A stretch of 64,000 bases of DNA from Blastocystis sp. Blastoise (GCA_039096225.1 JBBPEB010000032.1:682001-746000), one strand, 5' to 3'. Counted from the stretch's first letter, positions 1 to 64,000 are shown. The notes: generated by a model from the letters alone, not told the origin. A program made the numbers and translations.

Positions 1-1071
1 ATTCAATCAACAATACCTGATAATAAATATATATTTAAATATGAGGAATGCGTTGGACATGAATGCCTTTGCTGTATATATATAGATATATAATTTTTTA
101 ATTTATAATCAAAGCTTTTTTATTGGTATATTCAATTATTTTATTTATGTTCTCGTATATACATATATATAATTATATAGTTGATAAGGCTGATAGCATA
201 TTAAAGAATAAAATTTGTCTCCAAAACAATGATTATAAATCAATTTCTTTTAATGGTATATATATTTATGAATAATTTAAAATAGTATTCATTACATAAA
301 TATTATATTGTCTTCTAAAGATATTATGTATTAAAATAAAAATAATAATTCTTATAACAATTATAATGGTAATTATTATTGTTAATAGAATTATTATATT
401 ATAAATAGATTTTTTAAATAATTCTAAAATGATATGAATATACTAATTATAAATATATTAATAATTGAATAACTCAATTAATGACTATTACATATAGGTG
501 TAATATGCGGAGTAAAAGAATTTGCATATTCTTCTATTGAATCTATGCGTGGTTGCTATTTGGAGCATTTATGTATTAAAAGTATATCTTGAATATTGCT
601 ACTAATTCATTCATTTTAGTAGTATTATATTTATGTTCAAAATCTAATTCTTATAATATTTCTATATTAATAAGAACTGTTTTTAAATTTTTATTATATG
701 AAAATTATATATAGACATTTTTATGAAAGAAAAATGGCTATACCATTTTTTATTGAAAATTAAAACGAGATGTAGAAATCTATTGGTATTTGAAGTTATA
801 AGTATATATATACATATATATATGTTTATCTATTTTTTAAATTATTAATAAAGCTTTTTTTGTAGTTGCTCTGTATGATTATAATTATACGTGCTCTAAA
901 TATATTTTTCTTTATAGATTGTAATCAAACACAATTTTTAAATTTTTTCAGTCAGTTAAGAGTAAAAGCATTCAGACGTTTGCTATTTTTATCAATAGAA
1001 GGTATATAAACATAGAACTTTATATTTTGTTGAGTTTTTTATGTTTTTTTATCGTATAGATTATATTATGT

Positions 1072-1105
<34 letters not shown>

Positions 1106-4100
1106 CGTCTGCTGATATGTCACTTACAATTTTTTGTAATATAATGAATACTTCAAATAAATTTCCACATCTTGTTTTCTTCAATATTAAAGGTATATAT
1201 CATTTTAAAAAATTCTATTCTACTCTATTTATAATCAAACAGTCTATTGTCTTATATATACATATAGAAACGCAATATAACTCTATGAATAGAGGCTGTA
1301 AACAAGATCTTATAAAAATAGAATTTTATTTAATGTTTCGTTATTATATTATAGGTATTTTTTAACTATCTTCTGTACGAGTTATAAGTGCATAGTGTTT
1401 ATCACTATACCTATTCTATTACATAATCTATTTTATTAAATAATTTCTTTTAAATACTTCCCATAATTTTTATACATGTATTTATATAGTTATAAAGAAA
1501 GTGGAGCTTAGTACTTCTTTACCATTAAGTTCATATATAAGTGGCCTGGATTCCTCTATTTATGAACAATTGAAGAATATATCATTATATAACAAAACTA
1601 CTATTACTCAAAATGATTTATTGGATTATGTAGAAAAGTTATATGCTATTGGTTATGCTGAAGAATACAAAAAAATCACAAATAAAGAATACAGTGGAGA
1701 TTTTTCTAAAATGAGTAGAAAGGAAATGAAGAGAGTTATAAGAGCTGCCATGAGAGCTAATAGTAATTCTACTGCAAGTTCTAAAATTACTAATAGAACT
1801 ACTGTTAATAATAATAATTCTAGAAGAACTCGAGGAAGGATAGCTGATAGAAATATAAGAAATAATCAAATTGTTTTAAATAATCAACAGTCAACAGCTA
1901 TTTCTGATAACAAAATAATAAATAATATTTCTACTTCTACTTCTTCATCTGTTTTATCAAGAACAAAATCAGGATATGTACAATTTGAACAAGAATCAAC
2001 TTCTCATTCATATAAATCCGCACATTTTGTAGAAATATATATAGAAAGTCATGCAGATTATGATATATTATGTATATATATAATAATATTTTTATTATCT
2101 TTTTATATATATATATATAGTTGATGAACATAATCAGAAATATTTTACAAGTACGATACGATCCTATACTAACTATAAAACTAAAGACATCAGAATTATT
2201 GCATGGAGTATATATATTATATGTATCATTTTACTTTGTATTATCTATATATATCTAAATATCTAAATATCTATAGATATTGATTGTTCTACTCTCAATG
2301 ATATTTTAAATACTCAAATGGTTGCTATTTCTGATTTTACTCAGTTAGTTCTTCGAAGTATATATTATTATTATTTATTTACTATTTGTCCATAAAGATA
2401 GATTAATATGAACTATTATTAAATTTAATTATTCTCTATATATTTATTCTATATATCTCTATATATATAAAGATATAACTAAATGTGAAATGAAAGATAT
2501 AAAATGGTTTGTTAATTTTATTTCTAAAGTACCTTCATTAAGATTAATTGAGATTAAAGGTATATAAGTATTTCTATTTATATTCAATTCTTTATAATAT
2601 TCATTTCTCTCTATCTATATGTATTCTTTTTGTAAATCTTATATTCATAATGTTTCTTACAAAGTATTATGTAATATAAATAGTATATAATAATTATATA
2701 TTTGTATCTATAGACTGCTCTCCTATGTTTTTCTCCTGTCTCAATGAATTTCAATCTTCTAAATCTTTATTTCCTTCTTTGAATATATTATCTATAAAGG
2801 GTATATATATTATAATTATAATAATATTCTCATTTATGTTATTCTTTGGCTATTTATGGTTACAATTATATATATAAATAATATTTAAATTATTTTTTAT
2901 ATAATTATATATATATGATTATATATAGCGGCATCAATGGATTCTAGAACAATTTCAATTATTTATGATATTGTGAATGTATCCTCTGTTTTCTCTAAAC
3001 TTTTCTATATCCAATTTGATAGTATATATATATATATATTAATAACTAATTTTTATTAGTAAAACAAATAACAGGACAAGATTATATAAATAGTCATAAT
3101 TATTTATATATTTGTGAATATATTATGAGGATTAGATATTATTTTATAAGTATATATATATATATATAAATTATTCTCCTTATTATAAATAGTGTTAATG
3201 ACATGAGATTCTGTTTTTTTTAATAATATTATTATAAAATATGATTATTTCTTGACTACTCTTTATACATGTATATAGATATAATAAACTCTCCATTCTC
3301 ACAAATGCTTAATTTTTATGGATGCTATCGTGCTCTAGCTGAAAAACATACAGATATTCCATTTGATTCTATTTATAATGATATAATAGAAGAAGAAAAT
3401 ATAAATAATTATGTATCTGTATTTTTGAAGAAAATAGAATCTTATCCAGTTATTTCATGGTCACAAATTTTATCTATAGATAATAAAAATGATGATAATG
3501 ATATGAATAATAGTATTTGTCAATCGGATAATGATATAAATAATAATGATGATGTTATTGATAATAATGATGTTATTGATAATGATAAGGATAATGATAG
3601 TGATGATAGTGATGATAGTAATGATAGTGATGATAGTGATGATAGTGATGATAGTGATACTGAAGATAAAGATGTTGATGATAAAACTGATAATGATAAG
3701 GATAAAAATATGGTTAATTATGATAATAATGAGAATATTGATATTGATAATAACAATAACAATAACAATAACAATAATGCAACTATTATTATTGATAATA
3801 TTCATAAAGAAAGTATTGAGTCTATTTCTCCTCCTCCTCCTCCTCCTCTTCCTCATCATTCTATCTTCCAATCTCCTTCTCCTTCTCCTTCTCCTACTTT
3901 TACATTTATTACTAAACATAAATCTAAAAGCAATAATAAATCAACTACTACTAATAATAATATTAACAAGAATTCTAATCTTAAGAACTCTTTATCTTTA
4001 CCAGTTCCTCCAACATTAGTTCTTCCTCCATCTATAGATCTCTCTAGTAATATAAGTCAATCAAATTCAACTTTATCTTCTACTACTAATGACTTAAACG

Positions 4101-4658
4101 CTAAAGAGAATATTATATGTCAGAATAACATTATTAAGGATACTATTGATTCAAATAAGAATCAAATAGATAATGAATCAATATCTACTAAACAAACTAT
4201 TCCTAATACTAAAGATATATCATCATCTACCAACGCTTCTTCTAACAATCAAAATATCATTATTCAGAATCATTCAGATACACTTAATACTGCTGAAATA
4301 ACTCCTAAGGCATCAACAATATTAGATTCTTCATATTCTTCAATGTCTACAACTAATAATCAGGAGAATAATTCTAATTCCTCTTCCAATAACAATAATA
4401 TAGAATCAATATCGACAACTAAAAATATATATTTTTATAGTGATAATGCAGATTATATAAATATACATTTATTTACGGGAATCAAAGAATTGCCATTATT
4501 TACTGAAAACCCAATTGTTTCTAGTATATATATTCTTTAGCTATATAATTATAATAATTTAATATGTATATAGTTACTCAAAAGGATTATACTTTATATT
4601 TTGAGAATGGGAAAGAGATTCTTATTCCTGAAAAACCATTTACATTAATTTTACATGG

Positions 4659-4689
<31 letters not shown>

Positions 4690-6472
4690 GATTAAAGTTA
4701 TTAAAAAAGTTAATTCAATGTTAATATATATTATTATTATATTATACATGTATATAGGTCCATTTGAAACTGATATTATGTCAATAATGCTGATTTTATT
4801 TTCTGATTATTTTGATTATATTATTGCTATTACTATGAAAAGTATATATATATTATCTAATGTTTTTATAAATGAGTTATCTTTTAATATATATTTAAAT
4901 GAAATTGAACTTGAAATAAACATATATATTATTATAGAGATTGATTGTTTTAAAGCAGCTTTTTATCCTATATTAATGTATCTATTTGAAAATTGTCAGC
5001 AATTAATATCTTTCTCATTTGAAGGTAATTATTTTATATGTTTAATTATTATCTATTATAAATATAATTATTATATATATAATAACTCTTTATAATAATA
5101 TGTTTTTTTTTAGGTTTTTTAAATAGAATTAATTTAATTATATATATATATATATAGATTGTTCCTTTAAGGATATAATAACAGATTTACAACAAGCAGT
5201 CATATTGTGTCCTGTCTCTATTTCTTATCTTTGTTTTAATGGTATTTACTATATGTTTATATATAACTATTCTCTCCTTTGTATTCTTATTCTTCCTCTA
5301 CGAAAATTATACTATTTTATTTAAAATATATTTTTAATAATATTTAATAATAATTTTTTGGAATATATATTATATATAGAAGTTAATATGACTAAAGAAT
5401 GTATTATTCGCTTATATGATATGATTATGACAACCAATTATTTTAAACAACTTATTGCTCTTTGGATTAAACGTATATATATATATTTATATATCATTAA
5501 ACCTTGTATTTTATAGCAAAAGATAATGGTTCTAACTATATAACTTTATTAAGTGAATACTGTAGAAAGATACAATTTGCTTTAGTTGTTCGTTCTTCGA
5601 TTCTATGTATATATAATAATAATAATCTTATTCTTCATATAAATAATAGTATACTATACATATATATATCTATAGCTCAATCTACTTTGTCTTCTTCTTC
5701 TCCATTATATTATTATTATAATCAATTATCTAATAAAATATTATTACAATTATTTACATCTTATTTATATTTGGATCAAAAACAATATAAGTATCAATAT
5801 ATACCAATATATAATAAACTAAGAGATTCTATATCTGTATATAAATTGAAAGAGAATAAAGATGCGATATGTCCTAAAGATATTGATATATATACAAAAG
5901 TAGAATCTTATGGTACTGTTAAGAAAATAGATGAATTCTATATAAAGGATATAATTACAAGCATTATTGAAGAAAATGGAAAATTATCTATAGATGATAT
6001 TATTAATAAGTCGCAGTCTTTATCTGATATCTCTAATGATAATAATATTAATACTAATTCTTCTAATACTAGTATTTCTAACAATAATAATGTTATTTCT
6101 AACAATAATAATGTTATTTCTAACGATAATAATACTACTATTTCTTCTTCTATTCCTTCTAATAATAATAATTTATCTTCTGTTGCTTCTTCTAATACTA
6201 ATGATAAGTCTATTATTACTAAGACGAATCCTATTATTAAAGATGATAGTACTATATCAGATTCTGATTTTAATTATTTTAATACATTTATTCCTGGCAA
6301 AAATGAACTATCATCTTGTAAACGTCATATATTAGGTATATATATTATTATTTTTTTTTATTTATTATTATTCAATATTTTTATATAGTTACACAAGAAG
6401 TCTATGAAAAATATGTTATTAATCATAATAATATATCTTTACAGAATAATGGATCTGTAGATTTTACTCTTC

Positions 6473-6532
<60 letters not shown>

Positions 6533-9500
6533 TATATATTATATTAATATTAATTATATAGGTCCATTTAAGTGTTCCATTATTAATATAATAAAATCAT
6601 TTGAATCATTAATTAAATCAAGAGTTTTTTCAATAATTATTAAAGGTATATATTATGTTAATTCTTATAAATTTATTATAATTATTTATTAATTGTTTTC
6701 ATGATATATATTTATTTTTTTATATACATATATAGATGTAAATATTACTATAGACGTAGAATTTAATATGCTTTTTGATAGTATTCTAAAACTTGAGTAT
6801 ATCCAATGTGTTACATTTCAAAGTAAATATATTATTATTGTTAATGTCAATATATTATAACATATATATAGATTTAACTTTTGATTCTACATTGGATATG
6901 AACTCATTTTTAAAAGTATCTCCAAAGAGAATTGGTCAAATATTATTTAAAAGTATATATACTATTTATTTTTATTATATACAATGTATATAGATTGTAT
7001 ACTTTTAACAGAGCATCTTCATCAGCTATATATTCTTCTTAATACAACTGATTCTCTTATTGGATTATTTTCAGTCAATATTATATGTATATATCTATCT
7101 TTATCAAATTATTAGTGTTTCAAATAAGTAATTGTTATATATATATAGATAATAAAAAGGAAGATATGCCAAAAGAAACGTTATTTATTGAATATTTGAG
7201 ATCAATTCGTTATATATTAATATATAGACATTATATTATAAAGACATGCCAAATAAAACCATTTGTTCGAACTCCATGTATCTATCATATTTATAATATG
7301 CCAAAAGAACAAAAAAATAGATGTGATCAATTATATATATCTTATAAGAATATGATAAATAATCCAAATACATATCCTTTTTTCTCTGCAAAGGTAAATA
7401 ATGAATCACAATGCGTATTTACATCAAATCCTGTACCTAAGGATTATATAAATATTATTCAATATTATCCAATTTGTAATCCACCTTTAGCATCTTCTTC
7501 TTCTAAAGCTACTATTACTACTAGTGTTGTTAGTAATGTTAATACTATAAATTCAGTGTCTTCCGATGCTCCTACTACTGTTACGACTACTAAAGATATT
7601 TCTAGTTCTAGTTCTAGTTCTAGTTCTTGTTCTAGTTCTAGTTCTTCAACTACTACTACTTCTACTATTACTAGTACTAAAGAGGCTTCTTCTTTATCAT
7701 CCTCTTCCTCTACTAATCAAACTATTATATCTAATAAACAAACTACTCCTATTAATACTTCTATTTCTATATCATCATCTTCTTCTGTCAATTCTTCACT
7801 TAATAATCCTTCAATAGTATCTACTCCTATAGTATCTAGTATTCCTAAATCTAATCCTATAGTATCTACTCCTAAAGTATCTACTCCTGTAGTATCTATA
7901 CCTAAAGTATCTACACCTAAAGTATCTATACCTACTGTATCTACTCCTTTGAAACCTATTGAAACTATATCTTCAACCTCTGTATCAGATACTTCAATAT
8001 TATCAAATGTTCCTATATCTGAAAATACATCTAATTCTTCTATTCATAAATCAGTATTATCAACAACTAGTGTACCTTCAAGTATAAATAATAATAATCA
8101 ATCTACAAATTATATCGTTTCTGATAATGATTTCAATTTAATAAATCAATTTATTCCTGGAAATAATGAGAAATCATCCTTTAAATCAACTATATTAAGT
8201 ATATATATATTTATTCCTTATTATTATAATATAAATATAACTCTTTTTTTATATTATAATAGTGACACAAGATGTTTACAGACAATATTTAAAAGACAAA
8301 AAGACAATTTCAGTTGCTGCTAGTGGATCTATCGAATTAATTCTACAAGGTATGTTTCTATTTGAACTATAAATAATATCTTTTGTATATTTATAATTAT
8401 GATTCTATCTTATTGTGTATAATATATATATATATATTATATATATATAGGACCTTTTGATGTTTCTTTAATTACTATTTTGTCTGCTATTACATCATTT
8501 AGTGTAACTCGTATTTGCTCATTGATTATTAAAGATATTCATTATATATTATGTGTAATTATTATTATTATTATTATATTTTATAATACATTTATTATTA
8601 TTTATTCTATATTATCATTAGATATTCATACTTCAACTGATTCAAGCTTCATTCAATTACTTGAAAGATTAATACTATTTAAAAACTTATCCTGGATTAT
8701 ATTTGATCGTATATATATATATGTTATATAAATACAATTGAATACTATATATGATTATATAGGTGTTGATATATCAAGTAATATTGATTTTAAAATACTT
8801 TTTAATAAATGTTCCAAATTTATTGTTCAAATATTATTTAAAAGTATATAATAATAATATTTCACATATATAACATTATACATAGATTGTACAATTACAA
8901 AAGATCATTTGTATCAATTATATACGCTTTTAAACACTACAGATTCACTATCTCGTCTTTTTTGTATTAATTTTAAATGTATATATATATTTTATATTTT
9001 ATTTAAATTTATTATTTTTTTCTATATAATTATTGGCTATACAATATTATTATAATTATATATATAGTTGAAACAAAAGAGAATATTCCTGATGCTTTAA
9101 TAAGTATAGAATATATTAAGAGAATAAGATATATGTTATTATATCGTTTTTATCTACTTAATAAAGTTAAAATTGTTGTTTCAAAGAATAAAACATGTTT
9201 ATATTATATATATAATATGGCATATGTCGAGAAGAATAAATGTGATCAATTATATACAAAATTTAAGGTATTACCAAATATACAATCTAGCTATGAACAC
9301 TATACTACTTCACTTAATAAGGTATTGAAGACTACATTTAGTACTATGAAATTACCCGATAATTATTATGATCTAGTGATTAAATCTTATTCTATATGTA
9401 ATAATATTCCATCTTTTCCTGTTAATAAGAATATTAGTAGTAATAGTATTATTCAAACTTCATCAACTATTACCCCTACTATTAATAATACTACTAGTAT

Positions 9501-12500
9501 TATTCCTGTAACTATGAATAGTAAGAGCAATTCTTCTACAGATACAAATAGTATTAATAAGACTACAACAGCAATTGTTACTAATTCTAATAATAATTCA
9601 AATAAAACTAATAGTAATAATAGCTTTACAACTGTTCCTGCTTCTAGTTCTATTAATAATATAAATAATACTGGTAATAATAAGACAACTATTACTAATA
9701 ATAGTAACATACTATCTCTTTCTACTTCTCATAGTTCTAGCACTGCTGCTAATACTCCTGTTGTTAGTAAAACTAGTAGTAATAAAGCTACTAATGTTGC
9801 TCCTACTATTAATAAAGCTACTACCGTTGCTCCTGTTATTAATAATCCTACTACTAAAGTTGTTAATACTCCTGTTATTAATAAAACTATTAATAATTCT
9901 ACTACTAAAGTTGTTAATACTCCTGTTATTCCTAAAGTTGTTAAAGTTATTAATACACCTGCTGTTCCTAAGATTACCAAAGTTACTCCTGTTGCTCCTT
10001 GTATTAGTAAATCAATTAATACTCCTGTTATTAATAAATCAATTAATAATCCTGTTATTAATAAATCTACGAATACTCCTTCTGCTACAAATAAAATTCC
10101 TCTTATTCTTCCTCCTCCTTGTCTTCCTAATGTAAATATACAAAAACAAACAGTAATATCTTCAAATAATATAAAACAAAATATAGCTACTTTTTCTACT
10201 TCTCAAGTAACTACAACATCTATTTCATCATCGACAAGTATATATATATTATTATATATATTATAAACTAATGAATTATATATCTATATATAAATATAGC
10301 TAATAATGCTAATTCTATACAAAATCAAATTATTCAAAATGAAGTTAATAATAGAATGTTATATGTAACAAATTATTTTGTTGATCCAAAACAAGTTCGT
10401 GTCTCTTTTTTACAAAAGAATGAATTACGTCTATTTAAAGTTTTATCTCTCTCTGTTCCAAGTGGAAAAGAATCAGGATTACATATAAAAGGTATATATA
10501 TATATATGATTATCACTATTTTATTATATATTATTAATTTCTTTTTTAATTTCATAATAGAATAATAATGGAATTTATATATATAGGACCGTATTCCTTT
10601 AGTATGGTAAAATCATATAAATTTATATTTAATACATATTTATCTCATTTAACATATCTTTATGTATCAGGTATATATATATATATTATATAATATTCAT
10701 TTAAAAAATAATTATAATAATATATAAAAAAAGAATTAATATATATATATATATATATAGATTTATCTGAGAATGATATACAATCGAACGCTATGTTTAT
10801 ATATTCTATTTTTGAATCTAGTCCTTTATTATCGATACTTAGTTTTAAAAGTATATTTGAATTACATATATATAAGTATTTATTGGATACTATATAATGA
10901 TTTCTATAGATGTTTTTATTCCACCATTATTCACGATTTTAATGAATCATAAAATAGCGTCACTTGGTAATAAGTTGAATTTAATTATTTATCAGGGTGA
11001 ATGTCCCACTGAAAATGAATTATTGAGTTTATGTACATTTTTAAATACGACTTCATTATATCCACAGTTAATTGATATAGCTTTTATATTAACAAATAAT
11101 ACTATTTCGATTAAACAGAAAGAATATTTAAATGATATTCAACTCTTGTTACAATTTAGATATTTTATTCTTTATATTCAATCTATAAAAATATCGGAAA
11201 TTATGTCAATATCATCTATTCTTCATTCTATGTCTTTATCATTATATAATACATTAAAGCAAATTAATCATATTCCTATTGGCAAGGAAACACAGTACGA
11301 TTGTGTACAGAGATTAATTAAAGAATATTCTAAATTCAAAACAGTATCTTCTTCTGATTTTAAGGTACCTTCAATATATTTATCTCCTTTCAATAATATT
11401 AATAATAATGTTAATTATAATAACGGTGTCACTACTACTGCTGCTAATAATAAAAATACAACGATAAATACAAATAGTAAAACAATTTCTTCAAACATAA
11501 CTACAAAACCTAGCTTAATTAATTTTATAAATGAATATAATAATAAACATAATAATAATATCTCAAATAACAATAAGAATCAGGATTCTATTATAAATAC
11601 TTTACAGAATATTATATCAAAAGATGAAATCCATTCACTTTCTCCAGAAAATCAGAATCCATTTATAAATCGTCTATTATTCTATAATACAATAAGTTTA
11701 CAAGAAGTATGTATACAAAAAGCTCTATATGTATATATATCGAAAGATATAACAAAAGAAATGGTTAGTTATAATAAAGACGTATTTGATGCACCTAAAA
11801 CAATTATTAATTGTATATATATATATGTTTATTATGAAATCAATTTATGACAAATATATACTATAGTTATTTAATTATTTGATACATATATATAGATAAC
11901 AATGAACAGTTAACGAAAATATATAAACAAAAACAAAAAGTCACTCCTTCTTCTACTGGACCTTTATATTATCGATTTACAGGTGGCTTTGGAGTATCAT
12001 ATTATTCTATTTTTGAAAATTCTTTTTCTCAATGTTTATATTCTATTCAAATAATTGAATTAATTAGTATATATATATGATAATAATATTATAATGATAA
12101 TCCTTTATATTTTTTGTTATAATAATAATAATAATAATAATAATTATTATTATTATATATATAGACATTCGTACAAATACATGTGCATGTGAAACATCCT
12201 TCTTTAAGTGTATTGCTACTAAATGCCCAAATCTAAAGAAACTACATCTAACTAGTATATATATATATAATTATAATATATAAAATTATACTATATAAAA
12301 TTATAATATATAAAATTATAATGTATAAAATTATATACAAAAATACTCTATTATAATATCTATAGATGTTTCTATGAGAGATATTCGTGATTGTATATTT
12401 TTTAATAATAGTATTAACTGCTATCCATCTCTTGAGGAATTCTCTTATCATTGTATATATATATAAGGAATACACTATTCATCTTTAAAATGAATACAAT

Positions 12501-12830
12501 ATATATATTTAAAATGAATGCAATATATATATATATATATATATATATTTATTATATATAGCACATGATTTAACTCAAATTGATATTACGACTATAAATA
12601 ATATATTTAATACTTCATACGTTATGCCAAAATTAATATCATTTAATATCTCATGTGATAATGTTTCTGTTGTTAATGATTATAATGCACTAAAGTCATT
12701 AAAAATTATACATTTTATACTTCGCTATAGAACCTCTATACTTCAACAAAATCCTAATAGTATTAATAGTAGCAACACGGTTATATCTCTAATTATTAAA
12801 CAAAATTTGATGCCATATATAAAAGTCTAA
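1..12830 (+). CDS. Very large multi-exon protein (roughly 3,000 aa in the window, 5' end outside) made of about 7 LRR-like modules separated by Asn/Ser/Thr/Pro-rich linkers
   Basis: Manual splicing links short exons of about 80-90 nt through phase-1 GT-AG introns. Many encode LxxLxI-type units (KVPSLRLIEIK, LFPSLNILSIK, FPHLVFFNIK, CQQLISFSFE, CPNLKKLHL, MPKLISFNIS). The long ORFs at 1501, 3269, 5504, 7085, 9133 and 10897 are linker exons. Stop TAA at 12828-12830. The LRR fold and the single-gene model are inference. Confidence 0.6.
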
Positions 12831-13411
12831 ATATTTATTTAAAAAACAGTTCCTTTTTTCTCTTTTCCCGTTTATTAAATAAGTTACCATTTTCATTAGT
12901 GTTTTTATTATATAATATTTGCAATTTACACCTTATTGATATGAAAAACATATTGTTTAATAGTATTTAATTGAAATCTTAAAATATTTTTTAATTGCTC
13001 ATCTGAGAATCCATCATTATCATGAATATGATAAACCAACATTTTTTAAATTAGTCAAAGATATTCAATTCAAAATAATCAGTGGTATTTATAGAATGGA
13101 TTCAAAAACTATATATAATTAGCCAATTATTTATCTCATTCAAAAGAACATATGCATCAGCTTATGAATAGACAAGGAAGAATTCAAATAAATGCTACAT
13201 AATAAATAAATCAGATTTACTATTATTATTTTTTATCATTGACAATGAACATCATTTAAAAAATATCGAAACAATGAAACGATGCTAATAAAAAATTATA
13301 AATCAAAGAATATCCTCAATAAAAATAAAAAAAATCCTTTCTTCGTTTGTTTCATTTTGTTTCGACAATTGAATATGAATGTAACTTATATTTCATAGTC
13401 ATATTAAAGAG

Positions 13412-14823
13412 ATGTTTACTGAGTGTTTACGAGGTGTCGTATCAATCAAGACATTTTCCTGTATTTCACTTTATTCATTCATTATTCTAGTTTAGGGAAG
13501 TCAAATGAGAAATTGGATAAGACAAACAATGCTGTTGTATACGCTGGAGATATATTCACATCAAAAGATAATGAGATCTTGCCTGAAATTGTTAATTCTC
13601 TCTTTTGGATGAGTTATCGGTAATAAATACATTTGATGATATTTCATAGATATAGTGGTAACTTTCAGAGAATTTCAGATACAGATCTATCAACAGATCT
13701 TGGTTGGGGTTGTACAATTCGAAGTACACAAATGATAGTAGCTGAAGTATATGAATAGTCTTTTAAAGAGTTCTCATGTTATATGTATATATAGGCCTTA
13801 AGGAGACTCTTTCTTGGACCATTATGGACGAAATATAATGGAATTAAAGAAAATACCTTGAATAATAAAATATATGGTGATGTATATATTGTATTTTTTT
13901 ATAGGTGATTATGATTTATATATAGATATTAACATTATTTTTAGATCTTGAAAATGATTCTTGTCCTTTCTCTATTCAAAATATATGTAAGGTATGTATA
14001 TTTTATTTAATATTATTATTATATTTTTATTATTATATACTATTATATTATTATTATTCAATTTAGAAATCACATGAATATAATAAAAAATACGGTGAAT
14101 GGTTTGGTTCTTCTGAAACATGTCAAATAATCGCGATTATTCATCAAGAATATCAGTCCTTAGGAACTATTAATCATTTATATCCCTATGATTTATTATC
14201 CTATATCAATATATATGTTATTAATGATGGCATTATTAATGACTCCTATGTATATAACGATTTAGTCTCTATATATATTATTAATATTCTAAAGATATAA
14301 ATATATATTATTTTATTTTATTATACTCTAAATAATAATTGTATTTGAAAAAAAATATTATTATATATATGCTTAATTTATTATATAATATATATATATA
14401 TATATAGATACATGAATTATTTCTTCCAAAATCTCCACATCCATATTTTTATCAGAACACATATAGTCCTCTTCTTACGAATTCTATATATACATGTAGA
14501 CCTCTTCTTCTTTTTATACCTTTAAAAACTGGATTAAATACTATTGACCCTGATTTTCAAAAATGTATATATTTTTTATTATTATTATTTATATATGTAT
14601 TTAAAAATATATATTTTTTATTATATTATTTAAATCTATATATATATGTTGAATCAGAAAACTATTCATTCTATATATAGGTTTATTCTTCTTATTATCA
14701 TTACCTACATCATTAGGAATGATAACAGGAACTCCTAAACATTCATTATATTGTTTTAGTATTATACATAAATTATTATCAAATATGAATAGAAAAAGGG
14801 AACCTATTCATACAAACAGTATA

Positions 14824-14910
<87 letters not shown>

Positions 14911-15434
14911 TCATTATATAATAAATATTTTCTTTGTATATCTATTCTATAGATATATATAATTATTTATATGAAGATAATGAAGGAAATCATCCATATG
15001 ATTTATTATGTTTGGATCCACATCAATTACAACCCTCTATTGTCAATCCATATATTCATGATACTTATCCTTTTATCGAAGTATTTATTATTAAGATTCT
15101 TTTTCATTAATATAAATATATTGTGAATATCAAGTTTATATTAAATTAAAAAATTATTTTATAGAATATAAATAACTCTTATCATACATCAGATGCAATT
15201 ATTAGTTTACCGATAGAATCGATAGATCCGTCAATTTGCTTAGGTTTCTTATTCAAAACTGAAGATGAATATAATGAATTCAAGTCGATAGTTACTATTG
15301 TATGCAATTTATTTCATATATCTATTGTTTTATAGTTGAAATCTAATAATTTCAATACTATATTCTCATTTATGAATCAGAACAATCATGAGATAAAATC
15401 GCCTATATCTTTAGATGATTATATACTGTTATAA
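13412..15434 (+). CDS. ATG4: Autophagy cysteine protease ATG4 (peptidase C54), about 10 exons; start uncertain
   Basis: Spliced motifs FWMSYR, STDLGWGCTIRSTQM (catalytic Cys), PFSIQN, GEWFG, PLLLFIPLKTG, GTPKHSLY, LDPH (catalytic Asp/His), SYHT and IDPSICLGF. C-terminal LIR-like DDYILL*. Confidence 0.93.
14827..14909. repeat. Intronic (TA)n microsatellite; similar long tracts at 6477, 17697, 53195 and 56061
   Basis: Directly visible. Confidence 0.95.
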
Positions 15435-16037
15435 TAAACAATTTGTCTTTTATTTATATTCATTTATATATATGTGAGAATTTTCATTGTAGATAAATCA
15501 TTTACACTTTGTTTACATACATTCTGGACGAATCTAAACTAAGAGTGAATAAAAAACACTCATTATTGATAATGATATCACAGTTTAACCATAAAAATCT
15601 CAAATTGTTCTCATTTATAGATGCTCATATTATTTTATTTATTTTACAAATACATCAATGATTCTAAATACCCAATCTTTATAAATTAATTAAAACAGAA
15701 GTTTGAGTTGTTTTCTTCCTTAGGAATGTCATGTCGTCTCTACAGCCGTATTTCTTGGGTTTTCTATAAACATATCATTTTCAGTTATTCCATTGTTCAT
15801 AGAGAAACAGTTTTAAAAGACACAGGAAAATTAAGAATATCCGTGATTTTCTAACAAAAACAAAAAATAGGAAAAAGAACAAGTCACTAGTTTCATGATT
15901 ATTTGTTATTTATAAAAAAAATTATCATTTTGTCTTTTAATTAATAAAAACATTTCTATTTGTATTGTTTTCAATTTAATTATACAAGTATATGATATAG
16001 GAGTAATTTGTTTTATTGAGGATCTATAGATTTGAAA

Positions 16038-16965
16038 ATGAATCGTTTCATTCTTGCTATTTTTTGTTTAGCCGTTGTTGTATCTTCAGAAGTTATTCCA
16101 AACAATTTCTCTAACGTTAAAATCGAACGTAGAATTGATTTGAATGCTCATGTTGTATCCATAAAAGTGAAATACACTATTAATTCTCTTGATGGAAATT
16201 TATCCAAGTATTATGTATTGATTCCTAAAGATCAAATCGAACATATTGCCGAAATTCAAGCTTATGAAAAGAATACATATCACGTTATTACTAGAGCTGA
16301 AGAATTTGATACTTCAGCTTATGGTGCTTATCTTGTTCGTTTTACTGATGCTGTTACTGAAAATAAAGAATATAGTTTCTCTGTAATGTATTATCTTATT
16401 AATTATATATCTTTCCTTCCTGAAGCTGTTCCTCAAATTGAAAGTCAACTTGCTGTATATAATGATAATTTATATATCGGTTCTCCTTATGTATCTTCTA
16501 GTCAAGTATATATTTATTTATTTTTATTGTTTTCATTATATATATATGTATATTTATATGGCTTATGAATTTTTTGGTATTTTATAAATATATTGTTTTT
16601 TTATAAATATTGTTTTTATTTTATAAATATATTATTTTGTGTTTTATAAATATTGTTTTTATTTTATAAATATATTATTTGTGTTATATATACTATATTA
16701 TTTTGTGTTATATATATATAATATATATATAGACTACAGTTGTTGTATTACCTACAACTAAATATGAAAGTGATACTACTAAGAAATCACGTACTGTTAA
16801 AGGAAAAGAATTGAATTTTGGACCTTTTACTACTATATCTCCTTATGTTAATTATGAAGCTTTATATATTCATTATGCTAATAATAATCCTTTTATCACT
16901 TTTACAAAGTATATTATATTTATTTATTATTTATTATTATTTATTTATTTATTTATTTATTTATT

Positions 16966-17033
<68 letters not shown>

Positions 17034-17062
17034 TTATTATTATTATTTATTATTTATTATTA

Positions 17063-17094
<32 letters not shown>

Positions 17095-17694
17095 TTTATT
17101 ATGATGAATAATAATAATAAATATATATAAAATAATTATATACTCTATTTAGAGTAGTTCGTGAAATAGAAATATCTCATTGGGGTAATATTGCTTATGA
17201 AGAAAGTATATATGCTAAGAATACAGGTGCTGCTCTTGAAGGAGAATATTCTCGTTTAGATTATGATAATAGTTATTATAGACAAGAATTAACTAAAGAC
17301 CATTCTTGGAGTATATTTATTATTATTTATTTATTATTTATTTATTTATTTATATATTATTAATTAAGATATATATATTTTAAATATTATAATAATAATA
17401 ATATATTACTTATAATCTATAACTTGTATTTATAGCTGAATTAACTGCTTTCCTTCCTAAAAATAGCAAAGACTTTTATTATAGAGATATTATTGGTATA
17501 TATATATATATATATTAAATTCCTTAAAAATATTTATTAAACATAATTTATATATAACAAATATATATATTCTTCTTCTTCTTCTTCTAGGTAATATTAG
17601 TACTAGTCAAGTTATTTATGAAAAATCAAAAACAAAACTTGTTTTTGAAACTCGTTTTCCTATGATGGGACAATGGAAAACTGAATTCTATTGG

Positions 17695-17778
<84 letters not shown>

Positions 17779-18550
17779 TTATTATATATTATTATATATT
17801 ATTACATATTAATATAATATTTTAATTATTTCATCTTAATATATATAATTATAGTTTTATATATAATTATTTTTATATCATTATATATATAGTTATAATT
17901 TACCTATATCAGATCGTATTACTTATATAAATGATGAATATAAATTAACTACTCCTTTTTCTACTCCTATACAAGATGCTAATATTGATGAATTATATGT
18001 ACGTGTTATTCTTCCTGAATATGTATCAAATGTTAATTATAAATTACCTAAAGGAGTTACTTTAAAAGATACTTCTATTCGGTATTTATTTATTTTAAAT
18101 AATTTAGTTTTATTTTTTATAATATATTAATTAATAAAATAAATATTTATATATTAAATAATATTATATATAGTAATACTTATTTGGATACTAAGGGTCG
18201 TACTGTATATGAATTTGTTAAATATAATGTTCTTCCTGGAAATCCTGATGAATTCTCTGTATATATATATATAATATTTTATTATATTATATTTGATTTA
18301 TTAAATATATATATATATTTTAATTAAAAATAAAAATACTATATACATCCAAATATATATATACTATTATAATAACTCTCTTTATATCAAATAGATTTCT
18401 TATAAACTTCCTTCATACATTCTTTTCCGTGAACCTCTTATGTGTATATCTGCTTTCTTCTTTATATTTATTCTTGCTTCTGTTTGTAATAGACTCAATT
18501 TAAGCTTAGGTAATAAGAAGGCACAAGCTGAAAAAGTTAAGACTGATTAA
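16038..18550 (+). CDS. RPN1: Oligosaccharyltransferase subunit ribophorin I (Ost1)
   Basis: Signal peptide, NVKIERRIDL, SPY, FGPF, IHYANNNPF, REIEISHWGNIA, GAALEGEYSRLDY, YYRDIIGNISTS, RFPMMGQWKTEF, VILPE, TYLDTKGR, REPL plus a TM helix. Ends in the KxKxx ER-retrieval motif KVKTD*. One junction (17696/17892) is 1 nt out of phase. Confidence 0.95.
16918..17102. repeat. Intronic (TTTA)n/(TTA)n microsatellite in the ribophorin I gene
   Basis: Directly visible. Confidence 0.9.
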
Positions 18551-18776
18551 ATAATTATATTATTTATAATTCATATATATATATATTTTTTATTATTTTA
18601 ACTACTATTTTTCTAATAAAAACTTCTCATCCAATGATTTATATATATTCTAATACTATTTTTATTGTTTAGTATATTAGTTTATTTGCTTTGTTATTTA
18701 TAATTTTTTATGCTCATAGTATAGCTATTATTTTGAAATTATTAAGAGTTTTTTGACATAATTCCTAAACATTCTC

Positions 18777-18784
18777 AACAAACA
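18777..18784 (-). terminator. TGTTTGTT putative polyadenylation motif of the giant AAA gene
   Basis: Exact motif on the sense strand about 170 nt after the stop; matches the known Blastocystis 3'-end motif. Confidence 0.5.
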
Positions 18785-18952
18785 AAACAAAAATGAAAAA
18801 AGTCTTTTATAATAAAAAAAGTTAATTGATAAATATAAAAAATAAATTTGGAAAAATAAATAAATATAAAAAAAATATATAAATATAAAAATTAAATTTA
18901 AATAAAAAAAAAATATATATATATATAAATAACAATAAAATGAATATATTAA

Positions 18953-21900
18953 TTAAGAAATACCAAGAGCTGTAACAAAACTCTCTTTAACAACTTGAGT
19001 AAATACACTAACAAATGAAGATGCTGATGTTTGTGATTCTAAATGAACATGTTCTTGATCATAATATCCAACTAATTTATGATAGGTAGGCACCATAGCT
19101 TGACATCTTGCAGGTAAAAAGAATACATGAGCATCCATATTACGTAAATCAGTAACATGTCGATTCCAAACAGTATCCCAAGATTCATGTGTATATGGAT
19201 GGCAAGAACTATATGAGCAACTTTGATGACTATGAGCAGGTTGATCACCAATAATAATAAATGCAAATGCATATTCATCAGGAGGTAATGATTTTGTATT
19301 TTTTATTGAATCTTTTAATCCACCTTCTAAATCACAACAACAAGAACCACCGCCAGCACCTACTGTACCTAAATAACTCTCAATATGACGTGGATCTGTA
19401 GTTAAACCAGAAGGAAAACGAACAGCACTAGAGCCGGATGATATTTCAGGAATTTCTCTATACCCAACAAATTGAATATAAATTTTATTATTCATATTAT
19501 TATCCATCATATATTTTTCAACTTGTCGTATAGCATTTACAATAGATTGTTTTGTACCCGTAATTTCACCAGACATAGAACCAGTACAATCCATCATAAT
19601 AGATAAAACAAATGTTTGATTTCCTTTTAGTTTTCTTTCATCATAAGGAATATTAATAGTTTTTCTTTCATTAACAGGTATAATATCTAATGTTGTAGGT
19701 ATATCTTCAATACCACTAATTCCTTGGAAATAATATTTTTCTACATTTTCAAGCCAAGCCATAGAATTAGCGATCCAACGACTTGTACCAATAGTAGTAA
19801 ATTCTAAAAATAATTTAGAAGCAGCACTATCTATAATCATATGTCCTTCATTTCCTTTACTTTCACGTATCATAATAGCAGGATACCCTTCATTATCTCT
19901 AGCAAATACAAAATATCTATTACGAATTAATTCTTTTTCATCTAAAGCAGCTAATGTTTTACCTTCAAATATCTTAAAAATACCTGTATCTAAACGAATT
20001 GAAGTATCACCTTGATTCTTAATAATATCACCACCAACAGTAATAAATGTACCTGGATTTGTAGCTTGATTCTTCATACCACTTTTATCTCTTATCATTT
20101 CTTGACCACCTGCTACTTCTCCTTTTGGATCCGATAATTCATTAATATTTTCAAAATATTTATAATATATATCTGCTTCATAAGTATAAGGATAATTTTC
20201 AAGCATCCACATAACACCACCTCCAGAAAGATTAAATATATGAACAGCATTTAAAAATTCACTTAAATAATCAGGATCAGGATTCTTATCAGCATCATCA
20301 GGTTCAGTAGGTAATTTCTTATCACCAGGACTACAAGTAATAATAGATACTCTATATTTACCACTTAATAATTCTCTAGCAGCAGTAGCATAATCATAAA
20401 CAATATGACATTCAAATCCTTTTTGTTCTAATTTAATAATAGGAGACATACGATCACCAGAATAATCACCTTCACGTAATGATCTTTCAGTAATCTTTTC
20501 ATCAATAATCTCATTAGTTTTCTTATTTCTTTCATTTCGACATAAATATAATATAACAAATAATATATTATAACCTTTAAATTGTCCATCACGTACTAAA
20601 TCAAAATCATTATTAGCTTCTTGACCTTCATAATGTTCTATTTGATTATCAGAAGCTGCATATATATTATAACGACCTGCTAATTGTTCATATGTACCAT
20701 GAGCATTATTAATTGTTTCAATTAATTTCTTATTATTTACAATAATTGGTAAATTTTGTATTTTTTCTTTCATTTCTATAACTGGAGGAATACTAGCACC
20801 ACATACTATACTTAAACTAGCATTATTCATATTTAATAATGCATCTCTTAAAGCTTTAGGATTTGATGACCACATAAATGTAGGATATAAATCTTGATAA
20901 TCATATAATTTATATCCTAATCCAATACCTATACATGTAATATCAGGTTCAGATACATAAGGTAATATTGATTCTTTTTCTTTAGGTAATAATGTACCAT
21001 TTGTAAATATCATACAAATAGCAGATTCAGATCTTGCTTTCATTGTAGCATAAGCTACTTTTATAGTACTAGATAAACATGTATCTTGAGATGGTTTTGA
21101 TATTATACCTAAAATATTACTTAATATAGATTGAGTCCATATATCATTTGAAGAGATTCCTGTAGCTACTTGAATAATAGTATCTTTAGCTATCCATATA
21201 TCAATATGAGGTATAGACATTTCACTTAAACCACGTAATACTAATAATAAAGTATTATAACTATGAGCTTTATTAAAATCACAAAAAGATCTTTGAGTAC
21301 AATCGATTATTATAGAAACACAATAACTTCTTACTTTATTTCCTGTTTTTACTTTAAATATTTTACCATCACCTGTTCCTGTTAATACAAATCGGAAATA
21401 ATTACTATTATGTAAAGTAGTACCTGTAGTAGAAGGTACCCATGAAGTAGGTTTATTTGGTTGTAATATAGTACTATTAAATGCATTAAAGAATATATCA
21501 TTAGGTATTTTACCATTAAGGAAAGTAAATAATCGATCATTTTCACCATTAGGTTCATAATTTAAGAAACTATCTTGAATATCAGGTAATAATAATGATA
21601 TTTTTTGTTCATGTAAACTCTTACATATTGTATAATCTGTATCTTGATTTGAAGGATCTAATAAAGGAATACTATCTTCATTACTAGCAATTGAATAAGT
21701 AATATTATTAATATCACATTTCTTTTGGTCTCTTTCTTCTTTATAATAAAATAACTTTATAAGTTCTTCTATATCTAATATAGCTTCCAATGCTTCAATT
21801 GATTTAATTCTAAATACTAATTTACCAAAATTTTTATCAATATATTCATTTAATAGATCTTGATTTTCATCTATAAGTGATTCTTCATTATTTCCAATAA

Positions 21901-24900
21901 TTTGGAATAAAAAGAAATGAGGAAGTAATTTCTTTAATAATCGTTTAACACTTTCTTGAGAAGATATTAATTGTTCTGAAAAACAATCAGATATAAGAAT
22001 ATATGAACTTTTATCATCAATAGTAATATCCTCATATTCAAATATATCTAATGGTGTTGAAGGTACTTTTTTAACTCCTTCTAAATCAAATAATTTTGAT
22101 ATTTTTGATTGAATTGGCTCATTTTGTTCAGTTATAATAAATCCTTGACCTCTACTTCCAGTACATAATAATGTTGTTTGAATACCTAATTCTTCACATA
22201 CTAATAATAATAATATTGAAGTAATTGTTCTCATTCTTGATTTATTAGGTTTATGTGAAACATTTAAATCAAGAATTATAAACATATTCTGAATAAATTT
22301 ATTTCTTCTTAATTTATTACTTAATATAGAATTATATAAAACACTTAGAGTATGACGTAATATTGTATAAATAACAGGATATTCATCATGAAGAACATCT
22401 TTTATTATAGAAGTTCTTGGATCTAATAATTTTGTTTCTTTACCATGTTTTGGTTCCATAAATTTATCATCATCTTTTCGTTTAAATATCCAATTTACTA
22501 AATAATCATCTAATGACATATTTTCAAACATTTTAATAACTGTTTTAGATTCAACAGTCTTTAATTGATCTTGAGCATTTTGGGCTTCTTTCTTCTTCTT
22601 CTCTTCTAAAGCAGCTTTTTCAGCATCAGTAAGATTCTTCTCATCTGGTAATTCAGCAGGATTAATATTTTCATCTAATACTGACATATCAGGTACAAAC
22701 ATTGCAATATTTCCTTTTTTCTTTATATCTTTTGATATATCACCTTTTATTTGAGCATAACCTCCTTTCTTTCCAGTTTTCCTTCCAGTACCTGAAGATG
22801 TAACAATTTTTATTGTAGATTCAGGTTTATATTTCTTTTGTTCTTCAAGATATTCTTTTTCTTCATCTGTAACTGGTATTTCTTTTTGAATAACATCTTC
22901 ATTACCAAATTCTTTATTATTCCAACTTAAAGGATCAGAATCTCCTAATAAACTACTTAATGTAGTTATTTTCTCTCGAATAAATGGAATATACCTTTCT
23001 TTATTTGTTTGTAAATATATATATATACGTTGACATAATTCTTGATATTGATTCTTTGTACATAATAATATAGGTAAATAAGATAATGCATTTAAATATT
23101 TTTGTCCATCTTTACTTAATATATCATCTTTAAATGTTTTTATTTTATCACCAAATGAAGGTGGAACAACTAAAGTATTAGGCTGATAATTCGCTAAATT
23201 ATATGGAGTTATTCGACCATTATCAATAAGAAAATAAGTATATTTAGCATTACGTGCATAACTAAAATATATAGAATAATCTTGCAAGAAAGGTTGACCT
23301 CTATTACTATAACTCTTATTAAATCTATATGTCTGATTTTGATATGTTATTTCTAAACTAGTATATGAATTAGGGCATGTAATACTTCTATTATATCCTT
23401 CACAAGGTCTATTTGTTTTAATAATATCAGAATTAGAAGAAATAGCAAATTGTAGATGAAGTTCTAATGTAGATTTTGATGTTTTCATTTGAATAAAAGC
23501 TTCTCTTTCAGTAATAGTATCAAAAGAATCTGTAAATGAAATTAAAAGTTGATTTGATTTATTTGATATAACACAATTTGGGTCACTCTTTGAAGTAAAA
23601 TTAATATCTAATTTATAAGGATTAATAATAGGAATAATTATTGTTGGCTCTTGATGTGATTTCATATATTCTGGTAAATAAAATATATTATCTTTAGGTA
23701 ATATAATATCTTTAGGAGATTCACCTAATATAACAATACAATCTTTTAATTCATAACTAGTATTATTACTTCTTTTTATTAATTTACTTTCATTAGGTAA
23801 GAAAATACTATCTGATATTAATTGTGGTTCTTTTAAGTCTTTTATTCTATATTCTAAAGACGAAATATTACGAGTTTGATTGTCTAATTGATAAATTGTA
23901 TTTATTAATTTTTGTTTTACATCATTATAATCTTTTAAATCATCAATATTTGGCTCACACCATACTAAAGGATATAAGCCATATTGATTATATGCATTAC
24001 TCGTATTATCTTGTCTATAATTATCACCAGGTATTATTTTCTTTTTATTTATAGATTCAGGTGTCAAAGTTAAATCTTTATTTGATATATCAACTTCATT
24101 CTGATTTATAGGTAACTTCATTACATAACAATCTGATTGATTATCAGGTACTAATAATGATACTGTAGCAGAATTCTTCACCCATCCCTTTGAACATATA
24201 CCAAATAATAATGAATTATTATTAATACTATTTTTTAATTTTATGTCGTTTTCATCATATCGTGATGAATTATTTGTAATAAATTTATATAATTCACTTG
24301 GATCAGGATAAAATATAGTTTCTATGGATAATTTTTTAGTAACATTACACATTAACTGTAATAATACAAAAGCAACAGTTCCATTAAATCCTTGATAGTT
24401 TACGTAATTAGTTTGAAGATCTTTCAAAGAATATTGAGCATAATAAGGATAAAAATAATCATATATTTCTATATCGTTACTTGGAATAATTTCTAAATCT
24501 AATGGAGACCAAGGTAAAACAATAACAAAATAATCACTTCCTGTCTTATTAATAAAATGATAATAACAGGATCTATCTGTTTGCTGTTTATTTCTATCTA
24601 ATTCAATAGTATCCTTATTTAAAAACACAGAATGACCCTGATAATTACAAAAACGAAATTGAACTTTTAACTTAGAATAATTATTCACATTCTTAATATA
24701 AGCCAATTTGAAATACATTGATTTTGGCTTAGATGCAACAAAAATTTTATATTGAGAGAGTTGTCTATAAACTTCTTCAACATCATTATATCTTAGATTA
24801 CTTTGATATATAGATTTATCTTTTACAAATTCATTTAAAGCATTAAAATATAACATTGTTTTTACCCACTCAATTTTTTCCATATTTCTGTATTTATTTT

Positions 24901-27900
24901 GATAATCATCATTTTTATTTCCATTATTCTTAACATATTCATTAATTTTATTCATAATCATTTCATGTCGATATTTTAATTCATTTTGTAATGCTGTTCT
25001 CTCACTAGAATATTGTTTTTGTAAAGCTTTTGAATCTGTTAATTGATGTTCTAAATCTCTTTTTTCATTGTCATATGCATTTTGTTCAATAGAATCTAAT
25101 TTACTAATAATTGTATTAATATCTTTAATTTGATTTTGATATTGCATAATATATTGTTTTCTTTCATTATTTCTAAACATATCTTCAAATAAACTATATA
25201 TAAGTTCATAAGTATCTTCACGTTTATAAGGACATATTAGTTTAATTCTTTCACTCATAGAAAGGCTTGTTCTTATAATAAATAAATCAACATCTTTAAT
25301 ATATGAATTCACTTGAAGATCATATTCATATTGTAACCAACATTGATGATATATTTCACCAGGTTCAGGTTTTTGAGTATTACCATATATCTTTAAAAAT
25401 CCACAACATTGTTCCATTTCTTTACTATTTAAAAATTCATTATTATCAATTTTATTTTTTAATTCATAAATAACAGGTTTAAATGTAAGTGAAGTTCTTC
25501 TATCAGATATATTACCAAATTGAAGTTCATATGCAACATTAAATTGTGGTTTTTCCTTTTGAATACGGTTGTTACTATCTTTTAAAAGCCAATTTAATTT
25601 ACCTAATTCAATTAATGCAGCATTAACTTCTTTTTTTTCTTCTTCTTCATCATCATCTTCATTTATTGAATGTATATAAAAATCATAAGATTTTATAATA
25701 GATAATGTCTTTATATCAAGTATAAAAGATTGTGCTAAAAAACCCATAAAACAATTTATATATATTTTTAAAGCATCATAATGATTAGGTAATTCTTTTG
25801 CATTTTTAAATATTTCTATACTTTGAAGATTTAATTCTTCAAACATAGAATAAAATTGAAAGAATGCAGAAGAGATATTCATATTTTTTGATAATAACTC
25901 TTCACAGAAAACAATAAAATGACTACATTTACAATATAAACGTGAATGTTTATTATCTATAGAATTATAGGATATATTTTTATCAAAATTACAAACTTGA
26001 TTAAAAGCCATTGAAAACTCATTAATATTAACAATATCTTTAATAGCATCTAATTCTTTTGCAATAGCAGGATCAAAAGCAGATAATGTATTGACCCATC
26101 TTTCTATAGCATATGCTCTTTGTCTAGCTTTATCATTTTTAGCTCTTGCTGCATAAATAATATCATCTAAAGCTTTCACTTTATTACGAATTTCATCCAT
26201 ATATGTTTTAAGTTCTGAAGGATATTTCTTTTGTTTTATTATTTTATCATATGCTTTATCCATACTTTGTTGGCATTCTCCAAGACGTTTTCTTAAAGCA
26301 TTTAATGTTTGTATATTTTGTTCATTTTGTCTATCAATCTTTTTACCAATTGAATATTGTTCACAAATAATATGACAATTTTTAATATAACTTATTAATT
26401 CTTGAATATTAATAGTTTTACTATCATCTAAATTATTAAGATCATCCCAAATTACTTTAAATATTTGTTTATAAGGTTGTATATTAGAATTACAATAAAG
26501 ATCAGATTCTTTATTTGCTAAATAATGGAATAAAAATATATGAGCTATTTCATCTTCACCAACATCAAAATAATCACTTAATACAGGTATCTGACTGTGT
26601 AATAAAGGATGTAATAAATGAGAATTATCTTGTTGATCTTCTTCATGTTGAGAATAATTATCATAATTGTTATTACCATAATTATTATTACCATAATTAT
26701 TATTACCATAATTATTATTACCATAATTATTATTACCATAATTATTATTACTATAATTATTATTACCATACTTATTATTACCATAATTATTATTACCATA
26801 ATTATTATTTGATTTAAACAAATTTTTCTTTTCTTTTAAAAATAATTCATATTCATTTAATTGTTTCCATCGTTTCCAATTTATATAGAATGTTGAATCA
26901 GGATTATCAATAGGTTTATTTTCATTTTCATAATTTGTAATTGTTTGTTCAATTAAATATAAAGGATAAATAATTAAAGAAGAACGTAATTTATGTATAC
27001 AACTTTCTATTTTAGGAACATCAAGTTTAATATCAAATGAATCTATTGATATACCTAAAACTTTTAATATTTTATCTTTAACTCTTTTAATATCTGGATT
27101 CATTTTAGATATTTCAATAATAAATAATGTATAATCATCATCAACAATACCTACTTTCTTAGGATCAAATACAATAGCATTATTTGATGGTTTATGTCCA
27201 TATTCTTCTTTAAAATCATTTTCATTATCAGTCTTAATTATTCTTAATGCTTGTCTAAAATTTTTACCTTCTTCAACTCCAAAATATTTTGGATCTATTT
27301 TACTACTTATATTTGGATCTTGTTTCTTTTGATTAATATAAGCTAATTCTTGAACAGTTTTTTGATTTGATAATAAATCTGTTGCAATAATAATACAACG
27401 AGATAATAAAGGTGGAGGAATAACAGTTATATTATTCGTAGATAATGTAAAAAATAATCGAAATTCTGGATGTATTAATTTTTTACCACAATCTGATCTT
27501 AATACTTTTTTATGAGTAATAGGATCTAATATATAATCTTCTTCATTAGCTGTACCTACATAAGTACATTCTACATCTGATTCTAATAATTTAAAAGTAG
27601 GTTTTTCTTCACATAAACTATTAAATCTTTCTAATAATTCACCACTAGCTAAATGAATATCTTCAATTAATATCCAATACCCATTTTCCATAGCATCCGG
27701 TAAAGGTCCATTTCTAAATCTTAATATAGGTTTACCATTATCTTCTAATAATTCTAATTCACCTAATAAAGTAGAAGAAGAAGATTCAGAATGTAATGGA
27801 ATACGAATTAATTTCTTTTTCATTAATTCTGCATATCTTTGTATAGTATACGATTTACCTGAAGGTGAAGGACCATATAAAATAATAGTACGTTTACTCT

Positions 27901-30900
27901 CATAAGATAATGCTAATTTATAACATAATATTTTTTCAATAGTAACCATATAATCATTCTTTTCAGGTTTAGATGTAGGTAAATGAACTGTCCATGGACC
28001 TTTAAATGTAATAGAACTATTTTCTATTTTAATATTAATATCATTAACATTATTAATTTTTAATGCTTTATTAATTTTTTCATAACCATCACCAAAGAAT
28101 TTACAACCAAAAACAATCCATAATGAAGCATATATATCTAAATGACCTCTTTTACTTAATTCAGACACTTTAATAGTATCTCTTAAAGAAAAAGGTATAC
28201 GATATTGGGTTGATAATTCTAAAGAAGTAATAAATAATGTTGATAATCGTTCTGCAAATTCAGGGTTTACGATTGTATTTCTATTTTGTTTTTGAATAGG
28301 ATCATTTTCTAATAAAGGATCATTAGCAATACCTTCTATAATTGATTGACTAATCTTTAATAATTCATATATAGAATAACTTATATCTTTAAAGAATAAA
28401 CAAGATTTTACCATAGATGAAGGTAATGTATTTCTTTGAGAAGACATAATAGCAGGATTTAATGTACATATAATTGTCATAGGAGGTAATAATATTTTAC
28501 CAAAACCAGGTATGAAGAAATCAGTTTTTTCTTTTTTATAACTTGTTTTAATTAATGATGTCATAACTTCTAATACATCCACAGGAGCTAAATTAATTTC
28601 ATCTAATATTAATACATGTTCTTCATTAGGATTATTTTGTAAAAATGTTGTTAATTTACCAGGTTGAAATACTAAATTTTTATTTTCTATTTTATAACCA
28701 CCAAATAAATCTTGTATACTCATATTGGGTGCAAAATTAAATCTTTCTGGTTTTATATTATATAATTCATATAAAGCAATAGCACATGCAGATTTACCAA
28801 TACCAGGTGCACCTTCTAAAATAATAGGTATTTTATGAACCCAACCAATAACTAAGGAAATAGCCATTAAAATAATAGTTTTTACAGGATAAAATTTATT
28901 TTGATTTGCATCTTCATTAAATAATGCCCAAACTTTATCAATAATATCTTTATTAAATATTTCTAATAATTGATTTTTATCAACATGACTATCGTCATTA
29001 GGTGTTAATAAATCAATAAGTGATTTCGATACTTGATCTTTAAAAGATAATCGTGATAAACTACGACGTCCATAACTATCAGAAATACAATAATTTACAA
29101 AATATAAAGCATTTGGAAAAGAAGTAAATGCATTTTCTATTTTTTCTAATAATTTTAAGAAAGAAAATGATATATTTTCTTTTTGTAAGCCAGCAGATAA
29201 TGATATATAGCGTTGTGTTATTTTTAAACATTCATCTAATTTTGATAATATAGAATATGATTGACGTATATCAGCATCTGAAATATCAGCACAAAATATA
29301 GTGAAAAATTCAGTATTATTAGCAATCATATTATATACATTATTTTCAATAGTACCTACAATAGGAAAACTATGTTGAGATATATTTATATTATTTTCAT
29401 AATCAAAAGGATAATTTGATAATTCATTAGCAAATAATCCATTACTATCTTCAAAGAATCCTTCATATCTAGAATGATTTAATAATGGTAATAATCGTTG
29501 ATATGTATCTTTACTTAATAAATCAATATTATCTAAAATAACTAATTTATTTTTTATTATATTACTTGTAATAACACCAGGTTGAAATAATAAACTAGAA
29601 ACTGAATTATTCATAGCTAAAGGTATTAATTTTGCATACCAATTAGAAAAAATATTATATTTTTGTTCATCAACTATTCTATATTCTTGTAACATATTAT
29701 TTAATGATTTAATATCAATTAATATAGTTTGACCAATTAAATGATAAGTTTCTAAACTATGAGACATTTCAATATGTTCATAATCGGGATATATATAAGG
29801 GAAAAGTTTATCTTTTTCTTCACCATTTCCAACTAAAATATAAGCATAATAATTATGTAATAAACATATTTTAAATAAAGCTTCTAAAAACCATGAAGAA
29901 TTATTATCAATTGGTTTATATAATTGAACATTAATAGAAAGAAATGCTTTTGTTAATATATATTCAAATACTTTGTGTTCATTATTATTATTATTATTAT
30001 TATTATTCTTTGCTAATTTATATGTAACTTGATTATCAACAAAACCTGAGTATTCTGAATATTCATCATGATTATTCTCACAAAGACTACTGTAATCTTT
30101 AGAATATAAAAATATTATATGTAGTATATTTAACTTTTGTGATTTATTTTTATTTAATAATAATATTTCTTTACATTTAATTAAATAATTTAAAGATAAA
30201 TGTGTTGTTTCTTCATCTAATAAATTATTAATAATAGGCTCATTAATAATTTGCTTAATTTCATCTATAGTATATTGAGGAATAATATGTCTAGAAGCAT
30301 AAGAAGGTATAATAAAAGGTAAACGATCATGAGAAGTAGTAAATACAAATATTATTCTAAAATTTGGATGTATATGTATATCTTTATGTGAATATCTAAA
30401 TGTATGAACAAGTGGATCCATAAATTGTAAAAATTCTTCAAATAAATCTTTTGTAATATTTTGTGCTTTATCAATAATTAAAATACGACCCTCTTTAATA
30501 CATTGTAATAATATACCATCATGAAATTCACCATCTATAGAATAAAATCCCATTAATTGACCAGATTCAGAATCATTTGATAAATGTAAAATAGATATGT
30601 TATTAATTTTACGTCTATGAATAATTTCTTGAAGTAAATAACTTTTACCACTATTTATAGGACCTTCTAAACATAATGTACGATTTATACATAAAGATAT
30701 AAAAAATTTATTAATTTCCATATTATGAACAAGAATATTTTTAAATATATCTAAACTAGAAGCAAAATTCTTTTTTAAATAATAATCAATATAACTAGGT
30801 ATTAAATCTTCAGGAGTAAAAGGAATTAAGAAATCTATTATTTTTTGTATATTTAATTTTTCAAAATAATTATAATTATCATATTCTTTCTTTAATACTT

Positions 30901-33177
30901 TCTTTAAATTCATATTTTCTACATATATATCTTTATCAAATAATGAATATTTCTTATTTAATTGTGGAGAATAATTCAAATTCTTTAAATCAAATTTACT
31001 AGGATATACATATACAATTAAAAATCTATTTAATAAAGCAGGTGAAAATCTTTTCATAGCATTCTCTTCTACAGTAGCAATAATTCTAAAATTAGGATGA
31101 ATAGTAATAACAGGTTGAATAGTACGTTCATCAAAACGAATAATATGATTATTTCCATCATTAGGAACTAATTCTAATAATGAATTTAATCTTTCAATTA
31201 CATTAGATTTTAATAAATGTAATGATTCAAATATACATGTTTCACCATTTATAATAGATTTTAATAAAGAAGAATCTTTCCAAATAGGTTTTCTTTTATT
31301 TTCTTTATTAAATACATAAGAACCAATTAATACTTCATTTGAAATAGAAGAACAACCATAAATAGTATTAAAATGATTTTTTGAATTTTCATTTGTTTTA
31401 TAATATGAATAAGCATCAGTATATGTTGATGAAGTATATACAGAAGGAGAAACAACTAAAATATGATTTCCTGCTTTCATGGATACATCCATATCATATA
31501 CAAATTTATCCCATATTCTTTGTATTAATGGTTCTTTCATATATGTAATAGGTATAGTAGGTATACGTTCATTTTCATCTAAAGGAGTTTCAAATACTAA
31601 ATGAATAGCATGAGATAAACTAGCTTTTTCTCTTAATAACATTTTTACACGTGTATGATCACGAATAGTATATTCTTTAATAACAGTAGATTCTGGTATA
31701 TATTTTTCATTTAGAATAATATGACTATCATTTTGACTAGATTGATTTTCAGATAATTTAAGATTATCATCAATATTTTGTTGTAATTTCAATTTACGTT
31801 TTTCATTACGTTCTCTACATTGTTTATGTGCAGCCATAGTATATTCTTGTGCATCTTCATCTTTAATAATAGATTTAGAAATATTATTTAATTCAGTATC
31901 ATCCATAGGAGGGAATTTATTTTGACCACCAAATCGAAAATGATCTAAAACTCTATTACTAAATTTAGTACGTTCATAAGTAGAACCAGCAGGATTTTGA
32001 GTAGCAATAATACGGAAATCTTTATGCATTTTATATATTTGATAACCAGATGTTTTACTTATATATAATTCTTCAGAATCTAAACAACCCATAAGGGGTT
32101 CTATTATTTCTTCTCTTGCTAAAGACATTTCATCTAATAATAATATATAACCATTAATAAATGCTTGAGTAAATGGACCTTCAGAAAATACTAATTTTTG
32201 TTTTCCATTAATAGTTTTAATAACATAATCACCTATAAGATCTTCTAAAGTAGTTGAAGGAGAGAAATTAAATCTTAATAAAGGTAATTGACATTTATGA
32301 CATATATATTCAACAGTATATGTTTTAGCAGAAGAAGTGGTACCTTCAATTAATAAATGAATACCAGATTTAATTGCATTTTCTACATAATCAATACGAG
32401 CACGTGCTTTGGTTGTTAATGTAGGAGTAATATGATTATTAACGGCTATAACTGATTTATAAGGTTTCATTGAATAATCTACATTATCAATAGTGACAAC
32501 TACTTGAGAATCTTTAGAATGAGCAATAAAATTCTTAAAAGTACAAGTAAATCTTTCATGATTATTAAATTGTATTTCTTTATTAAATACATCTTCTATA
32601 TAATAAAAATGTATTTGTTCTCCCATAATATTATGACCATTATTATCAGTTTCAAGATCAGGTAAATAAAAAAGTGAATTTCCTTGTTGATTAACATATT
32701 CAAAATAAAATTCATCATTTTGAACAAATGAATCTAAACCTTGATATATAGCAGAATTTAATGTTTCTGGAGCTAATCCTGAAGTTTCATTATGTATAGT
32801 TAATCGATTTATTGCTACAACATCTATAGTATCACCATAACCATATCCTTTTTGAATCTTTGCTATTAATACACCTATATATATTATTGATATATATTTG
32901 TTATATATATATTATTGATATATATATTTGTATTATATATATATTGTTTTAATAATATATTATTGATATATATTTGTATTATATATATATATATATATAC
33001 CAGTTTCATTATTATCAACAACAAAATCAGAAGAGAAAGAATGTAATAATGAAGAGACATTCTTTCCATCTATTAATATCTTTATAGTATTTTCTTTAGG
33101 TAATGTTTCAATATATTGTTTTAATAATATATCATATTCTTGTTCTTCAATATCACCATCATTTTCTTGTACTATAG

Positions 33178-33261
<84 letters not shown>

Positions 33262-33366
33262 CAGATAACATTGATAGATGTATAATTATGTGTAAAGGGA
33301 ATAACTAAATATTCTTTTTTCTCATCATCTACTTCATCGAAATTCATATGTAACTGACCTATAAAA

Positions 33367-33439
<73 letters not shown>

Positions 33440-34966
33440 TATACTTAAAAGTGGAATAGTAACAGATTCACAATAGAAATCATAACCATCATTTGTTTGT
33501 TTTAATTTATATACAATACGAATAGAATCTGTTTCTATATATATGTTATATTATAAATAATAATTATAATAATAATAAGCATATATATATATATTACCTT
33601 TCATAATAAGTTGTTGAGTCATTTTATTTGTTTGACAAAGAAAAGAATTAATAAATGGAAGAGTAAATATATCTTTTGAATCATCAATAAAATCATCTAT
33701 AATATATATATATATATATATATAATTAATACGTGGAAAATTATAATAATAATATATATATACATGTTTGTTCCATCATATATAACCAATTAATAGGATC
33801 ATTCATATCATGCTCAACTTGATCTCTAGCTATATATGAAGTTATTAATAATAATAATAATAATTATTATTATTATTATATATATATACAAGTAATATCA
33901 CAATGATGTTCTTCCATTTTATCAATAGATAATTTAGGTATCTATATTATATATATTAAAAAATAATAATTATTAATAGAATATATATAAAAAAAATTAA
34001 AACATATATATAATAAAAATAATTTATATGTATATACTGTAAACACATGAAAGTGCATAGAATCGGTATAACTATCAAAAACAGTAGTATCTTCAGTTAA
34101 TTCTTTAGAATTATATATTATAAATAAATGTGTATTATCATCATTTATTGAACGATCTTTCTATATATATATATATATATATTATAATATTAATAATAAT
34201 AACATGTATAATTATATATTTACTTTAATAATATTAATAAAAGTTTCATAAGAATTACATTCCAAATAAGGACATTCATTCTTTTTACCATCTTGATAAT
34301 ATATATGAACAATCTATATAATAATAATAATAATAATAATAATATATATATATATATATATTATTTATATATACTTCAGGTACAGGTTCAGGAGTATCTT
34401 CAGTTTCAGTTTCCTTTTCAGTTTCTTTTTCGGAGTTATTATCAGTATTATTATCAGTATTATCATTAATATGATCAGTGTTAATATTATCATCACTTAT
34501 ATCTACTTCTTGTTTCGGTTCATTATTATTATCATCGTGTCCATGATCATGACCATGTTTATGATGTTTATGATGTTTCGTTTGATTACCTTTCTCTTCT
34601 CCTTGTTTTTCTTCTTGAGAATTTGAAGTAATACCAAAAATACCTTGATTATTACCTTGAATACTTTTATCTTGTGAATTAATAGATGCTTCACCTTGAT
34701 TAAATGCATTTTCAAATATAGAAGCTGGTAAACTATTCTTATCTGGTATAATTATATTTAAAAGCGAAGGCGTCATAGTAGGGGATCCAGTAGAAGAAGC
34801 AGCAGTAGTAGCAGATGATTCTTTAGGATCAAATATATTAATAGGTTTATAAACAGGAGAAGAGGAATGCTGTTCATTATTAGCATTCGATTGAGGTATA
34901 AGAGGAGCTTGAAGATTTATACCATCTAGTAGAAGAGGAGGAGGAGAAGGTGATCCTGATTCTATA

Positions 34967-34997
<31 letters not shown>

Positions 34998-35217
34998 ATA
35001 TATATATATAAATATATAAATATATATTTATATATTAAAAAATGGTAATTAAAATTTAAAAAAAATTTAAATAATTTTTTAAATGTTATTTATTATACTT
35101 GCTCCTGATTGATTTGAAATAGATTCTTTAAGTGGAGGTATACTTGTCAACTATACAAATAAAATTATATATAATATTCTACAAAAAATAAATATTTCCA
35201 AGAAAATATTAAAAAAA

Positions 35218-35264
<47 letters not shown>

Positions 35265-35897
35265 TTTTAGCAGGTTCTTGTTCAACTAAATAAAGTTGTG
35301 ACTGGTGAGATATATGTGAATCAAATAAAGTTGCAGAATCATCAAGAAATTGAGAATTATACCATAATTTCGGATTTTGATAGAAAAGATTACGACTTTG
35401 GGCAAGCTATATGAAAAAATCAATAAAAAATCATTAAAAAAAAATTAAAAATATTAAGATATTGTTAGAATTATCTAAAATAACGTATATACCCTAACAA
35501 AAAATTGTTTGACCTCTTGAACTGTATTTCCTGTATAGCAACTCAAGGGTTCAGAAGAATTAGCAACTACACAATAGACGATGATGCTTTGATTTTGAGG
35601 AGCAACTTGCTGCAATTGACTTCTACGAAGAATATATATACAGCTTTGGTTATGAAGTTGCTTTGAAGCTAAGGTACCCGAAAAATCCAAATATTTTCCA
35701 TCATAAAGCCAGACTTGCTCTTCTTGGGATACTCCAAAATATTGCTATATTAAGAATAAATAAGAAAAAGAATGGATCAAAACATATAATCATACAGCGA
35801 TGTAAATAACTAGCTCAAAACACTCAATGTTTAGTGACGGTAGAGGGACTACCCTTGTCTGATTATCAATGATTAATGAAAGGATGAATTGAGACAT
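18953..35897 (-). CDS. Giant protein of about 5,281 aa: 3 ubiquitin-like domains, midasin-like 6x AAA+, linker, 2 vWA, GATase-like domain, C-terminal vWA
   Basis: Hand-spliced exons 35897-35796, 35744-35493, 35406-35263, 35150-35099, 34961-34375, 34313-34224, 34160-34038, 33941-33890, 33829-33764, 33696-33598, 33534-33445, 33358-33263, 33171-33001 and 32874-18953. All junctions are GT-AG and phase-consistent, 15,846 nt in total. Walker A motifs GTTSSAKT, GPINSGKS, GAPGIGKS, GPSPSGKS. Walker B motifs LLLDEMSLA, LILDEINLA, ILIEDIHLA. Midasin-type ERLNSLLE and HPNFRI. vWA motifs IIIDCTQRS and MMDCTGSM. Confidence 0.85.
26660..26810 (-). repeat. Coding 15-nt tandem repeat, about 10 copies of NNNYG, inside the giant AAA protein
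   Basis: Repeated ccataattattatta on the + strand; the ORF reads SNNNYGNNNYGNNKYGNNNYS... Confidence 0.9.
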
Positions 35898-36736
35898 CAG
35901 ACAAAAAAAAAAATTGAATGTTTCAATACAAAAACTTAAAAAAACTGAGTTTCTTTTTCTCTATAACTCGGTAATCCTAGTAATGGATTCCATATACAAA
36001 AATAACCATGATTTATTAGTTGAAATATGGATATTTCTTAGATTTCCCATGATTATGGATTTAATGCTAACTTAGTTATTTGTTGTGTTTTTATTGGAGA
36101 AATCAGTGAGCATCCAATTAAATAAAAGAAGGTGACGTTGTAGCGATGACGACCCAATTCGTAATACAGTTAGAAACTTCTTTTCCAGTTTTTTTTACTA
36201 TTATTCTGGTTTTTAGAAAATAAAACGTATTCTGAGATATACAAGGCATATTTATGATGATTCATATTTTTAGAAACGGTATTTTGTTGTAGAAATTGTG
36301 ATTATGTTTTTTTAATTGTTGCTTTTTTAAATGAAATTCAATATATGTTTATAGGAGTATATCGTCTGATATTTATTACATAAGTTATCTAATTCATATA
36401 TATATAAAGAAAGAAAATTTGTTTTTTTTTGAGAAAAAAAAGTGTATATTGTAGTTATTTCTTATACAGAGCTTTATGAAAAACTTAAATAAAAAAATAA
36501 GAAATTAAAACAAAAAATTATTGTTTGATATTTATTATATAGTGATTTATTATTTTAAGAGCAACTAATGGATAATAATGTGAAATGTTTTGAATAGTGA
36601 TTGTTTTGAATTATAATAATATATATAAAAAAAAAGATAATATAAAAATTTAGGTATTTAAAAAAATATAAATAAATATAAAAAAGTGGTCAATATAAAT
36701 AATATATATATAAAGAGAGAGAGATAAAAGTATGTA

Positions 36737-37393
36737 TTATTCATTTTCTAGTTGTTTTAGTTCCTGAATAAGATATTCTTTTTGTTTCATAAGACTGTCA
36801 ATAGTAGATAATATTTCATCTTTTTTCATTTTATTAATGTCAGTTTCCTTATTCATCTGTTCTTTTATGATATCTATATAATATATAATATATAGAGAAA
36901 TAATATATAATAACTATATATAATATATAATAACTATATAGGTATACTTTTAGTAGTAATATCTTGTTCATAATAATGTAATAATATATTTTTAATAGCT
37001 TTTCGATTATCATGTAAAAGTAGTATATATGATTTTGTTTCTTCTATTTTATTATTATAATAACATACATAAGCATCTTTAAATGTATTATATTCTTTAT
37101 TAACAATGGGTAATGAAGATAAATCTATATATATATAATTAATATACTTTATTATAAGATAAACTATATACCAGGAATATGAACATTTATATTATTTTTT
37201 ATTTGATCTTTTATATATATATATTTCTGTATATCCTGTTGAATATGAATTTGTAAACGATATAAATTATTATAAGACTGTTGTTCTTTTAATAATAATT
37301 TATATGTACTCTTTAAAGTATTATATTTATTAATATAAGACTGAATAGAATCAGAAAGAGTCTTATATGTTGCCATCTGTATAGATCCCTATA

Positions 37394-37484
<91 letters not shown>

Positions 37485-40400
37485 TAATATATACAACTGT
37501 CTGTATAGCTTGAATAATTGTTATAAAAACACTAAAGATGTCACATTGATTACTAGTAAAGAAATCTATATATAAATAATAAATACTTATAACAATATAT
37601 ATATATATACATGAATATTCATCTAATAGATAGTTACAAAAGTCTGGAATTGTAACTCCTTCAGGTAACTCTGTTATAGGAATTGAATCTAATTGGTCAA
37701 CAAAAAAGTTATCATCATTCTTATTGGATAATTCTTTAATATCATTATTCTCTATACAATATAAATTGTTAACATAACTCTATTTGAGAATAATAACACT
37801 ATATATATACCAATAATATCTTTATTTTGCTCAATATCCATAGAATTATTTATTGGTTTTGATATTGATACAGAAGAAGAATCATTATTTACGGATTGGT
37901 TATCAATATACATATTATTATTATTAGAAATAGATACAGAAAAAGGAATATATATAGTTGAGAGAATAGGAAGAAAAGAAGAAACAGAATATAACACAGA
38001 AATACACTGTTGTTTAAATGCAATATATTCGTTATATGTAGTATATATTTGATGATATAAAGAATATAATTCATTCGAATAATCTATAATTAATTTTTAT
38101 TGTAGAATAATATACTAAATATTATAATAGAATATATTAATTATATAATATAATATATATAATATATTAAATAAAATATTATAATATATATAATTATTTA
38201 AAAAAAACAAATAATAATATATATATACCTTCAATAAAGTCTAATTTTTGTGATTTAATAAGTAACGAATAATGACGAGAAATTTGAAGTGAATAAATAC
38301 CAAAGAATGATTTTTTACTTGTTAATAAAGAATCAATAGAATGTTCTTTTTCATATTGATATATATTATTTAATATAGAAATAATACTTGAAAACTATAT
38401 ATATAAATATATATTTTAAATAATATATATTTTCTAATAAATAATTATACTAATAAAACTATATACACGAGTAAAAAGAGTTGCTGGTGAAGAATAAATT
38501 TGTTTTTCAATATTATTAATTGGTGCTGAATAAAGATTCAGACTCTTTTTATCTTCTAATGATAACATAGGAAATACTACTGATTTCATTACTGTTATAC
38601 AATTCTTATATATATAGTTAATCAACTCTATATAATAATATTATAGATTATATGTTTAAAAAGTATTATAAAATTATATATAAAAAATATATATAAAAAT
38701 TATATATATACTATATATAATTATTATATATATAACTATATATAAAATATATATATACCGTGTGGATATTGAATAGATTCATAATAATGAATGCATTCGC
38801 TTGTTGTATGTTCAATATACTTATATGTATCTATATATTTATTTTCATTTTCATATTGATCTTCATTTTCTTTTTCTTTATTATTAATAATTTTAGATAT
38901 CTTATAATTATATGAAGATCCTAATTTTTGTCCATTTGATTGTTTACTATTTAAATGAGAAGAAACAGAAAAATGACTAAAATGATGTCCCGGGAAATAA
39001 TAATCATCATCATTACTAGAATTAGAAGAATCACTAGTATTATTATCACTAGTATTATAACTCTCTTCATCTTCACTATTAATATCACTATTAATATCAC
39101 TATTATCTGAAGACATAGAATAAGAAGATTTACTTGAAAAAGAGCTATCACTAAATTGATATTCTTCTTCTTCTTCTCCTGAATTATGATAATAATTACC
39201 ATCATATATACTATTATTCTCCATGATCTCTTCATCATCATCTATAGATCTTCTTCTTCTTATAGAATTCTTTGTAGGTATAGTAATATCTATATCTATA
39301 TTATTATCATCATCATGTTCTTTTTGATTGTCTTCTATTGGCATATAATCATCATCATCATCATCTGAAGAAGAAGGGGTTTTATTATTTTCATTATTAT
39401 GATTATTTTCATTATTATTATTAGTATTTTCATTATTATTATTATTAAGTAATTGATTTCTATTATCATTGGTACTATTGATATTATATGTATTGTTTGT
39501 AGAATTCATAGAATCTATATCTTTTGGTGAGTTAGATTCTATAATAACTGTATATATATGATAGACTTCTTTTTCTTTTTTATTATTTAATGAGAGTGAT
39601 TCTTGAATAGATTCAGAAGAAGAAGCAGTATTATTAGAAGTAGAATTAATAGGATTATTAGTAATAGAATTAATAGGATTATTATTAGTAGAATTAATAA
39701 GATTACTAATATTAGAAATTATAGGATTATTATTAGTAGAATTAATAGGATTATTATTAGTAGAATTAATAGGATTATTATTAGTAGAATTAATAGGATT
39801 ATTATTAGTAGAATTAATAGGATTATTATTAGTAGAATTAATAGGATTATTATTAGTAGAATTAATAAGATTATTAGTAGTAGAATTAATAAGATTATTA
39901 GTATAAGAAATAATAGGATTACTAGTAGTAGAATTAATACCATTAAAAAAGAAATTAGATGACCAATCAGAATCAAATGATTTAAGATAATTTATAGGCC
40001 AAATATCACGGTGTAAAACACCTATATCTCTATTTGGTGATTGTTCATTATTCATATATATTTGCATTTCTGGTGAGTATTTTATAGAAACACTATCAGG
40101 ATCATGCATATGTTTATCAAATAGCCACAATTTATAATTATTTGAAGTTTGATCTTCTTCATAAGGAGAAGAAGAATGAATAGATGCTAAATAAGTTAAC
40201 ATATCAATATCTATTCCATTATAGGGATTACAAACTCTTTTATTTTCATATATATATCTATCTTTTCGGTCTGTTAATAATAAAGGTATATTTGTAGTAG
40301 TAGAAGAAGAAGAAGAATCTGTTGTTGTAGAATTATAAATATAAAATATTTTATTAGAAATAGCATCTTTTTTACTTGAAGAAGAATCTGTAATATTATT

Positions 40401-40722
40401 TTTAAATGTACATATAGTTTTAGAACTATATATATATATATATAGTATAGGGTGATTTTTATCGAATAAATGAAAATATCAAATATTATATATATATTAT
40501 TATTAAGCCATAATCATTATATATATATATACAAAACAAAATCCATTGGTGGGATACTTGTTGTTGATGGTAAGAAACAGTATATATATCCAATAGAGAA
40601 GAAATCATGCTATATTGAAAATAAACATTATATATATAATGATATATATAATGATATATACTAATGTACAAATACATGAAAAATGCTTCATAAATTCTAA
40701 TAATTCCTATATAAACAAATAA

Positions 40723-40758
<36 letters not shown>

Positions 40759-41563
40759 TTCTTGACTTCCAAATTCTACATACATTGAATATGTATCTAT
40801 AATAATATTTAAATAATAATAATAAATAAAATAATATACTATCTTCATTTATATATGTTTTAAGTACTCTGTAGAATAAGAAAAAAAAAGTAATAAAATA
40901 AATATTAATAATAATAATACTTTATCGTTGAATAGGATGTTAAAAATTTATAAATTAATGTTTGTGATAGTTTTATTGGATTACATAATATACTTTCAAT
41001 TTCTTTTTTATTTAGTGGATGTTTACATATTAATTCAGGATTAACATATCGTAGAAAAAGTGGAGTATATACTATATATTGTATTTAAATAAAAATAATA
41101 AACACATTAATGAAATAAATATATTTACAATCAGGATTTGTATCAAGGTTTTGTTTTAGTTTTAAATAATCGTTCATCATCGTTGAAATCAATGTTGGAT
41201 ATTCACCACGAACAGTCACGATTGATTCAAATTCAGAATTCCGTTTATAAACTACATCTTCATAAATTGTATTGAGAACATCATAACTTGCAATTACCAA
41301 AATCGTACAGCAAGACCTATATATATACCAAATATATATCTACGAATTGAGAACATATACACACTACAACGAGGCATTCTTGCATAGAGAATCGAGTAAT
41401 GGGAACGAAGATATTCAGGTATATCCTTTCCAAGATTCTTCATATTACCTATTCGCCTCTCATTCTTCTTATAACAGAAAAAGAAGAAAGTATATGTTTG
41501 AAAAATGGAGGGTTCGCCATCTACAGGTATTCCATCTTGACTAACATCTAGAAAGTTATCCAT
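36737..41563 (-). CDS. Multi-exon hypothetical protein: possible N-terminal RRM-like region, long Asn/Ser/Asp-rich exon, coiled-coil-like C-terminus
   Basis: ATG at 41563. The 5' exons join in phase (MDNFLDV..., YSMYVEFGSQEELLEFMKHF is RNP1-like). Includes ORF 38736-40202. Ends KEYLIQELKQLENE* at 36737. Not every internal junction was checked, so this could be two genes. Confidence 0.5.
39640..39940 (-). repeat. Coding 24-nt tandem repeat (INSTNNNP), about 10 copies including variants
   Basis: Repeated ggattattattagtagaattaata on the + strand within ORF 38736-40202. Confidence 0.9.
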
Positions 41564-41995
41564 GGTCTGCAAATGCTAGTTAACACAATAATATTTTCTA
41601 GATAAAAATAAATCTATATATGGTGGAATGACTGAGAAGAAAAAGAAAAAAAAACACGTTTCAATAATTCTTTCCAAAAAGGTGTACTTATTAATAACAA
41701 TTTTTTATTTTAACATCAATAAATGAGCTTGTACTGTGTTTTTAGTACATAGAATGTAAAATAGTTTAAAAAAGAAGTGTAAATTATGTTCGTGTGTTTG
41801 GATGTTCTAATAATAACTATTTTGAAGCATTTCTTCTTTTTTTAAATACTCTGTTCATGTTCTTCATGATATCAGAATATGTATATAATGGATATGTGAA
41901 CAATATGCAATGAAAAAATGGATTATAAATTATGTTTAATCATTATTTATATTCGACTTGTAATATATACAAGTGAAGATATACTAATAAAACGA

Positions 41996-42003
41996 AACAA
42001 ACA
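41996..42003 (-). terminator. TGTTTGTT putative polyadenylation motif of the GH3 gene
   Basis: Exact motif on the sense strand about 57 nt after the stop. Confidence 0.55.
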
Positions 42004-42059
42004 TATATAGACTATTTGATAGTAATAATTAACTATTTTTATTATAATTGAGTTAAGAT

Positions 42060-43413
42060 TTAAGATAATTCAAATTGTTGGAGACTTGTAAAATCCATAC
42101 AGAAATATTTCTGAACATCAGAAGAGCATTCATCAAGAAGAATGGAATGATCATTATCTACTATAAAAGAATGAGATAATCCTGAAGAGAATCCAGGTTG
42201 ACCTCCACCAACATAGATCTATATTTACATATGTTAATATATACATAAAATTAAAATAATTTCTATTAAAAAAATAATATAAATTAAATAAAAATATAAA
42301 TTACTTCATATTGTCCATTTAAAAGAACACGTTTTCCTTCCATATTAACAACACTATACATAATAGGATCAATTGTATAAGTAAATAATATTGTTTCCTG
42401 ATTCTTTATAGAAACTCGTTTAAAACCCATAAGTTGTCTTTTAGGAACAATAAATGTTGTATTTGGTGATGTTATATATACTTGTACAACTTCTTCTCCA
42501 TCATCTATATATATATTTATATATAGAATATTTTTAAGGCGAAATAAAAAAAATATATATGTTTTTTATTATGTAGAATGTGTTTATATATATACTATTT
42601 GTACTAATAATAATTTTAAAAATATATAGGAATTCTTTAATATAAAACAAAGAATGTATATATATATTTATATATATATATATATACAGGGTCCTAGGTT
42701 TGTAATATGAATAGAGAGAGTGAATGAATCACAAGCATGAATTAAAGTTGAAGAAAACGATTGTTCACTATATATATATATATATATTATTCTATTATTT
42801 ATATAATATTATTATGAATATACGAATATGAGAAATTCGAATACGAAAGTCCATATCCAAAAGGGAATTGTACCTCCCCAACAAAATATTTATAGGTTCG
42901 ACCAGGGGCAGCAGTTATATCATAATCATCTTGATTTGGTAAACCAGAGTCATCCTTAATAATTGTATATGGCAATTTCCCCGCGGGATTATAGTCACCC
43001 ATAAGAACATCAATAATAGCTTGACCTCCAAATTGTCCAGGATAAAAAGCATCAATAGAAGTATCAATGAAATCTGGTATAGCTATAGAAGCACCATGAA
43101 CTAATACCAAAATAATTTCCTTTCCTAATTGCTTTAATTCATAGAGAAGTTGACTTTGACATCCTGGTAAACCCATTAGCGCAGTTTCTGTACCTATATA
43201 TATATATATATAATATTATTATTTACTGCATATATGTGTATTTTAAAAAAATATAAAATAATATTATTTGGTATATATAATATAGTTTATAAATATATAT
43301 AATACTGTTATCCACTATAGATAATATAGTTAATATATATATATATATACCATTACATAACTGTGCTGTTCTATCGTGATCTTCTCCTTCTAATGTCATA
43401 TCTAATCCCATTA

Positions 43414-43450
<37 letters not shown>

Positions 43451-44900
43451 CTTATAATAAGAAAAATACAAATAAATATATAATATTTATTATAAGAAAA
43501 ATACAAATAAATAAATAAATATAATTATACAGCAATAATAATATCAACATCATTCGCAATATCTAATGCTTTTGGGAAATATTTTCTGCCTGTACATTTA
43601 CTATCGTTACATCCAGGAGCGTACTTTGGAGTAGGGAGAGAATTCTTTTTTGCATAGGAGAAAAGAGACTTTAAAAGTAGGGAAATAGAGATTATTATAG
43701 AATAAAAGATATATATATACAAATTATAAGATAATAATAGATATATATAATAAATATTATACTTCATAAACGGTATAGATATGATCCGGAATACCTTCAT
43801 AATTAGAGAGATAAGCTTTCGAATTATTTGCATTATTACCTATATACATATAATATTATAATTTATCACACATTAATCATAAAAGAAAACATATAATAAA
43901 ATTTTTTATTATACATAAGAGAATAGTTCACAATAATAATAATAGTATATATATATATAATATACCCACAAGACCAATGCGAGGATATTTATTTGTATTT
44001 AGAGGCAAAATATGATTTCGATTTCGTGTTAATACTATTGATTTTTGAGCAGCTATTAAATTTATTTTCTATATATATATATTTTAAGTTAATAAATATA
44101 ACACGAATGATATAATTAGTATATGAATATGATAAAAAATATTATATATATATAAATACTTTATTATAATCAGTATTTAGATGTTCCTCCCCATAAGAGG
44201 CGAAAGGTACCTTATCGGGAGAGTCAAAGTCCCCTACCAACATTCTTAATCGCATACTATAGGATTAATTGGTATAATGATAAATCAATTTATATATATA
44301 TTTTATTATTTAATAGTAATTTGAATATCATAAGAATAAATAATATTTAATATTATATATACCTTCTTTTGACAGCATCAATAACATCTTTTTTATTCAC
44401 AAGATTGTGTTCTATAGCAGGAATAATATTATTTGGATACACGTGATCTCCTCCAAGATCGATATCTGTCGTTGCATTCATGCACATGCCTACCGCCTGC
44501 TGCATCGATGACGCATAATGGTGATCCGTATATACCTATATATATATATAATAAATGTTTATATAATTATAAATATAACTATATACAGCTTTAATAGCTC
44601 TATTATCACTCATCATACTTATATCAGATCTATTCCATCTATATATATGTATATATGTATATAAGGATTAACAATATATATACCTTGATCTCACAAGTTC
44701 TTTTAAAAGAAATTCATTGGCTGCACAAGGAGCTCCTTTGGGGGATTCTTTTGAACGAATTCCACTAATGTTAATATATATAATATTGAATAATAATAAA
44801 AATAATAATCTATATATACCTATAAGCAGGCATCATTTGAAGGACATTGACACAACGAGCTTGAGTTTCAAATTGAGGGAAATAAGTATCATATAAATCA

Positions 44901-44951
<51 letters not shown>

Positions 44952-45007
44952 TCAGTAGCATTTGCAACAAAAGATAAACGATTTTTTTCAGGACCACTAT
45001 GTACCTT

Positions 45008-45052
<45 letters not shown>

Positions 45053-45172
45053 AGTTATATATACTGCAATATGTTTAGCACATGCAGCCATCTTATAATA
45101 CTTTCCTTTCTTTTCCTATATATATATAATATTAATAATAATAATAATATCAAATCATGAATAATCATTTTA

Positions 45173-45218
<46 letters not shown>

Positions 45219-46117
45219 TTGTAATCCTTCTGTATATGCAGCTCCAATCATAGCAATCAAATAAGGATCTTCACCAAAGGTTTCCTGACCTCTACCCCAT
45301 CTATATATATATAATAATAATAACAATAAACATAATAATAAATATAAACATAATATACAAAAGAATAAAAAACATAATAATAAATAAAACCATAATAAAT
45401 AAAAGAATAATAAGCATAACAATAATAAATATCTATCACAAAAGTATTAAAATATAAAATAATATACATATATATACCTAGGATCTCTGAATAAGTTGAC
45501 ATTTGGAGAAAAACAATTAAGAGAAAGAGCTTCTAAAGAACTACCGTTATTTTTATGTAATAAGATATTATGTAATGCACGACCTTCATCAGCTGTAACA
45601 CTTCCTAATTTCTTTATCTATAAACATATAAATAGAAAAGATCAATTATTGTAAATTAAAAAAGCATAATTCAAATATACAATAGATAAATCAAAAGTAG
45701 CACCTAAGCCAATAGGTCCTGGAAATGTGTTCCACGTATAATTGTAAAACTTACCTCCAGAAGCAGTCCATCCATGAAGACAATTAGAACGCCAATTATA
45801 ATCTCTATTTTCAAAATAAAAAAAATAACAATTAAGAATATAAAGAGAACTATATTTACTTCATGCCTAAGTGAGGTATAGCAGGAGCAGCACGACCAGT
45901 TTGATTTACTAATTCTTCTAAAGTCATTCGACTGACTAAATCTTCAACACGTTCATTAATAGAAAGATCTGAATTACAGTAGGGATATCTATTATTTAAA
46001 AAATATCAATAGAAAAGATATCATTTACTCAGATTGAGGTTTAGACTGGCAATCCACTGACTGATACGCCCATGTCAACATAAGACATAGAGAGATGAAG
46101 CAAACTAATTTGTACAT
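42060..46117 (-). CDS. Secreted glycoside hydrolase family 3 (beta-xylosidase/beta-glucosidase-like) with C-terminal Fn3-like domain, about 20 exons
   Basis: Signal peptide, [64 protein letters not shown], MMSDN (nucleophile Asp), EGEDHDR, AFYPGQFGG, YNPAGKLPYT, GRTYKYF, FPFGYGLSYS, PKRQLMGFKRV, VGGGQP. The junctions checked are GT-AG and in phase. Confidence 0.95.
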
Positions 46118-46623
46118 AATCAAATAAGTTGAAAAATATAAGAAGAACACAATTTTTTTAAGAAGATATTTAATCTAGATTAAGTAATAAACTGAGTTTT
46201 CTTAAATTCATTTTATTTTTATTCATTTTTTCAAATCATTTATGATTTCTTCAAATTTATATCACTTTAGTGTGATCTTAATTCTCATTAAATTTTTAAT
46301 TTTGTACTTTTTTATTAAAAATAATGCAATAATATGATGATTATTCTTCATAATTAGCAGAAAAATATGATTTTCAGTGATAATTATCATGCAGAGTTTT
46401 TCTCATAAGTTATTCTATAAAAATCAATAATAAAACAAAACAAATTATTCAATTAAACAGAATAAAATATCTTTTTATTTATTTGTTTCACATTAAAAGC
46501 TATTTATGAGTATGTCTTGCATATATACAATAATATTTTTATCATTTGGATTTTAGAAACCGTCTTTATTAAGTTTTTCGCTGTTTTAAATGACGATAAA
46601 GAGTACTTGATTAAAGAAATAAG

Positions 46624-48754
46624 TCAAATTAAATTAAATAAAATATATATAATCAAATAAAAATAAATATGTTTTCTTTTAAAAGGATATAGTTGTTCAA
46701 ATTTCCCAAAATAAGTATCATATCGTTGTCTCAATTCTTCAATTTTTTTATCATCATTATTTATAGTTGAATTGTCTTCACCAGAAACATCAGGGTCTTC
46801 AGGAGGTAGTAATGCAATTTCACGTAAATAACTCTTCCATTCTTCTAATTGCATATATTTATATCCACCATGGGATAAAACACCATATATATAAATAAAA
46901 TAATAGTTTTATTACATTCTAAAGAAATTGTCATAGCTTTAGTTTTATGCAAAATATTCATGAATCATTAAATATATATATAATTATTATATATATAATT
47001 ATTATATATATATATATACCCATATATTAAATCATATCCTTTTATAAAGGATCCATTAAACGAAAGCGTAGGTAAACTATTTGTTTGAGTCCATCGACAA
47101 TACTATTTATATAGTATATAATATATAGAGAGAAATAATAATATGAAATAAAAAAATAAAATAAACAAAAGTATATATATATAATATATAATAAAACATA
47201 AAAGTTAAATAGAAAAATTTAAAAATGACATAAAATAAAAACATAATAATAATAATAATAATAATATATACTGAATCTATAATAAATTTCTCTTGTTTTG
47301 CGAAATCCAGTACAATATCATCTTTAAGTCCAGCATACGGTTTCCCGCGAATAATTGGTGTTTTTGAGAATGATGGAGATTCTATGTAAAAAATGATATA
47401 AATATATATAACCTAATTACATAATTACATAAAAATAAAAAGAATTATAGATATATAAGCATATATATAAATATACATAATCTTTATAAAACAACAACAA
47501 ACGTATATATTAATAAAAACATATAGATACCTTTTTCCATTTCTTCATTAATACGTTTTCTTATAGATGTTTTTCTCTTTTGATGAATAATATTATAATC
47601 TTCATCTTTCTCTTCATATTCATCAAAATCACCTTTTTCTTTTAATTCTTTCTTTTCTTTTCTTAATATTCTATTAATAATTTCTTCAGAAGATAATTCG
47701 TTCACATTTCCTAAATAGGTATGTACATTTGAAGAATTCGATTGTTTTTCTTTATTCTTAATGGACAATAACTGATCTTTTCGTTTCTCTATAAATTCAG
47801 AAAGAAACACTTGTACACGTTTCTTCTATATATTTAATTTTTTAGGATCCATATTATTATATATACTATTAATATATATATATATATACATTGTTTGGAT
47901 ATTTGACATGATTTGAAGAATATTGATTCATAACCATATGAATAAGCGATTCTTCATTTATATTTCGATTCATTTTCATCGTAGGTATACATTCCTTGTA
48001 TTATTATTAATGAAAACAATGATATAAATATATATATATATATATATTATATCATTGATATATATAATATCATTAATAAATATAATATATAATATATATA
48101 TATATATAATAGGATATTAATGTATCTTCCAGTAATTGTCGATATTCGCGAAGAGGTGCATAACCTTTATAACTATATATACATATATATATTATATTAC
48201 TATTATTTAAATAAAAACAAAATATATTAAAAATAAGTATATATACTTTCTTTCTACGGTAGACATGCTAATATATGTATATAAATAAAGAAGATGTAGT
48301 TCTTGAGGAATAGAAGGAGATGGATATTTTGATATATATTTATTAGTATATATATCTAGTGATTCAAAAAGAGAGGAAGGAAGAGAGGAAGGAATAGGAA
48401 TAGATAGAGATGTATATAATATATAGAAATAAGATTGAACAAGAAGAGGAGCTGAAGATATATACTATATATATAGAAGCATTACCATAAGTATTATTTA
48501 TATATATTTTATGAAAAACATAAGTATATATAAGAATTAATATATATATATATGTAAATGATAATAAATAATAAATGTATATACATGTATAATAGGTATC
48601 TTTTGAATCCAGTTTATAATAGGTTTTAAATAATAAGATTCAAAGAGTAAATGACCATTTTGAGAGAGTATATACCAAAATGTATACAATAAATATATAT
48701 GTTCATCAATAGAAGCATACGGAGGGTGAAAAAGATATAAATTAATATATCTAT

Positions 48755-48795
<41 letters not shown>

Positions 48796-50551
48796 GTATT
48801 AATATATTATATATTTAGAGAAGATATAAATTAATATATCTATAGATATATATATTTATAATTATTAGTATTATAAATTAATATATATTTATAATAATCA
48901 TTAATGTATATAATAAAGAAAACTAGAAACTATTAAATATATTCAGAACATATGTTTTTCAAAATATAAATAATAATAATAACATATAAATACTTATATC
49001 CCATTTTAATAATAGAAGAAAACGTGTATTCTGTTTTAATATTTAATTGTTTACATAGAAAGAAGAATTTAAGAATATATGAGTATAATATAGGAAAAGA
49101 ACAAGTAGGTAAATGAAGGCATATTGGCTATATATATTTATATTAAATAATGTATATATATATGTTTTAAATAAGAGAAAGTATAAATATATAAACAATA
49201 ATTTTATAATATATAAATATATATATATACGCATTTACTATCCATAGAATATCCACAAAAACATAATTTATCTGTATATAGTTTAATAGAAGGAATAGGA
49301 GATAAAGAAGGACATATATAGGGTTGATTGTGTTCCTCATAGATGTTCTTAAAGAATACTTGATTCATATAAACTAGTAATCGTAGATAATAGGATATAA
49401 ATGGAGGTATAGATGTTTCTAAAGAATGAATAAATGATGTTTTTTGAGGAATTGAACAATTTAAATCTTCTAATTGATAACTATATATATATATATGAAT
49501 ATAATTATAGAAGAGAAAAAGAAATAGAATACTATTATTTGATATAATATACATTAATTCTAGTGTATTAAGTAAATTCAATGGAGATATATCCGCAACT
49601 GATGTAGGTATATCTTGATATATATCAGTTATTTTCTATATTATATATGTAATTATAGTAGTTATATAATATATGTAATTATAGTAGTTATATTTATATA
49701 TAATATATCATTTATTTTAATTATATATATAATTATATCATTTTTTAATTCTATATATAACTATACACAATTATATTACATATTTTTTATAATAAATATA
49801 AAAGAAATAAATACAGAAAGAATAGCTTGTATATAAAGTTGTGTTTTATGTTTTAACATATCATCACCAACCTATACATATATATTATATATTAACAATA
49901 ATATGTATATAAAATAAAAGTGACTAATAGAAAAATTATGTATATATAACTATTTACTAAAGATAAATCATGAAGTGAGGTAAGTAATATAGAATGAGAT
50001 AGTTTTGAATGTTCTTTGCTTTTTATATAAATAGAATATGATTTCTGAATATATAAAAGATCATGTTCAGTTTCTTTTTTTTCTAACTCGGATGGATCAA
50101 AAGAAAATATATCGGATATGGTTTCTTTAGAGATATCTCTATCATTCTTACAATCACCACACAACCATTCACCAGAAGGGATATCAGAAGGCTATTATAA
50201 GACACAATTATGGATTTAAGTTTAATAAAAGCAATAAAAAAAATTAAAATGCTATCGAGATAAAACGTATACCTTTAATTTGAGGCATTCTAAATGAAAT
50301 GATCTTTTGCACTTCCCATCGCAACAAATTAATTTTCTAAACAGATATAATTTCATTAATTATATTATTTTTGGTTGTTTCACATACCCTCTACATCCAC
50401 ATAAAGCGCAAAAAGTATCGTTTTCATCGATAATTTGTTTTTCAATTGAAGACGGTTCATCTACGTTCACTGGTTTCAGTTCTATAACATCAGAAGTCTC
50501 TTTCGCTGGCTTTTCGACGCTCTTTTCTATATAAAATGTATATTCACTCAT
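46624..50551 (-). CDS. Chromatin protein with N-terminal PHD finger and C-terminal ARID-like domain
   Basis: PHD: NDTFCALCGCRGKLICCDGKCKRSFHLECL...PSGEWLCGDC. ARID-like: LPTLSFNGSFIKGYDLIYGVLSHGGY...EEW...LRQRYDTYFGKFEQ. The last intron lacks a usable AG (see findings). Confidence 0.75.
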
Positions 50552-51396
50552 TTTTTTAATTTTTTGACAATTTTTTTTTATTCTAAAAATAGAAACAAAC
50601 AATATTCTGTTTTTCTAAAAAAATAATAAAAAAATAGTTTTGAATACAATTATTTATGCCACACTCTCTCAATAGGATACTAATTCAATATATTCAAAAA
50701 AACTAATTATCAGAAAAAATCAATGAATAATCTTCCTATATATTAACATTATTGTGTTTTATTACACTCTATAGACTATTTCAAATGTATTACACGCTTT
50801 TTTTCCTCTTAAAACCGTGAATCTATTCATCCAAACAAATTTTTTTTTATGTTGATAGTATACTATTTCAATTATATTACTCATGCCTTTTCTACATTCC
50901 AAGGCTTTTATTACATCTTTGAATACTCGTTTTTATGAGATTTTTCAATTAAATTGGCGAAAACCTCAAATCTTTAAAATCAAAATCCATATGATTTGTT
51001 CTAATTATTTGAACTTTAAAGTTCTTTTTCTTTTATTTTTAGAATAACACTGCTTACAAATGAGATGAAATTAATGCTAAGTAGGATTCAACGTGTCTGA
51101 ATGTATCTGACTTTTGTTTTTTTCGTTAAAAATGAGAAAAACAAATGATGATTACTCATAAAACAAATTTTTGGTTGGTCAAAAAGTGAATGGGGGAAAA
51201 ACACGCTTGTGGCTACAAATCGATTTTTTAGTTATGAAAAGAAACAAGAGAAAAATTAATTTCAAAGGGTAGTCATTAGAGATAATCATTAATACTGAGG
51301 AGAATAAAACATGGCTGAATTCATTTTATAAAAATATTTTAATTTTTGGAATATATATATATTTTTTGATATTTCCAAAATAAATTCTTGACGATT

Positions 51397-52234
51397 ATGG
51401 CTAAAGACTCTAAAGCTAAGTGCGATTGTGCTGCTGTTAAGAAACAGTTAATCAAATATCACATGATCATTATGATCTTGGTTGCTGTTATCATAGGTGT
51501 TGTCTACCCAACTCCAGGTGCTTATATGGCTAAAACGCAACTTTCTAATGTGTGTATTTTCCTCATTTTTATTATTTCCGGTTTAAAATTAAATGGAGAT
51601 CAGATAAAAAAAGCTATCCATGCTTGGCCTGTATGTTATTTCTCATTTCAATAGTTGTCTTTATATTTTTTTGTTTTTTTTTATAGTTTTTTTATTTGTG
51701 TTTTTTTTTATTTAGGCTGCTTTGTCTGGTGTTATATATATATTGTTTTTGACTCCTATTATTGGTTTTGGGATCTTACAAATTCCTTTAACACCTACTG
51801 AGTTAATTACTGGTTTAGCTTGTGTCACATGTGCTCCTACAACTATGGCTTCAGGTGCTATTCTTACTGAACAAGTATATATTAATTGAATTTTAGTATT
51901 ATATTGAATATAATAAAATTGTTATAATGTTTTTTTTTATTATTATATTTTTGTTTTTTTATTATTAAATTTTAATAAAATTTATATTTATTAGTGTGGT
52001 GGTAATTTTGGTTGTGGATTATTACTTTCTGTAGCTACTAATTTAATAGGTGTTTTTGTAGTTCCTTTTACTGTTAGTCTTATGTTTAATGCTGCGCAAG
52101 TTAGTATTGAATTAGATGCTGTAAAAATGCTTGTCGAATTATTAGTGTTAATTGCATTACCTATGGTTATTGGATTTGTATGCATTTATTTTTTTTATAT
52201 TTATTTATTTATATTTATTTATATTTATTAATAT

Positions 52235-52281
<47 letters not shown>

Positions 52282-53192
52282 TTATATATATATATATATA
52301 TATTATTTAAATATTTTAAATAATAAAAATATAGTTAAATTACTTTTCTATATAGTGTGTATCTCATTTCATTCCTGGTGTTTCTGGTTTCATTAAGAAA
52401 TATAATACTATATTTAAGTTTTTATCTTCTTTCTTCTTATGTCTTGTCCCTTGGGTTAAAATGAGTAATTCTGCTGAAAAATTATTAAGTCTTGAAATAG
52501 GTCAATTCTTTATTGTTCTTTTCCTTTGTCTTGCAACTAATTTATTGTATATATATACTATATATATAAGATAGTTATATTTTTTAAAATATATAGTTTG
52601 ATATTTAAAGATATATATACTATCTAATATAATATATATATATATATATTATAATGTTCATAATAATTATATTTATATAATTAGGTTTTTCTTTGTTGCA
52701 TGGCTTATATGTAAAATATTCCGATTCTCATTTGAAGATATGACCGCCGTCACTCTCTGTGGATGTGGGAAAACATTACCCATTAGTCTTACTAGTATTT
52801 ATATATTTATATTATTTTATTTATTATAGTTTTTTATTTTATTTATTATAGTTTTTTTATTTTATTTATTATATTATTTTATTTATTCTATTTCTTATTT
52901 TATTATTATTCTATTTATTATCATTATTATTTTTACTATTTTCTTTCTATTAATTTTATTCACTATTCCTAATTATCTTATTGAAATATATCCACAAAGA
53001 CGCTTCTATATATATATATATATATAGTTGTATCATATCTTCCTGCTAGTATGGGTGATCAAGGATTATTAACACTTCCTTCTCTTGTTATTCAATTCTT
53101 ACAAGTATTATTATATATCATTTTTATTCATATACATACTTTTCTTTTTAGTTAATTACGACTTCAATTATTAGTGGATGCTTTGGTTCTTG

Positions 53193-53267
<75 letters not shown>

Positions 53268-53728
53268 ATAAATAAATATAAACAATTATATAAATATATA
53301 TACTTATACATATAATTCAATATATATATAATAAACTATATTACATATATATATATTTAGATAATGATAAGAGATTATTAAAGAAGAGTAATAAGGAATT
53401 AGGTAAAAAAGAAGATCAATCTTCGATAAAGATGGAAGAATCTGTTAATACAGGAATAGAATTAACATCTACTTCAAAACCTTCTGAAATAACTACTATG
53501 AATACTGAAGAAGATATTATTAAGAAGAGTCCTATTGATAATGATGAAAATCATATTCATGATTCTAATATTACTAATAATAATGTTACTAATAATAATA
53601 CTACTACTAATAATAGTAATAGTAAGAGTACGGTGGATGTATCTCCTATGAGAGTCGATAGTCCCATGGGAAATAGTATTAATTCACTTCCTGAACATAA
53701 TGACACAGTCGACTCAGATACTCATTAA
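51397..53728 (+). CDS. Sodium/bile-acid symporter family transporter (SLC10A7/BASS4-like), copy 1
   Basis: GVVYPTPG, IFIISGLKL, CAPTTMASGAILTEQCGGNFG, TNLIGVFVVPF, LVPWVKMS, GKTLPISL; multiple TM helices and a low-complexity tail. Confidence 0.88.
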
Positions 53729-54726
53729 ACTATATATATATATATATTATATATATTTTAAATATTTATAACCTATTTAATTTTCATTATATAACTTTTA
53801 AAGTATATTTTCATATATAATAATAATTAATATTTCTATTACTGATATAATCTGAATCTATATATAATTCTTATGCGACGTTTTCAGTATCATTCTTTAT
53901 TTTATTAGTTATCTTTCTATATCTATTTCATTTCTTATGTATAGATTATTTTGTATGAGATTTTTAACAATCATATATTTATTCAATGAAATTTTTTATT
54001 ACCTATATATATAAACTATTTTTTAATTTATATTTTTTACTTTTTCTTAGTTCATAGTATTTAATATATTTTTTTTCTTTTCTTCATGAACTCATATCAT
54101 ATATATTATATATTCAAATATATAAATATTTCTTGTACCTTTCTTTCATTTTCTCTTTTGTTAGGAAATTTATATAGTTTCTATTATTCATTTTTTTTGG
54201 TTGACATTCCATTATCATGAATTCTTGGTCTTTTGATATCTATAATTGTCTACTGATAATTTTTTAAATCCACATAGTTTGTCTAAATCATCAAAATGCA
54301 ACTTTATATTCACTTCTAGATCCATATAATTTCATGTAGAAACTAATTAAAATTTCTTATAGAGTATTTGAAATGAAATAAATTTGGTTTATGAGCAAAT
54401 TCACGATAGAATATTATTTTTAACAAATAATTTGTTAAAAAGAGTATTTATGTTTTTTTGACCAATAAATATATGGGCCATAAATACCGAATTACAGTTA
54501 TTTGATTTGTTAAAAAGTTTCTTAATTTAACGAAAACCCTAAAACCGATTATCTCATTGGCTTATTTTTTGAAGTCACCAATGGATAATTTGTCATAATA
54601 TATCCACCCTATTAGAAAGCAATCTTTACTTTTGAGTTGATTGTCATTTCGGTCTATCATTCATTTTCATTTAATAGCAAATTCATTTTCTTCTTTATAC
54701 AAATTATATTTATATAAAACAAAAAA

Positions 54727-56059
54727 ATGTACAAAAATAAGAGAAAGGCTAAGGACGTTGAGAAGGGTATTCTTGATTTCATCGTTAAGTATCACATGAT
54801 TCTTATGATTATTGTGGCTGTAATCATAGGACTTATATGGCCTGAACCAGGTGTGGTTATGGCCAAAACACAATTTAAAAATGTTTGTATCTTCTTTATC
54901 TTTTTGATATCTGGATTAAAAATGAATGTTAATTGTATTAAGAAAGCCTTTAAAGCTTGGAAAGTAAGTTTGTATCCTATTGATGATTTCTTATATACTT
55001 TTTTTGTAATAAAATATACTTTTTCATCTATAGGCTACATTATTTGGAATATTTTATATGTTAATAATTACTGCTGCTATTGGATATGGTATTCTTCAAA
55101 TTAAAATTGGTGATGAAGGTTTAATTGTAGGTTTAGCAGTATTATGTTGTGTTCCTGGTACGATGGCTTCAAGTGCTGTTCTTACAGAACAAGTATAAAT
55201 CATTTAAAATTTTTCTAAAAATATTTATTTTTTCTATACTCTCTTTTATGTATTATAGTGTGATGGTAATTTTGGTTGTGCTTTATTATTATCTGTAGGT
55301 AGTAATTTAATAGGTGTTTTTGTTGTTCCGGTGACTGTTACTTTAGTTTTGAGTGCTTATATAAGTGATATGGAATTTGAAACAATAGAATTATTAGTTG
55401 AATTATTAATTATTGTTGCATTACCGATGACTATTGGATATGTATATATATTAGAATATATTCTTTTATATAAATTTATTATATATATATTTCTTTTAAT
55501 AAAAATGTTATTTAAAGTATAAATATGTATATTTCTAGTTATTAAATACTTTTATAAAACAATTACCTAAGAAGATTAAGAAAGTCAATACTCTTTTAAA
55601 AATATTATCTTCTTTATTATTATGTTTTGTTCCTTGGATGAAGATATCTGCTGCCGCACCTAAATTATTAGCCCTAGATCTTATTTCTCTAGCTATTACT
55701 ATTGGTTTGTGTCTTTTTGTAAATGCTTTGTATTTTATTATTTATTATATTATTTATTATATTATTTATTATCATTTATTATATTATTTATTATTATTTA
55801 TTATATTATTTATTATTATTTATTATATTATTTATTATTATTTATTATATTATTTATTATTATATTATGTTATTTTATAATATATATGTTTATTTTTTAT
55901 TATTATATTATTTATTATTTATTATTATTATTATTATTATATATATAGGTTTTTCTTTTCTTCTTGGGGATTATGTGCGTTATTACGGTTTAATTTAGAA
56001 GATACAAAAGCAGTTGCTTTATGTGCAGCAGGAAAAACACTTCCTATTGGATTAACTAG

Positions 56060-56127
<68 letters not shown>

Positions 56128-56249
56128 TATTCTATATTCTATACATATATATTTAATAATATATGTATATAGTTATTGAGTTTTTACCTCCTGAAGTTGG
56201 AGATCCAGGTGTTTTAGCTGTTCCTTTCCTTATCTATCAAGTCTTACAA

Positions 56250-56280
<31 letters not shown>

Positions 56281-56346
56281 CTATTTTTATAGCTCATTAC
56301 GTTATCGGTTGTTTCTGGATTATGGATTCCTAGTAAATATATATAA

Positions 56347-56377
<31 letters not shown>

Positions 56378-56912
56378 TAATTCTATTCATCTAAATAACA
56401 TAATCTATTATTTTTAAATATTATTTCTCTATAGAATCTGGTCATATTGAAAAGAAAGTTGTTTTACATTCAGAAATCTTTACTCCCATGGGATATAACG
56501 GAACTCCTGCTGCTTCTCAAAGTGTGTCTATTCCCACGGATATATCCACTATTGAAGGATTATTACCTATACAAGTGAATGATCATAATGAAACAAAAGA
56601 TTTACATAAGAATGAAGAACATGAAAAAGATGAGAAAAATAATAATAATTATATAACTAATGATCAACATACATTAAAAGGACAATCTGTTTCTTCCAAT
56701 GCTAATTATGAAACACATGTTCATATGAGAGATCTAGCTTTACTTATGGCAAATAGAAAGCCGAATATACCTCAAGATACTCAAGATCCTGTTATTCAAC
56801 ATAGTCCAAATACTTCGAGTACTCCTATTATTCCTAATAGTACTGTTACTTCTCTTCCTCATAATCTTCCTGCTACATATACACCTCAATCTCCTAATAC
56901 TCCTCCTCTATC

Positions 56913-56964
<52 letters not shown>

Positions 56965-57042
56965 GATAATAATAATAAAGATAATAATAATAATTCATTG
57001 AATCCTACTATTTCAAATTCTCAATCAAATAATGATAATTAA
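54727..57042 (+). CDS. Sodium/bile-acid symporter family transporter (SLC10A7/BASS4-like), copy 2, tandem paralog
   Basis: KYHMILMIIVAVIIG, WPEPG, IFLISGLKM, CVPGTMASSAVLTEQCDGNFG, SNLIGVFVVP, FVPWMKIS, GKTLPIGL. Intron positions match copy 1. Confidence 0.88.
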
Positions 57043-57454
57043 TTTTTATAATATATATGTAGTTATATAGATTTTTTGAGCTACTAGAATAACAACATAT
57101 ATTCATTTAATTATTTAAATTAATTATTATATTCCTATGTCACTATTTTATATATATATATATAATTCACTAGTTTATTATCTCCAGTACATTTCATATA
57201 CATATTTATTATGAAACATAACATTACACATAATATATCATTTTTTTTTCTATATTCTTAATTTTTTTTTTTACATTTATTTCTTTTTTTTTCTAAATAT
57301 AAAAATATATAAATTATACACTATTGTCTTCTATACTATAAACCTCGTTCCTTCAATAATAATAATAAATAATTATTTTTGTTTTGTTTTCAACTAAACT
57401 ATTCCATACTCAAATAATTATTATTTATATATATATTTTAAAACAACTAAAGTT

Positions 57455-57604
57455 TATTTTTCTTTTGTTATATCGAAATAAGAATTAATTCCTTTGCGCG
57501 CAGTAGGTAGTACACTATATTTACAACAGTCTATGATTTTATTCTTTTCAATACAATCTATTATCCATTGAGGATGAACAACTATTAATCGACCCTAATA
57601 GATG

Positions 57605-57650
<46 letters not shown>

Positions 57651-58258
57651 TGAAATTTCTAATGATTCTCAATATATTAATATATACCTTAAGAGCATCT
57701 TGAGTTTTTTTTAGACTTAGATTCACAGCTACAATAACATTAACTTGTAATTTTGCATAAAAGTGTTCAGTACATCCACCATATTCATGAACACGCCTTA
57801 CAAGATCATACCTATATAAATTTTATTATTTTCAAAAGTCTTCTATTGTAAAAGAGGAATAAAAAACAAAAATAATAGAACAATACCTTGAATAACTTCC
57901 TAAATATCCAGTAAAATAAAACGAATAGCCTTTAAATAAATCACTCTTCTTCTTTGGAGCATCTAAACATAAAAAAATATAATAAAGAAAATTAGATAAC
58001 ATATACTTTTAAATACTGCATCCTCAAGGTATTTTTTATATTGATCTCTATATGCGACATATAAAATAAATAAAATATTAACGAATACTTTGATTCCTTG
58101 GTTTCACTCCAGAATTTCTTCTTTGTAATGCTCTCCACCGGCTCGAAATTAAGTCCATAAGGTACCTCCTTCTCATTGTTCTTATCCTTTTGATATTTAA
58201 ATTGATGAGAAGTTGATTTTGATGATGGCGCTGAAATCTTATCGAAGTATTTCTCCAT
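57455..58258 (-). CDS. Small stand-alone BRCT protein (REV1-N-terminal-like BRCT)
   Basis: Five exons: SDLFKGYSFYFTGY...VHEYGG...VNVIVAVNLSLKK...VVHPQWIIDCIEKNKII..Y. PIP-like KGINSYF near the C-terminus. No polymerase domain. Confidence 0.75.
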
Positions 58259-58618
58259 TATAGAATTATTGCAAGTCACTCTATGTATTCTGAATCAAAC
58301 AAGTTGAATTTCGAAATAATTGAAGATGCTTAAATGTATTAAAAAAAATTATGTTTTTAAATATTTTGTGTTTTCATTCTAAAAACATATAAAAAGCTCA
58401 TATATTTATAATATGATTCTTTAAAATTAGAACACAAGAATATTGAAAGAATAGAATAATATATAAAACAACTGGAGATGATAACGAAGATTTAAATATA
58501 TATATATATACTATAGGAGACAAATAAATAATAGTTATTCATGAAAAGAAGAGAAATAGCATATTTACGAAGGAATAGAGAGTAAATTTATATAGAATAC
58601 TATATATATATATAAGAT

Positions 58619-60098
58619 TTAATATTCCTTTCTACATATAGGACATGTATTATGTATAAGAAGCCATGTATCAATGCAATCTTTATGAAAAACTATATAT
58701 ATTGATTAGATAGAGAATAAGTATATAAAGAATATATATAGATAATATAGATAGAGAATATATATATAAAGAGAATATATATATAAATACATTGAGAATG
58801 AGTATATAAAGAGAATACATATATATATGCTAAATACAATAGTATAATAAATAGAATAATATACTATGATGACAATAAAGTAGTCGAATTGTATCTGATA
58901 ATTTATATTTATTTAAACAGATAGAACACAGAGGAGATAGTACTAATTTTTCATTAGTCAGTAAACACTGCTTTTTTAATAATTTCTTATAAATACCATA
59001 TTTATATATATTAAAATATTCAATTTCTTTTTTTGAAAGATGATTATATTGTTTTTTGGCATGTGACAATGTACCATATAATTCATAATATACAGAGAAT
59101 AAACAGTATATACTTAAAATAATGATAGCTATAATTATAAGAACAGTTATATATATATATAGAATAAAACTATAGTACATAAACAAGATGAGAAATTATA
59201 ATAATATATATATATATATATATTTATTTAAAGAAATAATTACAAGAATATATATATATAATAATATATATATACCAAAATAGACGCCTAGACTAGAGAG
59301 TGTTTCCGTTGCAGTAAATGGATGAAGAGATACTGATGTCTATATATATATACATATATATATATATACTTTATATAAAATATAAACATAAAAATATAAA
59401 CATAAAAAAATATATAAGATTATATAAACATAATAATAAAAAAGATTATACATTATTTGAATCATTTTTATATTGACATATAAATTCAAATCCTTTTTGA
59501 GATATAAATAATATAGGATATTGTGTTGAATTTGACACAACTTGAGGAGACTCATAAAATAATGATAATAATAGTATATAGATAGATTCATTAATATAAC
59601 TATATAATTCTTCGCAGAAATCCTTTAATAACGAGAATATAGTATGCTGTAGAATTGAAATTGATTGAGTAGACTCAACCCAACAAATAATCTCAGGTAA
59701 AACACTTGTATTCGTCTAACAACAGTGAATACACTTTAATTATATAAAAAACACATACTGCTCTTACAAATGCAACACTTGACCCATCTATAAATGACTG
59801 TGGAAACGCTATTGAAGATATATTCAGTCCATAATCCAGATAAGAACCAAAAGAACTATAATCCACAATTTGAATTGGACCATCAAACTGAATACATGTA
59901 TTTGATAAATTTATTCAACATAATAATCATTAATAAATTACTTTGTCAAGAGAAACCTCATTTGGAAACTGAATATCTATTGGAAATGAATGCAAAATCT
60001 ATATTCCACGTTACCCAAGTTGTTTAGCTATATATGCATACACTATTTTGAAATAGTATCAGCTGATGTATTGCAATATATAAGAAAGTAATGTTCAT
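58619..60098 (-). CDS. Transmembrane RING-H2 E3 ubiquitin ligase (ATL/RNF13-like)
   Basis: TM helix TVLIIIAIIILSIYCLF followed by CSICL...IRLLYCHH/FHKDCIDTWL...TCPICRKEY*. The 5' exons are only partly resolved. Confidence 0.8.
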
Positions 60099-60325
60099 TT
60101 GCTACACAATCCGTTTATAATTAATCTCCAGAAACTCAAAATAAAAAAACAATGATTCTTATCAAACGATGAAATATTTAAACGATGTATATCTACTTTA
60201 CTAAAGGAAAAAATCATTAATCCAAATCCCTTTTTTAAAAGAATTTATTAATCGTGGAAATCTATATCATTTCCATTTAAAAAACGAAATTGTGTTTTAA
60301 GAAAATCGAAACTTCCTTTTTTTCC

Positions 60326-60334
60326 TTTGGCGGG
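60326..60334 (+). promoter_or_regulatory. E2F-like site TTTGGCGGG in the divergent RING/ECO1 promoter
   Basis: Matches TTTSSCGS about 60 nt upstream of the ATG of an S-phase gene, in a very GC-poor background. Confidence 0.45.
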
Positions 60335-60395
60335 CATTTTTTTTGCGAAATATTTATTCCTATTATAATCGTATTATTTTTTTGTTTTTACACTA

Positions 60396-61601
60396 ATGAG
60401 TTTTTCTGACCTCTTCGCTGATTCTAAATCATCTCAGAAATCTCCTGTAAAGAAAACATATGGAAAATCTACGTTGTAATTCATTTCTCTTTCATTTCTC
60501 AACTTATTTAGGTCTTATTCTCCATCTAAACCTTTAACAACGGATGACAAAACAAATGAAATATCTACAGATACAATTAAGCCAATAAAACGGACTTCTA
60601 AAATTACTTCTTATTTTAATGTCGTCTCTATATCACTTTCGAATCAGAATTCAAAGAAAATGAAGATAGAAGATGATGAAAACGATCAAGAAAACCTGAC
60701 AGAACAAAATAAAGATGATAAAATACAAGCAATACTCGATATTGGCCAACAAGTATCCATTCTTCTTGTTTTTACTTCTATTTTGTTAGAGTATTCGTCC
60801 TACATTATGTCCAATTTGTGGAATGCTTTATTACAAGTATGAAAAGGATGATACTAAAAACCATGATACTTTTTGTTCTATGTTTTCCGAAGGAATTCCA
60901 ATTCCTCCATTAAAGTATATGAACTATTGTTATTCTATAAACTATTATTATTATTTATATTATAGAGATCCATCAATCACTACCATAGTTGAAGATACTA
61001 TGAAGAATACACAGATCATTGGTATTCCTGGTGTAATTATATTTATATATATTTATTAATATTATTATACTATATAGGACATTCCATTTCCTGTTATTCC
61101 AGATTTAACTACAGTTTTAAATAGAGAAATGAATTATAAATATTCATCTAAACAACCTAAATATCATTATTTATTTGTTTTAAATAAAAAGGTATTTTAA
61201 ATGTTATTCTATTATATTTATATATATAGATTGTAGGATATTTACGAGTTTCTTACACAAATTCTAATAATAATAATGTAAGTGATTCTAATAGTAATGA
61301 TTTAAATAATATAAATAATTCTAATAATAATATAAATAATATAAATAATTCAAATAATAATATAAATAATATAAATAAAAATAATAATAATATAAATAAT
61401 TCAAATAATAATATAAATAATTCAAATAATAATATAAATAATTCAAATAACATGAATTATCATTCAAATACATTAAATTCTCAAAAAGTAGAAACAGATC
61501 TATTATGGGTATTGAAATCAAAACAAGGAAATAAGATTGCTACTCAATTAATAAATACTGCTCAAAAACATCTTCATTTACCTTATCATTTACATTATTA
61601 A
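60396..61601 (+). CDS. ECO1: Cohesin acetyltransferase ECO1/ESCO-like protein, C-terminally shortened
   Basis: KKTYG, PIP-like QAILDIGQ, zinc finger CPICGMLY...DTKNHDTFC, YLFVLNKKIVGYL, LWVLKSKQGNKIATQLIN. Stop at 61599-61601. Confidence 0.75.
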
Positions 61602-61723
61602 TCATATACTATTATTATTATTATTATTATTTGTTGTTTTTAAATATATTTCACATTAAATTTTTTATTTATTTTTTAATATAAATGATATACAATGTGT
61701 GCAAACTTTTTTTAGATAATACT

Positions 61724-61738
61724 AACAAACAACAAACA
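61724..61738 (-). terminator. Overlapping double TGTTTGTT putative polyadenylation motif of the ZnF-UBP-like gene
   Basis: TGTTTGTTGTTTGTT on the sense strand about 73 nt after the stop. Confidence 0.55.
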
Positions 61739-61810
61739 TTCAATTAAACTATATTATAAGTAACTAATAAATAATATATATATAAATAATAAAATCTAGA
61801 ATAATGTTTT

Positions 61811-64000
<2,190 letters not shown>

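What the first reader, a model, noticed from the sequence alone, without database searches (positions are those of the whole stretch)
18953..35897. Ubiquitin-like domains fused in cis to a midasin-like AAA+ ring with three vWA domains and a GATase-like domain
Seen: 13 short upstream exons, not assembled by the ORF track, splice in frame onto the 4557-aa ORF. They encode two tandem Ubl domains (GVSQEEQVWLYDGKYLDFSGTLASKQLHNQSCIYILRR; NTVQEVKQ...KLWYNSQFLDDSATLFDSHISHQSQLYLV) and a weaker third (IIYNSKELTEDTTVFD). Known: midasin/Rea1 has six AAA domains and one terminal MIDAS that grips the Ubl domains of separate substrates (Rsa4/NLE1, Ytm1/WDR12). It has no Ubl of its own and has a long D/E-rich tether, which is absent here. 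Inference: a non-ribosomal midasin paralog that carries its own MIDAS ligands, so it could self-load or auto-inhibit and control an effector tail. It may be a self-contained remodelling or defence machine. I do not recognise this architecture as described.
Basis: partly seen in the sequence, partly recalled or inferred. Interest (0 to 1): 0.9.

Follow-up and report, generated by a model that had tools for sequence, protein, structure and literature searches.

The report
Ubiquitin-like domains on giant midasin-like motor
A tortoise-gut Blastocystis gene encodes a 5,255-5,281-residue ATP-driven motor protein related to, but distinct from, the ribosome-assembly motor midasin; it carries its own ubiquitin-like domains at the front, and what those domains do is untested.

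Summary
On the minus strand, 13 short GT-AG exons (35897..33001) join in frame to the 13.9-kb exon and give 5,281 aa. GenBank already holds the same model as a hypothetical protein (WA158_005327, Blastocystis sp. 'Blastoise', 5,255 aa, with one extra 78-nt intron).

- **N-terminus:** the first 170 aa pass Pfam ubiquitin (33 bits, cut-off 25.4) and align in register with di-ubiquitin. A third beta-grasp is only a lead.
- **Ring:** six AAA_5 modules. P-loops are present in AAA1, 3, 5 and 6.
- **Tail (fold model, pLDDT 79):**
  - vWA1 is probable, with a degenerate metal site.
  - vWA2's best structural match is Rea1/MDN1 MIDAS bound to a Ubl. Its metal site is degenerate in this copy.
  - The next domain has a GATase1-like (ThuA/GIFT-type) fold without a conserved catalytic triad.
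  - vWA3 (VWA_4 type) has an intact metal site.
- **No D/E-rich tether.**

It is not MDN1. A canonical MDN1 lies on contig C34, and this gene is one of 15 giant paralogs. Relatives occur in Tritrichomonas, Kipferlia and Chilomastix. The di-Ubl head is found only in a subfamily: two more paralogs with the same intron positions, and a 657-aa mini-gene.

The idea that the Ubl is the motor's own MIDAS ligand remains untested. The scan had noted similar paralogs elsewhere in this genome.

The parts
35796..35897 (-). Exon 1 (aa 1-34): start codon and first strands of Ubl1
   Evidence: donor GTATGA; identical to the N-terminus of GenBank protein P0001
35493..35744 (-). Exon 2 (aa 35-118): rest of Ubl1 (to about aa 76) and first half of Ubl2 (from about aa 85)
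   Evidence: homologous exon with the same intron positions in paralogs C29 and C3
35263..35406 (-). Exon 3 (aa 119-166): second half of Ubl2. There is no C-terminal Gly-Gly, so this is an integral Ubl and not a conjugatable one.
   Evidence: (PF00240 best stretch 106-159)
34375..35150 (-). Exons 4-5 (aa 167-379): low-complexity S/T/P-, N-, D/E- and His-rich flexible linker
   Evidence: D+E 17%, S/T/P 27%, N 13%
34038..34313 (-). Exons 6-7 (aa 380-450): possible third beta-grasp/Ubl (lead only)
   Evidence: nearest named clusters ubiquitin/Rad60-SLD, 0.86-0.90; no Pfam hit
32360..33941 (-). Exons 8-13 and the start of exon 14 (aa 451-813): region of unknown fold before AAA1. The part from about aa 679 is conserved in all Blastocystis paralogs compared.
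   Evidence: It is collinear with an uninterrupted frame in relative P0002 from aa 444 on, which supports these exon joins.
27596..32359 (-). Six AAA_5 modules: AAA1 32359-31943, AAA2 31375-31022, AAA3 30676-30341, AAA4 about 29773-29321 (weak), AAA5 28825-28451, AAA6 27886-27596
   Evidence: Walker A is present in AAA1, 3, 5 and 6. Walker B hhhhDE is present in AAA1 and AAA5 only.
30097..30174 (-). In-frame 78-nt GT-AG intron annotated in GenBank inside the long open frame (removes 26 aa; 5,281 becomes 5,255 aa)
   Evidence: the annotation pipeline kept only RNA-seq-supported introns (PMC10690189)
22307..27043 (-). Linker of about 1,580 aa between ring and tail, with an (NNNYG)n repeat near its start; no D/E-rich tract
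21686..22306 (-). vWA1 (aa 4139-4345): probable vWA with a degenerate metal site
   Evidence: strand/helix order and Asp at the end of strand 1; not confirmed by profile searches
20819..21697 (-). vWA2 (aa 4342-4634): midasin-type MIDAS domain with its N-terminal extension; the metal site is degenerate in this paralog
   Evidence: 6qta_A Rea1-MIDAS/Rsa4-UBL Z 17.2, rmsd 3.0, 208 aa; 8ql1_A human MDN1-MIDAS Z 15.8
19709..20596 (-). GATase1-like (ThuA/GIFT-type) domain (aa 4709-5004) without a conserved Cys-His-Glu triad
   Evidence: pLDDT 89.3; 8uw8_A Z 15.6, 1t0b_A Z 14.9, 5fms_A Z 14.8
18956..19627 (-). vWA3 (aa 5032-5255): VWA_4-type vWA with an intact DxTxS...D metal site; the stop codon is at 18953-18955
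   Evidence: Z 18.8; alpha-kinase/VWA_4 clusters; PF25106 at 15 bits, below cut-off; 33.9 bits in the Tritrichomonas homolog

Best explanation
SHOWN. One gene of tortoise-associated Blastocystis (GenBank WA158_005327) encodes a single-chain AAA+ protein of the dynein/midasin (AAA_5) class. Its domain order is: di-Ubl, flexible linker, possible third beta-grasp, unknown N-domain, six AAA modules, a linker of about 1,580 aa, vWA1, a midasin-type MIDAS domain (vWA2), a GATase1-like domain, and vWA3. It is not MDN1. It belongs to a family with 15 giant paralogs in this genome and with relatives in metamonads.

INFERRED, by analogy with Rea1/Mdn1 and bacterial MoxR-vWA pairs. ATP turnover occurs mainly at AAA1 and AAA5, while AAA3 and AAA6 probably only bind nucleotide. 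This remodels the ring. The long linker carries the movement to the tail. The tail's vWA domains grip a client, in this paralog chiefly through the intact metal site of vWA3, so that the client is pulled or released. The GATase1-like domain is a non-catalytic binding scaffold.

INFERRED for the Ubl head. The family's N-terminal slot is variable, and the non-cleavable di-Ubl on its linker of about 200 aa is a subfamily-specific add-on to it. It most likely acts as a tethered docking or regulatory handle. I put a partner outside the motor (a ubiquitin-receptor-type protein) slightly ahead of the motor's own vWA domains. Neither has been tested.
For: Gene model:
- Searches give an exact match to the deposited protein.
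- The annotation kept only RNA-seq-supported introns (PMC10690189).
- The same di-Ubl exons and intron positions occur in paralogs C29 (E 6.7e-17) and C3.
- Relative P0002 has an uninterrupted frame collinear with aa 444-820.

Domains: Ubl; AAA modules and motifs; tail model at pLDDT 78.6; vWA2 resembles Rea1/MDN1 MIDAS and vWA3 is a generic vWA; GATase1-like fold; metal-site states.

Family:
- 15 loci have open frames of 4,400-5,500 codons that share the tail.
- Relatives occur in Tritrichomonas, Kipferlia and Chilomastix.
- A canonical MDN1 is present separately.
- The tree separates this family from midasins.
- N-termini vary: none, a kinase, or unknown.

Known mechanism of MIDAS-Ubl gripping and of MIDAS docking on the ring: PMC8837202. 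MoxR-vWA pairing as a general theme: PMC7159879.
Against: - No biochemical or expression data could be reached; no RNA run was listed.
- Two of the six AAA modules are degenerate, and AAA3 and AAA6 lack a canonical Walker B. ATPase competence is therefore inferred from motifs only.
- The midasin-type vWA2 has lost metal-site residues in this copy.
- The N-terminal 451-813 region and the third Ubl were not folded.
- A recent partial duplicate (the mini-gene) has dN/dS 0.65 against this tail. This points to relaxed or diversifying selection rather than tight conservation.
- The partner of the Ubl head is unknown.
Confidence: 0.6

Rival explanations
1. The cis Ubl domains are the ligands of the motor's own MIDAS-type vWA. 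They reach it when the tail docks back on the ring, as in Rea1. The motor would then self-load or be auto-inhibited until a client displaces the Ubl.
For: - Among the solved chains searched, vWA2's best match is Rea1-MIDAS in complex with Rsa4-UBL (6qta_A Z 17.2) and human MDN1-MIDAS with NLE1-UBL (Z 15.8).
- The only confirmed ligands of that domain type are Ubl domains, and the MIDAS domain docks on the AAA ring next to the N-terminal side (PMC8837202).
- The fusion is kept in three full-length paralogs.
- A natural 657-aa mini-gene joins one Ubl directly to the GATase-like domain and vWA3.
Against: - vWA2 of this paralog has Arg for the second Ser and Asn for the strand-4 Asp. All three Ubl-bearing paralogs have that Asn, and one of them (C3:836k) lacks vWA3 altogether.
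- The Ubls match the ubiquitin family (PF00240); I could not relate them to the Rsa4/Ytm1 Ubl type.
- Other family members carry a kinase or nothing in the same slot.
- The mini-gene is a recent duplicate under weak constraint: dS 0.17, dN/dS 0.65.
Confidence: 0.2
2. The Ubl head is a classic integral UBL. It recruits the motor in trans to ubiquitin receptors (proteasome subunits, UIM/UBA proteins), or hands extracted clients to degradation, and makes no contact with the motor's own vWA domains.
For: - The domains match the ubiquitin family itself and align in register with di-ubiquitin, including the positions of the Ile44/Val70 patch (hydrophobic here).
- There is no Gly-Gly end.
- N-terminal integral UBLs as proteasome-interacting modules are an established class (own knowledge; cited in PMC8837202 as Hartmann-Petersen and Gordon 2004).
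- The variable N-terminal slot in the family fits a targeting role.
Against: No partner was identified, and no ubiquitin-binding or proteasome-related domain was seen in the protein. Identity between paralog Ubls is only 24-37%, which is unusual for a handle that must fit a conserved receptor.
Confidence: 0.3
3. Gene-model artefact. The Ubl exons belong to a separate small gene lying head-to-tail upstream of the giant AAA gene.
For: I could not see RNA reads directly; no RNA run was listed. Reading through the exon-5 donor would reach a stop after 29 codons, so a short Ubl-only isoform is conceivable.
Against: - All 13 junctions are GT-AG, in frame, and 51-137 nt long, like the other introns here.
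- The deposited model joins them, and its pipeline required RNA-seq support for every intron.
- Median intergenic distance in these genomes is 645-719 bp, against a gap of 61 nt here.
- The same layout recurs in two paralogs.
- Relative P0002 reads through the region equivalent to exons 7-14 without interruption.
Confidence: 0.06
4. It is the organism's midasin (MDN1) and works in 60S ribosome assembly.
For: The best named hits of the ring are midasins (E about 1e-60). UniRef labels the Kipferlia relative 'Midasin'.
Against: - A canonical MDN1 with far higher identity lies on contig C34.
- The midasin lid families are absent, and there is no D/E-rich tract.
- The tail has three extra domains.
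- There are 15 paralogs.
- The gene falls outside the midasin clade.
Confidence: 0.02

Closest known systems
Midasin / Rea1 / MDN1 (pre-60S ribosome remodelling AAA+ mechanoenzyme)
   Same: Six AAA_5 modules in one chain and a very long linker. There is a vWA domain whose fold, including its N-terminal extension, best matches the Rea1/MDN1 MIDAS domain (Z 17.2 and 15.8). A Ubl domain is part of the system.
   Different: - The Ubl is in the same polypeptide instead of on separate substrates.
- There are no midasin lid families and no D/E-rich tether.
- The MIDAS-type domain is internal and degenerate here. It is flanked by another vWA and followed by a GATase1-like domain and a VWA_4-type vWA.
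- The family is multi-copy, and a true MDN1 exists elsewhere in the genome.
Bacterial and archaeal MoxR-class AAA+ with vWA partners (NorQ-NorD, RavA-ViaA, CbbQ-CbbO, Bat operon; MoxR-vWA conflict systems of Kaur et al. 2020, PMC7159879)
   Same: An AAA+ of the same clade is coupled to vWA domains. NorD and BatB vWA appear among the structural matches. vWA together with GATase1-like domains is a recurrent bacterial combination (own knowledge, not tested here).
   Different: Those are separate small proteins that form hexamers. Here everything is fused in one eukaryotic chain of about 5,300 aa with introns, and there is no operon context.
VWA_4 (PF25106) vWA of alpha-kinase/vWA proteins
   Same: vWA3 resembles predicted models of alpha-kinase + VWA_4 proteins. 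The Tritrichomonas homolog passes PF25106 at 33.9 bits. The DxTGS...D motif is shared across the family.
   Different: This protein has no alpha-kinase domain, and its own PF25106 score is below the cut-off (15 bits).
Non-catalytic GATase1-like domains (ThuA-like, IFT52 GIFT, OST48, site-1 protease C-domain)
   Same: Same fold at Z 14.6-15.6 over about 200 residues.
   Different: No sequence-level family membership. No conserved Cys-His-Glu triad: Cys is present in 25 of 34 sequences, no His column is conserved, and one Glu is invariant.
Integral N-terminal UBL-domain proteins (Rad23/Dsk2 type; parkin-type cis-inhibitory Ubl); own knowledge
   Same: A non-cleavable ubiquitin-family domain at the N-terminus of a larger enzyme, joined by a flexible linker.
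   Different: The Ubl is tandem (perhaps triple) and sits on a giant AAA+ motor. No such combination turned up in the paper searches.

Membership tests
Midasin (MDN1/Rea1) | Six tandem dynein-type AAA modules in one polypeptide | tested here: met
   PF07728 scores above the cut-off for five modules and is weak (E 0.0085) for AAA4.
Midasin (MDN1/Rea1) | Midasin-specific AAA lid families (PF17865, PF17867, PF21108) | tested here: not met
   They are absent from hmmscan of the 4,557-aa frame at E <= 0.01. They are also absent from the precomputed Pfam list of P0001, while nearly all listed midasins carry them.
Midasin (MDN1/Rea1) | Long D/E-rich tract before the MIDAS domain | tested here: not met
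   The richest 100-aa window has 28% D+E and lies in the N-terminal linker. Two midasins reach 47-52%, with 30-42 windows at or above 35%.
Midasin (MDN1/Rea1) | Single C-terminal MIDAS domain with an intact DxSxS...T...D metal site | tested here: inconclusive
   The fold matches Rea1/MDN1 MIDAS. However, the domain is internal, and in this paralog the second Ser is Arg and the strand-4 Asp is Asn. The family consensus keeps DxSxS...TDG.
Midasin (MDN1/Rea1) | Orthology: the genome's MDN1, grouping with canonical midasins | tested here: not met
   A separate MDN1 locus on C34 is up to 68% identical per exon-level match to Pythium midasin and has a MIDAS tail. A FastTree places nine midasins in a clade with support 100 that excludes this family (quick tree, midpoint root).
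Ubiquitin family domain (PF00240) | Score above Pfam's gathering cut-off | tested here: met
   33.0 bits against 25.4, in two stretches within aa 1-170. The alignment is in register with di-ubiquitin.
Ubiquitin family domain (PF00240) | Beta-grasp fold shown by a structure model | not tested
For the third Ubl there is only a language-model lead.
Conjugatable ubiquitin-like modifier | C-terminal Gly-Gly exposed by processing | tested here: not met
   Neither Ubl ends in Gly-Gly; both run on into the chain.
von Willebrand A domain with MIDAS (vWA3) | vWA fold, and Asp/Ser/Thr at the end of strand 1 plus Asp after strand 4 | tested here: met
   Z 18.8, rmsd 2.5, 180 aa. The DxTxS and strand-4 Asp are present. 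The Pfam VWA_4 score is below the cut-off in this protein.
Class I glutamine amidotransferase | GATase1 fold | tested here: met
   Model pLDDT 89.3. The top matches are ThuA-like, GIFT, the S1P C-domain and then true GATases, at Z 15.6 down to 10. Foldseek agrees.
Class I glutamine amidotransferase | Conserved Cys-His-Glu catalytic triad | tested here: not met
   Across 34 family sequences the Cys after strand 4 is kept in 25, and no His column reaches 70%.

The most novel reading that the evidence does not exclude
Blastocystis and metamonads share a family of giant midasin-derived motors that has not been described. In one subfamily the Ubl, which in ribosome assembly sits on the substrate, has been captured into the motor itself. 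There it would act as a built-in pseudo-substrate that gates the MIDAS/vWA tail (self-loading or auto-inhibition). The multi-copy, fast-evolving family with swappable N-terminal heads (Ubl, kinase) could be a eukaryotic counterpart of the bacterial MoxR-vWA conflict systems.
Probability: 0.15. Interest if true: 0.85.

Novelty: new variant of a known kind. Interest (0 to 1): 0.62.

Why it matters
Midasin is the only studied eukaryotic motor of this build, and it is known for one job: pulling Ubl-bearing factors off pre-ribosomes. This finding shows a second, multi-copy family of the same build in anaerobic gut protists. That family has a different and richer tail, and in one subfamily the Ubl is fused to the motor.

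If the Ubl does contact the tail, the protein would be a natural one-chain model for how MIDAS-Ubl gripping is switched on and off. If it does not, the family still marks a large unexplored set of remodelling machines that takes up about 0.7% of this genome's DNA (15 loci of about 15 kb in 33 Mb).

All members found are labelled hypothetical or merely 'AAA+ ATPase domain-containing'.

Tried and rejected
- **Docking test.** Ubl1 (aa 1-80) was tested against the tail (vWA2 to vWA3, 914 aa). The verdict was no answer, score 0.00, and the controls were not run. This is not evidence either way.
- **RNA evidence.** The look-up of sequencing runs listed no run, so read laying could not be used.
- **Same architecture elsewhere.**
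  - The word-indexed search with aa 1-800 found only the protein itself.
  - The metagenome scan with exon 2 found nothing.
  - The 2.4 kb upstream of the 40%-GC relative P0003 (GCA_019973095.1) gave no Ubl by tblastn or Pfam. A faint resemblance seen by eye there is not counted.
- **PF00240 scan of the whole genome.** It does not even find this gene's own Ubls, because introns split them. It therefore cannot exclude Ubls in other paralogs.
- **vWA1.** The profile against PDB sequences and Pfam on 25 homologs both found nothing.
- **GATase-like domain by sequence.** The profile against PDB gave only weak CheY/Rossmann hits. The fold search was needed.
- **Mini-gene as proof of a Ubl-tail partnership.** This is weakened by dS 0.17 and dN/dS 0.65, and by its Ubl being only 34% identical to Ubl1 while its tail is 80% identical.
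The 10-mer with one mismatch is not enriched in the window: 10 found against 5.3 expected, and 8 of 100 shuffles reached 10.
- **First tree run.** The IQ-TREE-type run did not finish, so FastTree was used. The C34 fragment included in it lies beyond the ring and is uninformative there.
- **Joined model.** My own joined 5,281-aa translation was used only inside scripts for frame checks and for comparison with P0001. It was not sent to any search or folding tool. The deposited protein P0001 and exon-level references were used instead.
Full report
**Where the window comes from**

The window has 21% GC. Its long frame at 18953..32626 (minus strand, 4,557 aa) is 98% identical to one GenBank protein: hypothetical protein WA158_005327 of Blastocystis sp. 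'Blastoise', 5,255 aa (P0001). The window is G000:C21:682001-746000 of a 33.3-Mb assembly in 34 contigs. This fits the tortoise-derived Blastocystis genomes of PMC10690189, which have 21-23% GC, long variable introns and a median intergenic distance of 645-719 bp.

**The exon model**

- It has 14 exons, and all 13 introns are GT..AG.
- The introns are 51-137 nt long and 3-20% GC. The exons are 19-36% GC.
- There is no stop codon, and the product is 5,281 aa.

P0001 has exactly the same first 1,541 and last 3,713 residues. Its only difference is one more in-frame 78-nt GT-AG intron at 30174..30097.

The paper states that its annotation kept only introns with RNA-seq support, with at least three reads per junction. 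I could not look at reads myself, because no RNA run was listed.

Two independent lines support the joins:
- The paralogs on C29 and C3 have the same di-Ubl exons, with introns at the same positions (E 6.7e-17 for C29).
- A metagenomic relative (P0002, 47% identical in the ring) reads through the equivalent of aa 444-820 in one uninterrupted frame.

My own joined translation was used only in scripts for frame checks. The searches used P0001 or exon-level references.

**The N-terminus**

Residues 1-170 pass Pfam ubiquitin (33.0 bits, cut-off 25.4, two stretches) and nearly pass Ubiquitin_5. phmmer aligns 33-159 in register with di-ubiquitin. Neither domain ends in Gly-Gly, so they are integral Ubls.

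A low-complexity linker of about 200 aa follows. Residues 378-455 have no Pfam hit. Their nearest named clusters in the ESM Atlas are ubiquitin/Rad60-SLD at 0.86-0.90, which is a lead only. Residues 451-813 are of unknown fold. From about 679 they are conserved in the other paralogs.

**The ring**

There are six AAA_5 modules. The motifs were read:

| Module | Walker A | Walker B |
|---|---|---|
| AAA1 | present | hhhhDE |
| AAA2 | no P-loop | – |
| AAA3 | present | DK |
| AAA4 | no P-loop (module weak, E 0.0085) | – |
| AAA5 | present | hhhhDE |
| AAA6 | present | no hhhhDE motif found |

**The tail**

An AlphaFold2 model of aa 4060-5255, built on 27 homologs, has mean pLDDT 78.6. An exhaustive structural alignment gave the following.
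- **vWA3 (5032-5255)** is a standard vWA: Z 18.8, rmsd 2.5, 180 aa.
- **vWA2 (4342-4634)** matches the Rea1-MIDAS/Rsa4-UBL complex (6qta_A: Z 17.2, rmsd 3.0, 208 of 258 residues) and human MDN1-MIDAS/NLE1-UBL (Z 15.8). The match covers the extension that precedes the vWA core.
- **vWA1 (4139-4345)** shows the vWA order of strands and helices, with an Asp at the end of strand 1. It has no independent support.
- **The domain between vWA2 and vWA3**, folded alone (pLDDT 89.3, pTM 0.90), is a GATase1-like fold. It is closest to non-catalytic members: the site-1 protease C-domain (Z 15.6), ThuA-like (Z 14.9), IFT52 GIFT (Z 14.8) and OST48 (Z 14.6). True amidotransferases follow. No Cys-His-Glu triad is conserved.

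Metal sites:
- vWA3 has DxTxS and the strand-4 Asp.
- vWA2 in this paralog has Arg for the second Ser and Asn for the Asp, while the family consensus is DxSxS...TDG.
- vWA1 is degenerate.

There is no D/E-rich tract.

**It is not MDN1**

A canonical MDN1 lies at G000:C34:165.9-187.3 kb. Its exon-level matches to Pythium midasin are 31-68% identical (best 68%), and it has its own MIDAS tail. The giant paralogs are 29-36% identical to the same query over their matched stretch.

The midasin lid families are missing. In a FastTree of the ring, nine midasins form a clade with support 100 that excludes this family. This is a quick tree with a midpoint root, and several rows have biased composition.

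**The family**

The tail query finds 15 loci in this genome with open frames of 4,400-5,500 codons, plus shorter copies. Outside this genome, an exhaustive HMMER search with the tail found 238 clusters. The named ones are Tritrichomonas musculus and T. foetus, Kipferlia bialata, Chilomastix cuspidata and Aduncisulcus paluster. All are annotated as hypothetical or as 'AAA+ ATPase domain-containing'. A T. musculus protein shares the ring and 807 aa of the tail.

N-termini differ across the family:
- almost nothing before AAA1 in several Tritrichomonas members;
- a protein kinase domain in one T. musculus member;
- 780-1,100 aa of unknown sequence in other Blastocystis paralogs;
- Ubls only in this gene, the C29 and C3:822-838k paralogs, and the mini-gene.

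Paper searches found no description of the family.

**The mini-gene**

WA158_006295 (P0122, 657 aa, C25:9.2-11.3 kb) is one Ubl joined to the GATase-like domain and vWA3. Its tail is 80% identical to this gene's tail, with dS 0.17 and dN/dS 0.65. Its Ubl is only 34% identical to Ubl1. It is a recent and weakly constrained partial copy. It is suggestive, but it does not prove a Ubl-tail partnership.

**How it probably works**

The architecture is shown; the mechanism is inferred. By analogy with Mdn1, the MIDAS domain docks on the ring and grips a Ubl while the linker transmits tension (PMC8837202). By analogy with MoxR-vWA pairs (PMC7159879), the ring is the engine and the vWA tail is the gripper. 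In this copy the only intact metal site is in vWA3.

The Ubl head sits in a slot that the family fills with different modules, so I read it as an added docking or regulatory handle. My odds for its partner are:
- 0.3 for outside ubiquitin-receptor-type proteins;
- the remainder unknown.

The docking job gave no answer and counts for nothing.

**Verdict**

This is a real gene whose domain layout is not described in the searchable papers. It is a new variant of the midasin/MoxR-vWA kind, and its sequence is already deposited. The self-ligand mechanism is attractive but unsupported so far, and the degenerate MIDAS-type domain counts against its simplest form.

Noticed in passing
G000: C29:495k, C16:699k, C3:836k, C3:1354k, C25:938k, C3:1319k, C26:830k, C30:43k, C16:1706k, C8:1426k, C8:1518k, C13:1034k, C29:363k, C13:690k (plus this locus): Fifteen loci have uninterrupted frames of 4,400-5,500 codons that share the vWA-GATase-like tail. 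Shorter copies lie at C26:440k, C21:1116k, C22:16k, C16:17k, C13:832k and C13:891k. This is a large expansion of giant genes in a 33-Mb genome.
   Followed up: partly
G000:C25:9275-11314 (L022): The 657-aa mini-gene WA158_006295 lies about 9 kb from a contig end. It has one Ubl, the GATase-like domain and vWA3. Its tail is 80% identical to this gene's tail, with dN/dS 0.65.
   Followed up: partly
G000:C34:165900-187250: The canonical MDN1 gene of this organism. It is split into many exons and includes a MIDAS tail.
   Followed up: partly
P0150 / P0278 (Tritrichomonas musculus, 6,157 aa): A family member with a protein kinase domain (PF00069, E 2.8e-16) in front of the AAA ring, in the slot where this gene has Ubls.
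   Followed up: no
G000:C3:836670-838436 (L025): The Ubl-bearing paralog on C3 ends after the GATase-like domain and has no vWA3 in its open frame. A further exon was not looked for.
   Followed up: no
G000:C3:1537939-1538196 (L023): A weak Ubl-like match (E 1.5e-4) that is not next to any giant paralog. It was not examined.
   Followed up: no
P0005, P0013, P0029 (Apatococcus lobatus 7,295 aa; two ENA proteins of 7,600-7,900 aa): In the ring tree these form a clade of their own outside the canonical midasins, although one is labelled midasin. They may be another non-canonical giant family.
   Followed up: no
window about 26660-26810: An (NNNYG)n-type repeat just after the AAA ring. The introns of the gene are largely (TA)n and (ATT)n microsatellites.
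   Followed up: no
window 35941-35950: An ACTCAGTTTT element lies 45 nt upstream of the start codon. It is not enriched in the window by my count.
   Followed up: partly
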